A stretch of 64,000 nt of DNA from NCBI GenBank assembly GCA_019828565.1, contig JAHDYR010000069.1:434001-498000 (forward strand). Reading direction: 5' to 3'. The notes beneath the pieces were generated by a model. The model had not been told where the DNA came from and did no database searches. It saw nothing but the letters and a program-made list of their open reading frames with translations. The stretch comes from Carpediemonas membranifera BICM (lineage: Eukaryota > Protista > Fornicata). This document shows, in pieces, positions 1 to 64,000 of the stretch (its first letter is position 1; every line of letters begins with the position of its first letter). The position numbers were made by a program, and so were the translations under genes.

Positions 1-1635
1 CCCCTGTTTGCCGTGCGGACCACCACATGCTACGACTTTACCATGGAGCTACTGGGGGAGATGGGCGGCAGGATGTTTGACCCGATATGCTTCACCGACG
101 TCACCAGCCGGGGAAGGGACTCAGCTATTACCACGCAGCACTCTGGGAACCAGGACTACCTCGCCCAGATCAGGCTGGACACAGGCACTATTTACCATAC
201 ACATGGGCTCATCGATAACCCGATCCTGACCGCCTCGTCCTATCTGACACACCACGAGAGTCTCATCACCAACTTCAAGCTGATCTCGGACAGCAGCAGT
301 GGACGGCCGTCCAGGCTGTTCTTCATAGGGTGTGGCGGGACTATTATTGACTTCACCCACCTCGATCTAATCAAAAGATTAGGGCCAAGGTCACCCGGGG
401 ATAGACACATCGTGTTCATGAAGGGCAAGCACGACAGCGATAAGATGGCCCGCGTGGTACACCGGTGCGGGCTGTCGGACTACCTCACGGTGGTCGAATA
501 TCGCGAGTACCATGACTTGTTCGGCACCAGACTCGTGTCAGACGCCAAGGCCACAGAGTTCAGCAAGTTCGATGACCGGTGGATGGCGGCCAGGCGCAGG
601 CCCAACGAGCATTGGCTCAATGGCCCCGTGACCCTGCCGCCGGTCACGGGGTACTCGGTGAGTGTGCCGGGGGGTGTGCTCTTCATCCCCAGCAGGGGGC
701 CGATCTACATCCCGCGGGAGGGGCGGCCATTCAGACTGTTCTTGTGCAGAAACACTCAAATTTTTGGATTTGATATGGAATCTGACGAGATTGTGCAGGA
801 TCTGGGATTTGATACTCATATTGCCCCAGATGGTGTTCGCCACTGCGGGGACTCAATCCTGGTCGAAACCACGACCACGGGCAAATCCTCGACCAACGGA
901 TACAGTCTAATCTGGTCCATCTCCCTTTCCACACCCAACTGGCAGATCGTTGCCGAGATTGCACCAGAGGACACAGACCTCAGACGCCGCTGGAACCAGC
1001 TGTGGCGCGCCCTCCCGTCTAGCCGCATCCTTGGCCTTGAGGCCCTCTTCATTGTCGAGCCAAGCCACGTCATAAGACCTCTGGCTGGCCCCAAGGGCAC
1101 CATATGCACTGTGCCCACTGCCGACCCGACGAAGATGGCTGTGTTGTACCCAGCGCCAGTGGGGTCCCACCTCATGCTGTTCGAAGACGACTCTCCCGCT
1201 GACGGCGGATTCGAGAGTCCGGAAGTGGGTTTGATCCTTTCAAAACAATATGTGATCATCACTGACTACTACGTCATTGTGGCCGTCCGGGACAAGGAGA
1301 GCATGCCGTACGACCGTGGAGCGATCACCGCCATCCTGACGTTTGATCGTAGCAGCCCCAAGAACATGTGGCGGCGCGTTCTTTCGATCGACAAGCAGGG
1401 GATCACCTCTGCGAAACTCCGGGCGCTTTGGGGCACTGTTTGGCGTCGCCTCAGCCCCGCCACTGTAGCTGGAGTCATTGACGATGACCAGCACCGCATG
1501 GAGCTGCTGCGGATGGCCATACGACACCAGCCGCTGCAGCGAGTGCTGGGGACGAGCTGGCTGGCGCAGTATTTGGTCGACATTCACGGGTGCTCGTTGC
1601 TTGAATTACTTGAGATCAGACGCGGCGGCAAGTGA
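1..1635 (+). CDS. Hypothetical protein (>540 aa), probably 5'-truncated by the window edge
   Basis: Long ORF open from base 1 to TGA at 1635; no recognisable motif. Confidence 0.6.
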   Translation, partial: PLFAVRTTTCYDFTMELLGEMGGRMFDPICFTDVTSRGRDSAITTQHSGNQDYLAQIRLDTGTIYHTHGLIDNPILTASSYLTHHESLITNFKLISDSSSGRPSRLFFIGCGGTIIDFTHLDLIKRLGPRSPGDRHIVFMKGKHDSDKMARVVHRCGLSDYLTVVEYREYHDLFGTRLVSDAKATEFSKFDDRWMAARRRPNEHWLNGPVTLPPVTGYSVSVPGGVLFIPSRGPIYIPREGRPFRLFLCRNTQIFGFDMESDEIVQDLGFDTHIAPDGVRHCGDSILVETTTTGKSSTNGYSLIWSISLSTPNWQIVAEIAPEDTDLRRRWNQLWRALPSSRILGLEALFIVEPSHVIRPLAGPKGTICTVPTADPTKMAVLYPAPVGSHLMLFEDDSPADGGFESPEVGLILSKQYVIITDYYVIVAVRDKESMPYDRGAITAILTFDRSSPKNMWRRVLSIDKQGITSAKLRALWGTVWRRLSPATVAGVIDDDQHRMELLRMAIRHQPLQRVLGTSWLAQYLVDIHGCSLLELLEIRRGGK

Positions 1636-1777
1636 TGTAATTATGTAACACTTACACGGATAAATACTACGGTTTAGGAGTCCGGCGATGCGGGTGACTT
1701 GGACGATCGGTAAGTCAGGGTGCAGTTTAACCGGGCACCTGTCACAGGGACTACTATTTTGATCAATTCCTGTCAGC

Positions 1778-4225
1778 ATGATGCTTATACGGTTATTCTT
1801 TCGACCTCAAGTGTTACTGACGATTATACTTGCAATTCCGCTTCTCACTACCGCTGTTCAAGTCGCATTATTACTCTACCATCGAAAGAACCGCAATGCG
1901 TCCGTATGGTCAAAAATTCTGACCGTCCTCCGCGCGCAATACGTTTCTTTAATCGATATACTCACTTTTGGGCCGCTATACCGTTTCATAGGCCGTCTTT
2001 TCGTCTGCACCGGCCATGACGCTCACGCCCTCATCTACGGCGACACCCCCACGGCCATGGCCTTCGGTGCCCATGCCCACACCGTCCGCGCGGGCGAGAA
2101 CGCGGCGTTTTACTTAGCCTGCAACATCAACACAGCTGCCATCGCCGTCAGCCGCGACACGGCCATCCAGGTTCGAAGCAGCAGGGAATCCCAGGCTCTA
2201 GCGACGAAGTACGTCTCTGATGAGGTCTGGCAGGTGTCGATAGATGCTCCTGTTCAGCCAGGCTCCTTCTCGCTCACGTTCCACCCTGACGAAACCGTCC
2301 TCGAGGCATGGGGCAAGGCCTTCAGTTGGACAGTCGCGAGACACCTCAAGAAGGCCGCACTACACGCGCCAATGGGCACAGCCGACGTCTCGGTCATCGC
2401 GGGCAGGGTTAGCTCAGAGTCGACCCTGGAAGTTGAGCGGGAGGTGGCCATCCTGACTCAGAAGGTGAGACTATTCGTATCACCCCGGGATCGGTTCGGG
2501 AATGACACGAATCTAGAGTCCGGGTTTAGATTTAGAGTGACTGATAGAGATTCGAGGGCATCTCAAGATATGGAGATTGTGCCAGACTCACTCGAGCACA
2601 CAGTGCTTGGAGTGAAAGCAATCATCGCCCACACGAACATCGGGGATGACACCGCCCTCTGCATCACCCTGCAATCGCCCAAGTCATTCTGGGCCGATGT
2701 CCGCCTCGTCATCCCAGACGGCACCGCGCTGCCGCCGCAGACGGTGGTGTTCATGGATATCCGGGACCACAAGAAGCTTATGACTGACTCAAAGTGTCTA
2801 GACTTACCTGTGAGTTTGGACGGGCGCTTGATCAAGGTAGGGGCCAGGCATGGCAGGCTGGTGTTCAATAAGAGCAAGCTGAGCTTTTTCATGGTGTTTA
2901 CAGGGAGTAGGGTGTACAGCGTGGATCTGACACAGCACTTGACCGTCATTTACAACGAAGCGGTCGTGCGGCGTCCACGCGATATACCCGGCAAGTCATT
3001 CAAGCTGAAAGTCGGCGACAGCACACTATCCCTCAAGTTCAACTCAGACGCCCACGGCCAACGGGTCCTGGCCCAGCTGCTGGTGTTCCCGCTCGCCAAC
3101 AGTGACGCCGTGCTCGATGTGTGGCCCACACGCCAGCATGAGCTTAACGAGAACCTTGTCGAACGCCACCGCGACTTCCAGAGACAGGAACGGCACCGCG
3201 TGGACGTGCGTCGAGACGCAGTGGTCGCCTCCCTCGCCGCTGTCCCCGCCCATGTTCTGTCCGGCCCCCTCCGTGTGAACTTCGCCAACGAGGCGGGGAT
3301 AGACTGCGGCGGACTTACCCAGGAGCTGCTGAGCCTCGCCGTAGAGCAGGTGTTCGCTCCGCCGTTCTTTGAACTCCAGGAGGGCTATCTCTGCGTCTGC
3401 CCGGTCTGGCCCAAGGTCGCTGCCCCAGACCACGCATACGCCCTTGCAGGCAGACTCATGGCCCTTTCCTTACTTCAACAGCGGCCACTGGGCATGGCGT
3501 TCGGTCGTGGTGTGCTCCGGGCCATCATGGGCCAGGCCCCGACCGTCTCGGACCTCCTGGCCGAGTATGGTAGTGTTGCCGAGTACTATCTGGCACCCAT
3601 CCTCGAGAACCCAGAGGACAGCCGCTTCGTCTACGTGGAGGAGGCTATGAAGGACGGCGATGTGGTCAGCACCTCGGTCGAGCTGTGCGCCAAGGGGGCG
3701 AAGAAGCGGGTGGCGGGGAACGAGCTTTTGTTCCAGCAGATGTTCGCCGAGTATTGGCTGAACGGGAGGGTCAGGCGCCAGCTGAGCCTCATTGTAGCTG
3801 GGTTCGACGAGGTGGTTCAGCTCAAGACGGTGAGAAGGTTCGTCCTCAGGACGAGCGAGCTGGGGGAGCTTTTCATGCGGTCTGTCCCCCTAGACCTCGA
3901 TGATCTCAAGGCGCACATGCAATATTCGAACGCGGAACCTGGTAGTCCTCTCGTCCACCGCTTCTGGTCTGCGGTGGAGGCACTGACTGATGACGACAGA
4001 ATCGCCCTGCTCACCTTCTTCACAGGCCGTACCCAGCCTCCAGTGGGCGGGTTTGCGAAACTATCGCCCAAGCCCGCGCTGATGCTGGCAGCAAGCACCA
4101 CTGGCCTCCCCCGAGGTCGAACATGCGGCAACGTCCTCGAGATCCCCCGGTACCGCACGGAGGGGGAGATGAAGCGGGGTCTTGCCGTGGCTGTGGTCAA
4201 TTGCCGGGGGTTCGGGTTCGCCTAA
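1778..4225 (+). CDS. HECT E3 ubiquitin ligase with N-terminal TM segment and filamin/Ig-like repeat (AREL1-like architecture)
   Basis: HECT motifs LRVNFANEAGIDCGGLTQE, LLTFFTG and LPRGRTCGNVLEIPRY...GFGFA with catalytic Cys; filamin-type PRDRFGN; hydrophobic N-terminus. Confidence 0.88.
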   Translation: MMLIRLFFRPQVLLTIILAIPLLTTAVQVALLLYHRKNRNASVWSKILTVLRAQYVSLIDILTFGPLYRFIGRLFVCTGHDAHALIYGDTPTAMAFGAHAHTVRAGENAAFYLACNINTAAIAVSRDTAIQVRSSRESQALATKYVSDEVWQVSIDAPVQPGSFSLTFHPDETVLEAWGKAFSWTVARHLKKAALHAPMGTADVSVIAGRVSSESTLEVEREVAILTQKVRLFVSPRDRFGNDTNLESGFRFRVTDRDSRASQDMEIVPDSLEHTVLGVKAIIAHTNIGDDTALCITLQSPKSFWADVRLVIPDGTALPPQTVVFMDIRDHKKLMTDSKCLDLPVSLDGRLIKVGARHGRLVFNKSKLSFFMVFTGSRVYSVDLTQHLTVIYNEAVVRRPRDIPGKSFKLKVGDSTLSLKFNSDAHGQRVLAQLLVFPLANSDAVLDVWPTRQHELNENLVERHRDFQRQERHRVDVRRDAVVASLAAVPAHVLSGPLRVNFANEAGIDCGGLTQELLSLAVEQVFAPPFFELQEGYLCVCPVWPKVAAPDHAYALAGRLMALSLLQQRPLGMAFGRGVLRAIMGQAPTVSDLLAEYGSVAEYYLAPILENPEDSRFVYVEEAMKDGDVVSTSVELCAKGAKKRVAGNELLFQQMFAEYWLNGRVRRQLSLIVAGFDEVVQLKTVRRFVLRTSELGELFMRSVPLDLDDLKAHMQYSNAEPGSPLVHRFWSAVEALTDDDRIALLTFFTGRTQPPVGGFAKLSPKPALMLAASTTGLPRGRTCGNVLEIPRYRTEGEMKRGLAVAVVNCRGFGFA

Positions 4226-4430
4226 AAAACCTAGAAAACGAGTGAGCGACATGCGTCTTGGCGGAACAGGCCTGGTTGGGGCGGCAGAGCTCGTTGACCG
4301 GGGGCTTGGGACGGGTAAAGGCGTTGATACTTGGCAAGAAGGCTCGCGGCAGCTGATCCAGTTGATTGACGAATGACGACCGTCGATAATTATAGAATCG
4401 AACGCATATTGAGTAGTATCGGAGTGAGTC

Positions 4431-5663
4431 ATGCTGTTAGAAGAACAACTGAGCTTCCTCAACGACGCAGACCCGATACTATCACTCTGGCTCTTCGTTA
4501 CCGGCTTCTTCGTTGGTTGCATTGCCGCGTTATTCGGTGTTGGTGGTGGAACAGTCACTGTGCCGGCGATGACGATCCTGTTCGGCGTAGACGGCCTTGC
4601 GGCCACTAATATATCAACTGGCGCGATCGTATTCACGTCTACGAACTCATTCTACAAAATGGTGCGTCAGCGCCGTGTTTCGTTCGCCGCCGGCATCCCG
4701 TTCGTCATCTTCGCTGTTCCTGGCTCCATCATCGGCAGTCTGCTCGCCACGTTCATCCCCAGAGCCTCTATTCTCCAGGCGACCTTTTCAGTTTTCATGC
4801 TCAGTCTCGCCATCATCAAGCTCACCAGCATCGGCGGGAGCACGCTGACCAAACTCCTGCGCGTCATCAGGAAACGCAGAGGCGCCAAGGTCTACCCCGC
4901 AGTAGACGGTAGCACAGCTGGGACATCTGTGATTATCACCATCGGGACCACCGACTCCGTGACGTCCGACTCGTCCGACTCAGAGGAGACTTTAGACGTG
5001 ACTGAGGTCATCCCAGACGACGACGCCAGCCAGGGCAGCGCTGCAGAGATCAACGAGTCGGACGAAGAGCCCCTTGACTCTGCCTCGGAGGACGGCCGTG
5101 TTGCAGACGGCGAGGTCAGCGTGAGTCTGGACGAGCCTGTCTCGACCCAGCCCGAGTCAAGTCTGTTCGTCGGGCACAAGGGCAGCGTGCCCCGAATGGT
5201 GGCCAAGGCATACTGCTCATGCCTCAAGATGACGCTCCGCAGACCGTGGCGCGTCCATCATGTTGCCCTGCCCGACCTGGACGAGCCTATGATGCTCTGG
5301 CCCACCCTGCCGCTGTGTACTCTGGCAGCCGCCATGGGTGCCTTCATCGGCATGTCCGGCGGGGTCATCTTCGTCCCGCTGCTGACGATGCTGGCTAAAC
5401 TGCCCGCCGCCAAGGCCATCCCGGTCTCGACCATGGCTATCTGGTTCTCCATCTGGTTCGCCGCGGCGACCCGGCTGCTACTCGCGTCCATGGACTTCTA
5501 CTACGTCGTCCCCATTGGAATCGGGTCCGTGTTCGGCAGCTCTTTTGCACTCAACTCTTTTGGTAAGCTCGACAGCGGTGTGTTGCTCGCTGTGTTTTGG
5601 CTTCTGTGCATGTCGTCGGCGCTTCAGATGGGGTATGTGGCGGTCGAGGATCTATTTTTCTAG
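4431..5663 (+). CDS. TauE/SafE-family sulfite exporter-like membrane protein with long acidic central loop
   Basis: Duplicated motif GVGGGTVTVP / GMSGGVIFVP, multiple TM helices. Confidence 0.85.
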   Translation: MLLEEQLSFLNDADPILSLWLFVTGFFVGCIAALFGVGGGTVTVPAMTILFGVDGLAATNISTGAIVFTSTNSFYKMVRQRRVSFAAGIPFVIFAVPGSIIGSLLATFIPRASILQATFSVFMLSLAIIKLTSIGGSTLTKLLRVIRKRRGAKVYPAVDGSTAGTSVIITIGTTDSVTSDSSDSEETLDVTEVIPDDDASQGSAAEINESDEEPLDSASEDGRVADGEVSVSLDEPVSTQPESSLFVGHKGSVPRMVAKAYCSCLKMTLRRPWRVHHVALPDLDEPMMLWPTLPLCTLAAAMGAFIGMSGGVIFVPLLTMLAKLPAAKAIPVSTMAIWFSIWFAAATRLLLASMDFYYVVPIGIGSVFGSSFALNSFGKLDSGVLLAVFWLLCMSSALQMGYVAVEDLFF

Positions 5664-5905
5664 ATATGGGATATATACCAATAAAATACCACGGCGAGTC
5701 GCAGGGTAGGTCAAGGATCGTCTGCTGTGGTCAGCCACCTCGCTGTTCCTTGCCTCTGGGGTGAGGCCAGAGAACTGCTCCCAACCCCCGACCCGTCCTC
5801 ATCAATTGATTATATGCCTGGCGTAGATACTATAACCCTCCCACACAGCCAAGCAGAGCCCCGCCAGCCATGGTACCGCGGCGACGCTAACCTGCATGGT
5901 CCGAG

Positions 5906-6709
5906 ATGGTTGAGAGCATGCTTGAGAACAAGAGAGACAACATCGAGGAAGTCTATGGCATCATATGTGCCGAGCAAGGTGAGATTGATAACCTCTCCAA
6001 GGACATCAAGGACCACACCGAGACTGAGATCGCCAGCCGCATTTTCATGCAGGGCACCCTCTACGGCCGCCAGGTTGTCCTCGTTCTCTGCCGCCCCGGC
6101 AAGGTTGCTGCTTCTATCACCGCTACCCTTCTGATCAAGCAGTTCAACGTCGACAAGCTCCTCTTTGTGGGTGTTGCTGGCTCAACGCACCCTGACGTCC
6201 ACATCGGCGACATCGTCGTCGGCACCGAGTGCTCCCAGCACGACCTCGACGTCCGCCCCTTCCGCAAGCAGTACGAGGTTCCCGAGCTCGGCGTCACCTT
6301 CTTTGAGTCCGCTCTGGCCGAGAAGTTCTCCGAGGCTGTTTCCGCCTTCCTCGCTGGCAGCTTTAAGTCCGAGTTCGCCGAGTCCAACCTCGACATGTTC
6401 GATATCACCGTCCCCACCCTCCACAAGGGCCTCATCGTCTCCGGGGACCAGTTCATCGCCTCCAAGGAGGTCAAGAGCGCCATTGTCAAGGGCTACACCG
6501 AGATCCACAGCCACACGCCCCTCGCCTGCGAGATGGAGGGCGCCGCTGTGGCACAGGTGGCATATGAGATGGGCTGCCCTGCTCTCGTTGTCCGTGTCAT
6601 CTCGGACGAGGCCAATGATAAGTCCCTCGACGACTTTGGCGCCTTCCTGACCAAGTGCTCTGGCCCTGTCATCGGAGCTATCGTCCGCGAGTACTTTTTC
6701 AGCCTCTAG
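5906..6709 (+). CDS. mtnN: 5'-methylthioadenosine/S-adenosylhomocysteine nucleosidase (bacterial Pfs type)
   Basis: GKVAA, FVGVAG, IGDIVV, QHDLDV, SGDQFI, EMEGAAVAQVA and RVISDEA motifs. Confidence 0.93.
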   Translation: MVESMLENKRDNIEEVYGIICAEQGEIDNLSKDIKDHTETEIASRIFMQGTLYGRQVVLVLCRPGKVAASITATLLIKQFNVDKLLFVGVAGSTHPDVHIGDIVVGTECSQHDLDVRPFRKQYEVPELGVTFFESALAEKFSEAVSAFLAGSFKSEFAESNLDMFDITVPTLHKGLIVSGDQFIASKEVKSAIVKGYTEIHSHTPLACEMEGAAVAQVAYEMGCPALVVRVISDEANDKSLDDFGAFLTKCSGPVIGAIVREYFFSL

Positions 6710-6948
6710 AGGGTTGGATTTATAAAAATCGGATCATTCGAGCCGTCTATTCAATTTTTTGAGATTTAGTGTTATGCAGCGAGATTGAGTGGATCAAACG
6801 TCACTCATATGATTGGGCAGGGTGGGCGTATCGGGCGCTCCCCTTACTCTTCCCTTACAGTTGAAGATCGAGAGTGATCTCGCGATTTGAGATTTTGACC
6901 CATGCCACCAAACAACACTTTTACTCGCGGATCACTGGTTCAATCACA

Positions 6949-7761
6949 ATGAACGCATGCATTCTCTCAGCTATCTTTCTTCTATTCATTAGTACTGTCT
7001 ATGCCACAGATTGCTTGACCTATGGTACGTAGCCTTCGTTTCTTCATTATTCAGGCATTGTCGTCAACGCCACGGCCCACGATACATACGATAACATCAC
7101 AGTCAGCTACAATGTCGTCCCTTCATGCTGGTACTCGTCCATGGCCTCCGACAGCGTCTACTTCTATCTTTCCGACTCCAATGGCGGCTACATGTCCGAC
7201 GGGACCGACGTCTCCTATCTCGCCAACATTTACTACCCTGAACCGTCTGGCGACACCGTCTTCTTCGACTTCTCTGACTACTTTGGCGACAAGAAGTACA
7301 TTTGCGTGGGTGTAGGCGCCACTGACGCCTACGGCTGCACTGAGAACACTATCACCATCGGCGAGCCGGTCCACTGGGCTGCCCTCGTCCTGGTCGGCTT
7401 CATCGTGCTCCTCTTCTTCTGCTCCCCGTGCCTCGTCTGCTGTGTCATCTCCGTCAAGGTCGTCATCATCGTTGGCGCTTTCATGTTCTGCATCTCTCTC
7501 AGCCAGAAGCGCCACAACAAGTACAAGCAGACCATGCTCTCTGGCCCGGCTCCCCAGGCATACACCTCTATCGGCGGACCTCCCGCCTTCAACCAGGCCT
7601 CCGTCCCCATCCCTACCGCCCAGCAGCCCCAGCAGCACTATCCCACACCCAGCTACCAGCCCGCTACATACGGCCAGACGCCCCAGACGTATGCCCAGGC
7701 CCAGTATAACCCGTACGGCGGCCAGGCCCCGCCCCCGCCTCAGGGTGACAGGTACTACTGA
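6949..7761 (+). CDS. Signal-peptide membrane protein with Cys-rich TM region and Pro/Gln/Tyr-rich tail; 2 exons (6949-7024, 7055-7761)
   Basis: MNACILSAIFLLFISTVYA signal peptide joins the 7141 ORF in frame after removing a 30-nt intron GTACGT...TTCAG (7025-7054) that contains an in-frame stop. Confidence 0.75.
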
Positions 7762-7911
7762 GCGGTGAGTGGTTTGATCGTAAATTGATTACCCATGCTC
7801 AAGAAGAAGGAGCTGGGGTCGGATTTTGGACCATTGGCTGCTTGGCCATGTTCTTGATGAGTGGCTGGCCGGCGACGCGAGCCCTGCGGCTACATATTTG
7901 AGTAAATGTGT

Positions 7912-8997
7912 TTAAAAATCGAAAGAGAGGGAAAGGGGCTCGAAAGGGAGCTCGGCCTCCTGGGAGGAGTTGAAGTCGGCCACGCTGTCGTCCAGGAGCA
8001 TGCTGGCCAGATCCACAGGGGCGGGGACGGCACTGGGCTCGAGGGCAGGCACGTGCGGCAGCTCGTAGAAGAGCGTGATGACGGCGCGCGTGTTCGTCGA
8101 GTTGTACGCCACGCTGATGCGGTCAGACTCGAGCGCGTCGGCGATGGTCAAGCCATCCTCCTCGGCAAGGCTAGCGGAGCCGACAGTTGGGAAGATTTGA
8201 AGCGGCAGCGTGGCGAGCACGGAGGAGTTGGCGGCTGCGTCGCCCGCCTTGCACTCGCGGGTCCACCTGGACCGCAGGTGGGAGACAAGCTGGCACACGT
8301 TTGTCGACAGCATGCTCGCGGGGATCGCGAAGCGGGGCTCGACTGTAGCTCTGCAATTCCGGACAAACTGGGCTGCCTTCGACTCGGCGCCGCGTCTAGG
8401 CTCCAGCCGCACTCTGAAATCGCATTCGGCAGGGCTGGAGGGACGCGTGCTGGGCGTCGCGGTGCCCGGAGTGAGGGGCGTCATCAGGCCCCGGCCCATG
8501 ACCGCACCAGTGTCGATGGCGCGGATGGGTGTCGCCGGCTCGATGGGGCGCATGGTGCGGGACTCCATGGCGGCCCGCTTGGCGGCCTTGTCCCTGTTGG
8601 CGATGTTGAGCTGTTTGAGCACATCCGAGACGCGGTCGGCGATGCGCTGAAGCATCTCCTGGCCCTCAGGCGCAGTGGAGAACGCGAGGTTGACGGTGTA
8701 CTTCTTCAGGCCCGACCGCTTGAACTCGACAAGCGTGTGGCGGAACTCGCGGAGGATGATGAAGCAATGCGCGCGGTTGTGGTGGTCGGGGACAAATTGG
8801 CCGCAGTATGGCCTTATCTGAGAAGCTAGAGTGCGCGCAGTGCTCTTGTAGATGATCTTGGCCTCCTGGCTGGTGAGATACCTTTGTGCTTTGGTGGTAA
8901 GGCCGCTGCAGATGGCCTCCCAGTTTCCAGCCTTGTGGCGGATGATATTCTCGATCAGTTGCATGCGTCCTTTCGCTGATTCTACGTTTCCTTGCAT
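7912..8997 (-). CDS. Hypothetical protein
   Basis: ~360-aa ORF from first ATG (MQGNVESAK); no motif recognised. Confidence 0.6.
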   Translation of the reverse strand: MQGNVESAKGRMQLIENIIRHKAGNWEAICSGLTTKAQRYLTSQEAKIIYKSTARTLASQIRPYCGQFVPDHHNRAHCFIILREFRHTLVEFKRSGLKKYTVNLAFSTAPEGQEMLQRIADRVSDVLKQLNIANRDKAAKRAAMESRTMRPIEPATPIRAIDTGAVMGRGLMTPLTPGTATPSTRPSSPAECDFRVRLEPRRGAESKAAQFVRNCRATVEPRFAIPASMLSTNVCQLVSHLRSRWTRECKAGDAAANSSVLATLPLQIFPTVGSASLAEEDGLTIADALESDRISVAYNSTNTRAVITLFYELPHVPALEPSAVPAPVDLASMLLDDSVADFNSSQEAELPFEPLSLSFDF

Positions 8998-9213
8998 ATT
9001 GGTGGTTTTCGTTCTGGCGCGCCGACAATTGCAAAACGCGCGCTCATCAAATGACCAATCAAATCTCAAGATTGCGCCATTTCGTGAAGCCAGCCAAACA
9101 CAGGGAAACGTCAAAACTACCCAGCACCGCTTCCCTGCGATCGGCTCGGTCTCTGGCTTGAGTCGATTCTCCTTTCAACGCCACTTGAACCAGAGTAATT
9201 GTGCTTTAAAAAC

Positions 9214-12081
9214 TTATAGCAGCTCAGGGCCAGCCCACGAGTCGAGGCACGCCCTCAGCACCCTCTGCGCGGCATACTCTGCCGCGGCCACCTCCTTGCT
9301 GCCGACTTCCTTGCGGTCCTGGGCCATCGCTTTCCACCGATAGAACACGCCACTCGTTACCCGCTCGACCCTGATCTCAGCCAGCATTCGCCCAGACCTG
9401 CGCGCACTGACTCGACTCAGAGTCAAATCGGACCATGCGCTGAGAGAGTTGAGGGCAATGGCCCGGCTGTGGTTCTTGGACATAACATCAGCAGCTGCAC
9501 GCTCGAGACGGACCATAACGGACCAGGCCCGCCAGGCTCGGAACACGGCGTTCACGCGGCTTGTGTCGACAATCTGCCCGGTCGCATCCAAAGCGGCATG
9601 GTGCGCCGCACGACGGGAAGCATACACACGCCAGGCTAGGAAAACTTCCCGCTCGGTGTGGTAGCTCCTTACTGCGTGCAGATTGTGCGAGACTGACGCG
9701 GCATGGACGCCATCATCATAGACACGGACCATCGTCTCAAAGGCATGCCGGAGAGGGTTGTGACGCTTGTTGAGGATGCCCTTGAGGTCTCGGGAGGTGT
9801 GCTCGAGCACGGTCATGCGATACCAGTGCCGGAGCGACTCAACGCGCAGTTTAGCGCTGACTCGGTTGACAGTCATGGACTCGGCCAGCTCGCACTTGCG
9901 GCGCCTTCTATTGAAGTCTCTGAGCGCCCTATAAGTCTTGGGGACGATTCTCTTGTCATGGAATGCAACCGCGACTCGCCACTGCTGCTGAGCCCTCCGA
10001 TTCTCCCACAGCGCGACGAACACGCGATACAGCGTACTCTCGTGGTCGAACTGCCTGGCAAGTCTCATGTTCTCCCACTTCCGTCTTCTCTGCCTTGCCG
10101 CCGCGGCCCATGCGAGCAGGGCGACTCTGGCAGAGTCACGGAGGGCGGGCATGGACTCTCCTCTCCCAAGACAGAGCTGGCCAAGCACGAGCATGGCGCG
10201 CTGTCTCGTGGCGGGAGAGAGGGCGGCGAACCGGCTGGCGAGGACCATGCGACGCTCCTCGGCGTGGGCCTGGCGGTGGGCGACTTCGGCCCAGGCGAAG
10301 AGAATCTCCTTGGCGATGGCGCGGTTGTGGGCGAGCTGGGCGATCTCGAAGGCTTGGGTGATCCTCGCTTTCCGGCGCCACAGCCCCATCACGGTGCTGA
10401 GTTCGGCTCGCCTCTTGTCCTCGAGCACTGCACGGTGCCTTGCCCGAGTCGCTGCACGAAGCCGCCATTGCGCCAGAACTGACTGCTTGGAGAGCTCCTC
10501 GCGTCTGGCTATTACCCGCTGCTCTGTTTGTACCAGATCCAGCACCCCGACCCAGTGGGCCATAGTTGCGGTCTTCGTCTTCGTCTGCTGTCTCGCGATA
10601 TGCTGGTGGTATAGCTGCATGAGCTCGAAAGCTCTGGTCCACTTCGCGAGGGACTTGCGGAGGCGCCGCTCGACACAGGCGCGAGATGCATCGCGTGCGG
10701 CGACGATATCCCAGGTAAGGCCACGCCAGTGTGCAAAGTTGGACGTGACACTGCCGGTCTCTTTGGCCTGCCTGTGTTGCTCGTACAGCCCGTGGAGCCG
10801 CGCCTCCCTCCGCCACACTGCCAGCCCTCTTTCCAAGCGTGCCCGGTCGACTGTCGCGACAGCCTTGCCGTCGTCGACCCGCTGCGCCTCTTTGCTCTCC
10901 TTCCAATCGGCCATGGTACGAGTGAGGACCTTTGTCTCGTGGTACTCCGCGGCCTGCTCAATGCGGCGGGCCCGGCTGAGCTCCTCCTGCCAGATACGAA
11001 GAGCGTCACACGCGACACGGCGGTTCATGCTGATGGCGAACGTGTGTGCCTTAGCCTGAGTCCGCCAGCTGACGAGAGAACCGCGCATGAGACGGCATGC
11101 CCGATGTAGGGCGGCGGCCTCAAGGTCCTCGCGGGCAGCCCAGTCGGCACTGGCGCTCGACCGCAAGATCGCGGACCGCTCGGTGACAATGTCATCATCG
11201 TTGCTGTCACTATCCGAATCCTCCTGCTCGACCACACTTGTCTCCGATTCCGGCGCGCTGGAAGTATAGTAGTATCTTCTGCCGGCCCTGGGGAGAGGGG
11301 TGTCAGGCACTTCGGGAAGCTGCTGGGCACGTGTCGCGGGGTCTGTCTCGGGCTGGGCGGGTGTGGTCGATCGCCCAGCTATTCTTCCAGCGCTGGGTGT
11401 GGCTGGGCGGCCGGGCAAGTCTGATGACTGTCTCCTGCTCGAGCTCCTCATCTCATCCTCGGCCTCGTTCTCCACCAGTGTAGGAAGCTTCTTGCTACTC
11501 GCCCATCCGGGCCTTTTGACAGAAGACGACGCTTGGCTGGTAAAGGCCGACATCAACTCCCTCGGCGAGTCAAGCATCATCGCTAGGGTGTTAAAGTCGG
11601 TGGGGGCGGGCGGAGTGTCCATCAGCTGACTGATGCTGAGCGACGAGGCCAGCGTGGGGCCGGGAAGGACGGCGACGCTGTGGTGTCGTTTCTTGAGGAC
11701 AGGTGCCCGGCTGGGAGAGGCGCTTGCTGAGGCGGTGGATGGACGACGTGTGCTTGTGTAGTTGTAGAGTGCGCTAAACGCGTTGCGTAGGTGGCGTAGG
11801 CGGTTGAAGCGGGCAGCATTGGCATCGTTCGTTCGTGCACGTCGCACAATCTCAAGCCGCTCGGTCCAATTCGGTGTCTCAGTGATCTCACTCATAGCCA
11901 TGATCAGCTCGTACATCATCTTATCAGTTCTGCTGCCTTGATCGTGAGAGGAGGAGGCGTTCTGGTTGAGCGCAGTAATCAACGCCGTGAGAGAAACTGG
12001 AATGTCTTCAGTTGTGAGCGATGATATTAATCGTTGGACACCGGCGGCGGCCTTCCCAATGGCTCGCACATCCCCAGACAT
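9214..12081 (-). CDS. Sfi1-repeat (centrin-binding) basal body/centrosome protein
   Basis: Many periodic Trp repeats (SLVSWR, ALRIWQ, TMADWK, GLAVWR, NFAHWR, VFRAWR) after a Ser/Pro-rich N-terminus. Confidence 0.75.
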   Translation of the reverse strand: MSGDVRAIGKAAAGVQRLISSLTTEDIPVSLTALITALNQNASSSHDQGSRTDKMMYELIMAMSEITETPNWTERLEIVRRARTNDANAARFNRLRHLRNAFSALYNYTSTRRPSTASASASPSRAPVLKKRHHSVAVLPGPTLASSLSISQLMDTPPAPTDFNTLAMMLDSPRELMSAFTSQASSSVKRPGWASSKKLPTLVENEAEDEMRSSSRRQSSDLPGRPATPSAGRIAGRSTTPAQPETDPATRAQQLPEVPDTPLPRAGRRYYYTSSAPESETSVVEQEDSDSDSNDDDIVTERSAILRSSASADWAAREDLEAAALHRACRLMRGSLVSWRTQAKAHTFAISMNRRVACDALRIWQEELSRARRIEQAAEYHETKVLTRTMADWKESKEAQRVDDGKAVATVDRARLERGLAVWRREARLHGLYEQHRQAKETGSVTSNFAHWRGLTWDIVAARDASRACVERRLRKSLAKWTRAFELMQLYHQHIARQQTKTKTATMAHWVGVLDLVQTEQRVIARREELSKQSVLAQWRLRAATRARHRAVLEDKRRAELSTVMGLWRRKARITQAFEIAQLAHNRAIAKEILFAWAEVAHRQAHAEERRMVLASRFAALSPATRQRAMLVLGQLCLGRGESMPALRDSARVALLAWAAAARQRRRKWENMRLARQFDHESTLYRVFVALWENRRAQQQWRVAVAFHDKRIVPKTYRALRDFNRRRRKCELAESMTVNRVSAKLRVESLRHWYRMTVLEHTSRDLKGILNKRHNPLRHAFETMVRVYDDGVHAASVSHNLHAVRSYHTEREVFLAWRVYASRRAAHHAALDATGQIVDTSRVNAVFRAWRAWSVMVRLERAAADVMSKNHSRAIALNSLSAWSDLTLSRVSARRSGRMLAEIRVERVTSGVFYRWKAMAQDRKEVGSKEVAAAEYAAQRVLRACLDSWAGPELL

Positions 12082-12316
12082 GGTTGAGTTTTTTGGGACT
12101 TCGGATTAGAGTCGGTCGAGAGTCAATCGTCTGGGTGTGGTCGATGAGGGCTGGCACGGCGCTGTAGATGCCGGAAGACGGTCATCCGAGTCTTTAAACG
12201 AAGATTTTTGGTCCATCTTTCGAGAGCAGGAAGTGCCGGGCAGGCTTTGGACAAGAAATCAAGGAAACACGGCCGGGGACGGTTTAAATATAGCACCACG
12301 GGTCTTCACCAGACAC

Positions 12317-12772
12317 TCACTGAGCCTTCGCGTACTTCTCGGTCCATTCCTTCGCGATCTGCATTGCCTTCTCGGGCTCCTCGATCCAGACCTTCGCCGC
12401 GGCGTTGTTAAGAGGATCGTCTGGGTTAGGGGTTGACATCAGCGCCTGGATGCTGAGTAGAACGCCGCGGATCTGCAAGGCCGGGGACCACTCGTTTTGA
12501 GTGAGGATGTTGAGGCAAATGCGCCCAAGCCTGTCGACGTTAGGATGCCAGACGGGAGTGAGGAAACGGACCTTTGGCGGAGCCATCGGATAGTTGTCGG
12601 GAATGTACAACTCCAGCCTGAATTGGCCGCCAGCATAACAGGTCTCGGAAGGCCCACTCAGGTGGATGTTGAAATGGTGCATGTTGTCCTCATTCACTGA
12701 GGCACTGATTCCGGGAATGCCACCACGAAGGAGATCCTTCGTCTCTTTCTGGATTCTCATAGCAAAGGCCAT
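12317..12772 (-). CDS. UBC13: Ubiquitin-conjugating enzyme E2, Ubc13/UBE2N type
   Basis: YPMAPPKVRFLTPVWHPNVDRLGRICL, WSPALQIRGVLLSIQALMSTPNPDDPL. Confidence 0.9.
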   Translation of the reverse strand: MAFAMRIQKETKDLLRGGIPGISASVNEDNMHHFNIHLSGPSETCYAGGQFRLELYIPDNYPMAPPKVRFLTPVWHPNVDRLGRICLNILTQNEWSPALQIRGVLLSIQALMSTPNPDDPLNNAAAKVWIEEPEKAMQIAKEWTEKYAKAQ

Positions 12773-13019
12773 CTTGACCGGGATTAACCTGCACGTTGAA
12801 TTTATCGAGTGTGATTTGCCCCATTCAGGCAGAGCAACACGCTCACTCTGCCCCTGTCGCCTCTATAGCCTCTAACCTGCCCTCCAGCTCCGGCATGGAC
12901 CCAGACACCGGCTGAGCTCTGACCTCCTGCCCTGGTCGACAGTCACCAAACCGGCAAGAAATACATTTAAAAGACAAAGATATACCTGTCCAATACACTA
13001 CAGCTGTTCAAGAACTCCG

Positions 13020-14156
13020 TCAATCGACGTCGGCAAAGCTGCCGGCCATCTCCTCAGCGTCCTCCTGCATCTCGTCCGCCTCCGCCAGCAGCTTCGACAC
13101 CGCCGCGCTCTCAGCAATCCTGCCCCTCTGCGTCGAGTCCTCCTGCGCCACCGTGCACTGTGCCTCGAGACGCCTGATCTTCCTCAGCAGCTCCTGGACC
13201 TCCTCGGCGTGCATGGCGTCCGACTCCTTGGCCAGCTCTTTCAGCTCGTCGTTCTCAGCACGGACCTCCGCCAGCTTATCGAGGAACTTGTCGACCTTAT
13301 TCTGCATCTCTGCGAGTTCTTTCTCCGTGTCGGCGACGGCAGTCATGCCCTTGGCGTGGAGCTCCTCGGCCACACGCTGTTTCTTGACAAGCTCCTCCTT
13401 GTCCTTAGCGGCCACCTCAGCCTCCTTCTTGGCCTCTTCCTCGCCCTTCTTCGCCTCAGTCACCTGTTCCCGCAACCTCTCAATCTCTGCGGCGAGCTTC
13501 AGAATAGTCTGTCCCGCCTCAGATAAGTTACCCCTCAGCGTCTCAACCTCGGCCTCGAACTCTCCTCTGGCGTGCACGGCGTCCTCGGCATATGCTTTCC
13601 ACTCCATGCAAGAGTCCCGCTGTGCCTTGAACTTTTCGAGAGCGGTGTTCAAGCTTGAAGTCAGCTTCGCAATGTACTGGTCCCGCGCCTTGATGTCGCT
13701 GCTGACGACCGAGAGCGTTTCATTGATAGCCCGCTGTGACATGCCTGAGAGCTCTTCCTCGAGCTCAGAAACACGGCGGCGGAGGCGGTTCCTATCGGCC
13801 ACGGTCTTCGTGTGCCGGGACTCGAGATCTTGCATGTCTTCGAGGATGCGTTCAAGGCCTCTGGCCTCGTCACTCGAGTCGACAGCCTGTGCTTTGCTTT
13901 CGAGGTCTGTAATCGTCTGCTTCAGTGTCGTAATCATGTCATCCTTTGCTGCTAGCGACCTCTCAAGATCACTCTTGGAGTCGCTTGATTGGCGACTCCA
14001 CTCAGGGCCAGTGCGCTGCTCCTCTTCTTGCATATCTTCCTGAAGCGCGCGAATCGTGGCGCTGATGTGATCTATTCTGTTCTGTGCTCTAGTACGATCA
14101 AAAGGCGATGGTGGAACAGACATTGGTGTCCTCGGCGGCATTGCATCGCTGCTCAT
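13020..14156 (-). CDS. Coiled-coil protein
   Basis: Long heptad-rich E/K/A ORF. Confidence 0.7.
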   Translation of the reverse strand: MSSDAMPPRTPMSVPPSPFDRTRAQNRIDHISATIRALQEDMQEEEQRTGPEWSRQSSDSKSDLERSLAAKDDMITTLKQTITDLESKAQAVDSSDEARGLERILEDMQDLESRHTKTVADRNRLRRRVSELEEELSGMSQRAINETLSVVSSDIKARDQYIAKLTSSLNTALEKFKAQRDSCMEWKAYAEDAVHARGEFEAEVETLRGNLSEAGQTILKLAAEIERLREQVTEAKKGEEEAKKEAEVAAKDKEELVKKQRVAEELHAKGMTAVADTEKELAEMQNKVDKFLDKLAEVRAENDELKELAKESDAMHAEEVQELLRKIRRLEAQCTVAQEDSTQRGRIAESAAVSKLLAEADEMQEDAEEMAGSFADVD

Positions 14157-14259
14157 TGCAGTCGGTGGTGTCTTCAGAAATCTCTCATTTACGATGATAC
14201 ATAACCCCACATAACTCCGCCATACCCCAGCCCACTAATATGTATTTACCGTAAACGCT

Positions 14260-15904
14260 CTAGCAGGTCATATACTGCACCAGATACTCCTTGAGCGCGT
14301 CCTGGGGGTCAATCTTGTGCTGGTAGAGCACGACCGCGTAGCCAGGCTTGGACGGCCCCACGAGGTTCAAGTGGTGGACGAACACGGCGCTGTCGTACTT
14401 GGTGCAGACCACGTTGTACTGCTGGGCCACGTCGATGTCCTTGGGCGAGATGCTCAGCATATAGTGCGGCAGCTCCGCGTAGTTCGCACTAAAGGCGAGC
14501 TCGTCGACCCTGCTCTCCCGCTCGACGGGCTGGGCGGGGTCCGGGTGGTAGTTGAGGTCGAGTAGCATCTTCAGCTCTGCCCCGGTCAGTGTGAGGAGGT
14601 AAAAGTCGTCTGGGAAGGGGATGATCGTGTAGAGGTCACCCGTGGTCACCTGGCCGGCGTACATATTGGCCCTAAGAAGCCCTCTGTTGAGCAGCGAGAC
14701 AGTCGGGGTTGCGGGGGCGGGGGTGACGTAGACGATCTTCTCCATGACCTTGAAGAAGAAGTAGAGGAAGGACGACTCCTTGTCGGGCCCGTACGGGGCA
14801 GTGGTGCGACTGTACTTCTTGTCGGAGCAGCCGAGGACGTGGTCGAGGCGCAGCTCGCGGTTCATCTGGTCGACCTCGGCCTGCATCGCCTTGGACTGCT
14901 GGGTCTCGAACTCAGCGCCACCGACAGCCCTGGTGAATGAGCTAGTATACGCGGAGACGGACTTGTGGCTGGGGAGGTCGGCCCACTGCCACTTGCCCGA
15001 GGCGCGGGTGAAGTGCAGGTCCATCTCGACGAACATGTAGAGGTAGCACATGGGCTCGGACATGAAGCACTGGGGGTCAGTCGACCCGTCGGCGGCGATG
15101 CAGTTGGCGTGGCGGAACTGGTGGGAGTGGCCCGTCAGGAGGAGGAGGGGCGTGTCGGGCATCAGGGCGCGCTGGGCGAGGTAGATGTTGTTGTTCTGAG
15201 GGTCAGATGTGGCGATGTGGTTGAGGTTGATCACAAAGTCGGGCTTCTCCTTCTCGATGACGGCCTTGAACCAATCAGAGTTGATCGTCTCGACCGCGTC
15301 GGCTACATAAGCGTCGGCGATGTCGTGGTCGAAGTTGTAGATCCAGCCGAAGATGATGACCTTCATGTCGAACTTCTTGAGCGTCATGGTGCGGTAACGG
15401 GTCTGGCCGAGGGGCTTCATGTCCTCCTGGCTCTCGCCCTTGTTGGAGCCCCAGATGGTGTTGGTAGTAACGTAGAGATCGGACTCAGTGAAGAGGTCGG
15501 AGGCGTGGTCGTGCAGCATCTTCACAGTGTCGGGGAGGCCGAGCTCGTGGTTGCCCACAGTCATGCCGTCGTACGGCAGGTGCTTCATCATCGCGAAGAT
15601 GAAGGAGCCGTCAATGTCGGTAGCGTCGCTGAAGCCCGTGCCCTGGACCTGGTCACCAGAGTCGAGGAGGAGGAACTCAGTGGCCTCGTCATCGTCAATC
15701 ATTCCCTTCTCGGTCTCCACCAGCCCAAGGAAGTCAGCAAGGCCCTCAGTCATGTGCTGGTGGGGATGGGCATCAACCCAGCCGTGGATATCGCCTGTGT
15801 GAGGAGCATTCGTATGACGAACTCGTTTGCCAGATCCGAAGAGTGCCGCTCATTGGCGCACCGAGCACGCAGATCAATAAAAGTGTTACTAGCAGTAGCT
15901 TCAT
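14260..15904 (-). CDS. Secreted 5'-nucleotidase (calcineurin-like metallophosphoesterase plus C-terminal domain); 2 exons (15904-15823, 15794-14260)
   Basis: Signal peptide MKLLLVTLLL; a 28-nt intron (15795-15822, GTTCGT...TCACACAG) restores SDIHG; DSGD, GNHE and GHSH motifs. Confidence 0.88.
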
Positions 15905-16393
15905 TCCAATTAGCAATGCCTGCCTTCCGTCACGGGGAAAACGAGTAGTTGTTGTGGAGATTCCCAGCCGGAATCTGCTTGACCCCGAGATTCTCATGGG
16001 TCCTACGAACCCACCCTATGCTCTTCCCGATGATGGTTTCAGGGCCATATAGGTCGCGTTTCTTTTCCCGCGATCGGATGTGTCATGGCACCTGTGGTTG
16101 GGTCAAGCATAGTCTGTGGGAGATATGATGAGTGTGATGGAATGGAAACGGATAATTGAGCGACTAACAAGCATGTGAGCTCTGGGCAGTCAATGGCCGA
16201 GCCGACACGGGCCTTGGCAAGCTCTCTTCTTGCAATCTCAGAGCAGCCGAGAATTCCTACGGCCCTTTCATCGCATCCTCATGCCCACCGTGCCAGTCCA
16301 AGGCTCATCTGAACACTTTACTGACCCTCAGCACGACTGACCTAAAACTGCACTTGCGCCATCGCGCGATTGCCGCAACACGAAGAATAGCAA

Positions 16394-17493
16394 ATGCTGT
16401 GGCTTGACGAGGAGCGCCCAAAGAAACTGAAGGAACTTAACTACCATCATGACGTGAATAATATGCTCATCCGGCTGTCGAGCAAGAACGACTTCCCTCA
16501 CATGCTTTTCTATGGTCCCAGTGGATCTGGAAAGAAAACGCGCATAATGGCATTCCTTCATGACATATTTGGCGCCAACGTGGAGAAAATGAAGAGTGAA
16601 ATGAAGACGGTGACTGTGAACCGCAACGATGTAGAGATCATGGTTCGTTCTCCTCCCCCGCGCCTCCCAACCTCACACAGATGATCTCATCGCCATTCCA
16701 CTTCGAGTTCAACCCTTCTGACGCCGGTGTTAGAGACAGACACGTCGTCCAAGAGATCATTAACGAGATTGCGACGAACCCCTCCTCGGGCGTCCAGACG
16801 GGGAACCGACCGACGTTCAAGGTCATCATCCTCAACGAGGCGGATAAGCTGACCACCGCTGCCCAGCAGGCACTCCGTCGGACCATGGAGTCGTGCGTGA
16901 AGTCGGCCCGCCTCATCCTGGTCTCAGAAAACCTCAGCAGAGTCATCGAGCCGCTCAGGTCAAGGTGTCTGCTGCTCAGAGTGCCCTCACCCGACGGGAT
17001 AGACGTTGCCACGGTGCTGAACGACGCCGCTATGAACCATAAGGTGCACCTCGCCCAACCGGTGGTGGACCGACTCGTGCTCACGGCCGGGGGCAACGTC
17101 AGGCTCGCCCTGCTGCTGCTCGAGGCCACTGCAATCAACAACAACCTCCGCTGCACCCCGGACACGCTGGTCACGGCCCCGAACTGGGTCCTCGCCGCAG
17201 AGTCGATCGGAGTCGACCTCGTCAAGGGCCCCCACAATCCGCTCGCCCTGCACAGGCTCCGCACCAAGACGTACGAGCTGCTGACCCGCGCAATCCCCCC
17301 TGAGCGTATCTTTGTCCTCGTTCTCGACACTGTGCTGCGGCATGGCAGCTGTCCGCCCGCCGCTAAGGGGGAGCTGGCGTACTGGACCGCTTTCTTCCAG
17401 CACAGGTGTGCGCTCGGCGGGAAGCCTGTGGTGCACCTCGAGGCGTTCTATGCCCGGGTGATGGGCGTCCTGGCCCAGTATGGCCGGGGTTGA
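16394..17493 (+). CDS. RFC3: Replication factor C subunit (human RFC3/yeast Rfc5); 2 exons (16394-16642, 16681-17493)
   Basis: MLWLDEERP, PHMLFYGPSGSGKKTRI, AQQALRRTME and SRC motifs; 38-nt intron GTTCGT...TCACACAG joins the exons in frame. Confidence 0.93.
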
Positions 17494-17586
17494 GCAATGA
17501 GACGAAATAAACTATCGTGTCGACTGTATGACTTTGGGAAACAACATTCCTCGCCTATTACCTTACCTAATAATCAACTTTTGCTG

Positions 17587-18360
17587 TCACACATCCTTCT
17601 TCAGGCGGTAGAGCTTGTAGCCCTCGGGGCCGACTTCCAACAGCTGTTTGGGGTGGGGAATTACGCTCTGGCGGTGGGCGCTGACCATGGTGATGCCGCG
17701 GCTGGTGCACTCAGTCCGCAGCCGCCTCTCGAGGGAGCTGTTGAGGGACGTCGCCTCGTCCATCACGGCCCAGCGCGGGATGTGGAAGAAGAGGCGCGCG
17801 AAGCCCAGGCGCTGCTGCTCGCCGCCCGACAGGATGTCACTCCACGGCGCTTCCGTGTCAAGCCCGAAGCGGTCCAGCAGATAGCCCAGCTCGCAGTCAC
17901 GCAGACAAGACTCGATGCGGTCGGCGTCCTTGCCATTCTCGTCCGCGGCATCGGAAGCGTTCAATTCCTCGTTCACCTCCTCGAGGGCCTGGTACGCATT
18001 GGGCGGCGACTGTAGCCTGACTTGCTCGGAGTCGGATACGTTGGGATATGATCTGATCACGCAGCGTCCCCATGAATATTTAACTCTTCTGCGGTAGGAA
18101 GAACATGTCCGCGGCCGGGTCACAGTGCCCATGGTCGCGGGCCAGAGTCCAGCAATCACTCGGTGCCCCACGCTCTCACCCTCAGTGACTGCCAAGCTTG
18201 CGCCACACGTCATGGCGGGCCGAGAAGGCACCATGTCCAGGCCCATCTGACATGTGAGATTCTTGAGACAATGTCAACATCCGCCCATTTGACAGCTCGC
18301 TCAGTGTTTATCAGCGGGTCAAACAGTATTCCTCTGTGGGCTCTTCCATCTGGCATCATT
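17587..18360 (-). pseudogene. Fragment of an ABCD/YddA-type ABC transporter nucleotide-binding domain
   Basis: WSDILSGGEQQRLGFARLFFHIPRWAVMDEATS is present; Walker A and TM domain are absent; upstream part is frameshifted. Confidence 0.7.
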
Positions 18361-19255
18361 CGGGGAGCACGAGTCCTCGGACCTTGAAGGTGAAGTTGTT
18401 CTTGAACGCCAAGGCCATGCCATCGAGATAGCGCCGGACTGTCCACTTTTGATTGGTAGCCTCATCATTTGATTGGCCCTGATTCTTAACCTCTTGGTGG
18501 TCAGCCCACCAGTCGGCCAGCCGCCACGGATGGACGGCCCCAGTGGCCGTAAGCTTGATGTGGACCCCCACATGTTCGAACCCCACCCGCAATGCCGGAG
18601 TATGAGTCCGGAAATCAGTTTCACCAGCAAATCTGACAGTCCTCGGCCCGAGTATGCTCTGGTTGTACCACTGGGCGAAGTCCGTGTCGCCTACCCGGGG
18701 CGACCCCGCGGACTGTACCCCGGCCACGGGTAGACCGCTCCTGTGGAGACCCGCTGCTACTAGTACAGCTGCTGCGGCGGCATTTCCAAATCCTGAGACC
18801 CAGATGCGGGTGACACCGGTCATGCCTCCGGCAACAACGGCGTCCAGTACGCCTCGAGCAGCCTCGGCAGCAACCGAGTTGACCCGCCCAGGCCAGAGCT
18901 TGTCGCTGACTAGTGCGGGCTCATCTGAATTCGACCAGTCCTTGATCAGGACGTAGTGGTTGCCCTCGATGATGACAGTGAAGAAGCGATCAGTCCAAAC
19001 TAGAGAACCCTTGGACCCCTGGCGCTCCATTTCCCACTCAATGACATAAAATGGCTCGTTAGTGAGAGAACAAAGGTGGCAGAGCTCCATGCAGTGCTGA
19101 AGCTGCATAGGACCTGTCAGTTCTCGTGCACCGGTGAAGCGATAATGGCTCTTTTTCGTCAGTTTCTTCATACCAGATCTGTACTGTCCCCAGTGTCGTC
19201 TATTACGCTCAAAAGCCTCTCCCATGGCCTGACCAAAGTCGTTGATATCTGTCAT
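18356..19255 (-). CDS. Lipase class 3-like protein, nucleophile motif degenerate
   Basis: GSPRVGDTDFA and GFEHVG motifs; the GHSLG position reads GFGNA. Confidence 0.7.
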   Translation of the reverse strand: MTDINDFGQAMGEAFERNRRHWGQYRSGMKKLTKKSHYRFTGARELTGPMQLQHCMELCHLCSLTNEPFYVIEWEMERQGSKGSLVWTDRFFTVIIEGNHYVLIKDWSNSDEPALVSDKLWPGRVNSVAAEAARGVLDAVVAGGMTGVTRIWVSGFGNAAAAAVLVAAGLHRSGLPVAGVQSAGSPRVGDTDFAQWYNQSILGPRTVRFAGETDFRTHTPALRVGFEHVGVHIKLTATGAVHPWRLADWWADHQEVKNQGQSNDEATNQKWTVRRYLDGMALAFKNNFTFKVRGLVLPE

Positions 19256-19458
19256 AAAATGCGAAATGCTCGTTTCTGCTGAGATCTGTCACTTTGACTC
19301 TAGATGACCATGGAGACATGTGCTTACTGAGCTCCAGACCCTGCCCTGCCGCTTTTCCTCACTTATCCCACTCACCATGCCCTGTCATGGACCCCAACTT
19401 CGGGCGAGTCATCACACATTGGACCGGTCTAGATACTACTTTACTACTACCACGCGGC

Positions 19459-21712
19459 CTAGCGGCCTGCCAGGACGGCCACCGGTGTCGCCATGCTTAT
19501 GGCAGAGCCCCGTATGGCCCTCTCCCTGCGCCTCACCCGCGCCCCAGCCCGCCTCGATGCCCATGCCCGCCACGTCTGGAATGCGGTGACAAGGCACTTG
19601 TAGTCATGGACCCTGAGACTCCACGGGTCGACTGGCACGCCGGTAGGAAGCAACCACGACCCCCCCTCGGAGAGCCGGACTGAAGCCAGCCGGGCCCCGC
19701 CGAGGAGCATTGAGAGGTGGAGCCCGGGCCGGGCAAGCTTGGCCGCGCGGCGGGGGTCGGCGGCAGCGAGGTGAAGCCGTCGGGCAAGGAGTGAGTCGGC
19801 AGCGTACTCGAAGCGTCGGGCACGCCGCTCGTCAGCAATGAACCGGCACCAGCGATGGAAAACTCGGGCCTGGCAGTGGAAGTCGGCCAGCTCGGCGGCA
19901 TGGAAGTCTTGAAGTCGAGCCCGGTGTGCCGCATCAAATGATTGAGCCCAGTGGTTGAAGACTCGACGCCGGGTAAACGTAGCATGGAGGCTGCTGAGGA
20001 GGCGGCCCCGGTGGTTGAGAGACCGCAGTCGGCCGGCCATGGCGTGCAGCACCACGAGCTTGACACGTGATACCTGACGTCGCCGGAAAATGACGAGCCG
20101 GTCGGCTAGAAGCTTCTTTTGCCGGAGAAGTTTGACCCAGTGTGCAAAGTGGACTCTGGTGCTATGTATCGCGTGATGAGCCGCTGGTCGCTGGTGGCAG
20201 TCAGCTTTAACCACGGCTTGCCAACAGTGCAACGCGCGCCACTGGCAATGGCGGCGGACCAGCGTGTTATCATGTTGCCGGACATACCACTGCCGGAAAC
20301 ACGAGTCAAGTACAACCAACTCCCGCCTTGATTGAATCAAATCTCCCCTGGAATCTATATCTCTCCGCATCACGCACCAGCTCTCAAGGAATGTGCGCGC
20401 CATCCTCTTCCCGCATGCCCGTTCGTCACCATACTCGCGCCAGGCTTGCCAGTGTCGTGACACCAGCAGGCCTCTGTTGAACAAGTCTGCCTTGGCCTGC
20501 TCGGCGAGGAGGGCGTGGTGTCTGGCCGAACGCTGGGCGATCTCGAACCAGGCCTGCAGGGCGGACCGAGCGAGGTCCACCTCTTCCTGCTCGAGCGAAT
20601 AGACACGCACGCGATACCGCCAGCACTGGGCAGCCACACCCACCACACGCCTCAGCAGCTGACGGCGGGCAAGGACCGTCCGCCACTGCTCCCACGCCGT
20701 GATCACGGAGAGCAGCTCGGCCCGGGTCTGGACGATCGCCGTACGCTGCCGATCTGGTCGATTGCGGCGGGTTATGCCTGCCCATTCAGTTACGACGTGT
20801 GCGAGCATGCGGCGGATGCCAGTTCGAGCCATCGCCTCGGCCTTCCTGTTCGCCTTCACGCGGGTCTCCCACTCGGTCCGCATGATCACCCACACTCGCC
20901 TCCGCACTTTAAGGTCATGGACGAGCATCATCCGATGGGCGACAACCTCCTCCATCCACCTATCCAGCGTGTGGCGGGCCAGTGCGGTGCTGTAGTGGGA
21001 CGAGGCCAGGGCGGTGTCCTCGGCCACAATGTCTGGGATGGTCTGCCACCACGCAAGGAGACAGCCCCGGAGCAGTCGGGCTGCATTGGCTCCGTCTGCA
21101 AGTGCCTCTCTGTCATGCTGCCTGCGCTGTGTCTCGTGTCGCCACCGGATAAAAGCTGACACCATGTAGTGGTCAACGCGGTACTCTGCCCGCTCCCTAG
21201 CCCGAGCACTGACTAAAGCGGCGGCACCAGCCCTGAGTCTGATCTGCACGAAAGCATGGAGGCCAGCCTGGAGCAGGGCGCGGTTGTTGGGGTGTGTGAC
21301 GCACCGCTCTACTGCGGCAGCGGGGGTGATTCGGACAGCGGAACGCCAGAGAATGAATGGGCGTCGTATTTGGATGGCATAGACGATGTCCTGGAGGAAT
21401 AGGACGCGTACCTCGGTGTCCTCCCACTGGTTGCAGCGGGCACGGAGGCCTCGGATGGATACTGTGTGATGGGGAAGGAAATGACGTACCGTTGTCTGGG
21501 AGGGCACTTGTATGACCCATACGAGTGGCATTGAGTGGATGTGACGTCGGCGCTGGCGGTAGAACCATCAATTCGTCACGCACAAGCGCTAGCAGCCGAT
21601 TCAGGCGGTTGAATTCATGTTGAAGAGCATTCCGCTCATTATACATCCATGTTTGCGCCGACCGGATGAGATCAACGCGATTCCTGCCCAATTTCGGCGA
21701 CAAGCGCGCCAT
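19459..21712 (-). CDS. Second Sfi1-repeat protein; at least 2 exons (21712-21490, 21461-19459)
   Basis: Periodic Trp repeats (AFIRWR, CLLAWW, ALQAWF, CFRQWY, VFNHWA); a 28-nt intron GTACGT...TCACACAG (21462-21489) joins the two ORFs in frame; true start uncertain. Confidence 0.72.
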
Positions 21713-21897
21713 TGCCTCGTCTTGAATGACGACTTCATTTCTTGTCTGTCAGGCAGCAACCGCCGAACCAGGACATGACTCGGCCAGCATCGCACCAGCA
21801 CATACATATCATCGTGGAAGCTTAGGCATTTTAGTCTGCCGAGCACTGAACGATTACTGTAGAATGAGCGTGACCAGCTGCATTTTATGACACCGTC

Positions 21898-22542
21898 TTA
21901 GATCAGCAAGTAGCTGTCCTCCTCGACAGAGAACAACCCTTCGGACACTGGACACCCGTCCTCGTCAACCAGGCTCGTAAATGGCACTGCCCGACATGCG
22001 AATACCGCTATCTTCTTAGTCCTGGCGTTACAGAACAAAAAGACCCAGCCCCACAGACTCTCGTCTCCGAAGACGTCGTCCTGCCCCTCACCCGTCGACA
22101 GGGAGTATATGGTGCAGTTTTTGACACCAATCGCGACATCCAGGGCGGCGAGTGCCTGGGACATGAGATCCCGCCCGTGTGGCATGCCCGCGAACTGGCT
22201 AAAGAGGAACTCGGCGACGAGCTGCGGGGAGTGCTCCTTCGTGAAGCTGTCAGGACTCATGCTGGAGAAGTCTGTCGCGGGAAAGACCTGGTTCAGCGTG
22301 TGCACCAGGTTGATGAAAGCTTTGCGGCCCTGGTTGGTGACCATGTCGAATGGATTGTCTGTATAGCTTGAGGGAGTTGCGATTATGCCGTCTTCGAGCG
22401 ATTTGCTAACTCTCTTTTCGTTTGTGGATGGCTTCATGGTGTAGAGCTCGAGATGTGAAACCAACTGGGCTCCAACGACGTGGAGCTGTTCATCTATAGA
22501 CGCTGCTATCGCTGACAGGCTTTCTTCTTGTATATATCGCAT
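21898..22542 (-). CDS. MAF1: Repressor of RNA polymerase III transcription Maf1
   Basis: LELYTMK, RKAFINLVHTLNQVFPATDFS and LWGWVFLFCNARTKKI match Maf1 boxes A-C. Confidence 0.88.
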   Translation of the reverse strand: MRYIQEESLSAIAASIDEQLHVVGAQLVSHLELYTMKPSTNEKRVSKSLEDGIIATPSSYTDNPFDMVTNQGRKAFINLVHTLNQVFPATDFSSMSPDSFTKEHSPQLVAEFLFSQFAGMPHGRDLMSQALAALDVAIGVKNCTIYSLSTGEGQDDVFGDESLWGWVFLFCNARTKKIAVFACRAVPFTSLVDEDGCPVSEGLFSVEEDSYLLI

Positions 22543-22931
22543 CTCTTTCTCGGCGTTTGTATCTTGTCGTCGCCGCGACAATCTGCCCCCAAATTTTGCG
22601 CCAAGTTTGGTGGACTGACTCAGTCAACAATACGACCCTCTAGCGTCTGTACGCTGAGACGAGCCCTGCCTTATCCCCTATCGCGCAGTCAGGGTGCATG
22701 ACTGCCCCGAGAGTACCTGGCATCGCATGACCCTGAGCTGATGATGCGTGAGTGTGGGTGGCTTGGCTGGTTGGAAAGGCCTCACGGCGTTAAACTGCAG
22801 TTGTTTATTAGTCGGGTAGCTTAGTAGGATGTGATGAGTAGACAGGGACGGGGGGAAGCCATTGCCAGAGATATGGCACACCTCAAATCACTGAGAGCTA
22901 TATCCCATCAGCGTATCACCACCAAGACGAC

Positions 22932-23312
22932 CTACTCGGTCGCTCTCGACAGCTCCCTCGTCATGTTCGGGATATCTCGACGCTGGAAGCGACCGACGAC
23001 ATCTTCCCGCTTTGCATCCATTGCTCCGATCACCTCCTCTGACAGCAAGGGGTCGCTGGAGAGCGAGGCGATGATTTGAAGGTTATCGGCGAGCTCCTCG
23101 ATCCACAGGTCTTCAATATCCTCGGGACGGATGCCAGCAGCAAGTACCGATTGTGGCGTCGGTTTTCTTGAGTGTACGCGTTCCATTTGTGCTATTGTTG
23201 CGATTGTTGTGTTCCTGTCGTTCTTCCGCGACTTTTGCGTGCAGAAAAATTGAGCAACGAATAACTGCTCTGGAGCACTTTGTGAGTGAGTCTCAGAGCA
23301 GTACTGACCCAC
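22932..23312 (-). CDS. Small hypothetical protein (start uncertain)
   Basis: Short ORF with protein-like C-terminal half. Confidence 0.4.
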   Translation of the reverse strand: MGQYCSETHSQSAPEQLFVAQFFCTQKSRKNDRNTTIATIAQMERVHSRKPTPQSVLAAGIRPEDIEDLWIEELADNLQIIASLSSDPLLSEEVIGAMDAKREDVVGRFQRRDIPNMTRELSRATE

Positions 23313-24078
23313 CTGTGAGTTTTTGGAGACGCATTGTCAAAGTGCAGTTTATTTGAGGCTCCAATGAAAACATGAAACTTAACGATGAATCAACAATAGA
23401 CTCGGCTTAAGATGGATTTGGGGATGATCGGCCTGCCGCCGCTCAGATGCCGGGATTCTCCAGGGGCAGTGTGGCGGGTTGGGGTCGAACCGACTCTTGA
23501 AATGTCACGATGGAGAAGAACACAAGCAAGAAAAAGAACCAAGGCTGAAAAGGTGATATGCAACACACAAAGCCCGCACATGCATCGGAAAGAAGCCACG
23601 GCGTGAAAAATTCCACCACTTCTGCAAGAGAAGACAATCAAGCTGCCATAGCCACAGAACCCCACCAATCTCCCACAAAAGACAGAAATGAGGCACAATA
23701 CACAACTTTTAGCGAAACTGGGCCTTCTGGAGGCATGATGTACTCTTTCGGGATGAGCCAAGGGGACGTGCCTCTGTGGGCAGCCTCGCACGTGAAAGCC
23801 GCAAGCCTAGAAGAGAGGCGGCGGCACAAAGGGACCTGATATCTAGTAAATCAGCCACGAATCATGATCGCAGATGCTTGGGACGGCAGAAGCCAGGGTT
23901 CGCCGGCCACATCTCAATCTGTTTCCATACCGTCTAATTTCTTGCCAGGTTGGGGTCATAACGCGGGCACACGTCTCGGATCAGTCGAGCCCTTGCACTC
24001 AGCGGTCTCGAATCTGTCTAGATTTACGGTTTATCTCAATCCGCCCATATATCCGAGGCGAAAAACGCAAGCGCTGCA

Positions 24079-25996
24079 ATGGCTGAAACCGAGTTGGATC
24101 AGGGCGAAATTGCGCAAGTACCCGTCGAAAAGGTACAAGAGCCCTCGTATTCCGAGGAATTTGCGGAAGGAACAGCCGAGGTTGTTGAAGAATGCGCACC
24201 AGCCGCTGCAGAGTCAAATGAAGGCGAGGCGCCATCTGAAGACATAGATGAGAGCAATATAGATAACTCCGATGAGCTTGAAGAGAACCCTGTCGCTGAG
24301 GAGGAGCCCGCCGCCGAGGAGGAGGCCAAGACTGAGGAGCCCGCCGAGGAGGAGCCCACCGAGGAGGAGGCCAAGACTGAGGAGCCCGCCGCCGAGGAGC
24401 CCACCGAGGAGGAGGCCAAGACTGAGGAGCCCGCCGCCGAGGAGGAGGCCGCCGAGGAGGAGCCCAAGACTGAGGAGCCCGCCGAGGAGGAGCCCAAGAC
24501 TGAGGAGCCCGCCGAGGAGGAGCCCACCGAGGAGGAGCCCAAGACTGAGGAGCCCGCCGAGGAGGAGCCCACCGAGGAGGAGCCCAAGACTGAGGAGCCC
24601 GCCGCCGAGGAGGAGGCCGCCGAGGAGGAGCCCAAGACTGAGGAGCCCGCCGAGGAGGAGCCCAAGACTGAGGAGCCCGCCGAGGAGGAGCCCACCGAGG
24701 AGGAGCCCAAGACTGAGGAGCCCGCCGCCGAGGAGGAGGCCGCCGAGGAGGAGGCCACCGAGGAGGAGCCCAAGACTGAGGAGCCCGCCGCCGAGGAGGA
24801 GGCCAAGACTGAGGAGCCCGCCGCCGAGGAGGAGCCCAAGACTGAGGAGCCCGCCGCCGAGGAGGAGGCCAAGACTGAGGAGCCCGCCGAGGAGGAGCCC
24901 ACCGAGGAGGAGCCCAAGACTGAGGAGCCCGCCGCCGAGGAGGAGCCCAAGACTGAGGGAGCCCGCCGCCGAGGAGGAGCCCAAGACTGAGGAGCCCGCC
25001 GCCGAGGAGGAGCCCAAGACTGAGGAGCCCGCCGCCGAGGAGGAGCCCAAGACTGAGGAGCCCGCCGCCGAGGAGGAGGCCAAGACTGAGGAGCCCGCCG
25101 CCGAGGAGGAGCCCAAGACTGAGGAGCCCGCCGCCGAGGAGGAGCCCAAGACTGAGGAGCCCGCCGCCGAGGAGGAGGCCAAGACTGAGGAGCCCGCCGA
25201 GGAGGAGCCCGCCGAGGAGGAGCCCACCGAGGAGGAGGCCAAGACTGAGGAGCCCGCCGCCGAGGAGGAGGCCAAGACTGAGGAGCCCGCCGAGGAGGAG
25301 CCCACCGAGGAGGAGGCCAAGACTGAGGAGCCCGCCGAGGAGGAGCCCAAGACTGAGGAGCCCGCCGCCGAGGAGGAGCCCAAGACTGAGGAGCCCACCG
25401 AGGAGGAGCCCAAGACTGAGGAGCCCGCCGCCGAGGAGGAGGCCAAGACTGAGGAGCCCGCCGAGGAGGAGCCCACCGAGGAGGAGGCCAAGACTGAGGA
25501 GCCCGCCGAGGAGGAGCCCAAGACTGAGGAGCCCGCCGAGGAGGAGCCCAAGACTGAGGAGCCCGCCGCCGAGGAGGAGGCCAGGCCATCCCCCGTGCCC
25601 AAGAAGGACGCCCCCCGCCCCGTCGCGATCCCCGCCCCCCACACGCTCATGAACGAGCTGACCATGTCACCGTCCGACATCACGGTCGGGCCCATCAAGC
25701 AGGGCTTCCTGTTCAAGCGGGGTGGCTTCAGAGGCAAGTCGTGGCAAAGGCGGTACTTTGTCCTTCTCCCAGACGAGCTGCTCTGGTTCAAGGCGAAGAC
25801 GACAGAGTACGAGAAGTGCACGAACAAGCTGCCTCTCGGTCAGGTGGCAATGGTCGTGGACGGCGCGGAAGATAACAGCAAGTTCGGCTTTGAGTTGAGG
25901 TCGACCCCGAAGCCGTACTCTTTGGCGGCCGAGAGCGACGAGAGCCGGCGGGAGTGGAGCCAGGCGATCCGCAGATGTATTCCTAAGACCGAGTAA
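24079..25996 (+). CDS. Glu-rich tandem-repeat protein with C-terminal PH domain (one apparent frameshift at ~24958)
   Basis: EEE(P/A)KTEEPA(A) repeats; PH domain KQGFLFKRGG...WQRRYFVL...EWSQAI; the extra G in GACTGAGGGAGCCC switches frame. Confidence 0.85.
24295..25582 (+). repeat. Coding minisatellite of shuffled 15-18-nt modules (GAGGAGGAGCCCAAGACT / GAGGAGCCCGCC[GCC] / GAGGAGGAGCCCACC)
   Basis: Directly visible ~1.3-kb array. Confidence 0.95.
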
Positions 25997-26103
25997 ACTA
26001 GTATCGACGGGTTTATATGATGGCCCGCCGCATCCAAGGGCAAGGCAGATGGACCTTCATCCGTGCAGTTTATGTCAGAAGCTTATGTACTAGTAGTCCT
26101 TCT

Positions 26104-27645
26104 TCACTCGACCTTTGCAGGCAGGGGCGGCACCACCATTGCGAACACCGTCCCCCCGAGCAAGAGTATGATGGGTGCAAGCCGGGTGGCCCTCAGATAT
26201 GCGACAGAACGCTCCCAGGAGAGATAGTAGAACAGCGGCATCTGAAGGTAAATGAAGCTCATTGTCACGACAGTCGTAATTACATGATATACGTAAATCA
26301 GCCGGCCTCTGGTGGCAAAGAACGGCCGGAAGATTGCATTCATACGCCGGGCGAGGTTGGAGAACATCCCAGACGACAGGAAGAAGACGTAGAAGCCCGG
26401 TTCCCAGCCGTGCCACACCGCACTCGTGGCGAATGTCGCAATAGTCGCGATCATCTTCACATGCCTTCCAAAACGGCGTTTGACTGTTTCATTTCCTCGA
26501 ATGCCTGAGTAGACGTACGATGCGAGGAAGAACCCCACCCCGGCGTTCCAGTGTGTCGTCAGGAGGGCCAGATTCATGGGTGCCTGGGCGATGAGCCACG
26601 TGTAGTTGGCCCCTTGTCTGAACTCGAACTTGGACCATACCCTGGCCATGGTGTGCCGCCGCCCGCTGTACGTCAGCCCGCTCATCGTCGAGGCGCCGTG
26701 GGCCAGACCCCAGACACCGTAGTACTTGGCTTTGATGAGTTCAATCGGGATGATGTGGTAGCGGACGATTCGCCAGAGCAGTGGTGTGGCAAGGTATGTC
26801 GCGTGTTGGGCATGGTAGGGGAGCATCGGGTCGGGCGGGAAGTATGCAAAGAGCACCCACAGGCCAATAAGACCGACACCCCATAACATGTAAACGAAAC
26901 CCCACGCGATCGACTCTAGATGGAGTCTGATTCGGTCCTTCTTGGTCAAGCCCTCGAAAGAGCGGCCCGACGCGAAGGATGCGTATTCTGCGAATGTGAA
27001 GAAGGGCCCGACGATGACAGACCCGTAAAACATGCTGTAGCCCAGGAAGGCAATGAGCGACGGACACTTGGCCAGCGGGGCCTTGATGCGGCCATACGGA
27101 CCGACCGGTCTTGGCTTGACAGCGAGCTTCTCGGCGGGCACCCCTGCCCCACGGGCAACGTCGAAGGCGAGGGAGGAGAGGCGGAGGGCGAGGACCATGG
27201 GTGTGCCGGTGAAGTGCAGATTTTCCATGGAATGGGGGTGGTAGAGGCGTCGGGCCTGCTCCCAGGACTGGTAGGCGAAGGTGAGAAGGAAGATCAGCCA
27301 GCTCATGCCGGTCGGGGTAAGACCCAGACGGCGGGGGTTGAGACGGAGCAGCAGGAAGACGGCACCGATCACCAGCCATACGTTCAGGACAATGGGGCCG
27401 TATGCAAAGGCCGTGAGGGAGCCCCCGACGAGGGCGTTGTATGTATGATGCAGCGTTGGCCGGCCTCGGGGTAGGAACTTGTGAAACAGCGCGAAAATAT
27501 ACGCAAGGAGAAGACTAAGGCCGATTCGAACATCCCACGGCGTTAGTGAGAGGGATTGGGCCGTGCCCTCGAGGAGGTTGTTCAATACGGAAGGGCTCTC
27601 ACACCAACGATCGAGCCAGTTCAGATATGACCGCACAGGGTTCAT
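26104..27645 (-). CDS. MBOAT lysophospholipid acyltransferase (Ale1/LPCAT-like)
   Basis: MVLALRLSSLAFD, GPFFTF, HWNAGV and SAVWHGWEPGFY (catalytic His). Confidence 0.9.
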   Translation of the reverse strand: MNPVRSYLNWLDRWCESPSVLNNLLEGTAQSLSLTPWDVRIGLSLLLAYIFALFHKFLPRGRPTLHHTYNALVGGSLTAFAYGPIVLNVWLVIGAVFLLLRLNPRRLGLTPTGMSWLIFLLTFAYQSWEQARRLYHPHSMENLHFTGTPMVLALRLSSLAFDVARGAGVPAEKLAVKPRPVGPYGRIKAPLAKCPSLIAFLGYSMFYGSVIVGPFFTFAEYASFASGRSFEGLTKKDRIRLHLESIAWGFVYMLWGVGLIGLWVLFAYFPPDPMLPYHAQHATYLATPLLWRIVRYHIIPIELIKAKYYGVWGLAHGASTMSGLTYSGRRHTMARVWSKFEFRQGANYTWLIAQAPMNLALLTTHWNAGVGFFLASYVYSGIRGNETVKRRFGRHVKMIATIATFATSAVWHGWEPGFYVFFLSSGMFSNLARRMNAIFRPFFATRGRLIYVYHVITTVVTMSFIYLQMPLFYYLSWERSVAYLRATRLAPIILLLGGTVFAMVVPPLPAKVE

Positions 27646-27909
27646 CTATAGATCTAGATCTTGGGATCGTCGCTGTAGAAGACTCAGGTCGTATTCATGT
27701 CCGTCGATTACGAGGTGGCACAACGGAACAATTTAGCGAAGAATTTAGCGTGATACTAGTTATCAAATGGGTTGCTCGAGACTATATTCGCGGCCATTGT
27801 ACACGCCACATGCGCTATGAATCTTTATAATGCCAACAGCGAGTCACCACACATTTACGAGAGTCACGTGACGCTTACCACTGCGCTCGACGCCATTTAA
27901 CAAAACGTC

Positions 27910-28758
27910 CTATATACCTGAAACGTCGCCGCGGATGATGGCCCTGATGAGCCGCTTGGTCCCCTCGTCCGCCCGCTGGTTCGCGTCCGCCTGCAGCAGG
28001 GACCGGGGCGGGTGGTCGATCATCGTCTTCTTGAGCGCCCCGGTCGACCCAGCCAGCATGCCGTGCCACATGGCCGCCACCGAGGCTAGGTCAGCCTCCG
28101 CCACAGCTTGCTTCGTGCTGGGCAGCACAGCCCTTGCCGTCGCCATATCTATAGCCTTGGTGAGCGACTCGAGCATCCCCTCCGACTCCATCATGAGAGC
28201 GGGCCCGTTCGTGGAGGTGGCCACCGTCCGGGTGAGCAAGCAGGCTAGCTGGAGGACCGCGCCGCTGTGCTGCTCGATAAGCGTGACTAGGAAGGACATG
28301 AGGTTCGCACCGAACGCGAACTCCGCGAAGCTGGCCGGATCTGGGTTTGCGAGGCTGATAAAGAACGACAGCGCCGCGACAGTGAGGACAACGGTCTCTT
28401 CTGTGGTCTCAGACGCAACTGAGAGGAAGGGAAAGAGCGTTGCTGGTATGTGCGAGGCCAGAAGATGCGACTGGGAGAGCGGGTCGGACGCGATGATCGT
28501 GAAGAGGTAGAGCGTCGCAGTGATGCGGTCGACATTCGGCTTCGTCATCAAGCCGGCCTCATAGATTGGAAGTACTGTTACAATGTCTTGCAGAAGCCCC
28601 AACGCTACTCCTGGGGCATGCCAGAGAATAGCACCAAGATTACTGATACTGGAGCTCATTGCGAGCACTTTTTGAACGGCAGGCCCTCTTGTATCTGCTG
28701 ATAGCAGTTTTTTGATTTCCGCAACGACCTCCTGGCTGTTGTAGCCTCCAAGAGACAT
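27910..28758 (-). CDS. CNOT9: CCR4-NOT subunit 9 (Rcd1/Caf40)
   Basis: LGAILWHAPGVALGLLQDIV and IASDPLSQSHLLASHIPATLFPFL match the Rcd1 consensus. Confidence 0.82.
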   Translation of the reverse strand: MSLGGYNSQEVVAEIKKLLSADTRGPAVQKVLAMSSSISNLGAILWHAPGVALGLLQDIVTVLPIYEAGLMTKPNVDRITATLYLFTIIASDPLSQSHLLASHIPATLFPFLSVASETTEETVVLTVAALSFFISLANPDPASFAEFAFGANLMSFLVTLIEQHSGAVLQLACLLTRTVATSTNGPALMMESEGMLESLTKAIDMATARAVLPSTKQAVAEADLASVAAMWHGMLAGSTGALKKTMIDHPPRSLLQADANQRADEGTKRLIRAIIRGDVSGI

Positions 28759-28891
28759 TTCGTCCGCGTTTCCGCACCATAAGGCATGCTTGAAAAAATC
28801 TAACGAGTAAAATACGGCCCCCAGCAGCTAACCAAGCATCACCAAACCTTCCCCGCGCCACACCTAGCAAGTATTATAATCCGCAGTTTAA

Positions 28892-30418
28892 TTACTCAGT
28901 CCTGGCCCGCTTCTCAGACGCCCCCTGGAGCTTTGCCCGAGCTCTTGCCCTCCCCACAATGCGGGTCAGAGCCCTGCTATCGTACTTGGTGAACAGGATC
29001 ATAGAAAGCGCCTCGCCCGCGGGCATACCGGCAGCATTCGCCCTGAGGATCTCGACGTAGTGGGCAGGTGTCTCCGGCGGTCCGACGAAGACCACCACGT
29101 CCGCCTTCTTCAGCACGCACGGCTTGTAAAAGTGCGCGCGCTCAGAGTACAGAGCAATGCGGGCGGACGGGCCCACCGTGGGGCTCCCATTGAACCGCGC
29201 CCGCCGGTCCCGCCGCTTCCTCTGCGCTGTGTACTCCGAGATCGCGACATAATCTGCGGCATACTTCTCTGAGCCCTCGAGGAAGGCCTTGACTGCAGTG
29301 AAGTTGAAGTAGTTGGGGCAGACGAGGATGGTGCGGAGGTCCTTGTCCAGGATCTCGGGCAGGGCCGCAATCTTGACTCCGGCGAGGGCTTCGGCAGAGA
29401 ATTCAGGGCATGAGAGCTTGAGGAGCTTCTGGGCCTTATAGAGCCCACGGACATCGTTGTATACGATCGCCTTGTCGTCTGCCGCCACGGTCTCGAGTGG
29501 CCGGGCAGACTCGCGGTGCCTAGTCTGCAGGGCGATGAGGTCTGGGAACATGAAACGGGTCACGACCACCCCCTGCCGGATCGTGGCCCCCTCCCCGTCG
29601 AGAAAGGCCGGTCGGACTCGGCTGTACTTCGCCCCAGAGGACACAGCGCCGTCCGGGGGCTGCTGGTTGAGTGAGGCCATCACCTTGGCCATGTGCTCCC
29701 AGTTTTGGTAGTAAATGATGTGGGCTGAGTCGATGGCGACCATCTCGACTGAGGAGAGGGGGTAATGGGTCGATCCGGTCACCATAAGCTGCAGGGCAAG
29801 CGGGCTGCCCACTATGACGTCCGCCTTGACCATGTCGGTAGCCATTACCTTGTAATCAGGCTTCTCTGAGGCCGTCTCCTGCACTGCGGCCGCCCGGTAA
29901 AGCACGCGATCCTTTTTCAGTGTCAGCCCGACCAGGAAGAAGTCGTTGTTCCGCTCGACCCCGTCGTCAGTATACGGGGTGACGGCAAGGCCATCGTACT
30001 CCCGGGTGGTCAGCTCTTTGCCGTCTAAGTCAACTGAAGCGAGGGGCGGGCCGAAGACTGTCTGGAAGAGCTCGCGGCCTTCCCAAGAGCTGCGGTCGGC
30101 ATTCGGGGAGGCGATAATGTCCTCGATACGCTCGCAGAGGGCGACTGCAATGGACATGGTGGGGGCGATATAGAGAATACGGCCCTTGGTGTAGCCTTGG
30201 TCCTTGTATGCTTCATCTACGATGATATCTTCATCTTCCGTGGCATTCCTAATCTTCTCGTTGTTTGCAGCGATGCGCAGCTTGCATTCAGTTGTGTAGC
30301 TGCAGATCCGTGCGGCAATCTCATCTCTACTCCGCTCACTGACGGTAATATAGTCGGTTTCGCCGGTAACGATGGCCAAATCCTGGCCAGCTCCAAGGAT
30401 TTCTGATATCTCGCCCAT
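28892..30418 (-). CDS. UTP25: U3 snoRNA-associated protein 25
   Basis: DQGYTKGRIL, DVIVGSPLAL, LSSVE...QNWEH, YSERAHFY, LFTKYD. Confidence 0.85.
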   Translation of the reverse strand: MGEISEILGAGQDLAIVTGETDYITVSERSRDEIAARICSYTTECKLRIAANNEKIRNATEDEDIIVDEAYKDQGYTKGRILYIAPTMSIAVALCERIEDIIASPNADRSSWEGRELFQTVFGPPLASVDLDGKELTTREYDGLAVTPYTDDGVERNNDFFLVGLTLKKDRVLYRAAAVQETASEKPDYKVMATDMVKADVIVGSPLALQLMVTGSTHYPLSSVEMVAIDSAHIIYYQNWEHMAKVMASLNQQPPDGAVSSGAKYSRVRPAFLDGEGATIRQGVVVTRFMFPDLIALQTRHRESARPLETVAADDKAIVYNDVRGLYKAQKLLKLSCPEFSAEALAGVKIAALPEILDKDLRTILVCPNYFNFTAVKAFLEGSEKYAADYVAISEYTAQRKRRDRRARFNGSPTVGPSARIALYSERAHFYKPCVLKKADVVVFVGPPETPAHYVEILRANAAGMPAGEALSMILFTKYDSRALTRIVGRARARAKLQGASEKRARTE

Positions 30419-30527
30419 CAACCAAACGTGAAAACCTTAACCTGCGCGATGAAGAAAGCAGTGTTTTATCGCCATAGGACCCTTGCTGAGCCTCTTCCAC
30501 ACGTCCAGCGTTCGATACCGCAGATAT

Positions 30528-31583
30528 TTACATAGAATTAATGTCGTAGACAACGACCGCGTTCCGGAAGCCCTTGATGGCCTCCCACCGACCGAACCGG
30601 TGCTCCCGGGCCAGCCCCACCGCCAGCCGGCCCCCGCCCACCTCCAGACCGACCACGACACCGTCCAGCTGCACCGAGTCGACCAAACTCATCTCATACT
30701 CAGCGGTGTTGACACTGACGAGGTAGACACTGCCCCGAGTGTCGCCGGCCACGACCATGACGTCGCCTGCTTCACTCGCGCCAAGTACGGCGACAGTGGT
30801 CAGCCAGGGCTTCTCGTTAGTGGCCAGGTCGACCTGGGTGAGCTGCAGGTGGGTCACAGCCTTCTTCTTGTTGGCCCGCCAGAGGAAGACGGCGCCAGAC
30901 TGGGATGCGGTGATGAAGATGTCATGGGTCAGCATCACCACCGCCTCTGTCAGCTCCTCGGGCTTGTAGACCAGTTGGGTCATCTGCTCGGGCCGGCCCA
31001 GCCTGATGGACGCGTCGTGGGCGACCGTGGCGACTCGGTTGCCGTGGAACGCCGAGAGGGAGAGGATCGGGGCCTGGTGGCCGTACATGTTCTGCATGAG
31101 GATGCGGTCCTCGACGTCGTACACACGAATCGTCCGGTCAGCACCCGCGGAGAATAGAAGCTGCTTCTCTCCTTTGGGGTCCTTCGCAAAAGAGATCGCC
31201 TGGATGGCATCGCGATACATGCCGAAGGAATCGATCGATTCGCCAGTCTGGGCGTTCCACATGGCGAGAAGGCGGTCCTTGCCACCGCTGGCGAGGAACT
31301 GGCCGTCTGGTGAGACAGCGATGGAGAGGACTGCACCGTAGTGGCCTTCCACAGGTCCTCTGTTCGGGAACTTGGACGAAGACGTCAATTCCTTGCGTCC
31401 TTTCTTCGGAATAGCGCCTAGCGATGGCTTCTTCCAGAGTTCTTTCAAGTCCGGGAGCGAATAGGCCACAAGGTTCCCAGCCTTGTCTCCTATCCAGAGC
31501 ATCTCACCATGTGGATGAATACAGACGGCGGAAAGAGCTTTCTTCGAGATCCGCTTGCGAGAAAGCTCAGAAAGCGCCTCCAT
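30528..31583 (-). CDS. RRP9: U3 snoRNP WD40 protein Rrp9/U3-55K
   Basis: WD40 repeats, YGHQ, C-terminal EHRFGRW...RN. Confidence 0.85.
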   Translation of the reverse strand: MEALSELSRKRISKKALSAVCIHPHGEMLWIGDKAGNLVAYSLPDLKELWKKPSLGAIPKKGRKELTSSSKFPNRGPVEGHYGAVLSIAVSPDGQFLASGGKDRLLAMWNAQTGESIDSFGMYRDAIQAISFAKDPKGEKQLLFSAGADRTIRVYDVEDRILMQNMYGHQAPILSLSAFHGNRVATVAHDASIRLGRPEQMTQLVYKPEELTEAVVMLTHDIFITASQSGAVFLWRANKKKAVTHLQLTQVDLATNEKPWLTTVAVLGASEAGDVMVVAGDTRGSVYLVSVNTAEYEMSLVDSVQLDGVVVGLEVGGGRLAVGLAREHRFGRWEAIKGFRNAVVVYDINSM

Positions 31584-31753
31584 TGCTCAATCACCAGCGA
31601 TATACATGATGCCACATAAATCAGACAGACCGACGATTTGATGCAACCAATGCACCCCATACCCACACCAGCATATCCCTGCTTCCTCGATTATCCCACA
31701 CCACCGCCAGAGGCCCACCATCGGCTCTCTATTTACGAATTAACTCGATTTAT

Positions 31754-32407
31754 TTACATTGCCACACACCCCTGCTTCGACTTCGCGAGGGGCTCCATCG
31801 TCGGGTGATCCACTACCTGAGCGTCCACCACACGCTGCTGAACGTCGACGTCGGCCTTGCTCACACCCACACCGGCCAACCGGGCCGCGATACGGTAGAA
31901 CATGGCGTTGATGTTGTCCCCGCTCTTGGCACAGACAAAGAAGGACATGAAATCGTTGAGTGAGGCGAAATCCTGGTGCTTTTGGAGGCGGACAGCGCGT
32001 TGGTAGGACAAATCAGTCTTGTTGCCGACCAGTACAATCAGCGGCATCTTCTCAGTGCTGTACGTCTTCCGCACGAGGCGGTACCAGTCGTCGAGGTTCT
32101 GGAAACTCTGATAGTTGGTGATATCATACATCATGATCACGGCATGGGCACCGTACACGTAATTGCCGATCATGTTGCCGCCAATGGACTGTCCTCCGAT
32201 ATCCCATACTTGCAAAGTCACTTCATTGCCTTCTGGAAGCGCCATTTGCTTGGCGTAGAAGTCTAGGCCAATCGTTTGCTTGTATGCCTGCGCAAAATTG
32301 TCGCCTGTGAAACGCTGTGCAACAGAAGTCTTCCCAACGGAACCATCACCCAAAATAATTACTTTGAACTGCTGAAGACCAACGTCTTCGTCTGAATCGG
32401 AATCCAT
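31754..32407 (-). CDS. RAB28: Rab28 GTPase
   Basis: YKQTIGLDF, WDIGGQSIGG, YDITNYQSF, CAAX end CVAM. Confidence 0.92.
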   Translation of the reverse strand: MDSDSDEDVGLQQFKVIILGDGSVGKTSVAQRFTGDNFAQAYKQTIGLDFYAKQMALPEGNEVTLQVWDIGGQSIGGNMIGNYVYGAHAVIMMYDITNYQSFQNLDDWYRLVRKTYSTEKMPLIVLVGNKTDLSYQRAVRLQKHQDFASLNDFMSFFVCAKSGDNINAMFYRIAARLAGVGVSKADVDVQQRVVDAQVVDHPTMEPLAKSKQGCVAM

Positions 32408-32475
32408 CGCGAGGTGCATAAAATGCAATTTTTGACGAATTCAAAACAAAAACGCTTTATATACAGCCGCAGACC

Positions 32476-33078
32476 CTAATCGAGCCTGTTGACAACAACA
32501 TTAGCTTCTCTCACCACCCGCTTCTCGCCGCCGACCTCCATCTCATATCCTTCAGCAACAACAGCGAGCACCTCGCCGTCCTTCTTGCTGGGGTCCTTGA
32601 TGATGGACAGTGCATGCTGTGTGTTGGGATCGAACAGGCTGCCCAGGCTCTCCACCCGCCGAACACCCAGCCTCTCCAAGGCCGCCTTCATTTGACGTTG
32701 GGTGGTTCCAACGCCGTCCGCAAAAATCTTGGCGGTCTTAGCAGGGACCTTCTTGCCCTTGGCGATCTGCGGGGGGATGGATTCGAAGGCACGGTCGAGA
32801 TTGTCGGCCACCTCGAGCATGTTCTTCAGCACCTTGATGGCGCCTTCCTGCTTGGCCTCAGCAAGCGCTTCCCGGCTCCTTTGGGCGGCGTTGCGCTGAT
32901 CAGCAATGGATCTGAGCAGCTGGTTCTTCGTGTCAGCGAGTTCTTGCTGGCAAGTAGCGAGCTCGTCAGAGATGCTTACTGAAGCTTCCTCCGCAGTGGA
33001 ATTGAAGCGAGGGAACTGTATACCACTGAAAATAGAGCTCTGCAGGGCAGGACGGAGTGAAACAAAGGTGCTCAGCAT
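32476..33078 (-). CDS. MGE1: GrpE nucleotide exchange factor (Mge1) with mitochondrion-type presequence
   Basis: LLRSIADQRN, LEVADNLDRA, FDPNTQHAL, RVVREANVVV; N-terminus MLSTFVSLRP...RFNS. Confidence 0.9.
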   Translation of the reverse strand: MLSTFVSLRPALQSSIFSGIQFPRFNSTAEEASVSISDELATCQQELADTKNQLLRSIADQRNAAQRSREALAEAKQEGAIKVLKNMLEVADNLDRAFESIPPQIAKGKKVPAKTAKIFADGVGTTQRQMKAALERLGVRRVESLGSLFDPNTQHALSIIKDPSKKDGEVLAVVAEGYEMEVGGEKRVVREANVVVNRLD

Positions 33079-33286
33079 CTGTTGGGCCTACGAAAATGAA
33101 GTTGTCAACGACGCCACTGTCAGCTCAGCCGGTGCTTTGCGGTGTTTAGCCCGGGGTGTGCTACCAGACTCCCCAGACTGTGCTGAGTCAGACATGGTCA
33201 AGCTGCAGTCAACGACAGTCCCAGGACAAGGGTGGGGGTGGCCTTCACGTAGCTAGTATTGTAACATAAACATCACAGCTACAGCC

Positions 33287-33853
33287 TCACTCGTACATCT
33301 CGCCCGGCCCCGAGGCAACGGTCACCGGGACATTACTCGCTGCCAGCTGCCGCCTGAGCTCCACGATCTCGTCCAGCCTGGCCTTTGCAACGTTGTCCAG
33401 CTCCGCCACCATGTCCGTCTGATCGTTGTACAGCCCTAGGATCCGGGCCGCCTTGGTCTGGGCTGTGTCTCTTGCCGTCAGGGCGGCAGCGAGCTCTGAA
33501 GCTGGGACAAGTTGGTCGCTTGGGAGTGACGAGAAGTCGATGGGCGGCTCGGGCTCGGGATCGGTCTGTATTGCGCAGTGGACGCAGGGCGCGGATAGGA
33601 GCGTCTGTAGTTTGGCCCTCTCGTCCTGCAGATACTCCACTTCCTGCGCTGCTATGCGTACTTGTGAGGTAAGCTTTGCTCTCAGTTCTTCAACTTCGTT
33701 CCTAAGCGTTGAATTTTGGTGAACCAACGCAACGTTCTTGGTTTCGAGCTCTCTGAAGTTGAACAGACGTTCAATTGTCAAATCCGGGTCCAAGCCAATA
33801 TTCTTTCCACGGAACTCTCCTTTTGTATAGCCACAATAGCTTCCTTCGTCCAT
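33287..33853 (-). CDS. Small coiled-coil protein
   Basis: Heptad-rich ORF. Confidence 0.6.
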   Translation of the reverse strand: MDEGSYCGYTKGEFRGKNIGLDPDLTIERLFNFRELETKNVALVHQNSTLRNEVEELRAKLTSQVRIAAQEVEYLQDERAKLQTLLSAPCVHCAIQTDPEPEPPIDFSSLPSDQLVPASELAAALTARDTAQTKAARILGLYNDQTDMVAELDNVAKARLDEIVELRRQLAASNVPVTVASGPGEMYE

Positions 33854-34081
33854 GCGAGCCGTCGCAGCGCGTTTTTTGGTCCTATCCTGCACAACGAAAA
33901 TCTCGAGATTGAGTCGATATACGGTCAGTAAACATCAGCCATGCCTTTAAAGGATGCTAATATACTCATTCCGCGTCCTCCTTCTGGCTGCCGCACCCTG
34001 GCTTTTGACCAGCATGCTCCATCCTCGTATTATTCATAAATGCGTCATCAGCGCAGTAAATCCACATCTATTCCTTTCTGC

Positions 34082-35464
34082 TCAGAGTAACCCGACCAGC
34101 ACCCGGATCAGCGTGTACAACAGCCCCAACACCGCCACGATAGCGACTGTCACCAGTGCTATGGTTACCAAGAACGACGTCCGAACGGGCAGAGTCCCGT
34201 CTCTCACGATCGACTCCATCTGGTCAAGCTGCCGCTGGATCTGCCCCAGGTGGGCCATGATTCCCTCGAGCGAGGGCTCTGTCTTCGACAGTCGCACAGT
34301 CGGCCACAGGAGCGCGTCCTCGCCGCCGTCGCCCCGCATCATCCGGAGACTGCTACCAGCTGGAAGCATGGGATCAGTCTGCCCGGCCACACCATCCTTG
34401 GCAATCCGGGAGAAGACATGGCTGGCCCGACGTGGTCCAGGGGGGCTCCGGCCCGGCGTGGCGGGGCTGACGTGGAGGCTGGCCAGCCTCAGGCGGGGGT
34501 CGACCACGGGTGACGTGCCGTAGGCGTTGGCCCCCTCAGCCTCGCTCAGCACGCCGTGGATGCGTTCGACGAGGATGGAGGAGTCGTCCAGGCGCATCAG
34601 CTCGCGGTTGACTGCGGCGACCACGCCCTTTTGTAAATCCAACAGGGCCGACCGCTGCTGCTCGAACAGCTCGTTCTGGGCCTCCAGTCTGGCCACATCC
34701 CCCGTCGCCGAGTCGACCTTCTCACTCAGCTCCCTCACCGCGGTCAGGGCGTCGAGCTGCCGTCGGAGCGTCTCCATGTCCCGCCTCGAAGCTTCCAGCG
34801 CCTGCCTCAGAGCCTCGTTCTCCTCTATAGCGGCGGTCTGGGCATCTCTAGTCTGGTCCAGCTCGGCCGTCACGGAGCTGAGGGTGCGGGACAGGCCGTC
34901 GAGCTTCGTCTTATACCCTGCCGCTTGGCCATTGTTCACCTCCATGGTGTCCAATGCGTCGGCCAGGGCGTCTCTGTCCTCTCGGAGCTCTGTCACCTCC
35001 TTGTAGAGCGCGGACATCCTGTCTGGTAGAGCTGCGGATCTTGACGCCATTGAGGGCCTTCGGGACTGGCCAATGGTCGAAAGAGCCGGGGTGGCGCTTG
35101 TTATGCGCTCGCGATCAGGCGAGAGTGCCGCCTCCGAGATAACGCCGGGGTCGTCCTCGTCGCCGGCAGGTCCCATGTCTCGGAAGATCGAGAACACGGC
35201 GTAGATGTCGATGGAGGCCTCATTGTCGGGGAACAAGCGGCTAATTACGCGGCTGCGATCTGATTCGGAAAGGATGGTTTCTAGGAACAGTTCTAGCTTC
35301 TGCCTTTGAATCTGGCCGTCCTCGTCGGTGACAGATGCTAGTTCTTCGGCAAACTCTTGGAAGTCCGGATCATATGCACCGCCTGCATTTCCTAGTTCTG
35401 CTCTTGTCATGTGAACGCTCTCCATTGCCGCGCGGTGCTGACTATCACCAGACATAAACTGCAT
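34082..35464 (-). CDS. Tail-anchored coiled-coil protein with putative N-terminal EF-hand-like pair
   Basis: TDEDGQIQRQKL loop, central coiled coil, C-terminal hydrophobic helix. Confidence 0.65.
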   Translation of the reverse strand: MQFMSGDSQHRAAMESVHMTRAELGNAGGAYDPDFQEFAEELASVTDEDGQIQRQKLELFLETILSESDRSRVISRLFPDNEASIDIYAVFSIFRDMGPAGDEDDPGVISEAALSPDRERITSATPALSTIGQSRRPSMASRSAALPDRMSALYKEVTELREDRDALADALDTMEVNNGQAAGYKTKLDGLSRTLSSVTAELDQTRDAQTAAIEENEALRQALEASRRDMETLRRQLDALTAVRELSEKVDSATGDVARLEAQNELFEQQRSALLDLQKGVVAAVNRELMRLDDSSILVERIHGVLSEAEGANAYGTSPVVDPRLRLASLHVSPATPGRSPPGPRRASHVFSRIAKDGVAGQTDPMLPAGSSLRMMRGDGGEDALLWPTVRLSKTEPSLEGIMAHLGQIQRQLDQMESIVRDGTLPVRTSFLVTIALVTVAIVAVLGLLYTLIRVLVGLL

Positions 35465-35758
35465 GGTATCTATAGTTCGCGGGCTCTGTAGCGCCTACAG
35501 TTCTGTCATGTTGGATCTACTCATAGCGTGTAGAAGGCCAAAGTCCATGGCCGTAGCAGGTCTCGTTCGTGTGCTTGGAAAGGCACAAGATGGTACGGTC
35601 TCATCTCACAGCTGTCCCACTGTAGCGCTCCATCATGCTGTCAAACAGTCCTTGCGTGTCCCATTCTCTTCATATCGCGTAAAATCCATCGTCAAGATTT
35701 TTTCGCATCCGCAGATAAGCAGTGACCAAAAACGCAGACAGTTGCACAATTGCTTCGA

Positions 35759-36616
35759 ATGGAACCTCTTACCGATCGTCAAATGCCCATTTCTGATTGC
35801 AGCTATATCACACGCGAGTCTTTGTCCGAAATAGTTGGACCAAGAGCTCGTGAGAGCTGGCGCATCACTCTTGAGCTCCATTTGAGAAAGGAAGAGACTT
35901 CAACGCACTACAGAGACTATCTCGAGGATGTACAACACGGGTACATAACCAAGGAGATGCGCAAGGAAGCTATCCGCTTCATCGTCGATGTCTGCGCGTA
36001 CGATGCCCACCCATCCGTCGTCTGCGAGCGTTCGATCCGCCTCTTCGACCAGTGCCTCGCCTATTCGCAGGTTCGTCGTCAGGCTGTCCAACTCTTAACG
36101 CTTGGGGCAATCTCCGTCTCGACGAAACTTGAGGACGACGGGGGCGTCTCCCTGAACGACCTCGTCCGCTACTCCGACGGTCTCTACACCCCACCAGAGC
36201 TCATGGCGGCCGAGCAGCATGTCCTAGATGTCGTTAACTGGGATGCGTACGTCCCTTCGTCCCATCGCGCTCTCTCCTCCATGCTCGGCCTCCTCGCCTC
36301 GGACGGGGAAAAGGAGGAGCATATCGAGACCCTATGGGCACTCTCCTCGAGGTTTATTATCCTGTCGGTGGAGGACTATGGCATCTCCCAGATGCCCCCC
36401 TCTACGGTGGCCACTGGGGTGCTCACCGCAGCGCTCCTCTTCGTCAGGACTGCGACCTCCAGCAGAAGCTTGGACACCCTCGCCGGCATTGGGGTAGATG
36501 TGATCGCTGCTGAGGATGTCGCTAAGTATCTTCTGGTCCGTCGCAAGTTTACATCCCAGGCTGCCCCAACCCTCACCACTCCGCACGACGCCAAACGAGC
36601 GCTGGGGAGCAACTAA
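35759..36616 (+). CDS. Cyclin
   Basis: Cyclin box ITKEMRKEAIRFIVDV...QLLTLGAISVSTKLED...EQHVLDVVNWD. Confidence 0.87.
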   Translation: MEPLTDRQMPISDCSYITRESLSEIVGPRARESWRITLELHLRKEETSTHYRDYLEDVQHGYITKEMRKEAIRFIVDVCAYDAHPSVVCERSIRLFDQCLAYSQVRRQAVQLLTLGAISVSTKLEDDGGVSLNDLVRYSDGLYTPPELMAAEQHVLDVVNWDAYVPSSHRALSSMLGLLASDGEKEEHIETLWALSSRFIILSVEDYGISQMPPSTVATGVLTAALLFVRTATSSRSLDTLAGIGVDVIAAEDVAKYLLVRRKFTSQAAPTLTTPHDAKRALGSN

Positions 36617-37836
36617 CATGTGTACTATGGCGAAAGCAATAAAAAATGCAAGGTGAAAACGAAAACCCAAGCCGGCAGCGTATAGACATCCGAAGCAGCA
36701 CCGCTTCCCGAAGGATGGGCCCCGTGCGACGAGTATTCACCCGAGAGGCTTGAAATATTACTTGCCAGTGTCACGGGCTCCAGGATTTATGAATTTACTC
36801 GATTGTATGTAAACATGTACATACCATTATTCAGCCATTGCTTTTTATTTATTTCTATGATACATTAGGTCACGTATATAGGTAGTAGCCATCACTATGG
36901 CTCTGTAAAGGCATTCCCGCCTCACCAGGTGCTTTACCTTACCTTGCCCCTGAGTCCCGTTTCGAGCCTGTCTCGAACCATTCCCTGATGTTTCTCTGTC
37001 CCTGTCCTTGCCTTCAGGCAGGGATACTCAGGAGGGGGCGCATTGGTGTGACCCCCCTTTGGTTGCCGCCACAGCCCACTGGCAGTCGTGCATTTCAGCT
37101 AATGCCAGACCCTGGGTGGGAGCCAGGGGTTTTTGTAAAGAAAAAAAACTGAGTCTTATCCCTGAAATACAGCTCTTCCCTTGCTTTACTCTCTGCCTTT
37201 GCATATACTCTGGGCCTTAGAGGGTCCCTGTTCAACGGTGGCTGTGTTGCCAGGTGCCGGGGCCGTGTGGCAACGCCAATGAGAGGGAAAAGTGGCTTTA
37301 TTGATACGGCCAGGATCATGACCAATCAGGACTAAGAAATATCGTCACATCATTTGATATGACAGGCCGCACCCACTGGCTGGGGCGCCTCGGCGGCGAC
37401 AGGGAGGTGCCATCTCATCCGCAGACTGGAGCCGAATGATGGTCATCTCGATCGTGGCAAACGTAAGCCCATCGCCGGCCTCTGCTGAGAAGGGTTAAGA
37501 AGCCAAGCAGAGCGATAGCCAACCTAGCCCAGAATGACGAGCTCAAGTATGACGTACGGAGACGGTGCCCACTGTGCTCGAGGCAATCGGAGATCAGACT
37601 GGCGTGGAAGATACTCAGGGAGAAGCCCGCACCAGCAAGAGAGCAGAGTTTAATTTGAGACTGGGTAGCTGCACAGAAACTAGGAACAGCGTCACATATC
37701 GTCTGCGAATGCCCTGCAGTGGATAGAGGAGAAGAATGGGCGAAGCTATGGCATCAAGCTAGAGACAGCACCAGGCACCAAAGATTCCGGAAGGGCGAAG
37801 ACGGGGAATGGTTTAATGAGAGGCCCTTACTAGAAC

Positions 37837-40800
37837 TGTGGCCAAATAAAGAGAACTAATGACGAAGTGAGGTTTATTCGAAACCCGATCAAGGGCAAAA
37901 ATGGTTATAACTAAAATTGCCCAACACTTCTCTCTCTTAGAAGAGTGGGTGACACTCGAGATAATAGTCGAGAGCCTCGAGGTCCCTGACCTCGAGGTAG
38001 GGAAGCCATTGGTCGTCCTCGGCACCATAGCCATCCCAGCGGATGAGAAACTCGAAGGAGGTCTTGTTGGGGCCGCCACGGTGGGCCAGGATCTCTTGTA
38101 CAAGGTAGGAGTCCTCGTCCATGGCGACGAGCTCGATGTCAGTGAGGAGGCCATTGGAGACGAAGCGGCGGAGGCGTGTGGCGTGATAGGTCTGGGTGCG
38201 ACGAGTCGCAGGATTGATAACCTCGTAAATGTCGTTCGAGCGGGAAGTTATGGTGTAGGGGCCCATGAGCTTGGGGGTCAACTTGCTGTCGGGACGCGTC
38301 GGGTAGGTTACTAAGACCTGGTCGCCGATGGCAAAGACGTCCGAGGTTGAAGGTCTGATCCTGGTTAAGGCGGGCTGCTTGAACGAGGATCTCCTGGATT
38401 TGGACGATGTCTGGGTGCTCTCCCTCTCCCTGTGACACTACGTCGATGATGCTGCGGTCGAGGTTGACGGCGGTGCCGAAGACGAGGGCAGCGGGTGACA
38501 TGCCAATGCTAGAGTTGGTGGTAGCGTTAAGAAGGCGTTGGACCATGGGCAGGTACAGAGACCACTTGGAGGAGAGTCTGAGTTCAGAGGTCAAGGCGAC
38601 GAGATGACGGTTCACCTCGCGGTTGACCCTCTCGACTAGGCCGTTCGCGCGGTGGTGGTAGGGCAGCGTGACGGTGTGGGCCACGTGCAGGGAGGCCAAG
38701 ATCTCCTTGAAGAGCTTGGCAGTGAACTGGGAGCCGCCATCAGTGCGGACGGTCTGAGGGAATCCGTAGTGGCCGGCGAACTGGATGAATGCGCGGCAGG
38801 CAGACTCGGAGGAAGTTGAAGGGACAGCGACTAGCTCTGTAAAGCGTGAGAAGTTGTCAACCGTGACGATGATAAACTTGTTACCAAAGTCATCCTCCGG
38901 GAAGGGACCCATAGTGTCGATGGAGACGGCCACGAACGGGTCAGAGGAGAACGTAGGACGCAGGGTAGAAGTCGTCTTCTTGGCTGTCTCGCGGACCTTC
39001 TGACAGATGGGGCATGAGGCAATAAAGCCCTTGATGTCATCCAGCATGTTGGTCCATTCGATGCCGCGGAGCTTGAGGCGCTCCATGGTGGTCACCGCGC
39101 CCATATGGCCGGCGACGGGACCATGCACGGACTCAATGTCCACATGATGGTCAGACAGGGAAGTGACAGCCTTGAGACAGCGAGAGAGGACATCTGCGGC
39201 CGCGTTGTCGAGGCCGGGGATGTGATGAATCACGAAGACATACTCTTGGAGACGGAGGCTCCAGCGCACGACCTTCGGGGGTCTCACTGCGCGACATGTA
39301 GATCAAGTTCTTATGATCGGTCTGGACCTCGAAGAACTGGCCTCGGATGAACGGATCGAACTTGGTGATGGCGAAGAAGATTCCATATGCTTCTTGCTCG
39401 ATCGTGGCCCAAGCTGACTCAGTCATCGTGAAGCGGCGCGAGACGAAGGCGACAGGTGCCTCCCTTGCCGGAGACGGGATCTTGCTGCGCGAGGAGAGCG
39501 CCACAGCCGAGCGAAGAAGCGTCGGTCTTGATCACCAGGGGCTTCGAGTAGTCTGGGAAAGATAGGAGGGGTGCCTGGACGATAGCGCGCTTGACGGTGT
39601 CCCAAGCAGTCTGTTCGGACTCACCCCACTCGAAAACGGTCTTGGAGCCGCAGAGGTCGTACAGGGGAGCCATGATACGGGCGAAATCTGCGACATGGTC
39701 ACGGTAATAGTTCGCGAGACCGCAGAAGCTTCGCAGCTCGGAGGGGTTTGACGGAACGGTCATTGAGCCGAGGGCTTCCTTGCGCCAGCTGGAGATGCTG
39801 ATGCCCTGTGAGCAGACCGTGTGGCCGACGAACTCGAGCTCGGTGCGGAGGAAGACGCACTTGCTCAGCTTCAGGCGTAAGTTGTGGGCGCGGACGAGTT
39901 CGAAGACCTGATGCAGAAGGGAGTTGTGGCCCTCGATCGTAGACGCGTGTACGATGACATCATCAAGGTAGCACTCGACCCCGCGGCCCAAGAGTGGAGC
40001 TAAGATCCGCATCATGCCTCGCTGGAAGTAGGAAGGCGCGTTCTTGAGACCGAAGGGGACTCTAACGAACTCGTACAGGCCGTTGTGCGTGGCAAATGCA
40101 GTCCTAGGAACAGCTATTGCGTCGAGGGGGAACTGGTGGTAGCCACTGCGCAGGTCAAGCGTGGTGAAGTACTTGCTGCCATTCAGGCGAGACAAGATGG
40201 ACTTAATGTTCTGCAGGGGGAATCGGAAGTCGCGGCTGACTGAGTTGAGGAGGCGGTAGTCTACGACCATCCTATGTTCACCGTTCGTCTTTGGCACGAC
40301 GAAGCAAGGGGCGGAGTAAGCCGACTCCGATAGGCGGATGATGCCAGCCTCAAGGAGGGCCTCGACCTCTCGATCGATGACCTCAGTCATGGCCGGGGAG
40401 AGCCGGCGAGGGGGAACGTGGGTCGGAGTTTCGTCCGTGACGGCGATCTCCATAGGCTGAACCTTGGCAGGCTCACGAGGGATGGGACCGAAGATGTCTT
40501 CGAACTCGCGAGCGAGGGCTGCGACGTTTTCATCGAGCTCGATCTGGCCATCTTCGTCAAGGGGTGTAACCTCGCCGAGGTCCTGAGGCTCAGTCGCGGG
40601 AGGAGCCAGTAGGTTGAACGTTTGGATCACGTCGAACCCAAGGATGAGGGGCTCACCGGTGTTGAGGACGTGGGCGCTGATAGTACCTCCGACTGAGTGG
40701 GGAGACCTGTTGACCTTGATGTCAAGGAGCGTGCGATGGGCAGACGTGGCGATGCCATTGGCCGTGCTTATCTTGAGCTCATCAGGGATCATGACCAGGC

Positions 40801-41860
40801 CCAGAGACTTGGCCAGCACTGGGCTGATGAAGGATGAGGAGGCGCCTGTGTCGACCAGGGCGTCGACGCGGTCGGTGCTCTGGGGAGCAGGGGAGCCGAC
40901 GGGCGCGAAGGCTCGTACGTTGGTGCTGAGGCGCATGACTGGTCCGCTTGTTGCCATCTTCAGAGAGATGGGCGTCGTCCGGCGGCCCGTAGCGAAGAAG
41001 CCGGGCTTGGACTTGTTGGGGCAGTCAGGCCTAAGGTGGCCGGAGAGGCCGCATCCATGGCAGACAGGCTGCGGCTTGGCAGGGGTACCGGCAGGCTTAT
41101 GGTTGTCTGGTTTGTTGGATGGGAAGTGGGGAGCAGGCGCTGCGGTAGCGTGAGGACGAGTGGGGTGGAAGCTCGGAGGCGGACGTGTGGCCTGAGGGCG
41201 CGGGACCTCGGGCTGACCGAACTCGGCGATGGTGCGCTTGGCCTCAGCCAAGGTCTCGACCTCTTGGAAGGCGGCACGCTTGGCGTCGGCGAGCGTCTCA
41301 GGTTCGGAGGCCTTGACCCGGCGGCGCAGTGAATCTGGGGACAGTCCGCGGATGAAAGTGCGGCGTAGTGTCTTCTCATCGGGGAGGTAAGTGGAACAGA
41401 GGTCCTCGACGCGGTCGAACCTGTCGAGGTAGGCGAGCAGAGCGCTGTTGCTGGCCGTCGTGGAGGACATGGCGGTTGCTTCCAGCTTAGACAGAACGGC
41501 CTGAGTGCTCTTGGGAGCGAATAAAGCGGAGTAGATCGCCGACAGGACGTTTTCATCTGGAAGGTCGTCAAAGTTGTCAATGCGAAGGCGGATCAGGCGT
41601 AAAACACGGCTGGAAATGAGCATACGGACAGATAGTGCTCTGTCGTCGGGAACTTGGGCGGAATAGGCCTCGAACTTGTCGTTGAAGCTGCAGAAGGCCG
41701 TTTCGGAACGAATGTCGTTGAGAAAAGGGGCTGAAATCGTTTGATAGTCCATGGCGGTGAGTAAGCTTACTGTGGCCAAATAAAGAGAACTAATGACGAA
41801 GTGAGGTTTATTCGAAACCCGATCAAGGGCAAAAATGGTTATAACTAAAATTGCCCAACA
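37837..41860 (-). mobile_element. Full-length Ty3/Gypsy chromodomain LTR retrotransposon (element A, 4024 bp)
   Basis: Matching 90-bp TG...CA LTRs at 37837-37926 and 41771-41860; 4-bp TSD GAAC; purine tract at 37927-37938; gag-pol inside. Confidence 0.95.
37937..41752 (-). CDS. Gag-Pol of element A (Zn knuckle, protease, RT, RNase H, integrase, chromodomain), 3 apparent frameshifts
   Basis: CHGCGLSGHLRPDC, VDTGA, YLDD, TDAS, GH...CPIC, D-D-E core, chromodomain FLIRWDGY...DDQW. Confidence 0.9.
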
Positions 41861-42050
41861 GAACTACAGTAATTGGTAATATGGGGAAGGGAGGACGCAT
41901 GGAAGGGAATAAGAGCAGTACAAACAGAGCAAGCAAGAGAAAGTAGAGAGAAGGGGTGAGCCCAAGAACAGACCCTAAACCCTCAGGGGGCAAGCAGAGA
42001 CCCACTCAGCAGTGAAACAGAGACGCCCCACTCCTGGGATCAGTGAGGGG

Positions 42051-42157
42051 TGTAGCCTATGGCTATCTATATATATGATACTGACCATATTCACCATAGA
42101 AGGTTTACCTATAAATTCATTCCCGCTAAAGCCCGGCTCAGGCATCAGTAATTACTG
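42051..42157 (+). mobile_element. Candidate orphan LTR (TGTAG...CATCA, 97 bp) followed by palindrome GTAATTAC
   Basis: TG...CA ends, AT-rich, same CAGTAATTACTG junction as element C; no partner LTR seen. Confidence 0.5.
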
Positions 42158-42160
42158 GCC

Positions 42161-43500
42161 TGTGGTGGGCACAGAACAACAACAATCAATGCGAAGTGTT
42201 TAAATAGGGTCGAACCCTAGTGGTAAATATGGCCTAAATATATACGGGTCAGGTGACCACTACACTGCCCCCATGACTTCCACCATAACATTGTGGATTG
42301 TCATCAAATTGAAAGATATCGATCAAATATAAAAGATCTTGTCGTCCCCAGACCTAATCTAAATTCCTTTTGCGATCTTCGGAAATTTGGTCCTTTTTGT
42401 CAGATTTGGCACAAAATGAGTCATTGCGTCTAAGTTGCCAGTGACGACGGATTGGTACGTAACTATGATCTTCTTCACGCTCTATACTTCATTCTTCTCC
42501 ATTTCTGTCTCTTTCGCGCTTCTGTCTCGCTTCTTCAGTTTCATCGCTTCTCATTAGTTCGTTTCGGCGAGTTCACGCTCTCTCTCTCTCTCTTAGGTGA
42601 TCATTTGCGTTCATTATCATTATCCTCGTGATTGCAATCACTTTTCCTCTTCTTCTCTTCTTTCTTCATCAAACAACATCAACAGCACACGTCTCAGGGG
42701 GATTTACCGGCGTGGCGTCCCTTCCTGAGCGATGGAAGCTTCAATCTCGGATGCTCATTAATGTATGCGTCCAGGGCAGCTAATCCATCGATTTCGCGGC
42801 TGTAATCGGTCCATGTGCCTTCGTCGTCATCGTAGCCCTCCCACAAGAGGAGGAACTGAAGGTTGCCCGCTTGTCGGCGATGGTCAGCAACCTTCCTAAC
42901 CACGTACTCTCCTTCGTTGCGGGCTGCCCAGTGTTTGAGCTCAGCGTCAGTGTAGCTGCCCTCGAACTGGTAAAGCTCAGAGGCATGTACTGTCAGGCGG
43001 TGGTCAGTGGTGAGGTCTTGAACGACGTAGGTGTTGGGGCGGTCGGGATTGGTGGAGATGACCCGGACCGGGCCCCGGGGTACGATGCCTATGGCAGTTT
43101 TGCGCTGGATCATGGCGGCGGATCCAAGGAGATGACTCGCTGGATGACTCTGCGCTGGAGTTTGGCCACCGACAGCGCGTTGTCTGCTCTGTAAACAGCG
43201 TAGGGTGGTACGGAAGTGGTCGACGGTGAGGGAAGGTTGTCTAGTCGGTTCGTGGACGTCCCTGGCGTATAGGACTTCGTACGGCGACAGGTTGGAGGCG
43301 GTTAGAGGTGCGTTGTTGATTATATTCGTGATTCGTGGTAAGGCGTCCTCCCAGTCGTCGTCATGTTCGAGAATCCAGGCGCGTAGGTGTCTCTTCACCT
43401 CTTTGTTCGCTCTTTCAACAGCACCCTGTCCCGCAGGATGATAAGGCGTACCGATCTCGTGTCTTATACCGTGGTCTTGGCAAAATTCTCTGATCATGCT
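42161..43500 (-). mobile_element. 3' half of a Gypsy chromovirus (element D): integrase-chromodomain ORF 42694-43497, 3' UTR, PPT and 3' LTR 42161-42264
   Basis: GTPYHPAGQGAVERANKEV; chromodomain; PPT CATGGGGGCAG then TGTAG...CCACA (104 bp), paralleling element C. Confidence 0.8.
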
Positions 43501-43523
43501 GTTTTTTCTGGTACTTTAACCGG

Positions 43524-45648
43524 TGTTGTGATTTCGTAATCAGTTGATGTGTATTTAGTGTGTGTATTTAATCTAAATGAAGTACCATCCACAGCGCTTT
43601 ATACGCCAAATTGATCAATTTGAGCTATGCAGTCCGATTATGACGCTCGTATAGCAGCACTAGAAGAGACTATAGGTAATCTGGTCTCTCTCGTGAGTTC
43701 TCTCGCGAAGAAGCCCGATGTTCGTGCCCATGATGTCCCTGATTCGGATTCCACGCTTGATTCTTCATGCCTTGAGTCTTTCGAGACTATCTTTAAGCTC
43801 TTCCCCTGCGACTTCAAGCCGGGATCGATCGAACGCCAGATTTTCCATTGCGCTCTCCCCTCCTCGAAGGAAGGGTGGTTCCGCTTGATCCTCGACTATG
43901 ACGATTCGATCGCCGCTTCATTTCTTTCTTCTCTCGTGCCCTCTCCGGCTCGCAGTTGAGCTGGTCTATAACTGAGAAGGAGGCTGCTGCCCTCTACGAA
44001 GCCGTCTTGAAGTTCGACAGTTTCCTCAGAGGAACTTCCTTTGTTGCTGAGGTTGACCATAAGAACCTCACCTTCTTGACTGCTAGCAAGTCGGAGAAGG
44101 TCAACAGATGGAAGAACAGACTGGGAGAGTACATGTTCGAGATCGCTTACATCCCCGGAGAGACTAATGTCCTTGCTGACACTCTGTCTAGGATGTTCCA
44201 ACCGAAAACTTCCTTCTGTAACGCTGTCCAGTCTCGCCTCCCCGTTCTATCTCAAGAGGAGAAGGTTGATCTATTCCGCAAGGTCCACGGCAACGCTCTT
44301 AGTGGTCACAAGGGAGTAGCCGCCACTGTTCAGACCCTCAAAGACCTAGGCCACGAGTGGGAGAACATGTCTTCGGATGCGGCTACCTTCATTTCCAGCT
44401 GTGGCATCTGTCAGAAATTCCGTCTCCAGAAGACTGTCAAGACGCAACTTGGCCACCTTGTCACCGACACCCCTTTTCACACGGTGTCTATCGATGCCAT
44501 TGGTCCCCTGCCAGTAGACGAGTCGTCTGGATCCAAATATGTGCTGACAATTATTGACAACTTCACAAGATGGGTCGAGCTGGTCCCACTGAGTGACCTT
44601 GGCGCTCTCAGCGCTGCCGAGGCCTTGGTGGAAAGAGTGTACTCACGTCACGGTTTGCCCCACTTTTTGCACTCCGACAACGGCTCCCAGTTCGTCAACG
44701 ACCACCATTGCTGCGTTGAACCGGTCTCTGCATATCGAACACACCACCATTTTCCCTTACGTCTCCCAGCAGAACGGTATAGCTGAAAGGGCCAATCGCG
44801 AGGTTAGGCGTCATCTGAAGACCCTCTTGCCTTCCCTTGGAAGACGTTGGAGCGACTGGAGTTCCTGTCTACCTCTGGTCCAGTTTGTCATGAACAACGC
44901 CAAGCACAGGATCATTAACACCACGCCCTACGCCATGCTCTATGGCGATGTCCTTTCCCCATCCAACAGCCTGTTACCGAGGACGTTGACCCCTAACCTT
45001 GACTCTTACGAGTCCACCTCGTCTTATACCTCCGGGTTGCTGAGCAGATTGAGGGAGATCCACGACCTCGCCAGAGCCACCCAGTCCTCTGCCTTGGACT
45101 ACCCCTCAGTAGAGCCTGATGTCTTCAAGCCTGGCGACTATGTCCTGCTGGCCCCACCTAAGGGTCCGCGTAGCAAGACGCTCCCGAATTACCGAGGCCC
45201 ATTCATGGTGAAAGACTCGCTTCCGAACAACCAATACGCCTTACAGGCCTTTTTCAGGGAGGGCGGAGCTGGTGTCACATGTACACCGTCTGAGGAGGTT
45301 CCATCGATCCTTCTTAACTGAGGAGGAGATATCTGAGCTCGCCAAGTTTGATGATGATGATGAATTATACGTTGTCGAATCAGTAGTGAGCCATTCGACC
45401 GATGAGGACGGGAACATCGTTTTCAGACTACGCTGGAGCGGTTACGAGCCTGAAGAAGATACTTATCAGTGCTATGATGAGGATGTGAGAGGAAACGAAC
45501 AAGTTGAGTCGTATATCGACGCACACAAGTTGCGCGGCAAGCTCTTTGGAGAAGACGGAGGTGTTGTGATTTCGTAATCAGTTGATGTGTATTTAGTGTG
45601 TGTATTTAATCTAAATGAAGTACCATCCACAGCGCTTTATACGCCAAA
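43524..45648 (+). mobile_element. Internally deleted (non-autonomous) Gypsy chromovirus (element B, 2125 bp)
   Basis: Matching 87-bp LTRs at 43524-43610 and 45562-45648; 5-bp TSD ACCGG; RNase H, integrase and chromodomain retained; most of gag, protease and RT missing. Confidence 0.92.
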
Positions 45649-45752
45649 ACCGGGACTTAAAGTCCCGGAATAAGTCCCGGAATACATGAAAAAAGGACGA
45701 TTGCAAGAAAAAATGAACGCGCTCAAACAATTAAACTACAGCGTATTACGCC

Positions 45753-46400
45753 TTGCACTTGCACAAGGCATCGTTTAGACATCCGTACAACATGCTGAAG
45801 ACCTTCACTCGCGAAGTCAGTGGCATCGCACAAACTCTCGTCGAAAAACTGTCTCATGGTTCATCTAGGGTCGGGATAGACTGCCGTGCCTCCCCCACTG
45901 GTCCAGTATGCCGAGATAAAATTTCCTGGGTGCGTAAAGATGCGATTTTTGGGAATTGCTCCCAAAGAAGTTTGCTTTTGCTCGCCAACAAAGAAGGCCG
46001 AAAGCAAGTGAGAACATCTGTGTCACATAACAACCTTTGTTCTGCATCAAATAGCAGCAAGATTGCATACGGCATCGAGTATTCTCGAGAAAACACTCAA
46101 AACTTTGCCTGGCAAACGAAAAACGATCCTAAAAGCTAATTTACCTCCAATGTCTCCAAAAAGTGAGCCGCATGATGTGTATTTCTATGATCTTTGTCTT
46201 TCACCTTCAGTTCTTCTTCAAATCATCCATACGCGGCATATCAAGCATTCCTCGTCGTTTGGTCAATTCTGGCAAATCAACAAAAGGTATCCATCGGCTC
46301 AGAAGAGGCTGTGGTGGTAGCCTCGGTCCCGCTTACACCCCCGTGCGTGCCTTGTGATGAAGAAAACTTGTGATATGGCCGGAATGCACTTTATGACAAA
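45753..46400 (+). pseudogene. Degenerate ORF, possibly a class I SAM methyltransferase remnant
   Basis: Frame-broken peptides VHLGSG*, ELLPKKFAFA, VYFYDLCLSP. Confidence 0.25.
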
Positions 46401-47573
46401 CGAATGAAGCGGGCCGAGTTTATCGCCGAAATCAAGCAAATGCGCGTTAAGCTGAGTCACTTGACTGAAATTGATGACTATTACGCCATTGCCGACGACG
46501 TTACTAAGAATTACCTGACAGTTGCCTCAAATTTCTTACTGAAAGCTGTTCTTCGCTCGCAATAGACGTAATTGACTGTAGATTGGTGAAGATAGTGTAA
46601 ACATAAAGAACCCTTTATATACATACTCCGATTATCCATCTATCTATCTTCTCGGGCGAAGATTGTGCCCAGTCCTCCTCATCAGCTCCTCCGCTCGCTG
46701 CTCACTGTTGCACAGATTGCAGATGCAGAGAGTCTCATCCAGACCACTGTCCGCCGTCCTTACACAAATCGTCTTGGCTGTCTCGTCAACAGTGATGAGT
46801 TCCCGGATCTCCTCCGGCTCCTCACAGATACCCTTGACCCATCCACTAAACAGCGCATTCAGCGACTGTTGGCTCGCCTCCTATCCCAGTTGGGTACCTT
46901 AGTTAATAGACGATTTCTCCAGGCGGCACACCGGTCGGCATCAAATAGACACGAGCAGAATGTGACAGACTTACACTGCCTTGCAATCGGCAACACCATA
47001 CCATGCTTTCTCGATGAGCCACGGCGGGTGTAGTGAGCAAGGACACGACCGACCATTGTCTTCTGAGCCAGGAAGCCGAGAACCCAAGATCGATGCTTGT
47101 CCACTCGCAACTGGGCATTGATGAGGAAATCACGTTCGAAGTACTCCTCAAGCAAATAGAACATCGGAAGCCGCAGTTTCGAGTGAACCTTGGGCAGAAC
47201 TGACACCACTGCATTCAGATATAGCGAGCCGGTAAACTTGGGAGAGTAAGTCAGTCTGAGACCATCATTGAGCGTCGTAGCAACCGAGGAGCGACTCGAT
47301 GGAAGGTCATAGAACAACGTCAAGACATGGAACATGATGAACGTAGAAAAGGACGCCGCGTGATGGAAAGCGATTGTCTGGTGTGTCACGTGGTCAGAGG
47401 AGTAATACAACGCCTGTAACTTGGCTGTAAGGAGTATGAAGGGCTGGAGTGACTGGTCAAACTCCTCAAGGTGCTCGTTGACTAGTGTCGCGAGCTTTCG
47501 TCTGTTCCAGCTCTGCTCGTTGCAGCCAGTTGTCCGCGTGAACAGCTTTTCAATCTGCTCAAGTGTGTGCACG

Positions 47574-50500
47574 TGTCATGACGACCTCATTTAATGATCA
47601 GTCTTATTTGGTCAATGATCTCAAACCTGCTTCTAAATTTCACTCTCTCAATTGTTTGGGTACCACAGTAATTACTGCATGCATTTACCTGAAACAAAAC
47701 TCAACAACGCCCCGTTCCTGCGAAAGGCCACCACCAAGTCGTGGTATACTTTCCGTCAAGACTACGAGCAGTATGCTGCCCGTGAAGCCGATCCGATCGT
47801 TGCCTTTGACCTAATCGAAACGCAGGTCCTAGAGGTTCTTAAGATCCGAATCCCTGAACTTGAGGGGTTCCTTGAGTACGCTAATGAAACGCCGGATGAA
47901 GAGCCGGCCGATACCTCTGAACTCAACGAGGCCTTTATCACCATGGTAGACGAGCTGATGCAGCCTCTGGATGAGGTGGACGCTTTAGATCGCTTTAAGG
48001 ACTTGTCGTGCGGCTCTGAGGGTAACCTCATTGACAACATGGCCGCGTATGCCCTGGCGTATAAGCGTCAAGTTCGTAACTGTTGTAAGGTTCGGCCCAC
48101 GGAGAAGCTCATCGTCGATGCCTTTGTTGCTGGCATCAGGTACGGTCGCTTGAAGGAGCGAGTGAATGCTAAGAAGGCGAAGACGCTTGACGAGACGATC
48201 GCCGAGGCATTCATCCAGGCCACGGAAGCAGAGAAGGCTCGCAGAGAGCACCAGCGTGTGGAGCGAGAGAGTGCGACCTCCGCAACGATGACTAAGGCTA
48301 AGGAGAAGTCGGAAACTGCTTGTGAGTACTGCCAGCGCAAGGGTCACACTGCTGATACGTGTTGGAAGCGTAAGCGTGACGAGCGTGAGGGAGTAAAGGG
48401 GCAGAAGTACGTTCATCTTAATGCTTTGGTCGCGGAGGACCGCGACAACAGACCCATTGGCGAGGTGGGCATCCTGGGGAGAGTGTTGGCGTTCCTTTAT
48501 GACACAGGGGCCTCTGCCGACTTTATATCCCAATCCCTCGTCAAAGAGCTCGGCCTAGTCGTCGAGCCCGACCATGCTAAGGTTAAGCTGGCCACTGGTA
48601 CGATTTACAACTCACCCGGCATTGTTAAGTTGAGTGCAGATTTTGGAGTGTTGCCATCTACTGGGCGGAGAACTCAAGCTGCTCTCAATTTGCGGGTGCT
48701 ACCCGGGCTGAAGCCGACATTAGTTATGGGAATATCGACATTAAGTGCGTTGGGGCTAATCACGATCGTCAAGCCGACGATGGAGAATTCTGGAGAGCCA
48801 CACTTCGCGGAGCTTGATGAAGATGAAGTAGACGAGACGTTATTTACCCTTGCTGAAGCGGAGCACGAACTACAGATACGTAGCTTCCCTGAAGAGACTA
48901 ATACCATCCTAAGCAAGTACAAAGACGTTCTCGGCGACATTTCGCAGCCAGCAGACGTTCCACCCTTCGAACTGGTTCTTACAAACCAGAAGGTTATCAA
49001 CATCCCTCCATACCACGTCTCGGCTGAAGAAAGAGAGGATATGCAGCGCCAGACGGCGCAGCTGGAGGATCTGAATGTGATTGAGGAGTCTACGAGCAAC
49101 TATAACAATCCTACGGTGCTTGTATGGAAGCGCGATCGCACCCGCAGGCTCTGCTTGGACTTTCGGCGCCTTAACGACGCGACGGAGGACTTCGATCACG
49201 ACCTCCCTATCATTGACGATCTGGTAGCAAGACTAGAGGGTAAGACCCTCTTCGCTAAGCTGGACCTAAGCAAGGCCTTTCACCAGATTCCTATGACCAA
49301 GAGCTCACGCAGACTAACGGCGTTTACAGTTGGGAAGCGTAAGTACCAGTACAAGCGTTTAGCTTTCGGACTCAAAGGGGCCGCAGCCTTCTGTCAGAAG
49401 ACCCTCGAATCCGTACTGGGCGATGCACTGTGGACACGGTGTCTCGCATATGTAGACGACATAGTAATATTCGGAGAGAACCAGAGAGAGTACCTCGACA
49501 ATCTGGACTATGTCTTGAGAAAGCTCAACTCGGCCAAGTTGAAGCTGAATCTGTCCAAGTCTGAGTTCGGACTGACAGAAATAGAATACTTGGGCTGGCT
49601 TGTGAATGGCGACGGCAAGCGAATCGCGCCTGACCGCCTAGAAGGCATCGACCGCCTAACCAGCCCGAGAGATGTTGCCGGAGTCAGAACCTTACTCGGG
49701 TTCACGAACTATTTTAGCCATATGATTCCGAACTACGGCAATATGATGGAGCCAGTCCTGGCTCTGACGAGAAACCAAGGAAGAGTTCCGTTGGGAGAAG
49801 GCCCAACAAGATGCCCTAGTCGACATCAAAGCGACCCTATCTCAGAACAACATGTTAAGTCACCCCAAGCGTGGCTGCCAATTAATCCTACAAACCGACG
49901 CGAGTGACTACGCTGTCGGGGCAGTTTTGTTACAGATCGAAGACGGGGAGGAGCGTCCGATTGCTTTCTATTCCAAGACACTATCGGATGTTCAAAGAAG
50001 GTGGAGCACCTATGAAAAGGAAGGCTTCGGCATTTATTACGCTATGATCAAGGCCGAGCGGTTCCTAGTAGGCAGGCCGTTTACTGTGAGAACGGACCAC
50101 CGGAATTTGCTGTATATCGCGACAAGCACGAACGCTAAGGTAACTAGATGGCGCATGGCACTGGAAAGGTTCGACTATTCCGTCGTACACGTGCCTGGTC
50201 AAGCGAACGGTGCTGCCGACGCGCTATCTCGCCTATGCGGTGCAACAGTCGAGGCAGATGATCACGCCACGTGGATCTCCGAGGTTCACGGAGGCATACA
50301 CGGCCATCTCGGAGCGAGAGCGACGGTGAACAAGCTTATATCGCTCGGTAGGAGGTGGAGGGGCATGTATAAGGACGCAGAGGAGTTTGTCCAGTCGTGT
50401 CCTGTGTGCCAGGTCACGCGCAAGACGGCCAAGCCCGTCCAACACTTACGCCACCGTACGGCAGGTCGCCTGCCGTTTGATGTCGTGCAGGTAGACACGA

Positions 50501-51919
50501 TCGGACCCATCGCGGAGAGCGAGGGTCTGCGGTACGTGTGCGTGTTAATTGACACGTACTCGAAGCTAACTATGCTGGTCCCCACGCGTTCGACGGACGC
50601 AGATGCCGCGGCAGGGGCAATTTTGGCCTGGGTGGGTCACTACGGAATTCCCCGGGTGATTCACAGCGACGGGGGCAGCCAGTATAGAAATAAGCTGATT
50701 GACGCTCTAATGGAAAGGCTCGGGTCGCAACATCACGTCGGCACGCCTTACCGCCCGGGTTCTCAAGGAATAGTTGAGAGGGTCAACGCCGAGGTTAAGA
50801 GGCATCTAGAGACGCTAATGCTCGATCTGCAGGAGTTTAGATGGACGCGGCTACTACCTTTGGCTCAGTACATCATTAATTCAACATCTGTGGCCAGGAC
50901 AGGCCTATCGCCACTGAATTTGCTTTATAACCAAGACGTGGTCGTAAGACCAGAAGAGATCATGAGCAATGAGAGCAAGATGCCATTTGAGGCCTTCAAG
51001 CGCAGCCTGGAACTACAGAGAGTCATCCAAGACCAGGCGCTGCAACAACAAACACCATCAGAAGCATCACACGTGGCCCTATCGAACAAGCCAGTGCTGG
51101 TAACGACCACTGTCGGCCGCCGCACGAAGCTGGCTGGGCCAATGTGGTGCCAGGGACCCGCAGAGTCGCCGAACGTTTACTACGTGGAGAACCTGACGAC
51201 AGGCGTAGTGGCTAAGGTCCATGCCGAGCGTCTAAGACATTTTGAGTCTGACGCGACAAGGGCTGAGTTGACACGGCTCGCGGCCCAGAGAGTTGACGAA
51301 TATGTCGTAGAAGCGATCGACTCTCACAAATTTGAGGACGGCGTCCTTCACCTACATGTGCTGTGGGAGGGGTACCTCGAGGAAGAGGCGACATGGGAAC
51401 GCTTCAACGCCGACCTTGATGAACTTAGGGCGTTTGAGGAGTACCTCGCAGACAAACCGAGTTTGCGCAGAAAACTCCGAGGTCAAAGGAAATTAGCTTC
51501 CTATAGGCAGCGCTAATAACCAACGGCTCATCAAAAAGCCATTTTGGGGTTTTGCCCAGTTGGTGACCGCAGCCTAGGGGGGGAAGAGCAGAACGTTGGA
51601 ATCTAGTTACTGATATTGGTTATTTCTTATGTTCTACACCATTCTGTGCGCTATTTGTTCGTTTAGAACAGCGTTCTTCAGACTATTGTGCTCAATTGCG
51701 TTTTTGACTTCACTGGAGTCGGTCTGGCGGGTTTTGCATTTCGCCGGACTTGAACCGTTAGAATTTTTGCTGACGGTTGGGAGGCACGTTTGAGCTTGTG
51801 GACGGTTTGGGATCATGGGGGGTAGTGTCATGACGACCTCATTTAATGATCAGTCTTATTTGGTCAATGATCTCAAACCTGCTTCTAAATTTCACTCTCT
51901 CAATTGTTTGGGTACCACA
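47574..51919 (+). mobile_element. Full-length Ty3/Gypsy chromodomain LTR retrotransposon (element C, 4346 bp)
   Basis: Matching 94-bp TG...CA LTRs at 47574-47667 and 51826-51919; 5-bp TSD GCACG; PPT GGGGGGTAG. Confidence 0.96.
47679..51516 (+). CDS. Gag-Pol of element C, one apparent frameshift near 49775
   Basis: CEYCQRKGHTADTC, YDTGA, YVDD, TDASDYAVGAVL, GH...CPVC, chromodomain VLWEGY...ATWE. Confidence 0.92.
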
Positions 51920-54399
51920 GCACGTTCTGACCAGCGTGTTGAACCTTGACAAGGCCAAGCAGCGTCCAGAAGTCCTTCATAAGATAGTGACTCACATGCA
52001 TGACAGGTGGAATGAACGTGACATCAGCGTACTTTGTGAGCACGTGAAGTGGGCCATCTATCTCGTTGGCATAGGTCAGACAGCAGACATCTCGGTGACC
52101 ATCGCGGGACCCAAACCGTGTCATGTCTTTCACGCCACCAGCGTCACGAAGACGGATGCTATCTGCGATTGTCCAGCGATCGCAACGATTGGCAAACGGG
52201 TCGCTTGCGACCTTTCCCATGTGTAGGGAGGAGAATGGAGAGCGGTAGTATCGTCCCCGCTTGACGCCACTAACAATCTGCAACGCTTTGTGATCGCCGC
52301 AGATCCCGAGCAGGCTGATGACAACACGGCTGCGTGGGAGCAACGAACTGTCACCACATGCGAAGGGGATACCAATGAGCTTGTTCATTAGCCGCTGTAC
52401 ATCATCAAAGAACGAAGGAATGAGCTTCTCTGTGCCCTGAAATGTAAGAAGCGTCATGGGTGGGGTAATCTTCTGTGGTAGGGCTGCTCCCTCGCGATCA
52501 ATTATGCGATATTTGACCGCCGTACAGTCGGCCCGATATCCATCAAACCATAGGAGCATCTCAAGACCATAAGCCTCCTGTCGGCTCTCCGGGTTAATAG
52601 TGACGGATTGAACGAACTTGCTTGACTTGATATCGCGCTGAACTCGGTCGGGGAACTTCAGCATGAACTTAATCTGGGCGAAAGGGTCATAGGACAGAGC
52701 GCTGATCACCATCCGGTGAGATTTCTTTGTTCCACGCGGAATGATGCCCATGTTCCGGCATAATCTCTGAATCTCCGGCAGCTTGGATGGATCATCATGC
52801 GAAATGTATAGCCGTGACTCCCCCGATATCTTCTCGAAGTGGTGAGCGAAGAGGCAGTCGTGTTCATCGAGAGTCTCTTGCAGGTCGGTGTGGGTGGTTG
52901 GGTCATATAGGACGTAAAAAGCCTCCGCGACTTCCACGCTACGCGTGAAACCGGCTCCTGCTTGACATTGAAGCTCTTGGTTAGACTCCCCATCACGCCC
53001 AGAGACATCGGGCTGCTCAGGAGTGAACGCGTTGACGTCCTCGATCAGTGTTGGGTCTGATATAACAGATCGTATGGCTGGGATGGACAGCAGGTCATAC
53101 CCAAGATTCTGGAGACTGTCTACCACCGGTGGAGTGTGAATTCAAGGCGAACTCCCATGTCGGAGGCCATTGAAACAAATGCATGGCGGAGTCGGTCGTA
53201 GCGATTCTTCCCTAACTCGACGGCACAGATAATTGCCATGGCCGTGTATAGGCTCTTCGTCTTCGCCTCGTTGTCGACTCGCGTAACAGTCACATGAGCA
53301 GTGCTGTGATTCCTCATCAATGCGCTCCAATCAGCATTAACGACTGCACTACGTAACGTAGCATCACTATGTGTCACCCTCAGTGGACATGACGTCAGGA
53401 AATCTCGGAGAATGCGCAAGCACTGCTCCTTGCTGTCTAAACGAAACGATTTGTCGCGGTTTCGGAGCAGAAACTCGTCTAAGACAGCGGTGATGATAGA
53501 TCCAAGAGAACTGTCCGCCCCATAGGTGATGACGACTTCCCAGTTCTCGAAACGCATTGCTTCAATAGCAATAGGACAAATTTACAAAGTAAATACACAA
53601 ATGTGCTGATGTAGGGCATGGTGGCGGATCTGGCGCTGGTGGCGGACGTGGAGACACTGGGGGTGCTCCACAACCACGTCCACTGCAAGGGTGACTCATG
53701 TAGAGTCGCCCGAAAAGCAGAAAGCATGCGGACAACACAATAGAGGATGATTCAGAGATCGAGACAAGTGGTAAGAGGGTGAGGACTGAGTAAATGGATT
53801 GCAAATGAGTCTTTTTAATGTCTCACCACCTGTTTGGGCCTCAGCGCTGTCGTTCAGGCCAATCCACGTTTGTGGATCCGTGCAGTTTATGGCTTATCGA
53901 CCGGACATCTCCTGAACTGAGCGCCAGGGGGCGGAGGTGGCGTTGGCGTGGGGCGTGGGGCGTGGAGGCGCTGGGGGCGGGGGTGGCGTTGATATTGGGC
54001 AATTACATAAAGTGCACGGTGCTTGGAATTTCATTCCAACCTCAAAATGGCGGGAAAGCATTATTGGAAGGAACTAGTGGCAGCTATGCGGTTCTTTATA
54101 CTGCAAAAGCAACCAGCTGTCGTCAAAAAGCGCGCCATCTACCATCAATAACCAACATCTGCGTTGCACTCCACTGTTCTCGGTCGTTAATGCACAAAAT
54201 CACTAAACAACATCAAAAGGACTGTTCATACGTTATTAAACATTGCTTGCTACTTCTGTTTCATCTTATTGTCGTTTACAGCTGTGTTGTCCTCAACAAA
54301 TGCCAAGACGGAGGCAACGCTGTCCGGGCCATCTGTGTCCATGACACTCACGCCTGTTCTCATTTCACAGATGAAAGACAGCCGAACACATCAAACCAT

Positions 54400-64000: not shown

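Follow-up and report, generated by a model that had tools for sequence, protein, structure and literature searches.

Self-complementary sites at the 5' LTR boundary suggest that a lineage of small gypsy-type retrotransposons may start reverse transcription by pairing two copies of its own RNA, without a host tRNA

The start of reverse transcription is a defining step for every retroelement, and the way in which LTRs are formed requires the primer to pair with the bases that directly follow U5. To our knowledge, LTR elements have only two established ways of priming, with a host tRNA or by self-priming of the Tf1 type; in Tf1, Levin's work reportedly showed that RNase H cuts an RNA duplex. Tf1 self-priming, as cited in two papers (PMC5445492; PMC6317226), is the precedent for RNA-duplex cleavage by an RT-RNase H. 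A palindrome after the 5' LTR is known from GalEa, a fungal Ty1/copia element of Pezizomycotina, where its mechanism is unexplained (Donnart et al. 2017, PMC5445492). The GalEa palindrome is the closest precedent for the sites described here, first pointed out in an earlier note on the same DNA, and the idea that nothing like them is known does not hold; a literature search for palindromic primer-binding sites (PBSs) in gypsy elements or chromoviruses returned nothing besides the GalEa report.

The window analysed here, a 64-kb stretch of Carpediemonas membranifera DNA, holds three young chromodomain Ty3/gypsy elements (A, B and C), each with an LTR pair that matches end to end and with clear target-site duplications (TSDs):

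37837..41860, minus strand: element A, a complete small Ty3/gypsy element of chromovirus type (full-length LTR match, Pfam domains, TSD GTTC)
41771..41860, minus strand: 5' LTR of A (TGTTGGGC...GGCCACA)
37837..37926, minus strand: 3' LTR of A (LTR pair)
43524..45648, plus strand: element B, an internally deleted derivative (LTR copies match over their full length, TSD ACCGG)
43524-43610 and 45562-45648, plus strand: LTRs of B (LTR pair; TSD ACCGG at 43519-43523 and 45649-45653)
47574..51919, plus strand: element C, complete (gag-PR-RT, then RH-IN-chromodomain; TSD GCACG)
47574..47667, plus strand: 5' LTR of C (TGTCATG...ACCACA)
51826..51919, plus strand: 3' LTR of C (polypurine tract GGGGGGTAG just before it; no palindrome after it)

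Element A encodes gag-PR-RT and then, in a second frame, RH-IN; Pfam matches cover PR, RVT_1, RNase H and rve, with no Chromo match in ORF2 at the threshold used, and the polypurine tract AAGAGAGAGAAG precedes the 3' LTR. In B, the start of gag is fused to RH-IN-chromo, RT is missing and the LTR terminus is CAAA, not CA. A second genomic copy of C (L001:9634-13937) is 98.7% identical and has the TSD GGCGC; the divergent tail in the comparison of the C LTRs lies outside the LTR. From the end-to-end match of every LTR pair, and from the insertion of C, which interrupts a 643-aa ORF, we conclude that the elements are recently active and the site functional. The features of the Ty3/gypsy group are present: direct LTRs of the form TG...CA (CAAA in B), TSDs of 4-6 bp, the order gag-PR-RT-RNase H-IN with a C-terminal chromodomain (matched by Pfam in C and in a fragment, D, described below) and, as in Ty3/gypsy chromoviruses, a polypurine tract directly before the 3' LTR. 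The window contains no Rfam match.

Each of the three elements has a perfect palindrome of 12-16 nt that straddles the 5' LTR junction, taking in 1-4 bases at the end of the LTR and 8-12 bases at the start of the internal region. The LTR ends are defined by the LTR pairs and TSDs:

41760..41771, minus strand: palindrome of A, AGTAAGCTTACT, whose first base is the LTR-terminal A and whose inner 10-mer is GTAAGCTTAC
43607..43622, plus strand: 16-nt palindrome of B, CAAATTGATCAATTTG, spanning the 5' LTR end (43610)
47666..47677, plus strand: palindrome of C, CAGTAATTACTG, at the 5' LTR junction

Written as LTR end, inner bases and closing bases, the junctions are CCACA-GTAAGCTTAC-T in A, CCAAA-TTGATCAA-TTTG in B and CCACA-GTAATTAC-TG in C. 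Just 20 perfect palindromes of at least 12 nt occur in the 64-kb window (3.1e-4 per centre), and four of these are the sites singled out in the earlier note, whose coordinates and sequences all held and whose observation extends well beyond the window. That note had the palindromes start at the first base after the LTR, with symmetry reaching back into the LTR end; the duplex always takes in the LTR-terminal A and so does not begin exactly at the first internal base. It had also remarked on the absence of a tRNA-type TGG and on a first ATG 11-18 nt after the LTR, and here, too, it was right: TGG follows the LTR in none of the three elements, and the gag ATG lies 18 nt (A), 16 nt (B) and 11 nt (C) from it. 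An 8-nt palindrome, TGCATGCA, follows the junction palindrome of C and includes the gag ATG (47679).

The fourth of these sites lies beside a further insertion, D:

42161..43530, minus strand: element D, a truncated IN-chromodomain fragment with its 3' LTR (42161-42264); protein 46-47% identical to families F and G
42146..42157, plus strand: fourth palindrome, CAGTAATTACTG, in the flank of D, 3 nt beyond its 3' LTR
42051..42147, plus strand: LTR-like stretch of element X (TGTAGCC...GGCATCA), whose end lies 25 nt from a TAAATTCATTC box; one copy available

Since this palindrome is outside the 3' LTR of D, it belongs to another, truncated element, X, of which it is probably the 5' junction. The LTR-like stretch of X has the TAAAT..CAYTC box common to A, C and E, in keeping with the plus orientation proposed in the earlier note; the palindrome of that candidate is real, and its putative LTR is available in one copy.

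Four other C. membranifera families share this arrangement, as do about 17 additional elements from environmental metagenomes; in most of the metagenome contigs, the LTR end is not fixed by independent evidence. In the seven C. membranifera families, the palindrome sits at an LTR boundary anchored by TSDs, and the junction is unchanged between independent genomic copies with different TSDs; the ATG follows the LTR by 11-18 nt in six of the seven and by 33 nt in G. Among 24 elements there are about 18 different palindrome sequences, in which every change is mirrored, the LTR-terminal A pairs with T throughout and this outer A-T pair is invariant. Five different palindromes coexist in the C. membranifera genome, the sister families G (GTTATATAAC) and K (GAAATATTTC) have unlike ones, and the 16-mer of B recurs at the same place in the metagenome locus L020. 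Two loci were not used, L009 (LTR end not fixable, no 3' LTR) and L008 (no detectable LTR pair); Pfam gave no match on the genes neighbouring L009. A different, larger inverted arrangement was seen in L036, which is not among the loci used. Contigs of GCA_002919055.1 (PPCM01) occur in the metagenome collection, and this assembly was treated as a metagenome assembly, not as a single organism. The relatives came from an exhaustive representative search, a word-indexed protein search with ORF1 of C having given only four matches; a protein search with the gag region of P0008 retrieved only the query itself.

In a pol tree, the 24 palindrome elements all fall on one side of one branch (SH-aLRT 98), and nine relatives with TGG (tRNA-type) sites 1-3 nt after the LTR fall on the opposite side; H is included in the palindrome clade, and B, having no RT, is not on the tree. 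Because gag N-termini are alike among A, C, E, F and G and all tree-placed palindrome elements belong to one clade, we infer that the palindromes are homologous and that their sequences have diverged with the symmetry intact. The elements are related members of this clade and their LTRs are not fully unrelated, where the earlier note had described unrelated LTR sequences.

Symmetry is kept while sequence changes, as the same note had proposed on fewer elements. Pairing at the six inner mirror positions holds in 100% of the distinct sequences, double changes of a compensatory kind occur in five of the seven mirror pairs, and the observed covariation score was reached by none of 500 shuffles. 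All the palindromes remain perfect across the centre; the four bases found there (AATT, AGCT, ATAT, TTAA and GATC, with CGAA, TATA and GTAC in metagenome palindromes) are self-complementary as tetramers except for the CGAA of L035. As symmetry runs through the centre, which would be the loop of a hairpin, pairing between two molecules is favoured over local fold-back, and predicted energies point the same way (homoduplex -7 to -18 kcal/mol, hairpin 0 to -2.6 kcal/mol). Of the earlier suggestion of a different priming route, this much is supported, and the interpretation as a whole in part; the local fold-back offered with it fares poorly.

Sites of known type were sought at 11 anchored junctions. 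None begins with TGG, which the outgroup loci used as controls do show. A Tf1-type complement within the LTR reached 3-7 nt at best, no better than shuffles in 10 of the 11 families, in agreement with the earlier view that these elements do not prime as Tf1 does; a second complementary copy within 120 nt downstream was found in none of the 11, the best matches being at shuffle level. ARAGORN found no tRNA gene in the window and, in a further 110 kb of C. membranifera DNA, two only (tRNA-Ala and tRNA-Pro). A host primer is nevertheless unlikely, an argument made by logic with these two host tRNA genes inspected: with five palindromes in one genome, it would mean five RNAs, each with a palindromic end, and the same coexistence argues against internal priming by a half-tRNA, as in copia. 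An ATG 11-18 nt after the LTR in six of the seven families leaves no room for another primer site.

From these sequence patterns, we give close to an even chance, leaning slightly against, to the reading that the palindrome is the minus-strand primer site and acts by self-complementarity, in trans between two genomic RNAs and not via a host tRNA. Two genomic RNAs, or one RNA and a piece of the leader from a different copy, would pair via the 10-16 nt palindrome spanning the U5 end, giving a short RNA duplex similar in length to the 11-bp primer/PBS duplex of Tf1. The RNase H of the element, like that of Tf1 on its own RNA duplex, might then cleave one of the two strands at the duplex's 3' edge, and the cut would leave a paired 3'-OH at the LTR boundary, from which minus-strand strong-stop DNA could be primed with the partner RNA as template; this duplex would also act as the dimer linkage. 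A long leader-derived primer is a difficulty for plus-strand transfer, and extra assumptions are needed (that RNase H trims the primer and that one partner stays uncut). We also considered that the palindrome might be regenerated automatically in each cycle and not selected; no replication scheme was found that creates a palindrome at the inner LTR edge.

The site could instead be only a dimerisation (DIS) or packaging site at the U5 edge of compact elements, priming being left to a short host RNA or tRNA fragment with a few complementary bases. Short 5'-leader palindromes mediate genomic RNA dimerisation in Ty3, Ty1 and retroviruses (PMC11381356; see also PMC6844567). Intermolecular symmetry is exactly what a DIS requires, sequences as short and AT-rich as these could be a dimerisation signal alone, and the view of host tRNAs is limited to two genes. 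We nonetheless hold this account to be unlikely, given that a primer must anneal at the LTR boundary, where the palindrome is the sole conserved thing: the sequences 3' of it vary between families, with the ATG close behind, five host primers would be demanded in one genome, and the known DIS is a 6-nt sequence in a hairpin loop with a separate PBS, none of which is true here. Self-priming in cis, in which a local hairpin or, as proposed for the Conserved Hairpin Site of GalEa, a downstream complement would let the cut 3' end fold onto U5, is quite improbable. GalEa has such a palindrome with a complementary CHSeq2 12-41 bp downstream, and in the minimum-free-energy fold of each leader the palindrome forms a hairpin of 4-6 bp around a loop of 4 nt. 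Yet these hairpins are weak or absent by predicted energy, no downstream complement was detected, the four bases that would form the loop remain self-complementary, and a hairpin of the full palindrome would put the 3' end within the LTR instead of at the boundary.

Symmetry that is perfect across the centre would also suit a two-fold symmetric site that a dimeric protein recognises in double-stranded DNA, be it a promoter, initiator, regulatory, integrase or host-factor site. That the site directly precedes the ATG, in a lineage whose leaders should be very short, agrees with this, as do two nested insertions (A and D) that adjoin such motifs. The half-sites, 4-5 nt long, vary widely, however (GTAA, GTTA, GAAA, ATAT, GTGT, GTTTC, TTGA), as expected from the evolution of a base-paired helix and not from that of one protein's site, and the missing primer site would be left unexplained; we consider a protein site very improbable. 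Chance or an assembly artefact, in favour of which one can say only that the window offers no more than three cases, has a negligible probability and is already refuted: palindromes of this length are rare per position and yet stand at every clade junction examined, the junction is identical in independent copies, and it recurs in unrelated assemblies.

Pairing of two genomic RNAs, the reading we prefer, would concern a whole clade that is without tRNA-type and Tf1-type sites and keeps a self-complementary site whose evolution bears the mark of two-molecule pairing. If it is true, genome dimerisation and priming would be one event, the element would be freed from any host primer, which could explain its spread across distant protists, and the fungal GalEa palindrome would gain a testable mechanism. 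Annotation tools for LTR elements may undercount or misclassify the lineage if they demand a tRNA-type PBS. More tentatively, and with a probability that we place clearly below even, this may be a third mode of minus-strand priming, in which two genomic RNAs pair via the palindrome and one, once cut, primes the other in a step coupled to dimerisation; such a mode would define a widespread protist chromovirus lineage and may have arisen again in the GalEa copia elements of fungi.

Among known systems, the tRNA-primed chromoviruses (e.g. L055, L069, L078, L084 and L090) share the domain order and the LTR and polypurine-tract architecture and are the nearest outgroups in the pol tree, and they differ in having TGG sites 1-3 nt after the LTR and no palindrome. 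The DIS of retroviruses, Ty1 and Ty3 resembles the present site in that self-complementary 5'-leader sequences pair two genomic RNAs (PMC11381356; PMC6844567) and that variants differ by compensatory changes; it is about 6 nt long, is presented in a hairpin loop and lies apart from the tRNA PBS, whereas the palindrome here measures 10-16 nt, has no flanking stem and sits at the PBS position itself. Tf1 and its relatives (the Tf1, Tf2 and Tcn1 clade, or sushi group) are likewise chromodomain Ty3/gypsy elements without a tRNA primer; they draw the primer from their own RNA, by way of a duplex of about 11 bp next to the LTR, and RNase H cleaves this RNA duplex. The PBS of Tf1 is no palindrome and its partner, in cis, is the 11 nt at the start of the transcript, whereas the site here has no complement in the LTR and pairs with itself, implying a second molecule. 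Nearest of all is the Conserved Hairpin Site of GalEa: it, too, replaces a tRNA-type PBS with a palindrome right after the 5' LTR, its variants keep the symmetry and include the LTR-final A (A-CTGATCAGT, A-CTAATTAGT), and its cores TGATCA and TAATTA recur here (in TTGATCAA of B and in GTAATTAC of C and E). GalEa belongs to the copia superfamily in fungi and forms its hairpin with CHSeq2, which has no counterpart here, whereas the present elements have the gypsy domain order, and their palindromes are longer and far more varied.

Small LTR retrotransposons lie nested in one another in the interval from 37.8 to 52 kb of the window, where a direct-repeat search found three LTR pairs of 87–94 nt matching along the entire LTR; the elements are designated A (minus strand), B and C (both plus strand). 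Pfam gives the order gag-protease-RT-RNase H-integrase; C and D (a truncated minus-strand fragment) also have a chromodomain at the C-terminus. The window elements are of the Ty3/gypsy chromovirus type, with a size of only 4.0–4.3 kb, and B is a 2.1-kb derivative with an internal deletion. LTR ends were set by LTR-versus-LTR comparison and target-site duplications (TSDs); the 96% LTR-pair figure for C takes in flank outside the LTR. The PPTs upstream of the 3' LTRs are ordinary, and the minus-strand priming site is the sole unusual feature: the place of the usual tRNA primer-binding site is taken by a perfect palindrome. The junction sequences of A, B and C are exactly as the earlier note wrote them, with LTR ends backed by TSDs.

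Palindromes at 5' LTR junctions (end of the 5' LTR / first internal bases / mirror-partner bases)
A, window, minus strand: CCACA / GTAAGCTTAC / T; TSD GTTC; 18 nt from LTR end to first ATG
B, window, plus strand: CCAAA / TTGATCAA / TTTG; TSD ACCGG; 16 nt to ATG
C, window, plus strand: CCACA / GTAATTAC / TG; TSD GCACG (GGCGC in second copy, L001); 11 nt to ATG
E, C. membranifera: CA / GTAATTAC / TG
F, C. membranifera, two copies: CA / GTAATATTAC / TG
G, C. membranifera, two copies: CA / GTTATATAAC / TT
H, C. membranifera, nested in G, minus strand: CA / GTTATATAAC / TG
L010, other assembly: CA / GTAATATTAC / TG
L013, other assembly: CA / GAAATATTTC / TG
L012, other assembly: CA / GTAAATTTAC / TA
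L007, other assembly: CA / ATATTAATAT / TA
L020, metagenome, identical to B: CAAA / TTGATCAA / TTTG
L035, metagenome, LTR pair defined: CA / GTTTCGAAAC / TG
L032, metagenome: CA / GTGATCAC / T
L015, L021, L080, metagenome: CA / GTATTAATAC / T
L016, metagenome: CA / GTGTATACAC / T
L023, metagenome: CA / GAAATTTC / TG
L033, metagenome: CA / ATTATATAAT / T
L050, metagenome: CA / GTGTACAC / T
L043, metagenome: CA / AATATATATT / T
L027, metagenome: CA / ATATATATAT / T
L071, metagenome: CA / GTTATAAC / TG

The palindrome does not recur after the 3' LTRs and is therefore internal sequence. Perfect palindromes of at least 12 nt number just 20 in the 64-kb window, four of them being the sites of the earlier note. 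In C, a second perfect palindrome (8 nt, TGCATGCA, window 47678–47685) adjoins the first and contains the gag start codon.

The fourth of these sites (42146–42157) lies 3 nt outside the 3' LTR of D (42161–42264, preceded by the PPT CATGGGGGCAG and homologous to the family F LTR) and hence belongs to another truncated element, X. The LTR-like stretch at 42051–42147 (plus strand) shares with A, C and E a TAAAT..CAYTC box, equally far from the end in each; box and position thus agree with the fourth LTR suggested earlier, proof of which would need a second copy. The nested insertions A and D both adjoin palindrome-like motifs (window 41861–41876 and 42156–42160): A (TSD GAAC) is inserted next to TACAGTAATTGG, a degenerate version of CAGTAATTAC, and the putative TSD of D, TGGCC, overlaps the final 2 nt of the X palindrome. 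There may be an insertion preference for such motifs, anecdotal at n=2.

An exhaustive protein search, cluster look-ups and contig retrieval yielded four additional C. membranifera families (E, F, G and H), all with LTRs matching along their whole length and with a readable TSD (that of F from L005, one of five bases differing in L003; that of H just 4 bp). Each carries a palindrome at its 5' LTR junction. Relatives from other assemblies have the same layout, and a scan of metagenome contigs yielded further junctions, most of which were read as a pattern (...CA, palindrome, short leader, polyprotein ATG) with the LTR end not independently defined. The same scan found ordinary TGG... sites 1–3 nt past the LTR in chromoviruses that are less closely related and whose LTR pairs are well defined (L055, L057/59, L069, L072, L078, L084, L087, L090 and L092), so the method does detect canonical sites where they are present. 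Locus L036 encodes a 2190-aa ORF, and each of its terminal repeats (101–136 and 7215–7250) contains the 16-nt palindrome ATTAATTCGAATTAAT, flanked by mutually inverted sequence; this appears to be a different terminal architecture.

Covariation was tested on eight aligned 14-nt junctions, with mirror pairing scored as a helix. The six inner mirror pairs are paired in all distinct sequences, and unpaired cells are confined to the outermost C-G pair; slid registers drop to 26–51% paired. The A that ends the LTR is opposite a T in every case. With both-sided changes in five of seven mirror pairs and a covariation score matched by none of 500 shuffles, symmetry is indeed kept at this position while sequence varies, as had been claimed from three elements. 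In a pol tree, the palindrome families are deeply diverged (end branches of ~0.5–1.7 changes per site), and sister families have different palindromes. A 33-row tree—in which A, C and H were each represented by their two ORFs with an 'X' between them, and from which 59 of 80 metagenome loci (junction unclassified), B (no RT), D and X were left out—separates all 24 palindrome elements from all nine TGG elements by a branch with SH-aLRT 98, a single change of state.

The top protein match of C is from Carpediemonas membranifera (97% identity), and the second copy of C, in L001 elsewhere in that genome, is 98.7% identical; a tandem array (unit ~1083 bp, L001:13938–21584) starts right at the 3' end of that copy. 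Excision of C with one TSD copy restores a continuous 643-aa minus-strand ORF (window 46700–47573 plus 51925–53300), so the insertion of C has recently interrupted either a gene or some other element; the ORF has no Pfam match. In B (window 43524–45648), the gag start is fused to RH-IN-chromo and both LTR copies are identical; such an internally deleted copy suggests recent mobilization in trans. Its 16-nt palindrome is found unchanged in a full-length relative, metagenome locus L020. RT and RH-IN frames differ in A (window 39287–39419, ORFs adjacent) and C (49852–49907, ORFs overlapping), unlike E, F and G, annotated as single ORFs; the frame change may be programmed frameshifting or a mutation. 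Most families have an A/T box, TAAA(T) then CAYTY, 22–40 nt from the LTR 3' end (LTRs of A, C, E, X, F [L003], G [L006], H [L004], L010 and L013), and TTGGTCAATGATC is common to the LTRs of C and G. Both are probably an initiator and/or poly(A) signal; were the box such a signal, R and U5 would span only ~20–45 nt. Two tRNA genes were seen upstream of elements: tRNA-Pro(AGG) (L006:4907–4978) at 530 bp from a G element, and tRNA-Ala(CGC) (L005:2532–2603) at 2.7 kb from an F element. The data are too few to call tRNA-gene targeting. Elsewhere, window 24200–25650 holds dense tandem repeats (15-nt and 33-nt periods, GC 0.67, AT skew 0.52) within long ORFs on both strands.

What pairs with the site can be narrowed. 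The innermost bases of a hairpin have to stay unpaired, but the symmetry of every palindrome here runs unbroken through its middle. The central tetramer is also self-complementary on its own (AATT, AGCT, ATAT, TTAA, GATC, TATA or GTAC) everywhere except in L035, which has CGAA. Predicted energies are 0 to -2.6 kcal/mol for hairpins versus -7 to -18 kcal/mol for homoduplexes, and a search downstream for a second complementary copy found none. A host primer is implausible, since five different palindromes are present together in one genome, and half-sites are too variable for a single DNA-binding protein as reader. No LTR segment complementary to the site was found, which excludes the Tf1-type route. 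The simplest reading of these sequences is that two copies of the same RNA pair with each other.

The way LTRs are formed requires a primer annealed at the U5 boundary, and, judging by the outer A-T pair, which never varies, the last LTR base would be part of the functional duplex. In a self-duplex of 10–16 bp, near the 11 bp of Tf1 in length, RT-RNase H could cut one of the strands at the 3' edge, and the resulting leader fragment could then prime on the partner RNA. Being long, this fragment would have to be trimmed, and one partner or more would have to escape cutting if the minus strand is to retain the site needed in plus-strand transfer. According to the main rival, the palindrome would be purely a dimerization site, with some other primer; dimerization by short leader palindromes is known in Ty3, Ty1 and HIV-1 (PMC11381356). 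What the earlier note observed is confirmed and now extends to many more elements, and its interpretation as self-paired priming is supported as far as sequence analysis reaches, being unproven beyond that.

Searches of the open-access literature turned up no gypsy element described as having a palindromic primer site. Fungal GalEa copia elements offer the closest precedent: their Conserved Hairpin Site follows the 5' LTR and is palindromic with the final A of the LTR (A / CTGATCAGT and A / CTAATTAGT; PMC5445492). Sites of this kind are known but rare. The present elements, in contrast, are gypsy elements of protists, their sites have no hairpin partner downstream, and their palindromes are longer and more varied. 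With Tf1/sushi elements they would have the principle of self-priming in common, but the geometry differs.
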